Below, one piece after another: positions 1-64,000 of a stretch of 64,000 nucleotides of DNA. Location of the stretch: NCBI RefSeq assembly GCF_003334255.1, contig NZ_QOWU01000005.1; one strand, given 5' to 3'. This stretch comes from Escherichia coli (GTDB lineage Bacteria > Pseudomonadota > Gammaproteobacteria > Enterobacterales > Enterobacteriaceae). The notes under the pieces are model-generated. The model was not told where the DNA came from and searched no databases. It saw nothing but the letters and a program-made list of their open reading frames with translations. How positions within the stretch are numbered: the first letter of the stretch is position 1; the number at the start of each line of letters is the position of its first letter. Both the position numbers and the translations under genes were made by a program.

Positions 1-181
1 TCACTATGTGGTGCTCGGTTTTCGCTTCACGGTAGCGGAAGAAGAGCTGTTACTGCCGGATGAGCAGCATGACGATTACCGCTGGCTGACGTCGGACGCG
101 CTGCTCGCCAGTGATAATGTTCATGCTAACAGCCGCGCCTATTTTCTCGCTGAGAAGCGTACCGGAGTACCCGGATTATGA
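1..181 (+). CDS. gmm: GDP-mannose mannosyl hydrolase (NUDIX), 3' end only; start lies upstream of window
   Basis: In-frame C-terminal translation ...[29 protein letters not shown] ending in a TGA that overlaps the wcaI ATG; position upstream of wcaI matches the colanic-acid operon order. Confidence 0.6.
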
Positions 182-1401
182 AAATACTGGTCTACGGCAT
201 TAACTACTCGCCGGAGTTAACCGGCATCGGCAAATACACCGGCGAGATGGTGGAATGGCTGGCGGCACAAGGTCATGAGGTGCGGGTTATTACCGCACCG
301 CCTTACTACCCGCAATGGCAGGTGGGCGAGAACTATTCCGCCTGGCGGTACAAACGAGAAGAGGGGGCCGCCACGGTGTGGCGCTGCCCGCTGTACGTGC
401 CAAAACAGCCGAGCACCCTGAAACGCCTGTTACATCTCGGCAGTTTTGCCGTCAGCAGTTTCTTTCCTCTGATGGCGCAACGTCGCTGGAAGCCGAATCG
501 CATTATCGGCGTGGTGCCAACGCTGTTTTGCACGCCGGGAATGCGCCTGCTGGCGAAACTCTCTGGTGCGCGTACCGTGCTGCATATTCAGGATTACGAA
601 GTGGACGCCATGCTGGGGCTGGGCCTTGCCGGAAAAGGCAAAGGCGGCAAAGTGGCGCAGCTGGCGACGGCGTTCGAACGTAGCGGACTGCATAACGTCG
701 ATAACGTCTCCACGATTTCGCGTTCGATGATGAATAAAGCCATCGAAAAAGGCGTGGCGGCGGATAACATCATTTTCTTCCCCAACTGGTCGGAAATCGC
801 CCGTTTTCAGCATGTTGCAGACGCCGATGTTGATGCCCTTCGTAACCAGCTTGGCCTGCCGGATAACAAAAAAATCATTCTTTACTCCGGCAATATTGGT
901 GAAAAGCAGGGGCTGGAAAACGTTATTGAAGCTGCCGATCTCCTGCGCGATGAACCGCTGATTTTTGCCATTGTCGGGCAGGGCGGCGGCAAAGCGCGGC
1001 TGGAAAAAATGGCGCAACAGCGTGGTCTGCGCAACATGCAATTTTTTCCGCTGCAATCGTATGACGCTTTACCCGCACTGCTGAAGATTGGCGATTGCCA
1101 TCTGGTGGTGCAAAAACGCGGCGCGGCAGATGCCGTATTGCCGTCGAAACTGACCAATATTCTGGCGGTAGGCGGTAACGCGGTGATTACTGCAGAAGCC
1201 CACACAGAACTGGGACAGCTTTGCGAAACCTTTCCGGGCATTGCGGTTTGCGTTGAACCGGAATCGGTCGAGGCGCTGGTGGCGGGGATTCGTCAGGCGC
1301 TCCTGCTGCCCAAACACAACACGGTGGCACGTGAATATGCCGAACGCACGCTCGATAAAGAGAACGTGTTACGTCAATTTATAAATGATATTCGGGGATA
1401 A
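178..1401 (+). CDS. wcaI: Colanic acid biosynthesis glycosyltransferase WcaI
   Basis: 407-aa ORF recognised as WcaI from its sequence; followed directly by cpsB/cpsG/wcaJ in the canonical order. Confidence 0.9.
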
Positions 1402-1403
1402 TT

Positions 1404-2840
1404 ATGGCGCAGTCGAAACTCTATCCAGTTGTGATGGCAGGTGGCTCCGGTAGCCGCTTATGGCCGCTTTCCCGCGTACTTTACCCCAAGCAGTTTTTAT
1501 GCCTGAAAGGCGATCTCACCATGCTGCAAACCACCATCTGCCGCCTGAAAGGCGTAGAGTGCGAAAGCCCGGTGGTGATTTGCAATGAGCAGCACCGCTT
1601 TATTGTCGCGGAACAGCTGCGCCAACTGAACAAACTCACCGAGAACATTATTCTCGAACCGGCAGGGCGTAACACTGCACCAGCCATTGCGCTGGCGGCG
1701 CTGGCGGCAACACGTCATAGTCCGGAGAGCGACCCGTTAATGCTGGTGCTGGCGGCGGATCATGTGATTGCCGATGAAGACGCGTTCCGTGCCGCCGTGC
1801 GTAATGCCATACCGTATGCCGAAGCGGGCAAGCTGGTGACCTTTGGCATTGTGCCGGATCTACCTGAAATCGGTTATGGCTATATTCGTCGCGGTGAAGT
1901 GTCTGCGGGTGAGCAGGATACGGTGGCCTTTGAAGTGGCGCAGTTTGTCGAAAAACCGAATCTGGAAACCGCTCAGGCCTATGTGGCAAGTGGCGAATAT
2001 TACTGGAACAGCGGCATGTTCCTGTTCCGCGCCGGACGCTATCTCGAAGAACTGAAAAAATATCGCCCGGATATTCTCGATGCCTGTGAAAAAGCGATGA
2101 GCGCCGTCGATCCGGATCTCGATTTTATTCGCGTGGATGAAGAAGTGTTTCTCGCCTGCCCGGAAGAGTCGGTGGATTACGCGGTCATGGAACGTACGGC
2201 AGATGCTGTTGTGGTGCCGATGGATGCGGGCTGGAGCGATGTCGGCTCCTGGTCCTCATTATGGGAAATTAGCGCCCACACCGCCGAGGGCAACGTTTGC
2301 CACGGCGATGTGATTAATCACAAAACCGAAAACAGCTATGTGTATGCCGAATCTGGCCTGGTCACCACCGTCGGGGTGAAAGATTTGGTGGTAGTGCAGA
2401 CCAAAGATGCGGTGCTGATTGCCGACCGTAACGCGGTGCAGGATGTGAAAAAAGTGGTCGAGCAGATCAAAGCCGATGGTCGCCATGAGCATCGGGTGCA
2501 TCGCGAAGTGTATCGTCCGTGGGGCAAATATGACTCTATCGACGCGGGCGACCGCTACCAGGTGAAACGCATCACCGTGAAACCGGGCGAGGGCTTGTCG
2601 GTACAGATGCACCATCACCGCGCGGAACACTGGGTAGTGGTAGCGGGAACGGCAAAAGTCACCATTGACGGTGATATCAAACTGCTTGGTGAAAACGAGT
2701 CCATTTATATTCCGCTGGGGGCGACGCACTGCCTGGAAAACCCGGGGAAAATTCCGCTCGATTTAATTGAAGTGCGCTCCGGCTCTTATCTCGAAGAGGA
2801 TGATGTGGTGCGCTTCGCGGATCGCTACGGACGGGTGTAA
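1404..2840 (+). CDS. cpsB: Mannose-1-phosphate guanylyltransferase (GDP-mannose pyrophosphorylase)
   Basis: 478-aa ORF with the N-terminal nucleotidyltransferase signature ([13 protein letters not shown]) and a C-terminal cupin-type region; 3 bp after wcaI. Confidence 0.92.
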
Positions 2841-2841
2841 A

Positions 2842-3050
<209 letters not shown>

Positions 3051-3120
3051 GTAAATAATGACAAAAACAAAATTGGCCGTTTCGGTCAGGGCCAACTATT
3101 GCCTGAAAAAGGGTAACGAC

Positions 3121-4491
3121 ATGAAAAAATTAACCTGCTTTAAAGCCTATGATATTCGCGGGAAATTAGGCGAAGAACTGAATGAAGATATTGCCTGGCG
3201 CATTGGTCGCGCCTATGGCGAATTTCTCAAACCGAAAACCATTGTGTTAGGCGGTGATGTCCGTCTCACCAGCGAAACCTTAAAACTGGCGCTGGCAAAA
3301 GGTTTACAGGATGCGGGCGTTGACGTGCTGGATATCGGTATGTCCGGCACCGAAGAGATCTATTTCGCCACGTTCCATCTCGGCGTGGATGGCGGCATCG
3401 AAGTTACCGCCAGCCATAACCCGATGGATTATAACGGCATGAAACTGGTGCGCGAAGGGGCTCGCCCGATCAGCGGTGATACCGGACTGCGCGATGTCCA
3501 GCGCCTGGCTGAAGCCAACGACTTTCCTCCCGTCGATGAAACCAAACGCGGTCGCTATCAGCAAATCAACCTGCGTGACGCTTACGTTGATCACCTGTTC
3601 GGTTATATCAATGTCAAAAACCTCACGCCGCTCAAGCTGGTGATTAACTCCGGGAATGGCGCAGCGGGTCCGGTGGTGGACGCCATCGAAGCCCGCTTTA
3701 AAGCCCTCGGCGCACCCGTGGAATTAATCAAAGTGCACAACACACCGGACGGCAATTTCCCCAACGGTATTCCTAACCCGCTGCTGCCGGAATGCCGCGA
3801 CGACACCCGCAATGCGGTCATCAAACACGGCGCGGATATGGGCATTGCCTTTGACGGTGATTTTGATCGCTGTTTCCTGTTTGACGAAAAAGGGCAGTTT
3901 ATCGAGGGCTACTACATTGTCGGCCTGTTGGCAGAAGCATTCCTCGAAAAAAATCCCGGCGCGAAGATCATCCACGATCCTCGTCTCTCCTGGAATACCG
4001 TTGATGTGGTGACTGCCGCAGGTGGCACCCCGGTAATGTCGAAAACCGGACACGCCTTTATTAAAGAACGTATGCGCAAGGAAGACGCCATCTACGGTGG
4101 CGAAATGAGCGCCCACCATTACTTCCGTGATTTCGCTTACTGCGACAGCGGCATGATCCCATGGCTGCTGGTCGCCGAACTGGTGTGCCTGAAAGGAAAA
4201 ACGCTGGGCGAACTGGTGCGCGACCGGATGGCGGCGTTTCCGGCAAGCGGTGAGATCAACAGCAAACTGGCGCAACCCGTTGAGGCGATTAACCGCGTGG
4301 AACAGCACTTTAGCCGTGAGGCGCTGGCGGTGGATCGCACCGATGGCATCAGCATGACCTTTGCCGACTGGCGCTTTAATCTGCGCTCCTCCAACACCGA
4401 ACCGGTGGTGCGGTTGAATGTGGAATCACGCGGTGATGTGCCGCTGATGGAAGCGCGAACGCGAACTCTGCTGACGTTGCTGAACGAGTAA
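3121..4491 (+). CDS. cpsG: Phosphomannomutase
   Basis: ORF 3058..4491; start placed at the internal Met ([14 protein letters not shown]) from recalled CpsG length; phosphohexomutase active-site region TASHNP present. Confidence 0.92.
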
Positions 4492-4545
4492 TGTCGGATC
4501 TTCCCTTACCCCACTGCGGGTAAGGGGCTAATAACAGGAACAACG

Positions 4546-5940
4546 ATGACAAATCTAAAAAAGCGCGAGCGAGCGAAAACCAATGCATCGTTAATCTCTA
4601 TGGTGCAACGCTTTTCAGATATCACCATCATGTTTGCCGGACTATGGCTGGTTTGCGAAGTGAGCGGACTGTCATTCCTCTACATGCACCTGTTGGTGGC
4701 GTTGATTACGCTGGTGGTGTTCCAGATGCTGGGCGGCATCACCGATTTTTATCGCTCATGGCGCGGTGTTCGGGCAGCGACAGAATTTGCCCTGTTGCTA
4801 CAAAACTGGACGTTAAGCGTGATTTTCAGCGCCGGACTGGTGGCGTTCAATAATGATTTCGACACGCAACTGAAAATCTGGCTGGCGTGGTATGCGCTGA
4901 CCAGTATCGGACTGGTGGTTTGCCGTTCGTGTATTCGCATTGGAGCGGGCTGGTTGCGTAATCATGGCTATAACAAGCGCATGGTCGCGGTGGCGGGGGA
5001 TTTAGCCGCCGGACAAATGCTGATGGAGAGTTTCCGTAATCAGCCGTGGTTAGGGTTTGAAGTGGTGGGCGTTTACCACGACCCGAAACCGGGCGGCGTT
5101 TCTAACGACTGGGCGGGTAACCTGCAACAGCTGGTCGAGGATGCAAAAGCGGGCAAGATTCATAACGTCTATATCGCGATGCAAATGTGCGACGGCGCAC
5201 GAGTGAAAAAACTGGTCCATCAACTGGCGGATACCACCTGTTCGGTGCTGCTGATCCCTGATGTCTTTACTTTCAACATTCTCCATTCCCGTATCGAAGA
5301 GATGAACGGCGTACCGGTGGTACCGCTATACGACACGCCGCTTTCCGGGGTAAACCGCCTGCTCAAACGTGCGGAAGATATTGTGCTGGCGACGCTTATT
5401 CTGCTGCTGATCTCCCCGGTGCTGTGCTGTATTGCGCTGGCGGTGAAACTCAGTTCGCCAGGGCCGGTTATTTTCCGCCAGACTCGCTATGGCATGGATG
5501 GCAAGCCGATCAAAGTGTGGAAGTTCCGTTCCATGAAAGTGATGGAGAACGACAAAGTGGTGACCCAGGCGACGCAGAACGATCCGCGCGTCACCAAAGT
5601 GGGGAACTTTCTGCGCCGCACCTCGCTGGACGAATTGCCGCAGTTTATCAATGTGCTGACTGGCGGGATGTCGATTGTCGGTCCGCGTCCGCATGCGGTG
5701 GCGCATAACGAACAGTATCGACAGCTCATTGAAGGCTACATGCTGCGCCATAAGGTGAAACCGGGCATTACCGGCTGGGCGCAGATTAACGGCTGGCGCG
5801 GCGAAACGGACACACTGGAGAAAATGGAAAAACGCGTCGAGTTCGACCTTGAGTACATCCGCGAATGGAGCGTCTGGTTCGATATCAAAATCGTTTTCCT
5901 GACGGTATTCAAAGGCTTCGTTAACAAAGCGGCATATTGA
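4546..5940 (+). CDS. wcaJ: UDP-glucose:undecaprenyl-phosphate glucose-1-phosphate transferase (colanic acid initiating enzyme)
   Basis: 464-aa ORF with N-terminal TM segments and a C-terminal bacterial sugar-transferase domain (PRPHAVAHNEQY...KPGITGWAQ). Confidence 0.92.
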   Translation: MTNLKKRERAKTNASLISMVQRFSDITIMFAGLWLVCEVSGLSFLYMHLLVALITLVVFQMLGGITDFYRSWRGVRAATEFALLLQNWTLSVIFSAGLVAFNNDFDTQLKIWLAWYALTSIGLVVCRSCIRIGAGWLRNHGYNKRMVAVAGDLAAGQMLMESFRNQPWLGFEVVGVYHDPKPGGVSNDWAGNLQQLVEDAKAGKIHNVYIAMQMCDGARVKKLVHQLADTTCSVLLIPDVFTFNILHSRIEEMNGVPVVPLYDTPLSGVNRLLKRAEDIVLATLILLLISPVLCCIALAVKLSSPGPVIFRQTRYGMDGKPIKVWKFRSMKVMENDKVVTQATQNDPRVTKVGNFLRRTSLDELPQFINVLTGGMSIVGPRPHAVAHNEQYRQLIEGYMLRHKVKPGITGWAQINGWRGETDTLEKMEKRVEFDLEYIREWSVWFDIKIVFLTVFKGFVNKAAY

Positions 5941-5941
5941 T

Positions 5942-7420
5942 ATGAGCTTACGTGAAAAAACCATCAGCGGCGCGAAGTGGTCGGCGATTGCTACGGTGAT
6001 CATCATCGGCCTCGGGCTGGTGCAGATGACCGTGCTGGCGCGGATTATCGACAACCACCAGTTCGGTTTGCTTACCGTGTCGCTGGTGATCATCGCGCTG
6101 GCAGATACGCTTTCTGACTTCGGTATCGCTAACTCGATTATTCAGCGAAAAGAAATCAGTCACCTTGAACTCACCACGTTGTACTGGCTGAACGTCGGGC
6201 TGGGGATCGTGGTGTGCGTGGCGGTGTTTTTGTTGAGTGATCTCATCGGCGACGTGCTGAATAACCCGGACCTGGCACCGTTGATTAAAACATTGTCGCT
6301 GGCGTTTGTGGTAATCCCCCACGGGCAACAGTTCCGCGCGTTGATGCAGAAGGAGCTGGAGTTCAACAAAATCGGCATGATCGAAACCAGCGCGGTACTG
6401 GCGGGCTTCACTTTTACGGTGGTTAGCGCCCATTTCTGGCCGCTGGCGATGACCGCGATCCTCGGTTATCTGGTCAATAGTGCGGTGAGAACGCTGCTGT
6501 TTGGCTACTTTGGACGCAAAATTTATCGCCCCGGTCTGCATTTCTCGCTGGCGTCGGTGGCACCGAACTTACGCTTTGGTGCCTGGCTGACGGCGGACAG
6601 CATCATCAACTATCTCAACACCAACCTTTCAACGCTGGTGCTGGCGCGTATTCTCGGCGCGGGCGTGGCAGGGGGATACAACCTGGCGTACAACGTGGCC
6701 GTTGTGCCACCGATGAAGCTGAACCCGATCATCACCCGTGTGTTGTTTCCGGCGTTTGCCAAAATTCAGGACGACACCGAAAAGCTGCGCGTTAACTTCT
6801 ACAAGCTGCTGTCGGTGGTGGGGATTATCAATTTTCCGGCGCTGCTGGGGCTGATGGTGGTGTCGAATAACTTTGTACCGCTGGTCTTTGGCGAAAAGTG
6901 GAACAGCATAATTCCGGTGCTGCAATTGCTGTGTATTGTGGGGCTACTGCGCTCAGTGGGTAACCCGATTGGCTCGCTGCTGATGGCGAAAGCGCGGGTC
7001 GATATCAGCTTTAAATTCAACGTATTCAAAACCTTTCTGTTTATTCCGGCGATTGTTATTGGTGGGCAGATGGCGGGTGCAATCGGCGTCACGCTTGGTT
7101 TCCTGCTGGTGCAGATTATCAACACCATTCTGAGTTATTTCGTGATGATTAAACCGGTGCTCGGTTCCAGTTATCGCCAGTACATCCTGAGTTTATGGCT
7201 GCCGTTTTATCTCTCGCTGCCGACGCTGGTGGTTAGTTATGCGCTGGGCATTGTGCTGAAAGGGCAACTGGTGCTGGGGATGCTGCTGGCGGTGCAAATA
7301 GCCACAGGCGTGCTGGCGTTTGTGGTGATGATTGTGTTGTCGCGCCATCCGCTGGTGGTGGAAGTGAAGCGTCAGTTTTGTCGCAGCGAAAAAATGAAAA
7401 TGCTTTTGCGGGCCGGGTGA
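5942..7420 (+). CDS. wzxC: Colanic acid repeat-unit flippase (Wzx family, MOP superfamily)
   Basis: 492-aa highly hydrophobic multi-TM ORF in the expected position after wcaJ. Confidence 0.9.
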   Translation: MSLREKTISGAKWSAIATVIIIGLGLVQMTVLARIIDNHQFGLLTVSLVIIALADTLSDFGIANSIIQRKEISHLELTTLYWLNVGLGIVVCVAVFLLSDLIGDVLNNPDLAPLIKTLSLAFVVIPHGQQFRALMQKELEFNKIGMIETSAVLAGFTFTVVSAHFWPLAMTAILGYLVNSAVRTLLFGYFGRKIYRPGLHFSLASVAPNLRFGAWLTADSIINYLNTNLSTLVLARILGAGVAGGYNLAYNVAVVPPMKLNPIITRVLFPAFAKIQDDTEKLRVNFYKLLSVVGIINFPALLGLMVVSNNFVPLVFGEKWNSIIPVLQLLCIVGLLRSVGNPIGSLLMAKARVDISFKFNVFKTFLFIPAIVIGGQMAGAIGVTLGFLLVQIINTILSYFVMIKPVLGSSYRQYILSLWLPFYLSLPTLVVSYALGIVLKGQLVLGMLLAVQIATGVLAFVVMIVLSRHPLVVEVKRQFCRSEKMKMLLRAG

Positions 7421-7436
7421 ATGGTTGTTTTCGGTT

Positions 7437-7730
7437 CCGGCAATAGTTGCCGGATGCGGCGTGAACGCCTTATCCGGCCTACGGCTCTGTGCTCGGGTCT
7501 TGTAGGTCTGATAAGACGCGTCAGCGTCGCATCAGGCACTGAATGCCGGATGCTGAATAAACGCCTTATCCGGCCTACGGTTCTGTGCTCGGGACTTGTA
7601 GGCCTGATAAGACGCGCCAGCGTCGCATCAGGCACTGAATGCCGGATGCGGCGTGAACGCCTTATCAGTCCTACGGTTCTGTGCTCGGACCTTGTAGGCC
7701 TGATAAGACGCGCCAGGCAAAAAGCGGCAA
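7437..7730. repeat. REP/BIME array: about three tandem ~100-bp units of palindromic REP sequences
   Basis: Repeated GCCGGATGCGGCGTGAACGCCTTATCCGGCCTACGG...GTAGGCCTGATAAGACGCG units between wzxC and wcaK; overlapping ORFs 7372..7764(-) and 7421..7783(+) are repeat artefacts. Confidence 0.7.
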
Positions 7731-7779
7731 CGAACACAACAAACACAGCCTCACCTGACATCAAATTTATGAGGAAAAA

Positions 7780-9060
7780 ATGAAATTACTGATTCTGGGC
7801 AACCACACTTGCGGCAATCGCGGCGACAGCGCCATCTTGCGCGGCTTACTTGATGCCATCAACATCCTCAATCCACACGCCGAAGTGGACGTAATGAGCC
7901 GCTATCCGGTCAGTTCTTCCTGGCTGCTCAACCGTCCGGTAATGGGCGATCCGCTGTTCCTGCAAATGAAACAACACAACAGCGCGGCGGGCGTTGTCGG
8001 GCGCGTTAAAAAAGTCCTCCGTCGCCGCTATCAGCACCAGGTATTGCTCTCGCGCGTCACCGACACTGGCAAGCTGCGTAATATCGCCATCGCCCAGGGA
8101 TTCACCGACTTCGTGCGCTTGCTGTCAGGCTACGACGCCATTATTCAGGTCGGCGGATCGTTTTTTGTCGATCTCTATGGCGTGCCACAGTTTGAACATG
8201 CGCTTTGCACATTTATGGCGAAAAAGCCGCTGTTTATGATTGGTCACAGCGTCGGTCCATTCCAGAATGAGCAATTTAACCAACTGGCGAACTACGTTTT
8301 TGGTCACTGCGACGCGCTGATCCTGCGCGAATCGGTCAGCCTTGATTTGATGAAACGCAGCAATATCACTACCGCAAAAGTCGAACATGGCGTCGATACC
8401 GCGTGGCTGGTCGATCACCACACCGAAGATTTCACCGCCAGCTATGCCGTTCAACACTGGCTGGACGTTGCCGCACAACAGAAAACGGTGGCCATTACCC
8501 TGCGCGAACTGGCACCGTTCGACAAACGTCTCGGCACCACTCAACAAGCGTATGAAAAAGCCTTTGCCGGGGTGGTCAATCGCATTCTCGACGAAGGCTA
8601 TCAGGTTATTGCGCTCTCCACCTGTACGGGTATCGACAGCTATAACAAAGACGACCGCATGGTGGCGCTCAACCTGCGCCAGCACATCAGTGATCCTGCC
8701 CGTTATCACGTAGTGATGGATGAACTTAACGATCTGGAAATGGGCAAAATTCTCGGTGCCTGTGAACTCACCGTCGGTACGCGCCTGCACTCTGCCATTA
8801 TCTCGATGAATTTTGCCACTCCGGCAATTGCCATCAACTACGAACATAAATCCGCCGGGATTATGCAACAGTTGGGACTGCCAGAGATGGCAATTGATAT
8901 CCGTCATTTATTAGACGGCAGCCTGCAAGCGATGGTTGCGGATACCTTAGGCCAGCTTCCGGCGCTGAATGCGCGACTTAGTGAAGCCGTCAGTCGTGAG
9001 CGTCAGACAGGAATGCAGATGGTGCAGTCTGTGCTTGAGCGCATCGGGGAGGTGAAATGA
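7780..9060 (+). CDS. wcaK: Colanic acid biosynthesis pyruvyl transferase WcaK
   Basis: 426-aa ORF in the canonical position; 4-bp overlap with wcaL. Confidence 0.88.
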   Translation: MKLLILGNHTCGNRGDSAILRGLLDAINILNPHAEVDVMSRYPVSSSWLLNRPVMGDPLFLQMKQHNSAAGVVGRVKKVLRRRYQHQVLLSRVTDTGKLRNIAIAQGFTDFVRLLSGYDAIIQVGGSFFVDLYGVPQFEHALCTFMAKKPLFMIGHSVGPFQNEQFNQLANYVFGHCDALILRESVSLDLMKRSNITTAKVEHGVDTAWLVDHHTEDFTASYAVQHWLDVAAQQKTVAITLRELAPFDKRLGTTQQAYEKAFAGVVNRILDEGYQVIALSTCTGIDSYNKDDRMVALNLRQHISDPARYHVVMDELNDLEMGKILGACELTVGTRLHSAIISMNFATPAIAINYEHKSAGIMQQLGLPEMAIDIRHLLDGSLQAMVADTLGQLPALNARLSEAVSRERQTGMQMVQSVLERIGEVK

Positions 9061-10277
9061 AGGTCGGCTTCTTTTTACTGAAATTCCCGCTGTCGTCGGA
9101 AACCTTCGTTCTCAACCAAATTACCGCGTTTATTGATATGGGCTTTGAGGTGAAGATTGTCGCGCTGCAAAAAGGCGACACCCAGAATACCCACGCGGCA
9201 TGGACGAAATACAACCTTGCCGCCAGAACCCGCTGGTTACAGGACGAACCTACGGGCAAAATAGCGAAACTGCGCCACCGCGCCAGCCAGACCTTACGCG
9301 GCATTCATCGTAAAAATACCTGGCAGGCGCTCAACCTCAAACGCTATGGTGCCGAGTCGCGGAACCTGATTTTGTCTGCCATTTGTGGTCAGGTCGCAAC
9401 ACCGTTACATGCCGATGTCTTTATCGCTCATTTTGGTCCAGCGGGGGTAACCGCAGCAAAACTACGCGAACTGGGTGTCATTCGCGGCAAAATTGCCACT
9501 ATCTTTCACGGTATTGATATCTCCAGTCGGGAAGTTCTCAACCACTACACTCCCGAATATCAACAACTGTTTCGCCGTGGCGACCTGATGTTACCGATAA
9601 GCGATCTGTGGGCCGGAAGGCTGCAAAAAATGGGCTGCCCCAGAGAAAAAATCGCCGTATCGCGCATGGGCGTAGATATGACGCGCTTTAGCCCGCGTCC
9701 CGTGAAAGCGCCCGCAACACCGCTGGAGATTATTTCCGTCGCACGCTTAACCGAGAAAAAAGGCCTGCATGTGGCGATCGAAGCCTGCCGGCAGTTGAAA
9801 GAGCAGGGCGTGGCATTTCGCTATCGCATCCTCGGCATTGGCCCGTGGGAACGACGCCTGCGCACGCTCATCGAACAATATCAACTGGAAGATGTGGTGG
9901 AGATGCCGGGCTTTAAACCGAGCCATGAAGTGAAAGCGATGCTCGACGACGCGGATGTCTTCCTGTTGCCATCGGTAACGGGCGCGGATGGCGATATGGA
10001 AGGCATTCCGGTAGCGCTGATGGAAGCGATGGCGGTCGGCATTCCGGTGGTTTCTACTCTGCATAGCGGAATACCGGAACTGGTGGAGGCCGATAAATCC
10101 GGCTGGCTGGTGCCTGAGAACGATGCTCGCGCACTGGCGCAACGACTGGCGGCGTTTAGCCAACTGGACACCGACGAACTGGCTCCTGTCGTCAAACGTG
10201 CGCGCGAAAAAGTCGAACACGATTTTAACCAGCAGGTGATTAATCGAGAACTCGCCAGATTGCTGCAGGCTTTATAG
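9057..10277 (+). CDS. wcaL: Colanic acid biosynthesis glycosyltransferase WcaL (GT4-type)
   Basis: 406-aa ORF with a GT4-like C-terminal motif ([20 protein letters not shown]). Confidence 0.88.
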
Positions 10278-10287
10278 AGGAGAACGT

Positions 10288-11682
10288 ATGCCATTTAAAA
10301 AACTCTCCCGACGCACCTTCCTGACGGCAAGCTCCGCGCTTGCCTTCCTCCATACCCCTTTCGCTCGCGCACTTCCCGCCCGACAAAGCGTTAACATTAA
10401 CGACTACAACCCTCACGACTGGATCGCCTCATTTAAACAAGCCTTCAGCGAAGGGCAAACGGTCTTCGTGCCTGACGGATTGGTTTGTGACAATATCAAC
10501 ACCGGCATCTTTATCCCTCCCGGTAAAACGTTACACATTCTTGGAAACTTGCGCGGCAACGGCAGAGGGCGATTTGTCTTACAGGACGGCAGCCAGGTGA
10601 CAGGGGAGGAGGGCGGCAGTATGCATAACATCACCCTGGATGTGCGCGGCTCTGACTGCACCATCAAAGGTCTGGCGATGAGCGGCTTTAGCCCGGTAAC
10701 GCAGATTTATATCGGCGGCAAAAACAAACGGGTCATGCGCAACCTGACCATCGATAACCTCACTGTCAGCCACGCTAATTACGCCATCTTACGCCAGGGA
10801 TTTCATAATCAGATTATCGGTGCCAACATCACCAACTGTAAGTTCAGCGACTTACAGGGCGACGCCATCGAATGGAACGTGGCGATTAACGACAGTGATA
10901 TTTTGATATCTGACCATGTCATCGAGCGCATCAACTGTACCAACGGCAAAATCAACTGGGGAATCGGCATAGGCCTTGCAGGAAGCACTTACGATAATAA
11001 TTACCCGGAAGACCAGGCAGTGAAAAACTTTGTCGTGGCGAATATCACGGGATCGGATTGTCGGCAGTTGATCCATGTTGAAAATGGCAAACATTTTGTT
11101 ATCCGTAATATCAAAGCCCGCAATATCACGCCGGATTTCAGTAAGAAAGCAGGCATTGATAACGCGACAGTTGCTATTTACGGTTGTGACAATTTCGTGA
11201 TTGATAATATTGAAATGATTAATAGCGCCGGGATGTTAATCGGCTATGGGGTAATTAAAGGCAAATATCTCTCGATACCGCAAAATTTCCGAGTGAATAA
11301 TATTCAACTGGATAATACCCACCTTGCTTACAAATTGCGCGGTATCCAAATCTCCGCCGGGAATGCTGTCTCCTTTGTGGCGCTGACTAACATTGAGATG
11401 AAGCGTGCGTCGCTGGAGTTACACAACAAGCCGCAACACCTTTTTATGCGTAATATCAAGGTAATGCAGGAATCCTCTGTTGGACCAGCATTGAGCATGA
11501 ACTTTGACATGCGCAAAGACGTTCGCGGCGTCTTTATGGCGAAAAAAGAAACACTGCTGTCTCTTGCAAATGTTCATGCGGTGAATGAAAAAGGGCAAAG
11601 CTCCGTCGATATCGACAGGATAAATCACCATATTGTTAATGTGGAAAAGATTAACTTTAGATTGCCGGAACGGAGGGAGTAG
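10288..11682 (+). CDS. wcaM: Colanic acid biosynthesis protein WcaM (Tat-type signal peptide, beta-helix-like)
   Basis: 464-aa ORF with N-terminal [15 protein letters not shown] twin-arginine-like signal; last gene before galF. Confidence 0.85.
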
Positions 11683-11856
11683 ATTTGCGACCATTCCTGG
11701 AAAAATGGAGCCATACTTAGGAACAATGCTACTGCAATCCACAACGAAGCGGCGTAACATCACAAGTAATTCAGTAATCAATTCAGGGTAATTAATGCTG
11801 GCGAAAAAAATCGAACAAGCTATAATTCAGCAACCATTTTACAGGTGGATGAAATA

Positions 11857-12750
11857 ATGACGAATTTAAAAGCAGTTATTCCTGTGGCGGGTCTTGGGAT
11901 GCATATGTTGCCTGCCACTAAGGCGATTCCCAAAGAGATGCTACCGATCGTCGACAAGCCAATGATTCAGTACATTGTTGACGAGATTGTGGCTGCAGGG
12001 ATCAAAGAAATCCTCCTGGTAACTCACGCGTCCAAGAACGCGGTCGAAAACCACTTCGACACCTCTTATGAATTAGAATCTCTCCTTGAACAGCGCGTGA
12101 AGCGTCAACTACTGGCGGAAGTGCAGTCCATCTGTCCGCCGGGCGTGACCATTATGAACGTGCGTCAGGGCGAACCTTTAGGTTTGGGCCACTCCATTTT
12201 GTGTGCACGACCTGCCATTGGTGACAACCCATTTGTCGTGGTGCTGCCAGACGTTGTGATCGATGACGCCAGCGCCGACCCGCTGCGCTACAATCTTGCT
12301 GCCATGATTGCGCGCTTCAACGAAACGGGCCGCAGCCAGGTGCTGGCAAAACGTATGCCGGGTGACCTCTCTGAATACTCCGTCATTCAGACCAAAGAAC
12401 CGCTGGATCGTGAAGGTAAAGTCAGCCGCATTGTTGAATTTATCGAAAAACCGGATCAGCCGCAGACGCTGGACTCAGATATTATGGCCGTTGGTCGCTA
12501 TGTGCTTTCTGCCGATATTTGGCCGGAACTTGAACGTACTCAGCCTGGTGCATGGGGGCGTATTCAGCTGACTGATGCCATTGCCGAACTGGCGAAAAAA
12601 CAGTCCGTTGATGCAATGCTGATGACTGGTGACAGCTACGACTGCGGTAAAAAAATGGGCTATATGCAGGCGTTTGTGAAGTATGGACTGCGCAACCTGA
12701 AAGAAGGGGCGAAGTTCCGTAAAGGTATTGAAAAGCTGTTAAGCGAATAA
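11857..12750 (+). CDS. galF: UTP-glucose-1-phosphate uridylyltransferase regulatory paralogue GalF
   Basis: ORF 11845..12750; start placed at [14 protein letters not shown] (nucleotidyltransferase N-terminus) from recalled GalF length. Confidence 0.92.
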
Positions 12751-22554: not shown

Positions 22555-23457
22555 ATGACTGTTATTGCTATAGTTGTAACATTTAATCGCTGTGCGCTTT
22601 TGAAAAAAGTTTTGCATTCGTTGCTTTCTCAATCAATTGCATTAAATAAAATAATAATCATTGATAATGATAGTAATGATGATACAGCTAAAGTCGTGCA
22701 TGATTTTTCTGAAGTGGATGATATTTTTTATTATTATAACACAGGAGATAATCTGGGAGGGGCTGGAGGGTTTTATCAGGGGTTTAAAATCGCAGAGCAG
22801 TTTTATTATGACTATCTTTGGTTAATGGATGATGACCTTCTACCTGAGCCTGATTGCCTAGAGAAATTAATCCAAGATAGGCCAGAAGGAATTGTTCAGC
22901 CGGTAAGATACGATCTTGATGGTGCTTGTGCTGAAATATCACCTGTTGAGTATAATCTTCAAAAAATATTTTGCAGGAATCCTAAAACCAAAACAGTAAA
23001 AGAAGTGATTTCAACAGTTATTTCTGATAATTGTCGGGAAATCGATATTGCAGGTGTTCCTTTTGAAGGTCCTTTAATTTCAAAGTCGGTAGTTAATAAA
23101 GTGGGGTATCCAAATCCTGATTTTTTTATTTTTAATGATGATCTTGATTATTCGTTAAGGACGAGAAGTAAAGGTTTCTCTATAAAGTGTATAGTCGACG
23201 CCAGGGCTACAAGGCTTTTAAAAAATAATCAAAAAAATGATTTGAAAAGCTGGAAAGGATATTTCATGTTGAGAAATCATTATTATATCCTACGAAACTA
23301 TGGTGAAAATAAGCTCGTTAAGAATCGAGTCTATCTCATCATGTTTTATTATTTTTTGAAGTCAGTTTTTTCTTTTGATTATAAGTTCGCAAAAGTGGTT
23401 ATTTTTTCTTTTAAAGATTCATTTTCGCTTAAAAATAGCAAAAGATTTCGACCATAG
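22555..23457 (+). CDS. Glycosyltransferase, family GT2 (paralogue of upstream gene)
   Basis: 300-aa ORF: IAIVVTFNRCALLKKVLHSLLSQS...NLGGAGGF...WLMDDD; shares motif order with the 21488..22447 product. Confidence 0.7.
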   Translation: MTVIAIVVTFNRCALLKKVLHSLLSQSIALNKIIIIDNDSNDDTAKVVHDFSEVDDIFYYYNTGDNLGGAGGFYQGFKIAEQFYYDYLWLMDDDLLPEPDCLEKLIQDRPEGIVQPVRYDLDGACAEISPVEYNLQKIFCRNPKTKTVKEVISTVISDNCREIDIAGVPFEGPLISKSVVNKVGYPNPDFFIFNDDLDYSLRTRSKGFSIKCIVDARATRLLKNNQKNDLKSWKGYFMLRNHYYILRNYGENKLVKNRVYLIMFYYFLKSVFSFDYKFAKVVIFSFKDSFSLKNSKRFRP

Positions 23458-23509
23458 TTTTTATTTTTGGATAAACGCTGTTATCACAACTGATCGGAGT
23501 AATTCTTAA

Positions 23510-24916
23510 ATGTCAAAGCAACAGATCGGCGTCGTCGGTATGGCAGTGATGGGGCGCAACCTTGCGCTCAACATCGAAAGCCGTGGTTATACCGTCTCTA
23601 TTTTCAACCGTTCCCGTGAAAAGACGGAAGAAGTGATTGCCGAAAATCCAGGCAAGAAACTGGTTCCTTACTATACGGTGAAAGAGTTTGTTGAATCTCT
23701 GGAAACGCCTCGTCGCATCCTGTTAATGGTGAAAGCAGGTGCAGGCACGGATGCTGCTATTGATTCCCTCAAGCCATACCTCGATAAAGGTGACATCATC
23801 ATTGATGGTGGTAATACCTTCTTCCAGGACACCATTCGTCGTAACCGTGAGCTTTCTGCAGAAGGCTTTAACTTCATCGGTACCGGTGTTTCCGGTGGTG
23901 AAGAGGGCGCGCTGAAAGGTCCTTCCATTATGCCTGGTGGCCAGAAAGAAGCCTATGAACTGGTTGCTCCGGTCCTGACCAAAATCGCCGCAGTAGCTGA
24001 AGACGGTGAGCCATGCGTTACCTATATTGGTGCCGATGGCGCAGGTCACTATGTGAAGATGGTTCATAACGGTATTGAATACGGTGATATGCAGCTGATT
24101 GCTGAAGCCTATTCTCTGCTTAAAGGTGGCCTGAACCTCACCAACGAAGAATTGGCGCAGACCTTTACCGAGTGGAATAACGGTGAACTGAGCAGCTACC
24201 TGATCGACATCACCAAAGATATCTTCACCAAAAAAGATGAAGACGGTAACTACCTGGTTGATGTGATCCTGGATGAAGCTGCTAACAAAGGTACCGGTAA
24301 ATGGACCAGCCAGAGCGCGCTGGATCTCGGCGAACCGCTGTCGCTGATTACCGAGTCTGTGTTTGCACGTTATATCTCTTCTCTGAAAGATCAGCGTGTT
24401 GCCGCATCTAAAGTTCTCTCTGGCCCGCAAGCGCAGCCAGCTGGCGACAAAGGTGAGTTCATCGAAAAAGTTCGTCGTGCTCTGTATCTGGGCAAAATCG
24501 TTTCTTACGCGCAGGGCTTCTCTCAGCTGCGTGCTGCGTCTGAAGAGTACAACTGGAATCTGAACTACGGCGAAATCGCGAAGATTTTCCGTGCTGGCTG
24601 CATCATCCGTGCGCAGTTCCTGCAGAAAATCACCGATGCATATACAGAAAATCCGCAGATCGCTAACCTGCTGCTGGCTCCGTACTTCAAGCAAATCGCC
24701 GATGACTACCAGCAGGCGCTGCGTGATGTCGTTGCTTATGCGGTACAGAACGGTATCCCGGTTCCGACCTTCGCCGCTGCGGTTGCCTATTATGACAGCT
24801 ACCGTGCCGCTGTTCTGCCTGCGAACCTGATCCAGGCACAGCGTGACTATTTCGGTGCGCATACTTATAAGCGCATTGATAAAGAAGGTGTGTTCCATAC
24901 TGAATGGCTGGATTAA
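23510..24916 (+). CDS. gnd: 6-phosphogluconate dehydrogenase, decarboxylating
   Basis: 468-aa ORF with N-terminal [15 protein letters not shown] Rossmann motif; GC content and codon usage return abruptly to backbone values. Confidence 0.95.
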
Positions 24917-24944
24917 TCTGATTTAAATCAATTAACCAACACAA

Positions 24945-24973
24945 GGCCCGGAGAAACCCTCCGGGCTTTTTTA
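24945..24973 (+). terminator. Rho-independent terminator after gnd
   Basis: GGCCCGGAGAAACCCTCCGGGC hairpin followed by a T-tract. Confidence 0.6.
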
Positions 24974-25164
24974 TTATACAAAGCGGCAGGTTATGGCCTT
25001 TTTTTATAATTTATGATTAAAAAAGCGATATAATACAGAGCCGCACAGCAGGATCGCTGTCTTGACAGTTCAACCGCATCAGCGTTAAAAATCCCGCAGT
25101 AGATGAAGTTGTGGTGGTGGACTAATGACCACTCTAAATGTTTAACCGGAAGAAGTCAGAGCTA

Positions 25165-26331
25165 ATGAAAATAACAATTTCAGGAACAGGTTATGTTGGT
25201 CTTTCAAATGGTATTCTGATTGCGCAAAACCACGAAGTGGTTGCACTGGATATCGTTCAGGCCAAAGTGGACATGCTTAACAAGAAGCAGTCACCGATTG
25301 TTGATAAGGAGATTGAAGAGTATCTGGCGACTAAAGATCTCAATTTCCGCGCTACGACAGATAAGTACGACGCGTATAAAAATGCCGATTACGTTATTAT
25401 TGCCACACCTACCGATTATGATCCGAAAACGAATTATTTTAATACCTCAAGCGTGGAAGCGGTCATTCGCGATGTGACAGAAATTAATCCTAATGCGGTA
25501 ATGATTATAAAATCAACTATCCCTGTTGGTTTTACAGAGTCCATTAAAGAACGTTTTGGTATTGAAAATGTGATCTTTTCGCCTGAGTTTTTGCGTGAAG
25601 GTAAAGCACTTTATGATAACTTACACCCATCACGCATTGTGATTGGCGAGCAGTCTGAACGCGCTGAACGTTTTGCTGCGTTATTACAGGAAGGCGCCAT
25701 TAAGCAAGACATACCAACATTGTTTACTGACTCAACCGAAGCTGAGGCGATTAAACTTTTTGCCAACACTTATCTGGCTATGCGTGTAGCGTATTTCAAT
25801 GAACTTGATAGTTATGCTGAAAGCCTGGGGCTTAATTCACGCCAGATTATTGAGGGCGTATGCCTTGACCCGCGTATCGGTAATCACTACAACAACCCGT
25901 CATTCGGTTATGGTGGTTATTGTCTGCCGAAAGATACCAAGCAGTTACTGGCAAATTACCAGTCTGTGCCGAATAACCTGATCTCGGCAATTGTTGACGC
26001 CAACCGCACGCGCAAAGATTTTATTGCCGATTCTATCCTTGCACGTAAACCGAAAGTTGTTGGCGTCTATCGTCTGATTATGAAGAGTGGTTCGGACAAT
26101 TTCCGTGCTTCCTCGATTCAGGGTATTATGAAGCGAATCAAGGCGAAAGGTGTGCCAGTAATCGTTTATGAGCCAGCGATGAAAGAGGACGATTTTTTCC
26201 GTTCGCGCGTGGTACGTGATCTGGATGCGTTCAAACAAGAAGCTGATGTTATTATTTCTAACCGTATGTCTGCCGATCTGGCTGATGTAGCAGATAAGGT
26301 TTATACGCGCGACTTGTTTGGCAATGATTAA
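25165..26331 (+). CDS. ugd: UDP-glucose 6-dehydrogenase
   Basis: ORF 25138..26331; start placed at [14 protein letters not shown] (NAD-binding motif); catalytic region [10 protein letters not shown] present. Confidence 0.93.
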
Positions 26332-26350
26332 TTATTTTGTTTCATACTAA

Positions 26351-26381
26351 GAAAAGGCCCTAATAAATTAGGGCCTTTTCT
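26351..26381. terminator. Bidirectional hairpin terminator between convergent ugd and the epimerase gene
   Basis: AAAAGGCCCTAATAAATTAGGGCCTTTT perfect inverted repeat flanked by A and T runs. Confidence 0.55.
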
Positions 26382-26396
26382 TATGGTTTTATAAAA

Positions 26397-27401
26397 TCAA
26401 ACTTTATAGAAGTTACGATACCATTCTACAAAGTTCTTTACCCCCTCTTTAACTGACGTTTCAGGTTTGAATCCTATTACGTCATACAGTGCTTTTGTAT
26501 CAGCACTGGTTTCCAGTACATCACCGGGTTGGAGAGGCATCATATTCTTGTTGGCTTCAATACCCAGAGCCTCTTCTAAGGCATTGATATAGTCCATTAA
26601 CTCCACAGGCGAACTATTACCAATGTTATAGACACGATATGGTGCTGAACTTGTTGCTGGCGAGCCTGTTTCTACAGCCCACTGTGGATCTTTTTCTGGA
26701 ATAACATCCTGTAAGCGAATAATAGCTTCGGCAATATCATCAATATAAGTAAAGTCACGCTTCATTTTGCCGAAGTTGTAAACATCAATGCTTTTACCTT
26801 CCAGCATGGCTTTAGTGAATTTAAATAATGCCATATCCGGACGTCCCCATGGACCATAAACCGTAAAGAAACGCAGCCCTGTGGTCGGTAAGCCATACAA
26901 ATGAGAATACGTATGGGCCATGAGTTCATTCGCCTTTTTAGTTGCTGCATACAGCGAAACAGGATGATCTACAGAGTCATCTGTAGAGAAAGGCATCTTG
27001 CGGTTCATGCCATAAACAGAACTGGAGGAAGCGTAAAGTAGATGCCGAACATTATTATGGCGACATCCTTCCAGTATGTTCAGGAATCCAATCAGGTTTG
27101 CATCTGCATATGCATTGGGATTTTCAAGGGAGTAACGTACACCGGCTTGCGCAGCGAGGTTTATTACGCGTTCGAACCGCTCGTCTGCAAACAGTGCCGC
27201 CATTTTCTCACGATCGGCCAGGTCAATTTTATAAAAACTGAAGTTGTCGTGCTTGAGTAAATCAAGTCGTGCTTGTTTGAGGTTGACATCGTAATAATCA
27301 TTTAAGTTGTCAATGCCTACAACCTGATGACCAGCTGCAAGAAGCCGTTTACTTACATAGAAACCGATAAAGCCAGCAGCTCCCGTAACCAGAAATTTCA
27401 T
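26397..27401 (-). CDS. gla: UDP-glucuronate 4-epimerase (NAD-dependent epimerase/dehydratase, SDR family)
   Basis: 334-aa ORF: MKFLVTGAAGFIGFYVSKRLL Rossmann motif, YAATK catalytic motif; gene symbol is recalled usage and less certain than the family call. Confidence 0.8.
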   Translation of the reverse strand: MKFLVTGAAGFIGFYVSKRLLAAGHQVVGIDNLNDYYDVNLKQARLDLLKHDNFSFYKIDLADREKMAALFADERFERVINLAAQAGVRYSLENPNAYADANLIGFLNILEGCRHNNVRHLLYASSSSVYGMNRKMPFSTDDSVDHPVSLYAATKKANELMAHTYSHLYGLPTTGLRFFTVYGPWGRPDMALFKFTKAMLEGKSIDVYNFGKMKRDFTYIDDIAEAIIRLQDVIPEKDPQWAVETGSPATSSAPYRVYNIGNSSPVELMDYINALEEALGIEANKNMMPLQPGDVLETSADTKALYDVIGFKPETSVKEGVKNFVEWYRNFYKV

Positions 27402-27565
27402 TTATAATCCTCGCTCAGGCTAGAATATAGCCAATATTCATCTGGCATAACTGAAAGTTAAATCATACCGTTAGACAAGAAAAAAAGATAATCGGTATCA
27501 GTTCTAAACCTGGCTGTTTTTTCTGGTAACGTGCTCATTTTACAATCAAAGCTGTTCTAAGCTGA

Positions 27566-27679
<114 letters not shown>

Positions 27680-27825
27680 CATCCTGTTATCAGGGCGATT
27701 TTCGCCCTGATTCTCTTATGTTCCCTTTGTAATAATTCATTATTTTTATCATTTATCCTATAGCATTCATGGCGATTATCACTAAACTATGGCGACTTAA
27801 AATTATTTCGTCCATTAGGGTAATG

Positions 27826-28803
27826 ATGAGAGTAGAAAATAATAATGTTTCTGGGCAAAACCATGACCCGGAACAGATTGATTTGATTGATTTACTGGTG
27901 CAGTTGTGGCGCGGCAAGATGACTATCATCATTTCTGTCATTGTGGCTATTGCCCTGGCTATAGGGTATCTGGCCGTTGCCAAAGAAAAGTGGACTTCCA
28001 CAGCTATCGTTACTCAACCTGATGTGGGGCAAATCGCTGGTTATACCAACGCGATGAATGTGATCTACGGTTCGGCTGTACCGAAAGTCTCCGACATTCA
28101 GGCTTCACTTATCGGACGTTACAGCACTGCATTCTCAGCATTAGCGGAAACGCTGGATAACCAGGAAGAAGCAGAGAAGCTGACCATTGAGCCTACCGTT
28201 AAAAACCAGTCGTTACCATTGGCGGTGTCTTATGTTGGTGAAACACCTGAAGGTGCGCAGAAGCAGCTGGCGAAGTATATCCAGCAAGTTGACGACCAGG
28301 TAAACGAAGAACTGGAAAAAGACCTGACAGACAACATCGCGCTGCGTATGAAAAACTTGCAGGATTCTCTGAAGACCCAGGAAGTGGTTGCGCAGGAGCA
28401 GAAAGATCTGCGTATCCGTCAGATTCAGGAAGCGTTGCAGTATGCGAATCAGGCGCAGGTGACAAAGCCGCAGATTCAGCAGACACAGGACGTAACCCAA
28501 GATACTATGTTCCTTTTGGGGAGCGAAGCGCTGGAGTCGATGATTAAGCATGAGGCGACCCGTCCGTTGGTGTTCTCACCAAACTACTATCAGACTCGTC
28601 AAAACCTGCTGGATATCGAAAACTTAAAGGTTGATGATCTTGATATTCATGCTTACCGCTATGTAATGAAACCGACGTTACCTATTCGTCGCGATAGTCC
28701 GAAAAAGGCAATCACCTTGATTCTGGCGGTGCTGCTGGGCGGCATGGTTGGCGCGGGGATTGTCTTGGGGCGTAACGCTCTGCGTAATTACAACGCGAAG
28801 TAA
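27826..28803 (+). CDS. wzzB: O-antigen chain-length determinant (Wzz, polysaccharide co-polymerase 1)
   Basis: ORF 27769..28803; start placed at MRVENNNVSGQNHDPEQIDLIDL; two TM segments flank a coiled-coil periplasmic domain; C-terminal GR-rich TM2. Confidence 0.92.
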   Translation: MRVENNNVSGQNHDPEQIDLIDLLVQLWRGKMTIIISVIVAIALAIGYLAVAKEKWTSTAIVTQPDVGQIAGYTNAMNVIYGSAVPKVSDIQASLIGRYSTAFSALAETLDNQEEAEKLTIEPTVKNQSLPLAVSYVGETPEGAQKQLAKYIQQVDDQVNEELEKDLTDNIALRMKNLQDSLKTQEVVAQEQKDLRIRQIQEALQYANQAQVTKPQIQQTQDVTQDTMFLLGSEALESMIKHEATRPLVFSPNYYQTRQNLLDIENLKVDDLDIHAYRYVMKPTLPIRRDSPKKAITLILAVLLGGMVGAGIVLGRNALRNYNAK

Positions 28804-28821
28804 TCTTTTCGGTTTTAAAGA

Positions 28822-28858
28822 AAAAGGGCAGGGTGGTGACACCTTGCCCGTTTTTTTT
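28822..28858. terminator. Hairpin terminator between convergent wzzB and hisI
   Basis: GGGCAGGGTGGTGACACCTTGCCC hairpin followed by T8. Confidence 0.55.
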
Positions 28859-28898
28859 CCGGATGCGACAACAACATTGCATCCGCTTACCGCGCAAC

Positions 28899-29503
28899 TC
28901 ACTGATGCCGTTTACGCAGGTTCTCAATTACCGTCGTTAAATCCAGATTCTGATCCTGCAACAGCACTAGCAAGTGATACATCAAGTCAGATGCTTCGTT
29001 GGTCAGTTCAAAGCGGTCATGCACCGTTGCTGCCAGTGCGGTTTCCACGCCTTCTTCGCCCACTTTCTGCGCAATGCGCTTGGTGCCGCTGGCATACAGT
29101 TTGGCGGTGTAGGAGGTTTCCGGGTCGGCAGATTTACGTTCGGCGAGCAGTTGTTCCAGTTGATACAGGAACAGCCACTGGTGAGCGGTGTCGCCGAAGC
29201 AGCTGCTGGTGCCTTTGTGGCAGGTCGGGCCGATGGGATTCGCCAGCAACAGTAACGTGTCGTTGTCGCAGTCCGGCGCAATATTTACTACGTTGAGGAA
29301 ATTGCCCGACGTTTCGCCTTTGGTCCACAGTCGCTGTTTAGTGCGCGAGAAGAAGGTGACTTTGCCGCTTTCGATGGTTTTATCTAAGGCTTCCGGGTTC
29401 ATATAGCCCAGCATTAACACTTCACCGGATACCGCGTGCTGCACAATCACCGGCATAAGTCCGTCGGTTTTTTCCCAGTCCAGTTCGCGACGTTGTTGTT
29501 CTG

Positions 29504-29510
<7 letters not shown>
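28899..29510 (-). CDS. hisI: Bifunctional phosphoribosyl-AMP cyclohydrolase / phosphoribosyl-ATP pyrophosphatase
   Basis: 203-aa ORF recognised as HisIE; last gene of the his operon. Confidence 0.95.
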
Positions 29511-31588
<2,078 letters not shown>

Positions 31589-31589
<1 letters not shown>

Positions 31590-32655
31590 TACAGCACTCC
31601 TTTCGACGAGGGCAGGGTATCGCCTTCCACGCGGATGGCCTGGCGCAGGGTGCGACCAAAAGCTTTGAACAGGCTCTCTACACGGTGGTGATCGTTTTTA
31701 CCTTTGGTTTTCAGGTGCAGGGTCACGCCCATGGTGTATGAGAGCGAACGGAAGAAGTGCTCGATCATTTCGGTGCTGAGATCGCCCACGCGCTGGTAGG
31801 TAAACTCGGCTTTATATTCCAGGTGTGGGCGACCAGAGATATCCAGCGCGCAGCGGGCAAGGCATTCGTCCATCGGTAGCACAAAACCAAAGCGGCAAAT
31901 ACCGCGTTTATCGCCGAGGGCAATTTTTAACGCTTCGCCCAGCGCCAGGCCGGTATCTTCGACGGTGTGGTGATCGTCGATATAGAGGTCGCCTTTGACG
32001 TTGATTTCCATACGGAAACCGCCGTGGGTGGCGATCTGATCCAGCATGTGATCAAAGAAGCCAACGCCGGTGTTAATCTTGCTGCCACCTTCGCGATCCA
32101 GCCACACCTGGACGTCAATTTGCGTCTCTTTGGTGTTGCGCACTACATGGGCGTAACGGTCTCGTTTAGTGAGTTGCTCGCCAATCATCGGCCAGTTCAG
32201 GGTTTCGCGGTCGTAGCGTAAACCATTAATACCCATGTTTTCCGCCAGTTGAATGTCGGTCGCGCGATCGCCAATCACATAACTGTTAGCGCGATCCATC
32301 GCTTGCTCAGCCAGATAACGCTCCACCAGTTTTACTTTCGGCTTACGGCAGTCGCACTCATCGGCGGGCAGGTGCGGACAAATCAGCACTTCATCAAACT
32401 GCACGCCTTGCGAGGTGAAGATCTGCATCATCAGGTTGTGCGGGCCATCAAAATCCGCCTGCAGGAAACTTTGTGTTCCCAGACCATCCTGATTAGTGAT
32501 CATCACCAGCTTGTAGCCCGCTTTTTGCAGCTTCAGCAGTTCCGGGATCACGCCCGGTTCAAAGGCGAGTTTGTCAAAACGGTCCACCTGAAAATCACTC
32601 GGCGGTTCGCTAATCAGGGTTCCATCGCGATCGATAAAAAGATACTTCTGACTCA

Positions 32656-32656
<1 letters not shown>
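31589..32656 (-). CDS. hisB: Bifunctional histidinol-phosphatase / imidazoleglycerol-phosphate dehydratase
   Basis: ORF 31589..32659; start placed at [14 protein letters not shown] (HAD motif). Confidence 0.95.
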
Positions 32657-35027
<2,371 letters not shown>

Positions 35028-35032
35028 GGCGA

Positions 35033-35935
35033 TCACTCCATCATCTTCTCAATCGGCAGGACCAGGATTGAACTGGCACCCAGCGCTTTCAGTTTTTCCA
35101 TGGTTTCCCAGAACAGGGTTTCGCTACTGACCATGTGCATCGCTACGCGCTGTTGATCACCCGCCAGCGGTAGAATAGTTGGGCGTTCGGCACCTGGCAG
35201 CAGGGCGATGACTTCATCCAGACGTTCGGTCGGTGCGTGCATCATGATGTATTTTGATTCGCGCGCCTGGATCACACCCTGAATACGGGTCAGCAGTTTG
35301 TCGATCAGTTGCTGTTTGGATTCTTCCATTTCGCCATCGCGCTGGATCAGGCAGGCTTTCGAGCGGTAGATAACTTCGACTTCGCGCAGGCCGTTTGCTT
35401 CCAGCGTGGCACCGGTGGAAACCAGATCGCAAATCGCATCCGCCAGTCCGGCGCGCGGGGCGACTTCAACAGAACCGTTCAGTAAGCAGGATTTAAAAGA
35501 GATGCCTTTCTGGTCGAGATATCGCTTGAGCAGGTGAGGATAAGAGGTGGCGATACGTTTACCGTTTAAGGAGAGCGGGCCGTCCCAGGCTTCATCAACC
35601 GGCGTTGCCAGCGAAAGGCGACAACCGCCGAAATCCAGACGACGCAGGGTAAAGTAGCGTGGATCCTCACCCTGGGCGCGGCGGTTAAGCAGCTCTTCTT
35701 CCAGCACGTTTTCGCCGATAATCCCAAGGTCTACTACGCCATCCATTACCAGACCGGGAATGTCGTCGTCACGTACGCGTAGAATATCAATCGGCATGTT
35801 TTCTGCCATCGCGATCAGGCGCTGGGTGTGAAGATTGATTTTAATACCACAGCGCGCCAGTAATTCGCGTGAGTCATCACTTAAACGGCCGGATTTCTGC
35901 ATAGCTATGCGTAAACGAGTGTTGTCTGTCATTTT
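35033..35935 (-). CDS. hisG: ATP phosphoribosyltransferase
   Basis: ORF 35033..35971; start placed at [21 protein letters not shown]. Confidence 0.93.
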
Positions 35936-35980
35936 CTTATTCCTCTTTAAACCTGTCTGAACCGTTATCAACCGCGCAAT

Positions 35981-36019
35981 AAAAAAGCCCCCGGAAGGTG
36001 ATCTTCCGGGGGCTTTCTC
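35981..36019 (-). terminator. his attenuator terminator hairpin
   Basis: On the - strand: GAGAAAGCCCCCGGAAGATCACCTTCCGGGGGCTTTTTT, between hisL and hisG. Confidence 0.8.
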
Positions 36020-36077
36020 ATGCGTTCATGCACCACTGGAAGATCTGAATGTCTTCCAGCACACATCGCCTGAAAGA

Positions 36078-36128
36078 CTAGTCAGGATGATGGTGATGAT
36101 GGTGGTGTTTAAATTGAACGCGTGTCAT
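36078..36128 (-). CDS. hisL: his operon leader peptide (MTRVQFKHHHHHHHPD)
   Basis: Reverse-strand reading of ATGACACGCGTTCAATTTAAACACCACCATCATCACCATCATCCTGACTAG gives 16 aa with seven consecutive His codons. Confidence 0.9.
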   Translation of the reverse strand: MTRVQFKHHHHHHHPD

Positions 36129-36410
36129 AAAAGTCTCTGTGAATGTTTATTCAACTGATGTCTTTTAACCTAAACCACTTTCACGTTAGAAAGCAAGGGC
36201 TTTTTTATATATTTTATGGCAATGGATTTGTTTAATGAATGAGCGGGGAAAGGAGGGGGCTAAGAGGACTGTCCTCTAAGCTGACGGCACCAAAAATAGC
36301 GAAGCCTGGATTTTCGTCTCACTGACAATACCTTGATCTACAAACTAATTAATAAATAGTTAATTAACGCCCATCATTGTACAATGAACTGTACAAAAGA
36401 GGAGATTGAC

Positions 36411-36662
36411 ATGCGTACAATTAGCTACAGCGAAGCGCGTCAGAATTTGTCGGCAACAATGATGAAAGCCGTTGAAGATCATGCCCCGATCCTTATTACT
36501 CGTCAGAATGGAGAGGCTTGTGTTCTGATGTCACTCGAAGAATACAACTCGCTGGAAGAGACGGCTTATCTACTGCGCTCCCCCGCTAACGCCCGGAGAT
36601 TGATGGACTCAATCGATAGCCTGAAATCAGGCAAAGGAACAGAAAAGGACATTATTGAGTGA
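36411..36662 (+). CDS. yefM: Antitoxin YefM (Phd/YefM family)
   Basis: ORF 36384..36662; start placed at [32 protein letters not shown]; 4-bp overlap with yoeB. Confidence 0.9.
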
Positions 36663-36913
36663 AACTAATCTGGTCTGAGGAATCATGGGATGATTATATG
36701 TACTGGCAGGAAACAGATAAGCGAATTGTTAAAAAGATCAATGAACTTATCAAAGATACCCGCAGAACGCCATTTGAAGGTAAGGGGAAGCCAGAACCCC
36801 TGAAACATAATTTGTCAGGTTTCTGGTCCCGACGCATTACAGAGGAGCACCGTCTGGTATACGCGGTTACCGACGATTCACTGCTCATTGCAGCATGTCG
36901 TTATCATTATTGA
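36659..36913 (+). CDS. yoeB: Toxin YoeB (RelE-fold ribosome-dependent mRNA interferase)
   Basis: 84-aa [71 protein letters not shown]. Confidence 0.92.
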
Positions 36914-36995
36914 ACAGATTCATTCATAGAATGAATTGTCAGTTTTGATACGCTAGCGTAGCCTTATAGATCTAAGGTGTATCAGGAGATAACGG

Positions 36996-37820
36996 ATGAA
37001 AAAGGTCGCAATTGTCGGGTTAGGGTGGTTAGGCATGCCGCTGGCGATGTCACTTTCAGCGCGAGGCTGGCAAGTCACCGGGAGTAAAACCACACAAGAT
37101 GGTGTCGAAGCGGCCCGAATGAGTGGCATTGATAGCTATCTGCTTCGCATGGAGCCTGAGCTAGTTTGCGATTCTGACGATCTGGATGCCCTGATGGATG
37201 CCGATGCGCTGGTCATTACGCTTCCGGCACGTCGTAGCGGCCCCGGCGATGAGTTCTATTTACAAGCGGTACAAGAGTTAGTGGATAGCGCGCTGGCTCA
37301 TCGTATTCCCCGAATTATTTTTACCAGCTCAACATCTGTCTATGGCGATGCGCAAGGCATGGTGAAAGAAACTACCCCGCGTAATCCGGTAACCAACAGT
37401 GGACGAGTATTAGAAGAACTCGAAGACTGGCTGCACAATTTACCCGGTACTTCGGTCGATATTCTGCGTCTTGCGGGCCTGGTCGGACCGGGGCGTCATC
37501 CCGGACGCTTCTTTGCCGGAAAAACCGCGCCTGATGGTGAACATGGTGTTAATTTAGTCCATTTAGAAGATGTTATTGGCGCTATCACTCTGTTGTTACA
37601 GGCACCTAAAGGCGGACACATCTATAATATATGTGCGCCAGCTCACCCTGCGCGTAATGTTTTCTATCCGCAGATGGCCCGTTTACTGGGGCAGGAACCT
37701 CCGCAGTTCAGAAATAGTCTGGACAGCGGCAAAGGTAAGATTATTGATGGCAGTTGGATTTGTAATGAACTGGGATTTGAATACCAGTATCCCGATCCGC
37801 TGGTAATGCCGCTGGAGTAA
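36996..37820 (+). CDS. yeeZ: NAD(P)-binding epimerase-like protein YeeZ
   Basis: 274-aa ORF with N-terminal MKKVAIVGLGWLGMPLA Rossmann motif. Confidence 0.85.
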   Translation: MKKVAIVGLGWLGMPLAMSLSARGWQVTGSKTTQDGVEAARMSGIDSYLLRMEPELVCDSDDLDALMDADALVITLPARRSGPGDEFYLQAVQELVDSALAHRIPRIIFTSSTSVYGDAQGMVKETTPRNPVTNSGRVLEELEDWLHNLPGTSVDILRLAGLVGPGRHPGRFFAGKTAPDGEHGVNLVHLEDVIGAITLLLQAPKGGHIYNICAPAHPARNVFYPQMARLLGQEPPQFRNSLDSGKGKIIDGSWICNELGFEYQYPDPLVMPLE

Positions 37821-37865
37821 ACGATCACGCCAGCAGGACGCCGCATACACTGCAAGGGGGCGTGT

Positions 37866-38795
37866 ATGAAACCACTGCTGGATGTGTTGATGATCCTCGA
37901 TGCCTTAGAAAAAGAAGGCAGTTTTGCGGCGGCGTCGGCCAAACTCTACAAGACGCCGTCCGCTCTGAGTTACACCGTTCACAAGCTGGAAAGCGACCTT
38001 AATATTCAATTGCTTGATCGTAGCGGTCACCGCGCTAAATTCACCCGCACCGGAAAAATGTTATTAGAGAAAGGGCGGGAAGTTCTGCATACCGTGCGGG
38101 AACTGGAAAAGCAGGCGATCAAACTGCATGAAGGCTGGGAAAACGAGCTGGTGATTGGCGTGGACGACACGTTTCCTTTTTCTCTGCTTGCGCCACTGAT
38201 TGAAGCTTTTTATCAACATCATAGCGTGACGCGCCTGAAGTTTATCAATGGCGTACTCGGTGGTTCCTGGGATGCCCTGACTCAGGGGCGAGCGGATATT
38301 ATTGTTGGCGCGATGCATGAGCCACCATCTTCCAGTGAGTTTGGTTTTTCACGGTTGGGCGATCTGGAACAAGTCTTTGCGGTCGCGCCTCATCATCCGT
38401 TAGCCCTGGAAGAAGAGCCGTTAAACCGTCGTATTATTAAGCGATATCGGGCGATTGCGGTGGGGGATACTGCGCAGGCAGGCGCTTCTACGGCCTCACA
38501 ACTTCTCGACGAACAAGAAGCCATTACCGTTTTCGATTTTAAAACCAAGCTGGAGCTGCAAATTAGCGGCCTCGGCTGCGGCTATTTACCCCGTTATCTG
38601 GCACAACGTTTTCTCGATAGTGGCGCGTTAATAGAGAAGAAAGTGGTCGCCCAAACTCTCTTTGAACCCGTCTGGATTGGCTGGAACGAACAGACCGCAG
38701 GGCTTGCCAGCGGCTGGTGGCGGGATGAAATTTTAGCAAATAGTGCGATCGCCGGTGTTTATGCAAAATCTGATGACGGAAAATCAGCCATTTAA
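37866..38795 (+). CDS. yeeY: LysR-family transcriptional regulator YeeY
   Basis: 309-aa ORF with N-terminal wHTH (FAAASAKLYKTPSALSYTVHKLESDL) and a C-terminal LysR substrate-binding domain. Confidence 0.85.
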   Translation: MKPLLDVLMILDALEKEGSFAAASAKLYKTPSALSYTVHKLESDLNIQLLDRSGHRAKFTRTGKMLLEKGREVLHTVRELEKQAIKLHEGWENELVIGVDDTFPFSLLAPLIEAFYQHHSVTRLKFINGVLGGSWDALTQGRADIIVGAMHEPPSSSEFGFSRLGDLEQVFAVAPHHPLALEEEPLNRRIIKRYRAIAVGDTAQAGASTASQLLDEQEAITVFDFKTKLELQISGLGCGYLPRYLAQRFLDSGALIEKKVVAQTLFEPVWIGWNEQTAGLASGWWRDEILANSAIAGVYAKSDDGKSAI

Positions 38796-39061
38796 AGAAA
38801 AATTATTATGACAAGCCTCTCATTCTCTTGTCATTTCCCCCCCATTTAGGCACAATGCGCCGCTGTCAAAAAATGACTAAAAACCGACGTTTCATCAGCG
38901 TCGGTTATTTTTTGCTTCAAACCAATCATTCATACCAAGAGGCCGGGCTTCGTACCGGATAGATATTTACTAAAAATCGACAGTTGTTGTCGCTGAGGAA
39001 TCCAAAAAAATGGGGCAATTTTTTGCTTACGCGACGGTTATCACCGTAAAGGAGAATGACC

Positions 39062-40420
39062 ATGTCGCATAACGTTACTCCAAACACCTCTCGCGTGGAA
39101 TTGCGTAAAACGCTTACGTTAGTTCCGGTTGTAATGATGGGTCTTGCCTATATGCAGCCGATGACGCTGTTTGATACTTTTGGTATCGTTTCAGGCCTCA
39201 CGGATGGTCATGTGCCGACAGCCTATGCGTTCGCATTGATTGCGATCCTGTTTACGGCTCTGAGCTACGGGAAACTGGTTCGCCGCTATCCTTCTGCTGG
39301 CTCTGCATACACTTACGCCCAGAAATCCATTAGCCCGACTGTCGGCTTTATGGTGGGTTGGTCTTCTCTGCTCGACTATCTGTTCGCGCCGATGATCAAC
39401 ATTCTGCTGGCGAAAATCTATTTTGAAGCTCTGGTGCCTTCCATCCCATCGTGGATGTTTGTGGTGGCGCTGGTGGCCTTTATGACCGCCTTTAACCTGC
39501 GTAGTCTGAAATCCGTAGCGAACTTCAACACTGTAATCGTCGTGTTGCAGGTAGTGCTGATCGCGGTGATTCTGGGCATGGTTGTTTATGGCGTATTTGA
39601 AGGTGAAGGCGCTGGTACGCTGGCGAGCACTCGTCCGTTCTGGTCTGGCGATGCGCATGTTATCCCGATGATTACCGGGGCGACAATCCTGTGCTTCTCC
39701 TTTACCGGCTTTGACGGCATCAGCAATCTGTCGGAAGAAACCAAAGATGCAGAGCGCGTGATCCCGCGTGCGATTTTCCTGACCGCGCTGATTGGCGGCA
39801 TGATCTTCATCTTTGCAACTTACTTCCTGCAGCTGTACTTCCCGGATATCTCTCGCTTTAAAGATCCGGATGCGTCACAGCCTGAAATCATGCTGTATGT
39901 TGCGGGTAAAGCGTTCCAGGTTGGCGCGCTGATCTTCTCCACCATTACCGTACTGGCGTCCGGTATGGCGGCGCACGCAGGCGTAGCGCGTCTGATGTAC
40001 GTAATGGGTCGTGACGGCGTGTTCCCGAAAAGCTTCTTCGGTTATGTACACCCGAAATGGCGTACTCCGGCGATGAACATCATCCTGGTTGGCGCGATTG
40101 CCCTGCTGGCAATCAACTTCGACCTGGTAATGGCTACGGCGCTGATTAACTTTGGTGCGCTGGTAGCGTTCACTTTCGTTAACCTGTCGGTCATCTCGCA
40201 GTTCTGGATCCGTGAGAAGCGTAACAAGACGCTGAAAGATCACTTCCAGTATCTGTTCCTGCCGATGTGTGGTGCGCTGACCGTTGGTGCGCTGTGGGTT
40301 AACCTGGAAGAAAGCTCAATGGTTCTGGGTCTGATCTGGGCTGCTATCGGTCTGATTTACCTGGCTTGCGTCACCAAGAGCTTCCGTAATCCGGTTCCGC
40401 AGTACGAAGACGTAGCATAA
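39062..40420 (+). CDS. plaP: Putrescine importer PlaP (APC-family amino acid/polyamine permease)
   Basis: ORF 39056..40420; start placed at [18 protein letters not shown]; 12-TM APC permease. Confidence 0.9.
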
Positions 40421-40440
40421 TCATCTTTTCTAATAATAAA

Positions 40441-40476
40441 CCGGAGTCGAATGATTATTTGGCTCCGGTTTTTTTA
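40441..40476 (+). terminator. Rho-independent terminator after plaP
   Basis: CCGGAGTCGAATGATTATTTGGCTCCGG hairpin followed by T7. Confidence 0.6.
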
Positions 40477-40598
40477 TTCTTTTTTATCGAAATCCTCATT
40501 AATAACCATTTGTTCTAATTTAGAGAATTTGGTTATTGGTCTGCATTCCACCAGTCATGAATAATTTTCTCATTAACATTCATCTGGTTAATTAATTT

Positions 40599-41657
40599 AT
40601 GTTTTCAATGATATTAAGCGGGCTAATTTGTGGTGCTCTGCTGGGATTTGTCATGCAGCGTGGGCGTTTTTGCCTGACAGGTGGTTTTCGCGATATGTAT
40701 ATCGCGAAAAATAATCGCATGTTTTACGCCTTGCTGATTGCAATTTCGGTACAAAGCGTGGGGGTTTTTGCGTTAATTCAGGCGGGCCTACTGACTTACG
40801 AAGCCGGGGCGTTCCCGTGGCTTGGTACTGTTATAGGTGGGTATATCTTCGGGCTGGGAATTGTTCTGGCGGGTGGATGTGCCACCGGGACCTGGTATCG
40901 CGCGGGGGAGGGATTGATCGGCAGTTGGATCGCGCTTTTCACTTATATGGTGATGAGTGCGGTGATGCGTTCTCCACATGCCAGTGGTTTAAATCAAACC
41001 TTGCAGCACTACAGTACTGAACATAACTCTATTGCTGAGACTTTTAATTTGTCTGTGTGGCCGTTGGTTACCGTTTTGCTGGTGATAACGCTCTGGGTGG
41101 TGATGAAAGAGTTGAAGAAGCCAAAACTCAAAGTCGCGACCTTACCGCCGCGCCGAACCGGGATCGCTCATATTCTGTTTGAAAAACGCTGGCATCCCTT
41201 TGTCACTGCTGTACTCATCGGTTTGATTGCGCTTTTAGCCTGGCCCCTGAGTGAAGCAACCGGACGCATGTTTGGGTTAGGAATCACTTCCCCAACGGCC
41301 AATATTCTGCAATTTCTGGTCGCGGGTGACGTGAAATACATTAACTGGGGCGTTTTCCTGGTGTTAGGGATCTTCGTGGGGTCATTTATTGCAGCCAAAG
41401 CGAGCCGTGAGTTCCGCGTTCGCGCAGCTGATGCACAAACAACATTACGTAGCGGGTTAGGTGGTGTACTGATGGGCTTCGGTGCCAGTATTGCAGGTGG
41501 TTGCTCTATCGGTAATGGACTGGTTATGACTGCAATGATGACCTGGCAGGGCTGGATTGGCCTTGTATTTATGATTCTCGGAGTCTGGACTGCGTCCTGG
41601 CTTGTGTATGTTCGACCGCAGCGTAAGGCGCGACTGGCGACTGCTGCGGCAAATTAA
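40599..41657 (+). CDS. yeeE: Thiosulfate transporter YeeE/TsuA (YeeE/YedE family)
   Basis: 352-aa membrane ORF with duplicated Cys-containing motifs (QRGRFCLTGG ... AGGCSIGNG). Confidence 0.88.
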   Translation: MFSMILSGLICGALLGFVMQRGRFCLTGGFRDMYIAKNNRMFYALLIAISVQSVGVFALIQAGLLTYEAGAFPWLGTVIGGYIFGLGIVLAGGCATGTWYRAGEGLIGSWIALFTYMVMSAVMRSPHASGLNQTLQHYSTEHNSIAETFNLSVWPLVTVLLVITLWVVMKELKKPKLKVATLPPRRTGIAHILFEKRWHPFVTAVLIGLIALLAWPLSEATGRMFGLGITSPTANILQFLVAGDVKYINWGVFLVLGIFVGSFIAAKASREFRVRAADAQTTLRSGLGGVLMGFGASIAGGCSIGNGLVMTAMMTWQGWIGLVFMILGVWTASWLVYVRPQRKARLATAAAN

Positions 41658-41670
41658 GTAAGGTGTAAAG

Positions 41671-41898
41671 ATGGCGATTAAAAAGCTGGATGTGGTGACG
41701 CAGGTCTGTCCGTTTCCACTCATAGAAGCAAAAGCAGCACTGGCAGAAATGGCCAGCGGCGATGAGTTGGTAATTGAGTTTGATTGCACCCAGGCAACTG
41801 AAGCAATCCCACAGTGGGCGGCAGAAGAAGGACATGCCATCACCGATTATCAGCAGATTGGCGATGCAGCGTGGAGCATCACCGTCCAAAAAGCCTGA
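41671..41898 (+). CDS. yeeD: TusA-like sulfurtransferase YeeD/TsuB
   Basis: 75-aa ORF with the TusA CPxP motif (VTQVCPFPLIEAK). Confidence 0.88.
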   Translation: MAIKKLDVVTQVCPFPLIEAKAALAEMASGDELVIEFDCTQATEAIPQWAAEEGHAITDYQQIGDAAWSITVQKA

Positions 41899-41940
41899 CT
41901 CAACATTGTCCTCCGCCGTACCAGCGGCGGAGGCTTCAAA

Positions 41941-43368
41941 TTAGACGATCTCTTCCGCGTACTGCCAAAGTGCTTTTAACAGCGCCACTTTCTCTTTGTC
42001 ATCGGCATATTGTTGTACCAGCATCTGCAATTCATCAGCATAACCTTGCAAAAACTCTGGCGTGAATACCTGGCGGCGGTGCTCCAGCCAGCGTTGCTGC
42101 TCGGCATAATCCAGCGTCCCCGGGAAGTTGCGTGCCCGATAATTGAACAACAGCTTTTCAATCCGTTTATCAACAAAAGTGATATCCAGTGCCGGTAAAT
42201 TACGTGGCTTGGTTTCCAGCACAATTTTCATTGCTGCACGATCTGCGTCACTGAAAAAGCCGTTATAAAGCTGTGCATCCACGTTATCTGTAGGCGTAAA
42301 CGGTTCGGCTTCCGCGAATATCGCCACCACTTTTTCACGCACTTGCGGATTTTCACGCAGAATTTTCAGGTTATCGAGGCAATGCTGACGATTAATTCCC
42401 AGTCGGTCGGCATCTTCCGGGCGTAGCGTATTCGCCTGGGCCAGCACCGGACATTTATTGATGTGCACCAGCTTAACCGGAACGGCGGCGTTATCGCCAA
42501 GATCGGTTTTTGCGGTATATAAACGCTCGCGCAATGTGTCGCTATCCAGTTCCAGTAATGGCGAAATGTCTCCTGCCAAATCCACCATAATTACAGCATT
42601 GCGATTTTCAGGATGCCACGCCAGCGGTGCCACCCAGCTGGTATTGCCGCGCCATGCCCCAAACATTCCGGAAACGTGAACCAGGGGTTTCATCTGCGGA
42701 ACATCAATCAACGCCATCAGTTTGTGTTTATTACGATGGGTAAAGAGATAATCAAACAGGCGTGGCTGACGCGTTTTTACCAGTTTCGCCATCGCAATAG
42801 TGGCGTACACATCAGCCATCGCATCGTGGGCGTTGCTATGTTCAATACCATTCGCTTTGGTTAAATGCTCAAGGCGAAAGCTCGGTAGACCGTCATCATT
42901 TTCAGGCCAGTTTATTCCTTCCGGGCGCAGGGCATAACAGGCACGCATAACATCCAGTAAATCCCAGCGCGAGTTATCATGCTGCCAGCTCCAGGCGTAA
43001 GGATCGTAGAAATTACGATAAAAAATGTTGCGTGTGACTTCGTCGTCGAAACGCACATTGTTGTAGCCCAGAATACAGGTCTTCGGTACGGTAAAAAGCG
43101 AGTGAATACGGGCGGCAAACGCGGCTTCGTTTTCTCCTTTCGCCCGTGCTTCCTGCGGGGTAATACCGGTAATTAATACGGCTCCTGGCTGGGGTAAATA
43201 GTCATCAGCGGGCTTGCAGTAAAAGACTTCGGGTTCGCCGATGACATTGAATTCGCTATCGGTGCGAATGGCTGCGAACTGTGCAGGGCGATCTAACGCG
43301 GGGTGCGTGCCAAAGGTTTCGTAATCGTGAAACAAAAAGGTAGATTGTTGCTTACCGTCATTCATCAT
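41941..43368 (-). CDS. sbcB: Exodeoxyribonuclease I
   Basis: ORF 41941..43440; start placed at MMNDGKQQSTFLFHDYETFG (DEDDh exonuclease motif). Confidence 0.93.
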   Translation of the reverse strand: MMNDGKQQSTFLFHDYETFGTHPALDRPAQFAAIRTDSEFNVIGEPEVFYCKPADDYLPQPGAVLITGITPQEARAKGENEAAFAARIHSLFTVPKTCILGYNNVRFDDEVTRNIFYRNFYDPYAWSWQHDNSRWDLLDVMRACYALRPEGINWPENDDGLPSFRLEHLTKANGIEHSNAHDAMADVYATIAMAKLVKTRQPRLFDYLFTHRNKHKLMALIDVPQMKPLVHVSGMFGAWRGNTSWVAPLAWHPENRNAVIMVDLAGDISPLLELDSDTLRERLYTAKTDLGDNAAVPVKLVHINKCPVLAQANTLRPEDADRLGINRQHCLDNLKILRENPQVREKVVAIFAEAEPFTPTDNVDAQLYNGFFSDADRAAMKIVLETKPRNLPALDITFVDKRIEKLLFNYRARNFPGTLDYAEQQRWLEHRRQVFTPEFLQGYADELQMLVQQYADDKEKVALLKALWQYAEEIV

Positions 43369-43570
43369 TAGGTTAAATCCGTTATTTCTGCTGTCTGCCA
43401 GAGTATCAAATATCACCGTGCTAATCAGCTTTAGCGCCACAATTTGGCAGCGAGTGGCAACAGATCATGTCAGATAAAAATGAGAGGGTAGTCACATTTT
43501 CTTGCACTTTATTCCAGCCAGTTCATAAGTATTTCCGTAAAAAGAACAGCTATTTGAAACTCCTGAGGGT

Positions 43571-44743
43571 TTGCTGTTGAAACGCCGTCTTATTATTGCT
43601 GCTTCTTTGTTCGTTTTTAACTTATCGTCTGGTTTTGCGGCGGAAAACATTCCTTTTTCACCTCAGCCTCCAGAGATTCATGCCGGGTCCTGGGTATTGA
43701 TGGATTACACCACCGGTCAGATCCTCACCGCGGGTAATGAGCATCAACAGCGCAATCCCGCCAGCCTGACAAAGCTGATGACGGGTTATGTCGTGGATCG
43801 CGCTATCGATAGTCATCGCATTACGCCAGACGATATTGTCACCGTGGGGCGCGATGCGTGGGCGAAAGATAATCCGGTGTTTGTCGGTTCTTCACTGATG
43901 TTTTTGAAAGAGGGCGATCGCGTATCGGTACGTGATTTAAGCCGTGGTTTAATTGTGGATTCCGGAAATGACGCTTGTGTTGCTCTGGCTGACTATATTG
44001 CCGGTGGGCAACGGCAGTTTGTTGAAATGATGAACAACTATGCCGAGAAGCTGCATCTCAAGGATACGCATTTTGAAACAGTGCATGGTCTGGATGCACC
44101 TGGCCAGCATAGCTCGGCTTATGATTTAGCTGTGCTTTCTCGCGCTATCATCCACGGCGAGCCCGAGTTTTATCATATGTACAGTGAGAAAAGTCTCACC
44201 TGGAACGGTATCACCCAGCAAAACCGTAACGGGTTGTTGTGGGATAAAACCATGAATGTTGACGGCCTGAAAACGGGTCATACTTCTGGTGCCGGGTTTA
44301 ATCTCATTGCTTCGGCTGTAGATGGGCAGCGTCGTCTCATTGCAGTGGTAATGGGGGCTGACAGTGCAAAAGGTCGTGAGGAAGAGGCAAGAAAATTACT
44401 GCGTTGGGGGCAACAAAACTTTACTACGGTGCAAATTTTGCACCGTGGGAAAAAGGTCGGAACGGAACGCATCTGGTATGGCGATAAAGAAAATATCGAC
44501 CTGGGAACGGAACAAGAGTTCTGGATGGTGCTACCGAAAGCCGAAATTCCACATATCAAAGCCAAATATACCCTTGATGGTAAAGAGCTCACCGCGCCAA
44601 TTAGCGCCCATCAGCGGGTAGGGGAAATTGAACTTTACGACCGTGATAAACAGGTGGCGCACTGGCCGCTGGTTACCCTGGAATCTGTCGGGGAAGGCGG
44701 CATGTTTTCCCGCCTGAGTGATTATTTCCACCATAAGGCCTGA
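43571..44743 (+). CDS. dacD: D-alanyl-D-alanine carboxypeptidase DacD (PBP6b)
   Basis: 390-aa ORF with signal peptide and SxxK (PASLTKLMT), SGN (DSGNDA) and KTG (LKTGHT) motifs; TTG start as in the ORF track. Confidence 0.9.
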   Translation: MLLKRRLIIAASLFVFNLSSGFAAENIPFSPQPPEIHAGSWVLMDYTTGQILTAGNEHQQRNPASLTKLMTGYVVDRAIDSHRITPDDIVTVGRDAWAKDNPVFVGSSLMFLKEGDRVSVRDLSRGLIVDSGNDACVALADYIAGGQRQFVEMMNNYAEKLHLKDTHFETVHGLDAPGQHSSAYDLAVLSRAIIHGEPEFYHMYSEKSLTWNGITQQNRNGLLWDKTMNVDGLKTGHTSGAGFNLIASAVDGQRRLIAVVMGADSAKGREEEARKLLRWGQQNFTTVQILHRGKKVGTERIWYGDKENIDLGTEQEFWMVLPKAEIPHIKAKYTLDGKELTAPISAHQRVGEIELYDRDKQVAHWPLVTLESVGEGGMFSRLSDYFHHKA

Positions 44744-44861
44744 CCTTTCTTTTGCAGCAGACTGGCAGGAGTGCGAGTCTGCTCGCATAATCAACACTCA
44801 TTCCTTGTGGTTTTAATATTGCAACTATACTGTATATAAAAACAGTGTTAATGGAGGCGTC

Positions 44862-45335
44862 ATGAACTACGAGATTAAGCAGGAAGAGAAACGTACCGTT
44901 GCAGGTTTCCATCTCGTTGGCCCGTGGGAACAGACTGTAAAGAAAGGCTTTGAGCAGTTGATGATGTGGGTAGATAACAAAAATATTGTGCCGAAGGAGT
45001 GGGTTGCTGTCTATTACGACAATCCAGATGAAACACCCGCCGAAAAATTACGCTGCGACACCGTTGTGACGGTACCGAATAACTTTACGCTTCCCGAAAA
45101 CAGTGAGGGCGTCATTCTGACAGAAATTTCAGGTGGTCAGTATGCGGTGGCGGTGGCTCGTGTAGTCGGTGATGATTTTGCTAAACCCTGGTATCAGTTC
45201 TTTAATAGCCTCTTGCAGGACAGTGCTTATGAAATGTTACCAAAGCCCTGCTTCGAGGTTTATTTGAACAATGGCGCGGAAGATGGGTACTGGGATATCG
45301 AAATGTATGTTGCGGTGCAGCCAAAACATCACTAA
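44862..45335 (+). CDS. sbmC: DNA gyrase inhibitor SbmC (GyrI)
   Basis: 157-aa [40 protein letters not shown]. Confidence 0.9.
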
Positions 45336-45532
45336 TTCATCTCAGGGCGGTGTGTTAACGCGATGACCACTCTTTTTTTGAAAGCGAAAAGAGTAAGATG
45401 CGCCTTTCAATTTTTTCGCTCCTGCCGGGAAATTACACTGTTCCCGGTTTGTCCGTCGGATAATTCAGAGGCGCGCCTTCTGGCCGACAGATGAGTTATG
45501 AGCGCTTTTAATCTTCATTACGGAGTTTCTGC

Positions 45533-46591
45533 GTGCGTGCCGATAAGTCATTAAGCCCGTTTGAAATCCGGGTATACCGCCATTACCGCATAGTGCATGG
45601 TACTCGGGTCGCGCTGGCATTCCTGCTCACTTTTCTCATTATCCGCCTGTTTACTATCCCGGAAAGCACCTGGCCGCTGGTCACCATGGTGGTGATTATG
45701 GGGCCAATCTCGTTCTGGGGTAACGTTGTCCCTCGTGCCTTCGAACGTATTGGCGGTACGGTGTTGGGTTCGATTTTAGGTCTTATCGCTCTGCAACTGG
45801 AGTTAATTTCGTTACCGCTGATGTTAGTCTGGTGCGCGGCGGCGATGTTTCTTTGCGGTTGGCTGGCGCTGGGCAAGAAACCGTATCAAGGATTATTGAT
45901 TGGGGTGACGCTGGCAATTGTTGTTGGTTCCCCGACAGGTGAAATTGATACGGCGTTATGGCGAAGCGGCGATGTGATCCTCGGCTCTTTACTGGCAATG
46001 TTGTTTACCGGTATCTGGCCACAACGGGCGTTCATCCACTGGCGCATTCAACTGGCGAAAAGTCTGACCGAGTATAATCGGGTCTATCAATCTGCATTCT
46101 CACCGAACTTACTCGAACGCCCACGTCTGGAAAGCCATCTACAAAAACTCCTGACCGATGCCGTGAAAATGCGTGGGCTGATTGCGCCCGCCAGCAAAGA
46201 AACCCGTATTCCCAAATCGATATATGAAGGTATCCAGACCATTAACCGCAATCTGGTTTGTATGCTGGAGTTGCAAATCAATGCGTACTGGGCCACGCGC
46301 CCCAGCCATTTCGTGTTATTGAACGCGCAAAAACTTCGTGATACCCAGCACATGATGCAGCAAATACTGCTGAGCCTTGTTCATGCGCTGTACGAAGGTA
46401 ATCCGCAGCCGGTTTTTGCCAATACGGAAAAATTGAACGATGCTGTGGAAGAGCTGCGTCAGTTGCTCGATAACCACCATGACCTGAAGGTTGTGGAAAC
46501 ACCAATCTATGGTTATGTGTGGCTGAACATGGAAACGGCACATCAGCTTGAGTTGCTATCGAATCTGATTTGCCGGGCCTTGCGCAAATAA
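45533..46591 (+). CDS. yeeA: Inner membrane protein YeeA (FUSC-like putative efflux/transporter)
   Basis: 352-aa ORF with N-terminal TM segments and a C-terminal helical domain. Confidence 0.85.
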   Translation: MRADKSLSPFEIRVYRHYRIVHGTRVALAFLLTFLIIRLFTIPESTWPLVTMVVIMGPISFWGNVVPRAFERIGGTVLGSILGLIALQLELISLPLMLVWCAAAMFLCGWLALGKKPYQGLLIGVTLAIVVGSPTGEIDTALWRSGDVILGSLLAMLFTGIWPQRAFIHWRIQLAKSLTEYNRVYQSAFSPNLLERPRLESHLQKLLTDAVKMRGLIAPASKETRIPKSIYEGIQTINRNLVCMLELQINAYWATRPSHFVLLNAQKLRDTQHMMQQILLSLVHALYEGNPQPVFANTEKLNDAVEELRQLLDNHHDLKVVETPIYGYVWLNMETAHQLELLSNLICRALRK

Positions 46592-46762
46592 TTCCTGAAC
46601 TTCAGAATCATCTTGCTGCTGCTTCGATTCAGCAAGGATAAAGGGTATGATAGTGAAAAGGGATAAAAGCATTGTCATCTGCGGCAGCTATGAGTAATGT
46701 TGGCCCTAACGAATAGCGGTTGCTTAAACGAATCCGACTCTCACATTATCAGGGGTATAAAA

Positions 46763-47092
46763 ATGGAAACTACCAAGCCTTCATTCCAGGACGTACTGGA
46801 ATTTGTTCGTCTGTTCCGTCGTAAGAACAAACTGCAACGTGAAATTCAGGACGTTGAGAAAAAGATCCGTGACAACCAGAAGCGCGTCCTGTTGCTGGAC
46901 AACCTGAGCGATTACATCAAGCCAGGGATGAGCGTTGAAGCAATCCAGGGCATCATCGCCAGCATGAAAGGTGACTATGAAGATCGCGTTGACGATTACA
47001 TCATCAAAAATGCCGAGCTCTCCAAAGAACGCCGCGATATCTCCAAAAAGCTGAAAGCTATGGGCGAAATGAAAAACGGCGAAGCGAAGTAA
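46763..47092 (+). CDS. yeeX: UPF0265 protein YeeX
   Basis: ORF 46697..47092; start placed at [30 protein letters not shown] (109 aa). Confidence 0.88.
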
Positions 47093-47192
47093 TTCCCGTT
47101 TTATTCAATGAGGGTTGCCCGGCAACCCTCATTGCTCATTGATTCTTATCTGTGTATCACCGTCATCATTCTCATCTGAGAACCAATCGAAA

Positions 47193-47375
47193 TTAACAAC
47201 AGCCTTCTTCTGTATGCAGCAAGGCAAAAAGTTCTGTAACTCCATTGTTATTAACTGCACTGGTTACTAACACGTTGTGCGCTCCAGCTTCCCGTAACCA
47301 ACTTTTCACCAAAGATATTTGTTCCATGCTGGCTAAATCTGCTTTGGTTACTACTCCAATGACCGGGTGATTCAT
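47193..47375 (-). pseudogene. C-terminal fragment of an EutP/PduV-family small GTPase (yoeF-like relic)
   Basis: Only the last ~60 aa (MNHPVIGVVTKADLASMEQISLVKSWLREAGAHNVLVTSAVNNNGVTELFALLHTEE) resemble EutP/PduV; the upstream part of the called ORF runs antisense over the IS66 fragment. Confidence 0.5.
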
Positions 47376-47442
47376 GGCCCGGTAGGGCGTTTTTACCTCT
47401 AATTCCTGCTTCAGCGCTGAGATTCCTGCTTGTTGCCGGAAA

Positions 47443-47575
47443 AGCAGGCACCTGCCGTCTGAACGGTATCGATCCGGAAGCGTATCTGCGCCATATTCTG
47501 AGCATACTGCCGGAATGGCCCTCCAACCGTGTTGACGAACTCCTGCCATGGAACGTAGTTCTCACCAATAAATAA
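47443..47575 (+). pseudogene. 3' fragment of an IS66-family transposase gene
   Basis: Translation AGTCRLNGIDPEAYLRHILSILPEWPSNRVDELLPWNVVLTNK* matches the conserved C-terminus of IS66 TnpC-type transposases; no upstream transposase body is present. Confidence 0.6.
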
Positions 47576-47989
47576 GCGTCAATACGGTGCTCCGTTGACG
47601 CTTACTTTAATCCGTTTTCTGAGCTTAGATTTTTCTGTTCCTACCCAGACCGTGGATTTGGAATTCATTTTTTGTCAGGTCAATGCTAATCGTTAAAACG
47701 GCCATAACGCACCTCCACTGGAAGGTTTATCAGTAATATCCTACCGTTGCTTCATGGTCGGGGCGTCCATTCCATTATTATCGGTTTTCCTTTCTGTTTA
47801 TAAATGAAAACGCCAGCTGTATTCAGGCTGGCGTCAGGGGAAATGAAGCCTGTTGAGTGAGATTCACCGGTTCTGGTGCAGAAGCTGCAGATGGCGCAGG
47901 GTAAGGACATCTTCTCTTGCCTGCTTAATACAGGACAACAGTGCTGTTTCTGTGGTTAATGGCACTATACCCTGCATCACTGCATTGTC

Positions 47990-48184
47990 TTACAGCAACT
48001 GGTGAGGGCTGGCATAAGTTGCCGGTGTTTCGGTAGAGTCACGGTCATCCACCACGCGGAGTGAATAACCGTTTTCAGCGGCCTTATTAATCAGTTCAGT
48101 GATATTAACACCATCAATGTCAACGACAATGTGCCCCATATCCAGCGCCTGTACGTTAACGCTGTCGGCTTCCAGTGTCATCAT
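47990..48184 (-). CDS. yeeW: Small prophage protein, YeeW-like
   Basis: 64-aa ORF immediately downstream of cbtA, overlapping its stop by 4 bp (ATGA). Confidence 0.55.
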   Translation of the reverse strand: MMTLEADSVNVQALDMGHIVVDIDGVNITELINKAAENGYSLRVVDDRDSTETPATYASPHQLL

Positions 48185-48554
48185 TTCGCCTCCGGATACT
48201 TACCCAGGGTAATGTTATTTACCGTTCTGTAATTGTCGCGGGTCATCAGGCCGGTCGCCCTGCGAGCCCGGAGGATATCGATGCTGTTTATTAACTGAGA
48301 GCGGGTACAGGCGCTGAATCCCGGCTGGTCGGTAGCACCAGCGCGTATTTTTCCACGAGAAAGTTCACCGCATCACACAGTGAAATGCCTGCCTCAATAT
48401 GCTGCTCAATCACACGTTCATCGGCAAAAGGTGTGTCATTCAGTGTGAGGCCATAGTGCTGGTCCAGCAGTCGGGACAGCAGTATCTGCCAGATTTCAAC
48501 AGGAGACGGGCGAGAACTGGCCGCCTGCCCGGGTAATACAGGTAATGTTTTCAT
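48181..48554 (-). pseudogene. cbtA: CbtA (YeeV) cytoskeleton-binding toxin gene, disrupted by a -1 frameshift
   Basis: ORF 48291..48554 gives the CbtA N-terminus ([73 protein letters not shown]); the C-terminus ([50 protein letters not shown]) continues in another frame from about 48300. Confidence 0.75.
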
Positions 48555-48642
48555 ACTGAAGATTTTCCTGATATGCAGATATAAAAATGGAAAAGTGGCG
48601 TGGTGAAAACACCAGGCCGTAGCAGAAGGCTATTCTGGAGAG

Positions 48643-64000: not shown

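Follow-up and report, generated by a model that had tools for sequence, protein, structure and literature searches.

The leader region of the hisLGDCBHAFI operon in the analyzed Escherichia coli DNA, a window of 64,000 nucleotides, is almost certainly a ribosome-mediated transcription attenuator. The evidence lies in the sequence elements of the region, its identity to K-12, its membership of an Rfam family, and, for its alternative helices, the order in which they form and their feasibility in energy terms. The his leader is a founding example of both transcription attenuation and hairpin-stabilized RNA polymerase pausing, and the copy described here is the ordinary, already known E. coli attenuator, with no new biology. 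Its elements lie on the minus strand, and their coordinates are given below from high to low, in the direction of transcription.

Membership of the His_leader family (RF00514) was established by a minus-strand match at 35979-36102 scoring 131.6 bits against a gathering score of 49 (E = 2.6e-23) and covering the full model, positions 1-126 of 126. RcsR1, Thr_leader, Phe_leader, Spot_42, NsiR1, and some miRNA families also matched, all on the terminator hairpin and all below their gathering thresholds, and were rejected, as was a plus-strand mirror match to His_leader on the same hairpin. By alignment, the region is 100% identical to K-12 MG1655 over a stretch that begins 174 nt upstream of the hisL ATG and ends 6 nt short of the hisG ATG. 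The nearest difference is at hisG position -5 (window position 35936), in the gap that separates the Shine-Dalgarno sequence from the start codon, where the window has G and MG1655 has C. The exact 60-mer around 35936 occurs within the at least 99% identity band in 1911 complete genomes, indicating that this substitution is a common polymorphism. A 501-nt leader query found a match in 5424 of 5426 complete E. coli genomes, with RefSeq features beneath it annotated as "hisL: his operon leader peptide," "His leader region," and "hisG," and the 226 nt from promoter through terminator were at least 99% identical in 5199 of the 5424.

Reading and translation of the minus strand identified hisL at 36128-36078, with 16 codons plus TAG (ATG ACA CGC GTT CAA TTT AAA CAC CAC CAT CAT CAC CAT CAT CCT GAC TAG). 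The start ATG is at 36128 and the stop TAG occupies 36080-36078. The predicted peptide, MTRVQFKHHHHHHHPD, is 100% identical to K-12 HisL. Both translation and a pattern search placed seven consecutive His codons (CACCACCATCATCACCATCAT) at 36107-36087, so that tandem codons for the regulated amino acid make up 7 of the 16 codons of this short leader ORF. The run would act as the sensor of charged tRNA-His supply. The (CAY)7 motif was unique to hisL on both strands of the 64-kb window and appeared in none of 100 dinucleotide-preserving shuffles. The stop codon is placed to block the first alternative helix: the TAG abuts or overlaps the 5' arm of B:C (36078-36070), and the 10-13 nt downstream footprint of a ribosome at that codon covers the arm. 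Variants of the leader peptide were seen elsewhere. One genome of Trabulsiella odontotermitis carries ten consecutive His codons rather than seven (L060:1187-1345), and the peptide of E. coli E69 begins MVRVQF... rather than MTRVQF... (L030:6899-7057). A 32-aa ORF at 36066-35968, overlapping the attenuator, was without support.

Downstream of hisL and ahead of hisG, the first structural gene, the same strand carries an intrinsic terminator, the E:F attenuator hairpin (36021-35978). Its stem pairs 36018-36003 with 35997-35982 around an AUCAC loop, with a GC core of 36013-36003 paired with 35997-35987, and it is followed by the U-tract UUUUUUAUU (35986-35978); 46 nt separate the whole from the hisG ATG downstream. 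The sequence UGAGAAAGCCCCCGGAAG-AUCAC-CUUCCGGGGGCUUUUUUAU (36020-35979) folds into a perfect hairpin of -31.7 kcal/mol, against a shuffle mean of -10.9 (z = -7.4), and none of 200 shuffles was as stable. In isolation, 36021-35979 reached -32.2 kcal/mol, and it corresponds to consensus hairpin 3 of the Rfam model.

Such a hairpin might be an ordinary, possibly bidirectional intrinsic terminator, with the His-rich ORF either coincidental or encoding a functional micro-protein. Its palindromic character suffices for a weak plus-strand Rfam match (31.9 bits, below the gathering score), and several unrelated Rfam families match it below threshold. However, no gene ends upstream of it on either strand, since yefM-yoeB is divergent and hisG lies downstream on the same strand, and its plus-strand side is without a proper U-tract. 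The His codons are no better accommodated: a (CAY)7 run has zero expectation by chance (0 in the 100 shuffles), and the match to all 126 positions of the family model extends beyond the terminator alone. Together with existing K-12 and Salmonella genetics, which speak against the His codons being replaceable, these points make a plain terminator scarcely conceivable and favor an attenuator under ribosome control.

Upstream of and overlapping the terminator, the leader can form a series of further helices, all on the minus strand. The A:B hairpin (36095-36060; -11.7 kcal/mol in isolation) and the C:D hairpin (36060-36035; -11.9 kcal/mol in isolation) correspond to Rfam consensus hairpins 1 and 2, respectively. 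The B:C alternative hairpin, which pairs GUCUUUCAG with CUGGAAGAC (36078-36051), was predicted at -10.6 kcal/mol in isolation, and the D:E antiterminator, which pairs GAUCUUCC with GGAAGAUC and adds inner pairs (36045-36000), at -15.2 kcal/mol in isolation. Adjacent helices share a strand and are thus mutually exclusive. In the folding models D:E sequesters the 5' arm of the terminator, as positions 36007-36000 are common to both. Folding thus gave, as thermodynamic feasibility, an antiterminator that is exclusive with the terminator and could be chosen by ribosome position. The whole leader folded at -69.8 kcal/mol (z = -7.2 against shuffles), with A:B, C:D, E:F, and a long-range stem around the first two.

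A preliminary description of this DNA had reported a hisL gene with seven consecutive His codons, followed before hisG by a GC-rich hairpin and T-tract at 35981-36019. Minus-strand translation bore out the former (36128-36078, with the run at 36107-36087), and folding showed the latter to be real (z = -7.4). Loss of the His codon run, which it had named as the sign of a reading error, did not occur; the run is present and intact at 36107-36087. The interval that it assigned to the control region, 35936-36130, takes in hisL, every hairpin, and the greater part of the spacer before hisG, and ends short of both the promoter (36196-36167) and the hisG start codon.

The his promoter, hisLp, is assigned to 36196-36167 on the minus strand, with a -35 element TTGCTT (36196-36191), an 18-nt spacer, and a -10 element TAGGTT (36172-36167), and it is identical in sequence to that of K-12 by alignment. 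We presume that transcription starts near 36160, which gives a leader RNA of ~180 nt; this length and the hexamer assignment follow established knowledge of the promoter (Verde 1981; Frunzio 1981; Riggs 1986, the last being among the references of PMC10989985). A simple consensus scan did not call the his promoter, the two hexamers each matching consensus at 3 of 6 positions. A similar scan for terminators did not call the his attenuator, because extension of the stem by the A-U pairs of AAAG/CUUU consumes the U-tract and leaves fewer than 5 T in the tail window. Both missed calls are limitations of the tools and are no evidence of absence.

Within A:B lies the his pause hairpin (36086-36069, minus strand), with a 5-bp stem, CCUGA/UCAGG, and an 8-nt loop. 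It is followed by the putative RNA polymerase pause site at 36067-36057, with G-10 at 36067, U-1 at 36058, and G+1 at 36057. U36058 stands 11 nt past the pause hairpin, and the stem-loop thus spans -29 to -12 relative to the pause. We take U36058 to be the exact paused nucleotide from established knowledge of the his pause. The hisL pause described in PMC9291695 has a hairpin at -30 to -11 and the consensus G-10 Y-1 G+1. As sequence features, pause consensus and hairpin spacing in the leader analyzed here agree with that description. More generally, where the polymerase pauses, where transcription starts, and how the leader responds to histidine would be as established for K-12 and Salmonella.

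From these elements the following course of events may be proposed. Transcription would start at the his promoter, ~32 nt upstream of hisL. RNA polymerase would transcribe hisL and pause at U36058, held by the A:B pause hairpin, until a ribosome translating hisL melts that hairpin and releases the pause, so that translation and transcription become coupled. When charged tRNA-His is plentiful, the ribosome is expected to pass the seven His codons and reach the TAG at 36080-36078, where its footprint would lie over B. With B covered, C:D and then E:F would form, and E:F with its U-tract would end transcription before hisG. With little charged tRNA-His at hand, the ribosome would stall in the His run and cover A only, allowing B:C to form as C emerges. 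D would then be left free to form D:E before F is made, the terminator would be blocked, and the polymerase would read on into hisG-hisI. If hisL is not translated at all, A:B, C:D, and E:F may all form, and transcription would terminate. Johnston et al., in 1980, reportedly described the same outcomes, with a ribosome stalled for lack of His-tRNA-His giving readthrough and free-running or absent translation giving termination. Histidine- or tRNA-His-dependent readthrough in vivo is presumably as published for K-12 and Salmonella, and we carry it over by virtue of the identity to K-12. The classical model of his attenuation has been restated in two papers (PMC10989985 and PMC9291695).

Attenuation is decided during RNA synthesis, and it was therefore modeled by folding truncated nascent transcripts with the ribosome footprint masked (equilibrium minimum free energy [MFE]). 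Without a mask, the nascent transcripts formed A:B first, then C:D, and then E:F. With the mask in the His run, B:C was the MFE structure once C had emerged (-10.8 to -12.1 kcal/mol), and for a transcript just short of F the MFE structure combined B:C with D:E at -28.8 kcal/mol, so that the terminator's 5' arm was already engaged. For a ribosome at the stop codon, the footprint lay over B, C:D formed as D emerged, and the full transcript carried C:D and E:F; in the pre-F transcript, D:E (-20.3 kcal/mol) was slightly preferred to C:D (-16.6 kcal/mol). The full-length transcript formed the terminator at equilibrium under every mask, and equilibrium folding of the full-length leader was thus uninformative as a test of the switch and was replaced by the truncated transcripts. 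The terminator in every full transcript, together with the preference for D:E at the stop codon, implies that the outcome depends on kinetics. In this model the kinetic decision would involve the order in which the RNA is synthesized, how fast E:F nucleates, and release of the ribosome.

The preliminary description had called the region the classical attenuator, an assignment now backed by the Rfam score, the identity to K-12, the RefSeq annotation, and the exclusive pairings. Both checks that it had proposed gave agreement: alignment with the E. coli and Salmonella leaders returned identity to K-12 and slight differences from Salmonella in the terminator, and folding of the leader transcript reproduced the classical alternative pairings.

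We compared the leader with those of other enterobacteria by searching one genome per species for the pattern (CAY)7-CCN-GAY-TAR, which returned 76 loci, all in Enterobacteriaceae or related MAGs. The alignment comprised the window and 56 distinct, complete leaders from among these loci. The exact His7-Pro-Asp-stop pattern selected close relatives, and the sample thus stands for these, with Yersinia, Vibrio, and Pasteurellaceae lying outside it. Segments B, C, D, E, and F were almost invariant across genera, and variation was confined to the loops of C:D and of the terminator, the D-E spacer, and the stretch that follows the U-tract. In the terminator state 98.7% of cells were pairable, compared with 41-50% when partners were slid by 1-3 columns, and in the antiterminator state the corresponding values were 99.6% and 42-53%. 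Pairability of individual helices was 100% for B:C, 100% for C:D, and 99.1% for D:E. The invariance of B, C, and D again tells against a plain terminator, in which these segments would have no role, and is consistent with a ribosome-controlled attenuator.

No compensatory double substitutions were seen among the 56 leaders, whose stems are nearly invariant, and shuffle controls equaled the observed values. Covariation is uninformative here because the stems hardly vary in a pattern-selected set, and the alignment demonstrates conservation and pairability, not covariation. The sole frequent stem substitution was an A-to-G change in segment C, present in 16 of 56 leaders. This base lies opposite U in both B:C and C:D, and the substitution therefore keeps both competing helices.

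The long-range stem of the MFE structures pairs GCGUUCA with UGAACGC (36121-36115 / 36028-36022, minus strand). It joins hisL codons 3-5 to the D-E spacer and encloses A:B and C:D in the untranslated conformer. It was 99.2% pairable in the 56 leaders, and all of its substitutions were wobble compatible (G-C to G-U and U-A to U-G). PMC10989985 credits a tRNA-His-like cloverleaf of the his leader to Ames et al. 1983, and 36121-36115 / 36028-36022 corresponds to the closing stem of that cloverleaf. It is probably also the stem that PMC10989985 describes as built by rDnaA boxes 2 and 3. The stem might be a separately selected element, for example a platform for DnaA or for a tRNA-His-recognizing protein (PMC10989985), and no passive by-product of the leader fold, but we regard this as unlikely. 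Were it so, every E. coli his leader would share the property, and it would not be special to this window.

A related proposal bears on the mechanism itself. Yao et al. (2023, PMC10989985) argue that DnaA binds "rDnaA boxes" in the leader RNA and is required for attenuation, which would then work mainly as a DnaA-dependent riboswitch and not by ribosome position alone. They report that hisG is expressed more highly when dnaA is mutated, that HisL-SL RNA immunoprecipitates with DnaA in vivo, and that the box-like sequences are conserved. The helix of boxes 2 and 3 is plausibly the long-range stem, whose 99.2% pairability in 56 leaders would suit the proposal; RNA structure alone, however, explains this conservation equally well. 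Each rDnaA box has two mismatches to the 9-nt consensus, and the same paper found no DnaA-RNA binding in vitro, its authors conceding that there is no conclusive evidence of direct binding. An earlier Salmonella study put the effect of dnaA down to the gene dosage of hisR (tRNA-His), and in PMC10989985 the effect of ribosome absence or early release was independent of DnaA. We therefore consider it very unlikely that DnaA is the main agent of attenuation. DnaA control is at most an added layer and no replacement for ribosome-mediated attenuation, which remains the preferred reading of this leader.

Downstream of the attenuator, the hisG Shine-Dalgarno sequence, AAGAGGA, lies at 35947-35941 and the hisG start ATG at 35932 (minus strand), giving a product of 299 aa, as in K-12. 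Together with the hisG Shine-Dalgarno sequence, hisG-D-C-B-H-A-F-I span 28899-35947 on the minus strand, and in a tblastn search with K-12 proteins all eight His proteins were full length and gap free, with 98-100% identity to K-12. Two longer candidate ORFs, a 312-aa "hisG" from TTG 35971 (the true start being ATG 35932) and a 437-aa "hisD" from GTG 35036, were artifacts of the ORF rule. The leader is directly upstream of an intact hisG-hisI in the conserved yefM-yoeB / his / wzzB neighborhood. The gene order is that of annotated near-identical genomes, with yefM-yoeB divergent upstream and hisG-D-C-B-H-A-F-I followed by wzzB downstream. The trans factors of his attenuation are tRNA-His, HisRS, the tRNA modification enzyme TruA/HisT, and ppGpp synthesis. 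That the operon's regulation is intact, as the preliminary description had also stated, holds for the cis sequence and the hisGDCBHAFI reading frames, and stops there: the trans factors lie outside the window. The value of the result is as annotation only, namely that the strain has a cis-regulatory region of the standard kind and that its his operon is complete, and histidine biosynthesis should accordingly be regulated as in K-12.

Other features of the window were recorded. The type II toxin-antitoxin pair yefM-yoeB lies at 36384-36913 on the plus strand, divergent from hisL, and a TGTACA-N6-TGTACA repeat near 36377-36394, just upstream of the yefM start, resembles the known YefM operator. 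At least 80% of the stretch 35900-36400 was covered in only 4212 of 5424 genomes, indicating within-species variation in the DNA that precedes the his promoter. An O-antigen gene cluster occupies 12500-28900 (plus strand), downstream of galF and a JUMPstart element (13009-13047), and its wzx and wzy are annotated as "O167 family." Among 5426 complete E. coli genomes, only 3 had at least 80% of this stretch, the best being strain 214-4 (NZ_CP025840.1, 99.9%). NZ_CP025840.1 has an ISAs1 transposase pseudogene just past the JUMPstart region and a NAD-dependent epimerase gene between ugd and wzzB. Strain 214-4 shares the O-antigen cluster and differs in a CP4-44-like island, which extends over ~47000-64000 in the window and carries cbtA/cbeA, yeeS/yeeT, and antirestriction and DUF932 genes. 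The island also contains, by annotation, an adjacent trio encoding a dynamin-family protein, an RdcB-family diguanylate cyclase regulator, and a patatin-like phospholipase, followed by a GTPase-family gene. The best-matching genomes have ~2 kb more than the window in this region (23,964 bases in the record versus a query of 22,001), which is probably an IS100 that the record annotates. Other elements that exceeded the Rfam gathering score were an algC RNA motif at 3067-3116 (plus strand), upstream of cpsG in the colanic-acid cluster; two naRNA4 (REP-derived) elements at 2910-2980 and 7601-7671 (both minus strand); and STnc240 at 38841-38915 (plus strand), downstream of yeeY. No tRNA genes were found in the window.

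The his leader shares its logic with trpL, thrL, leuL, ilvL, and pheL, all of which combine tandem regulatory codons in a short leader ORF and coupling by a pause hairpin with mutually exclusive antiterminator and terminator helices. In trpL there are only two Trp codons and four segments (1-4), against seven His codons and six segments (A-F) in the his leader; trp also has a repressor, TrpR, whereas to our knowledge the his operon has no operon-specific repressor. In the Rfam scan, Thr_leader (22.8 bits) and Phe_leader (21.5 bits) matched at the his locus below threshold, by way of the terminator. Histidine genes of Gram-positive bacteria are also regulated, by T-box leaders and HisR (PMC9413887), and the T-box likewise acts at the RNA level on tRNA-His charging. 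The mechanisms are nevertheless unrelated to that of the his leader: a T-box leader binds uncharged tRNA directly and needs no leader peptide, and HisR represses by binding DNA. Both are absent here, and the Rfam scan of the window gave no T-box match. The closest counterparts are the his leaders of K-12 and Salmonella Typhimurium, which have the same peptide (MTRVQFKHHHHHHHPD), segments A-F, pause hairpin, terminator, promoter, and position upstream of hisG. Salmonella (L028 and L049) differs in its terminator, with an AUCAU loop and U8 where the window has AUCAC and UUUUUUAUU.

Follow-up and report, generated by a model that had tools for sequence, protein, structure and literature searches.

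The physiological role of the chromosomal yefM-yoeB module of Escherichia coli is debated. Christensen et al., in 2004, are said to have found that Lon degrades YefM, releasing YoeB. The repressor of the operon is YefM, as a dimer, with YoeB acting as corepressor (PMC1802561). The operator consists of a long (L) and a short (S) repeat, both of which Kedzierska, Lian and Hayes footprinted with YefM and with YefM-YoeB (PMC1802561); that study numbers the yefM ATG as +21 and places at -7 another ATG, which is not used. Free YoeB binds, as a dimer, in the ribosomal A site and cuts the codon found there, with Glu46 and His83 as the general base and the general acid, respectively (PMC3814384, PMC6821326). 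The roles of Glu46 and His83, of Arg59/Arg65 and of the C-terminal Tyr84 are described in PMC3814384. Helix alpha-1 of YoeB presents a hydrophobic surface that contributes to the dimer interface, and two of its residues, namely Trp5 and Trp10, also contact YefM (PMC6821326).

Here we analyze a yefM-yoeB locus in a stretch of 64 kb of DNA, referred to as the window. We conclude, with a probability of about 0.96, that this locus is the canonical E. coli chromosomal type II toxin-antitoxin (TA) operon yefM-yoeB, and that it is complete and in all likelihood functional. This reading is based on the intact frames, the identity of the two proteins, their matches to family models, the catalytic residues, the operator, the ribosome-binding site, and a chromosomal position equivalent to that in K-12.

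The gene pair and its chromosomal setting

Open reading frames were listed and the sequence was inspected over positions 36100-37300. The locus consists of two small genes on the same strand, the antitoxin gene first and the two frames overlapping, which is the organization of a YefM-YoeB type II system (Table 1). The overlap is the tetranucleotide GTGA at 36659-36662, which includes both the GTG start of yoeB and the TGA stop of yefM. A preliminary description of this DNA had placed the pair at 36411-36913 with a 4-bp overlap, and both the coordinates and the overlap are exact. It had also proposed an alignment with characterized YefM and YoeB proteins as the means of verification, and the outcome bears the identification out. 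That is, in a search of all PDB chains YefM is identical at 83 of 83 positions to chain A of 2A6Q, 'Antitoxin YefM' (E = 1.8e-49), while YoeB is identical at 83 of 84 positions to the 'Toxin YoeB' of 2A6Q (chain E), 2A6R, 2A6S and 4V8X (E = 2.2e-56).

Family models give the same assignment. YefM scores 186.6 bits against the NCBIfam equivalog NF008499, 'YoeB-YefM antitoxin YefM' (curated cut-off 121), and 48.3 bits against TIGR01552 (cut-off 20.8), and it matches the Phd/YefM family of Pfam, PF02604, at 7e-28. YoeB scores 132.4 bits against the NCBIfam equivalog TIGR02116, 'Txe/YoeB toxin' (curated cut-off 51.8), and matches the Txe/YoeB family of Pfam, PF06769, at 2.9e-43, with the full model, 1-80, covered. 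Its matches to the RelE/StbE model TIGR02385 (22.8 bits versus 27.9) and to the YafQ model TIGR00053 (22.8 versus 87.25) fall below the curated cut-offs; such weak, sub-threshold matches agree with a shared RelE-type fold without membership in either subfamily. Judged by these scores, therefore, YoeB has the superfamily fold common to RelE/StbE and YafQ, yet is outside both subfamilies. Glu46, Arg59, Arg65, His83 and Tyr84 are all found in the translation of yoeB, and the catalytic residues are conserved in all five of the PDB homologues aligned. The anti-phage defence models of PADLOC matched none of YefM, YoeB, CbeA and the truncated CbtA.

RefSeq annotates yefM and yoeB in the many complete E. 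coli genomes that match the 661 bp around the pair at 99.8% identity. The order of the genes is hisD - hisG - hisL/His leader on the minus strand, followed by yefM - yoeB - yeeZ - yeeY - yoeI - plaP on the plus strand; it matches that in strain 600468 and, inverted, that in K-12 MG1655, so that the pair occupies the orthologous position between hisL and yeeZ. The chromosomal location next to the his operon in the preliminary description agrees with the histidine operon leader found here, with hisG and hisD further to the left.

Table 1. Positions in the window of the yefM-yoeB locus, its signals, its neighbors and other elements.
Feature	Position	Strand	Remarks
naRNA4 (REP-derived), first copy	2910-2980	-	Rfam
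algC RNA motif	3067-3116	+	Rfam
naRNA4 (REP-derived), second copy	7601-7671	-	Rfam
JUMPstart element	13009-13047	+	Rfam; presumably the start of the O-antigen cluster
Histidine operon leader	35979-36102	-	Rfam His_leader, RF00514; 131.6 bits
hisL	36078-36128	-	divergent from yefM; start codons 282 nt apart
Variable cassette (promoter/operator, yefM, yoeB), ~660 bp	~36259-36918	+	from alignment with the TA-less strain D2
Operator long (L) palindrome, TCATTGTACAATGA	36374-36387		perfect 14-nt palindrome; primary YefM binding site; the L repeat footprinted in PMC1802561
-10 hexamer TACAAT, yefM-yoeB promoter	36380-36385	+	within the L palindrome; predicted by mapping the numbering of PMC1802561 onto the sequence
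Operator short (S) palindrome, core TGTACA	36390-36395		direct repeat TGTACAA, spacing 12; as in PMC1802561
Shine-Dalgarno AGAGGAG	36398-36404	+	6 nt ahead of the yefM ATG
yefM	36411-36662	+	Phd/YefM family antitoxin, 83 aa; ATG at 36411, TGA 36660-36662
Possible Shine-Dalgarno AAGGA for yoeB	36645-36649	+	9 nt ahead of the yoeB GTG
yoeB	36659-36913	+	Txe/YoeB family toxin, RelE-type fold, 84 aa; GTG start, TGA 36911-36913
Single-nucleotide variant, YoeB L14M	36698	+	A (C in K-12 and the nearest complete genomes), CTG to ATG; from DNA alignment
Hairpin TTCATTC-ATA-GAATGAA, then TTGTCAGTTTTG	36919-36935		just past the cassette, upstream of yeeZ
yeeZ	36996-37820	+	downstream of yoeB
sRNA STnc240	38841-38915	+	Rfam; downstream of yeeY
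cbtA	48181-48554	-	toxin gene of the cbtA/cbeA pair of the CP4-44-like island; 1-nt deletion relative to K-12 between 48335 and 48334
cbeA	48643-49011	-	antitoxin gene; intact, one substitution, D108G

YoeB residue 14 and variation among strains

Over the 661 bp, the window differs from K-12 by five substitutions and no insertion or deletion. One of these is at 36371, in the promoter spacer, three are synonymous, and one is non-synonymous, namely the change of Leu14 of YoeB to Met (L14M). The underlying C to A change at 36698 is the sole difference from the nearest complete genomes. At the position of YoeB residue 14, the five structurally characterized homologues aligned have L, E, K, K and C, so that this position is not conserved. 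It is nevertheless on helix alpha-1, where residue 14 adjoins Tyr13 and, by helical periodicity, would be one helical turn from Trp10 and roughly on the same face.

Among the 4192 complete RefSeq E. coli genomes matched in yoeB by a 57-nt query centered on 36698, none had the exact L14M allele. The exact 84-residue protein with Met14 is, on the other hand, recorded on 48 other contigs, versus at least 1000 for the common allele, and is named 'MULTISPECIES ... YoeB [Escherichia]' by NCBI. Five of the contigs encoding this protein were fetched (L004-L008), and the his - yefM - yoeB - yeeZ context is found in all five. Three of them, L004, L007 and L008, are identical to the window across the 661 bp, while L005 and L006 represent a lineage that diverges from it by ~3.4% over 6 kb. 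The M14 allele thus occurs on two DNA backgrounds and in independent samples, always with an intact yefM. A comparison of yefM and yoeB in the window with those of the L005/L006 lineage gives 13 synonymous substitutions and no non-synonymous one, which implies purifying selection on both YefM and YoeB; this 13:0 pattern shows that a YoeB with Met14 can be maintained over the long term.

These data also bear on whether L14M alters the toxin, i.e., whether an attenuated YoeB, a less stable dimer or a different mode of YefM binding makes this module unlike that of K-12. The allele is missing from the 4192 complete genomes, and the location of residue 14 on the dimer-interface helix, beside Tyr13 and a turn from Trp10 (PMC6821326; the geometry being our own estimate), would allow for such an effect. 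Nevertheless, we regard it as quite unlikely: the replacement of Leu by Met is a conservative hydrophobic change, characterized homologues have L, E, K or C at this position, the catalytic residues are all unaffected, and the allele persists on 48 contigs, from independent samples and two backgrounds, with yefM intact in every case. L14M is a rare, naturally segregating, conservative substitution, and one that is probably tolerated on helix alpha-1. Residue 14 is mentioned in neither PMC6821326 nor PMC3814384, and we found no assay of the M14 toxin in the literature. A more specific proposal, which we consider very unlikely, is that L14M changes the stability of the YoeB dimer or its affinity for YefM and so shifts the threshold for toxin release, e.g., upon heat, in the lineages that carry it. 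Were this true, the two M14 backgrounds, one of them a single base away from the common allele and the other ~3.4% divergent, would be the outcome of repeated mutation, or of the transfer of a variant under selection, and not of drift.

The module as a whole is a discrete cassette that varies in its presence. At least 80% of the 661 bp is covered in 4212 of 5426 complete E. coli genomes (about 78%), while ~1200 of the 5426 match the last 42 nt only; that is, about 22% are without the cassette and have ~217 bp with two inverted REP-like units in its place. In one of these, the TA-less strain D2, the 425 nt from hisL to yeeZ contain no gene, and ~217 bp (L003:2283-2499) replace positions ~36259-36918 of the window. 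The left boundary of the cassette is approximate (36258-36271), and the right boundary is 5 nt past the yoeB stop. The G+C content of the cassette is 43.7%, versus 51-54% in the flanking genes.

A REP-like sequence is present in the D2 filler as two copies in inverted orientation, and its consensus has four more copies in the window, two of which overlap the Rfam matches to naRNA4. The filler therefore appears to be REP-like, an assignment based on the inverted repeat, the four copies in the window and, in part, what we take to be the REP consensus. A search of Rfam with the filler found no family. The segment AAGCGGAGCGCATCAG in the filler, which MAFFT aligned with yefM codons 7-11, was considered as a remnant of yefM and rejected, as it belongs to the second REP unit. 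The hairpin just past the cassette is also found in TA-less strains, and is thus part of the flank and not of the cassette. A 61-nt stretch that includes it has a predicted folding energy of -14 kcal/mol (z = -2.6), and the hairpin could act as a weak terminator or as a regulatory element of yeeZ.

Operator, start codons and reading frames

Paired TGTACA palindromes that overlap the -10 box are found upstream of yefM, no more than 80 bp from its start codon. The L and S cores are 12 bp apart, center to center, and the second TGTACA begins two bases beyond the L palindrome. The composite TCATTGTACAATGA-N2-TGTACA has one exact match in the 64-kb window and none in 100 shuffled sequences (0 expected). 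In the L005/L006 lineage, the L palindrome has a G to A change at the equivalent of 36386 (TCATTGTACAATAA).

Mapping of the published numbering onto the window would place the start of transcription at 36391. The ATG at 36384 then coincides with the -7 of that study, which indicates that the register of the numbering fits and that the start of the 83-residue YefM is right. Because the -10 box is within the L palindrome, binding of the repressor would occlude it. A simple sigma-70 promoter scan missed the promoter of yefM, owing to the weak match of the -35 box, 17 bp upstream. The only promoter-like site that was called, antisense within yoeB, and one terminator-like site were taken as chance matches, as their counts do not exceed those expected from shuffled sequence.

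A YefM of 92 residues, initiated at the upstream in-frame ATG at 36384, would accord with the mechanical list of open reading frames, in which the frame begins at that codon. This start is highly improbable, however. The codon, at -7, precedes the mapped start of transcription, and the product of over-expressed yefM starts at +21 (PMC1802561). In addition, it is the codon at 36411 that is preceded at 6 nt by AGAGGAG, and both the NCBIfam equivalog and the crystallized protein begin with the Met encoded there. We thus rejected the longer form, which also lacks a Shine-Dalgarno sequence at its first codon.

The notion that yefM or yoeB is a pseudogene, through a frameshift or a premature stop, can hardly be entertained: full-length alignments to the crystallized proteins and to K-12 DNA reveal neither lesion in either gene, both proteins align without gaps from end to end, the 661 bp contain no insertion or deletion, and we found no evidence in favor of it.

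The preliminary description was thus right that the pair is intact, with both frames open over their full length. It had further counted yefM-yoeB as a second TA locus in the window besides the cbtA/cbeA of the island; that other pair, however, is not intact. The deletion in cbtA shifts the frame after codon 73 and gives a product of 87 residues versus 124. Many complete E. coli genomes share exactly this cbtA allele (100% identity), which RefSeq labels a 'frameshifted' pseudogene. By their reading frames, therefore, yefM-yoeB is the intact one of the two pairs examined. At the edge of the same island, an open reading frame for 118 residues (47193-47549, minus strand) resembles, from neighboring RefSeq annotation only, the EutP/PduV-like fragment yoeF of K-12 and strain 7/2.

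Proposed mechanism and comparison with known systems

By analogy with K-12, we expect the copy in the window, its M14 toxin included, to behave like the K-12 pair in toxicity, neutralization, repression and proteolysis. As published for that pair, yefM and yoeB would be co-transcribed from a promoter whose -10 box is inside the operator, and the GTGA overlap probably couples the translation of yoeB to that of yefM. A YefM dimer would bind and block one YoeB. YefM alone, and more tightly the YefM-YoeB complex, would bind first the L and then the S palindrome, and thereby repress the operon. If the labile YefM is degraded by Lon and not replaced, the YoeB dimer would be set free, enter the ribosomal A site and cut the mRNA codon there, with Glu46 as the general base and His83 as the general acid, so that translation stops.

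The locus is already known; it is an ordinary E. coli module and holds nothing surprising to a specialist. The value of the analysis is in the correct annotation of one of the best-characterized TA modules, which allows the locus to be labeled with confidence. What it adds to a first reading is modest, namely the rare L14M allele, the polymorphism between the ~660-bp cassette and REP sequence, and the frameshifted cbtA. Together, these three points exemplify the accepted view that TA modules on the chromosome vary and can be dispensed with.

[quoted passage not shown] It differs from the pair in the window at five nucleotides in 661 bp, and L14M is the sole change in protein. Axe-Txe of Enterococcus faecium pRUM and YefM-YoeB of Staphylococcus aureus (PDB 6L8E, 7BWF) belong to the same two families and share the gene order and the toxin C-terminus ...YHY. 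They are distant homologues, however, at no more than 96.6 bits versus 190.8 for the E. coli protein, and their operator sequences differ from that of E. coli (PMC7730913); Axe-Txe, in addition, is plasmid-borne, unlike the chromosomal pair studied here. RelJ-RelK (Rv3357/Rv3358) of Mycobacterium tuberculosis (PDB 3OEI/3CTO) has homologous folds, with sequence matches at E = 3.9e-15 for the antitoxin and 1.5e-24 for the toxin, but it is from another organism and another locus, and its sequence identity is low. Finally, RelB-RelE, YafQ and HigB represent ribosome-dependent toxins of the RelE fold that, like YoeB, cleave mRNA in the ribosomal A site; what sets YoeB apart from these is that it is a dimer when bound to the ribosome and that its acid-base pair is a classical Glu/His one (PMC3814384, PMC6821326).

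Follow-up and report, generated by a model that had tools for sequence, protein, structure and literature searches.

The window, that is the whole stretch of 64,000 nucleotides of Escherichia coli DNA that was analysed, contains a series of gene pieces flanked by the intact core gene tmaR (yeeX; 46763-47092, + strand, according to the ORF list and the RefSeq annotation of identical or collinear records). Read along the + strand, the order is tmaR, a hairpin, a piece of pduV (pduV', - strand), a piece of a DUF4942-family gene (DUF4942', - strand), the tail of an IS66 element (+ strand) and the 5' end of an IS110-family element (- strand), beyond which come a DUF957 fragment, yeeW, cbtA and then the remaining island. 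Positions 47093-47900 are 100% identical to many complete E. coli genomes and are covered over at least 80% of their length in 3178 of the 5426 genomes searched. The comparison with the yoeD/yoeF region of K-12 called for by the earlier note established that the window is collinear with K-12 MG1655, which aligns to positions 47000-48300 without a gap and with 99.7% identity. From this alignment the two genes are yoeF (b4538, a CDS in K-12), at 47193-47549 (- strand), and yoeD (b4642, a pseudogene in K-12), at 47447-47575 (+ strand), while the end of the K-12 feature 'cryptic prophage CP4-44' (2078748) falls on window position 47376. The K-12 record thus already sets the CP4-44 boundary at the joint between pduV' and the island, and delimits yoeD exactly as the coding tail of the IS66 element. 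An Rfam scan of positions 46600-48400 (E<=1) gave no match.

Between the convergent tmaR and pduV genes lies a palindromic hairpin (47106-47134), found by folding and as a self inverted match, with a 13-bp stem and a free energy of -21 kcal/mol (z -5.0). The earlier note had taken it for the yeeX terminator. The hairpin is indeed strong, but because it is not followed by a T-run it was not called by the consensus terminator scan, which called none here. It is conserved in strains ECOR29, XB2 and TK3888 (records L003, L004 and L005) and is equally present in pdu-positive genomes.

Positions 47193-47375 (- strand) encode codons 88-147 and the stop codon of a GTPase of the PduV/EutP family, an assignment drawn from Pfam, from the identity with ECOR29 and from a single-copy census. 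The Pfam profile PF10662 (PduV-EutP) matches residues 57-112 of the 118-aa ORF with an E-value of 7.6e-13, over model positions 86-142 of 143 only, and the NCBIfam profile TIGR02528 (EutP) matches with an E-value of 8e-11 and 42 bits against a cutoff of 138, set for the full-length protein. The segment is therefore a fragment of an EutP/PduV family member, and the C-terminal part of about 60 residues announced in the earlier note amounts to 60 codons and a stop. The intact 147-aa PduV of ECOR29 (WP_001369832.1) is identical to the stub at 55 of 60 residues (92%, residues 87-146), and the DNA homology between ECOR29 and the window ends exactly at 47375, which corresponds to Met88. The P-loop GPSQCGKT and the DTPGE motif sit in PduV residues 1-87, which are absent from the window; the stub accordingly has neither the GTP-binding P-loop (GxxxxGKT) nor the switch motifs. 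It derives from pduV and not from eutP, since the collinear full-length gene of ECOR29 follows pduU at the end of pduA-V, an intact operon that converges on tmaR and of which the full EutP/PduV protein is the last product. The ECOR29 chromosome continues past pduA with pduF, pocR, a cobalamin riboswitch, a cbi remnant and cobUST.

Some particularities of the ECOR29 region are worth recording. No pduW- or pduX-type gene stands between pduV, the last gene of the operon, and tmaR. The pocR gene and the cobalamin riboswitch are kept while the cbi operon is down to a 'hypothetical' remnant of about 440 bp before cobUST (L009 17509-18472). The ECOR29 yeeA gene is interrupted by the IS110-like element IS621 (L003 1062-3399), whereas yeeA of the window (45533-46591) is intact.

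To count alleles, short junction probes were run against 5426 complete E. coli genomes with a coverage threshold of 80%. A 208-nt probe spanning 47193-47400 matched 5411 of them, always in chromosomal DNA and with a median of one site per genome, and no second E. coli locus matched the GTPase piece at the DNA level. The stub is found with or without the island, strain XB2 being an example without. Because it stands beside tmaR in these 5411 genomes whether the island is there or not, and because it ends the intact pdu operon in ECOR29, the stub is chromosomal flank, the 3' end of pduV still at its original site beside tmaR, and not cargo of the island.

The earlier note had described the IS66 and GTPase fragments as overlapping. 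The homologies proper cover 47193-47375 and 47447-47605 and do not touch: the overlap is an artefact of the yoeF ORF, which alone crosses the IS tail in antisense. The 71-bp spacer between them (47376-47446), unique to this locus, comprises about 24 codons (approximately codons 40-63, - strand) from the N-terminal part of a DUF4942-family gene, the terminal gene of the island. This identification comes from the island module carried by plasmid pRHB40-C01_2, with which positions 47368-47444 share 76% identity (L012 2998-3077). In strain TK3888 and the genomes that share its allele the spacer runs on for several hundred bases past the 71 bp, and this longer version (L006 142-329) is again 76% identical in DNA to the plasmid module (L012 3001-3197, E-value of 3e-35). 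It corresponds to the first 65 codons of the DUF4942-family gene, with 59% identity at the protein level (E-value of 1e-18). The plasmid gene is the last of a complete yeeS-yeeT-yeeU-cbtA-...-DUF957-DUF4942 module, and Pfam places a DUF4942 domain in its product, over residues 87-275.

Other origins were considered for the spacer. The pdu/pocR/cbi region of ECOR29 gave no blastn or tblastx match to it, and a DUF4942 origin accounts for it instead. It is not the left end of an internally deleted IS66 element either, as the left ends of ISCro1 and ISEc23 do not match it and it is specific to the locus. Finally, it is not the right end of the IS110 element, which maps to L006 330-1700, while the spacer aligns collinearly with DUF4942 codons.

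At the joint between the two pieces, the intact pduV reads ...GGGCGATTCAT|TGACG, the DUF4942 gene ...CTGTTTCAT|GGCCCAG and the window ...GGGTGATTCAT|GGCCCGG. This three-way comparison, together with the K-12 mapping, locates a 5-bp microhomology, TTCAT (47371-47375), at the pduV'/DUF4942' joint and places the true edge of the island at 47375|47376, where the CP4-44 feature of K-12 also ends. The two genes are fused in frame at a shared Met codon. The earlier note had recognised a decayed island boundary here, and the segment does form the edge of a CP4-44-type island; the island nevertheless starts at 47376 and leaves the GTPase stub, chromosomal pduV, outside it.

The joint has also received an insertion in TK3888, in which a complete ISCro1 (IS66 family; tnpA, tnpB, tnpC; L005 4186-6883) sits on it at the equivalent of window positions 47369-47376 and is flanked by the 8-bp duplication GATTCATG. 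This is an IS66-family insertion independent of the ISEc23-type tail described below and within 80 bp of it, which may reflect coincidence or a local target preference.

From 47447 to 47605 (+ strand) the window carries the final 159 bp of an ISEc23-type IS66 element 2541 bp long, namely its positions 2383-2541. Its first part (47447-47575) encodes TnpC codons 496-537, that is 42 codons as compared with the approximately 44 of the earlier note, followed by the stop codon at 47573-47575. The Pfam profile PF13817 (DDE_Tnp_IS66_C) matches the translation of 47381-47578 from residue 23, which is position 47447, over model positions 4-39 of 39 with an E-value of 1.7e-15, so that the C-terminal element of IS66 transposases is present. 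At the DNA level, the sequence from 47447 onward is 94-99% identical to the 3' ends of ISEc23-family elements, with copies on plasmids, and its position within the element was set against a complete 2541-bp ISEc23-family copy bounded by 8-bp target duplications. The right inverted repeat is intact and ends ...GTTGACGCTTAC / GACGCTTAC at 47605, the terminal repeat expected of the family being GTAAGCG.... The DDE catalytic domain, tnpA, tnpB and the left inverted repeat are all missing, and the sequence upstream is derived from DUF4942; the absence of an upstream body noted earlier for both relics holds, Pfam covering only the C-terminal part of each model. The joint at 47446|47447 has no microhomology to either parent.

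Adjoining the right end of the IS is its 8-bp target site, TTTAATCC (47606-47613), identical to TK3888 L006 1530-1537. It occurs there once and uninterrupted, in the context ...GGGAACG TTTAATCC GTTTTC..., as compared with ...CGCTTAC TTTAATCC GTTTTC... in the window. Complete ISEc23 copies elsewhere show 8-bp target duplications; here the left end, where the second copy of the site would have stood, is deleted.

The segment 47606-47776 (- strand) is a degenerate 5' end of an IS110-family element, made of about 71 bp of its left end and the first 26-33 codons of its transposase, as defined by the TK3888 alignment and by a peptide match. Window positions 47606-48995 align with TK3888 L006 1530-2933 at 91.7% identity, and TK3888 has there an IS110-family transposase gene (L006 601-1629, - strand) that is frameshifted and annotated as a pseudogene by RefSeq. 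The peptide MAVLTISIDLTKNEFQIHG of the window is 44% identical to the N-terminus of a Photobacterium IS110 transposase (E-value of 7e-7). Thus, both the N-terminal motif and a full-length homologue point to the IS110 family, although the window retains no more than the first ~33 codons of the gene. The limits of the element, L006 330-1700, fall exactly at the DUF4942 start codon in a single comparison, that with the plasmid module. This remnant and the DUF4942 piece (47376-47446) had escaped the earlier note, which had correctly listed the GTPase and IS66 pieces.

TK3888 represents an allele found in about 583-633 other genomes, in which pduV' is followed by 63 codons of DUF4942', IS110 and DUF957'. 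Compared with this allele, the window lacks 1312 bp (L006 218-1529), replaced by the 159-bp IS tail.

Further into the island, the DUF957-family fragment lies at 47864-47956 (- strand; RefSeq annotation of an identical record, L001 3772-3864, with a shift of 44092), and positions 47777-47946 match the DUF957 region of the pRHB40-C01_2 module. The annotation of identical or near-identical records and the complete plasmid module together give the order typical of CP4-44 islands: antirestriction gene, yeeS, yeeT, cbeA, cbtA, yeeW, DUF957 and DUF4942, the last two surviving in the window as fragments only. The cbtA gene (48181-48554, - strand), which encodes the toxin of the CbtA/CbeA pair, has a 1-nt deletion relative to K-12 near 48335, after codon 73 (GTGCGT to GTGC-T), leaving a truncated frame of 87 aa; in near-identical genomes RefSeq labels the gene 'frameshifted'. 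By contrast cbeA (48643-49011), which encodes the antitoxin, is intact. At the opposite end of the island, which lies beyond the window, the close relative FORC_069 carries a truncated IS66-family transposase gene (N-terminus missing, frameshifted) and an IS4 fragment (L011 39758-40104), both adjoining the cbi remnant and cobU.

The yoeF ORF (47193-47549, - strand) is 118 aa long, as in K-12 (ORF list, translation and annotation of b4538), and reads through three of these pieces: 34 residues antisense to the IS66 tail, 24 residues from DUF4942 and 60 residues, 88-147, from PduV. No product of this region is expected to act as a GTPase or as a transposase. The reading of yoeF as a genuine coding gene, through the 118-aa K-12 product or the 60-aa product that PGAP assigns to the EutP/PduV family, could draw on a frame that is open in the window, K-12, FORC_069 and TK3888, on the in-frame join of DUF4942' to pduV' and on the CDS annotated by RefSeq. 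We consider it very unlikely. The ORF is a patchwork of unrelated pieces and lacks the P-loop and the DTPGE motif, and its N-terminus depends on the allele (MSDMT... in the pre-deletion form, MAGVR... in the window). The XB2 allele has an internal stop. Upstream of yoeF on the - strand no promoter-like site was found in 47550-47776, the sole match lying at 47804-47777. Compared with the intact gene, pduV' carries 2 synonymous and 6 non-synonymous nucleotide changes, a small sample whose ratio is what neutral decay, free of selection, would predict. In 99.7% of the genomes the 3' stub of pduV persists, and there is only a slight chance that the chimeric yoeF yields a small protein with a new role, or that the stub and the hairpin serve as 3' end or terminator context for tmaR.

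Placing both fragments among the debris of the island's own edge, with the GTPase piece as island cargo or borne by a mobile element, would agree with their distance of less than 400 bp from that edge, with the K-12 yoeF ORF straddling the prophage boundary and with a survey of the K-12 y-ome that puts yoeF in the CP4-44 cluster (PMC11551758). Such an origin is nonetheless highly improbable for a piece that is single-copy and always beside tmaR in 5411 of 5426 genomes, that is present in the island-less XB2 and as the last gene of intact pdu operons, and that the K-12 record itself leaves out of CP4-44 by ending the feature at window position 47376. As for the IS66 tail, adjacent deletions are commonly generated by IS elements, and this one keeps its right end and its target site whole, as a composite or transposase-mediated adjacent deletion would have it. 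A transposase-mediated deletion, however, starts at the IS terminus and leaves the IS whole, whereas the actual breakpoint lies inside tnpC (IS position 2382|2383), with the left end, tnpA and tnpB gone. A breakpoint internal to the IS contradicts an IS-generated deletion, which we regard as extremely unlikely, in favour of a random one. We thus retain the reading that the region is very probably a pile-up of four relics, none of them functional, where the core chromosome meets a CP4-44-type island, with the same layout as yoeF/yoeD in K-12.

The alleles found in the 5426 genomes indicate how this arrangement may have arisen. The pduV'/DUF4942' joint of the window type was detected with a 140-nt probe in 4171 genomes, including K-12, O157:H7, O111 and Nissle 1917, and in 849 (about 16%) pduV runs uninterrupted through the breakpoint. 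Up to 532 genomes, a count that includes two-piece matches, have pduV' next to cobU as in XB2; these categories overlap slightly, 4171 + 849 + up to 532 being more than 5411. In XB2 (L004 4171-4177), a 17.7-kb deletion has brought pduV up against the cbi remnant that precedes cobU, with an overlap of about 7 bp and no island, and homology to the window ends at 47366, 9 bp further into pduV than the breakpoint of the window. The XB2 type is thus a second, independent loss of pdu, and pduV has been cut by independent deletions at least twice, at points 9 bp apart. In FORC_069 the island takes up all the space between pduV' and the cbi remnant, which lies upstream of cobU. No genome with a complete pduV and an adjacent complete DUF4942 gene was found.

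The earlier note had proposed at least two past insertion or deletion events; at least four are implied. Their order and direction, deduced by parsimony from the directly observed alleles, breakpoints and counts, would be as follows. The ancestral chromosome, surviving in about 16% of genomes, would have had tmaR facing an intact pduA-V operon, then pduF, pocR, the cbi remnant and cobUST. Illegitimate recombination at TTCAT would have joined DUF4942 codon ~64 to pduV codon 88 and removed the remaining pdu genes, so that the island would now occupy the pdu-pocR slot up to the cbi remnant. Before or after this fusion, an IS110-family element would have inserted at the DUF4942 start codon. An ISEc23-like IS66 element would then have entered the IS110 transposase gene at TTTAATCC, and one deletion of about 3.7 kb without microhomology (47446|47447) would have taken 2382 bp of the IS together with 1312 bp of adjacent DNA, leaving the tail. 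A synthetic junction probe for the intermediate, in which the IS110 gene would hold a complete ISEc23-type element at TTTAATCC, matched 0 of the 5426 genomes, and the last two steps are therefore deduced only from what the deletion left and from the empty site.

For annotation, this means that yoeF should be described as the pseudogene stub of pduV with island debris joined to it, neither a CP4-44 gene nor a hypothetical protein, and that the 60-aa CDS named 'EutP/PduV family microcompartment system protein' by PGAP is a fragment. In our literature search, yoeF was met solely in gene lists and no paper discussing a pduV origin was found: the y-ome survey groups it with the CP4-44 y-genes (PMC11551758), and comparisons of O-antigen-flanking regions list it between a hypothetical gene and cobU (PMC5359238). 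The locus also marks cleanly the presence/absence polymorphism that E. coli shows for the pdu operon, with possible use in typing or in reconstructing the loss of the pdu/cob region. Beyond annotation hygiene its importance is small.

Each part of the arrangement can be set beside a known counterpart. With ISEc23 (IS66 family, 2541 bp; tnpA-tnpB-tnpC) the window has in common the C-terminal transposase element and the right inverted repeat, whereas the left repeat, tnpA, tnpB and the DDE core of tnpC, 94% of the element, are deleted, and the remnant therefore cannot transpose. The TK3888-type allele has the same pduV'/DUF4942' joint and downstream island genes but a whole, though frameshifted, IS110, 63 DUF4942 codons and no IS66 tail, TK3888 itself having in addition the complete ISCro1 at the joint. 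In pdu-positive E. coli (ECOR29, NRG 857C), pduV has the same position and orientation beside tmaR as the stub, but residues 1-87 and the entire upstream operon, missing in the window, are present. Collinearity with CP4-44 of K-12 ends at 49821: from there to 64000 the window has DUF932, patatin-like phospholipase, RdcB-family and dynamin-family genes, as in FORC_069, and the flu/yeeR arrangement of K-12 is absent from its island, which runs past the window end. Within the relic region, no structural difference separates the window from yoeF/yoeD at the right end of CP4-44. The locus is thus already known from these annotated K-12 genes and is a case of ordinary genome decay, to which the DUF4942 piece, the IS110 target and the allele census add detail on a known relic and not a new kind of feature.
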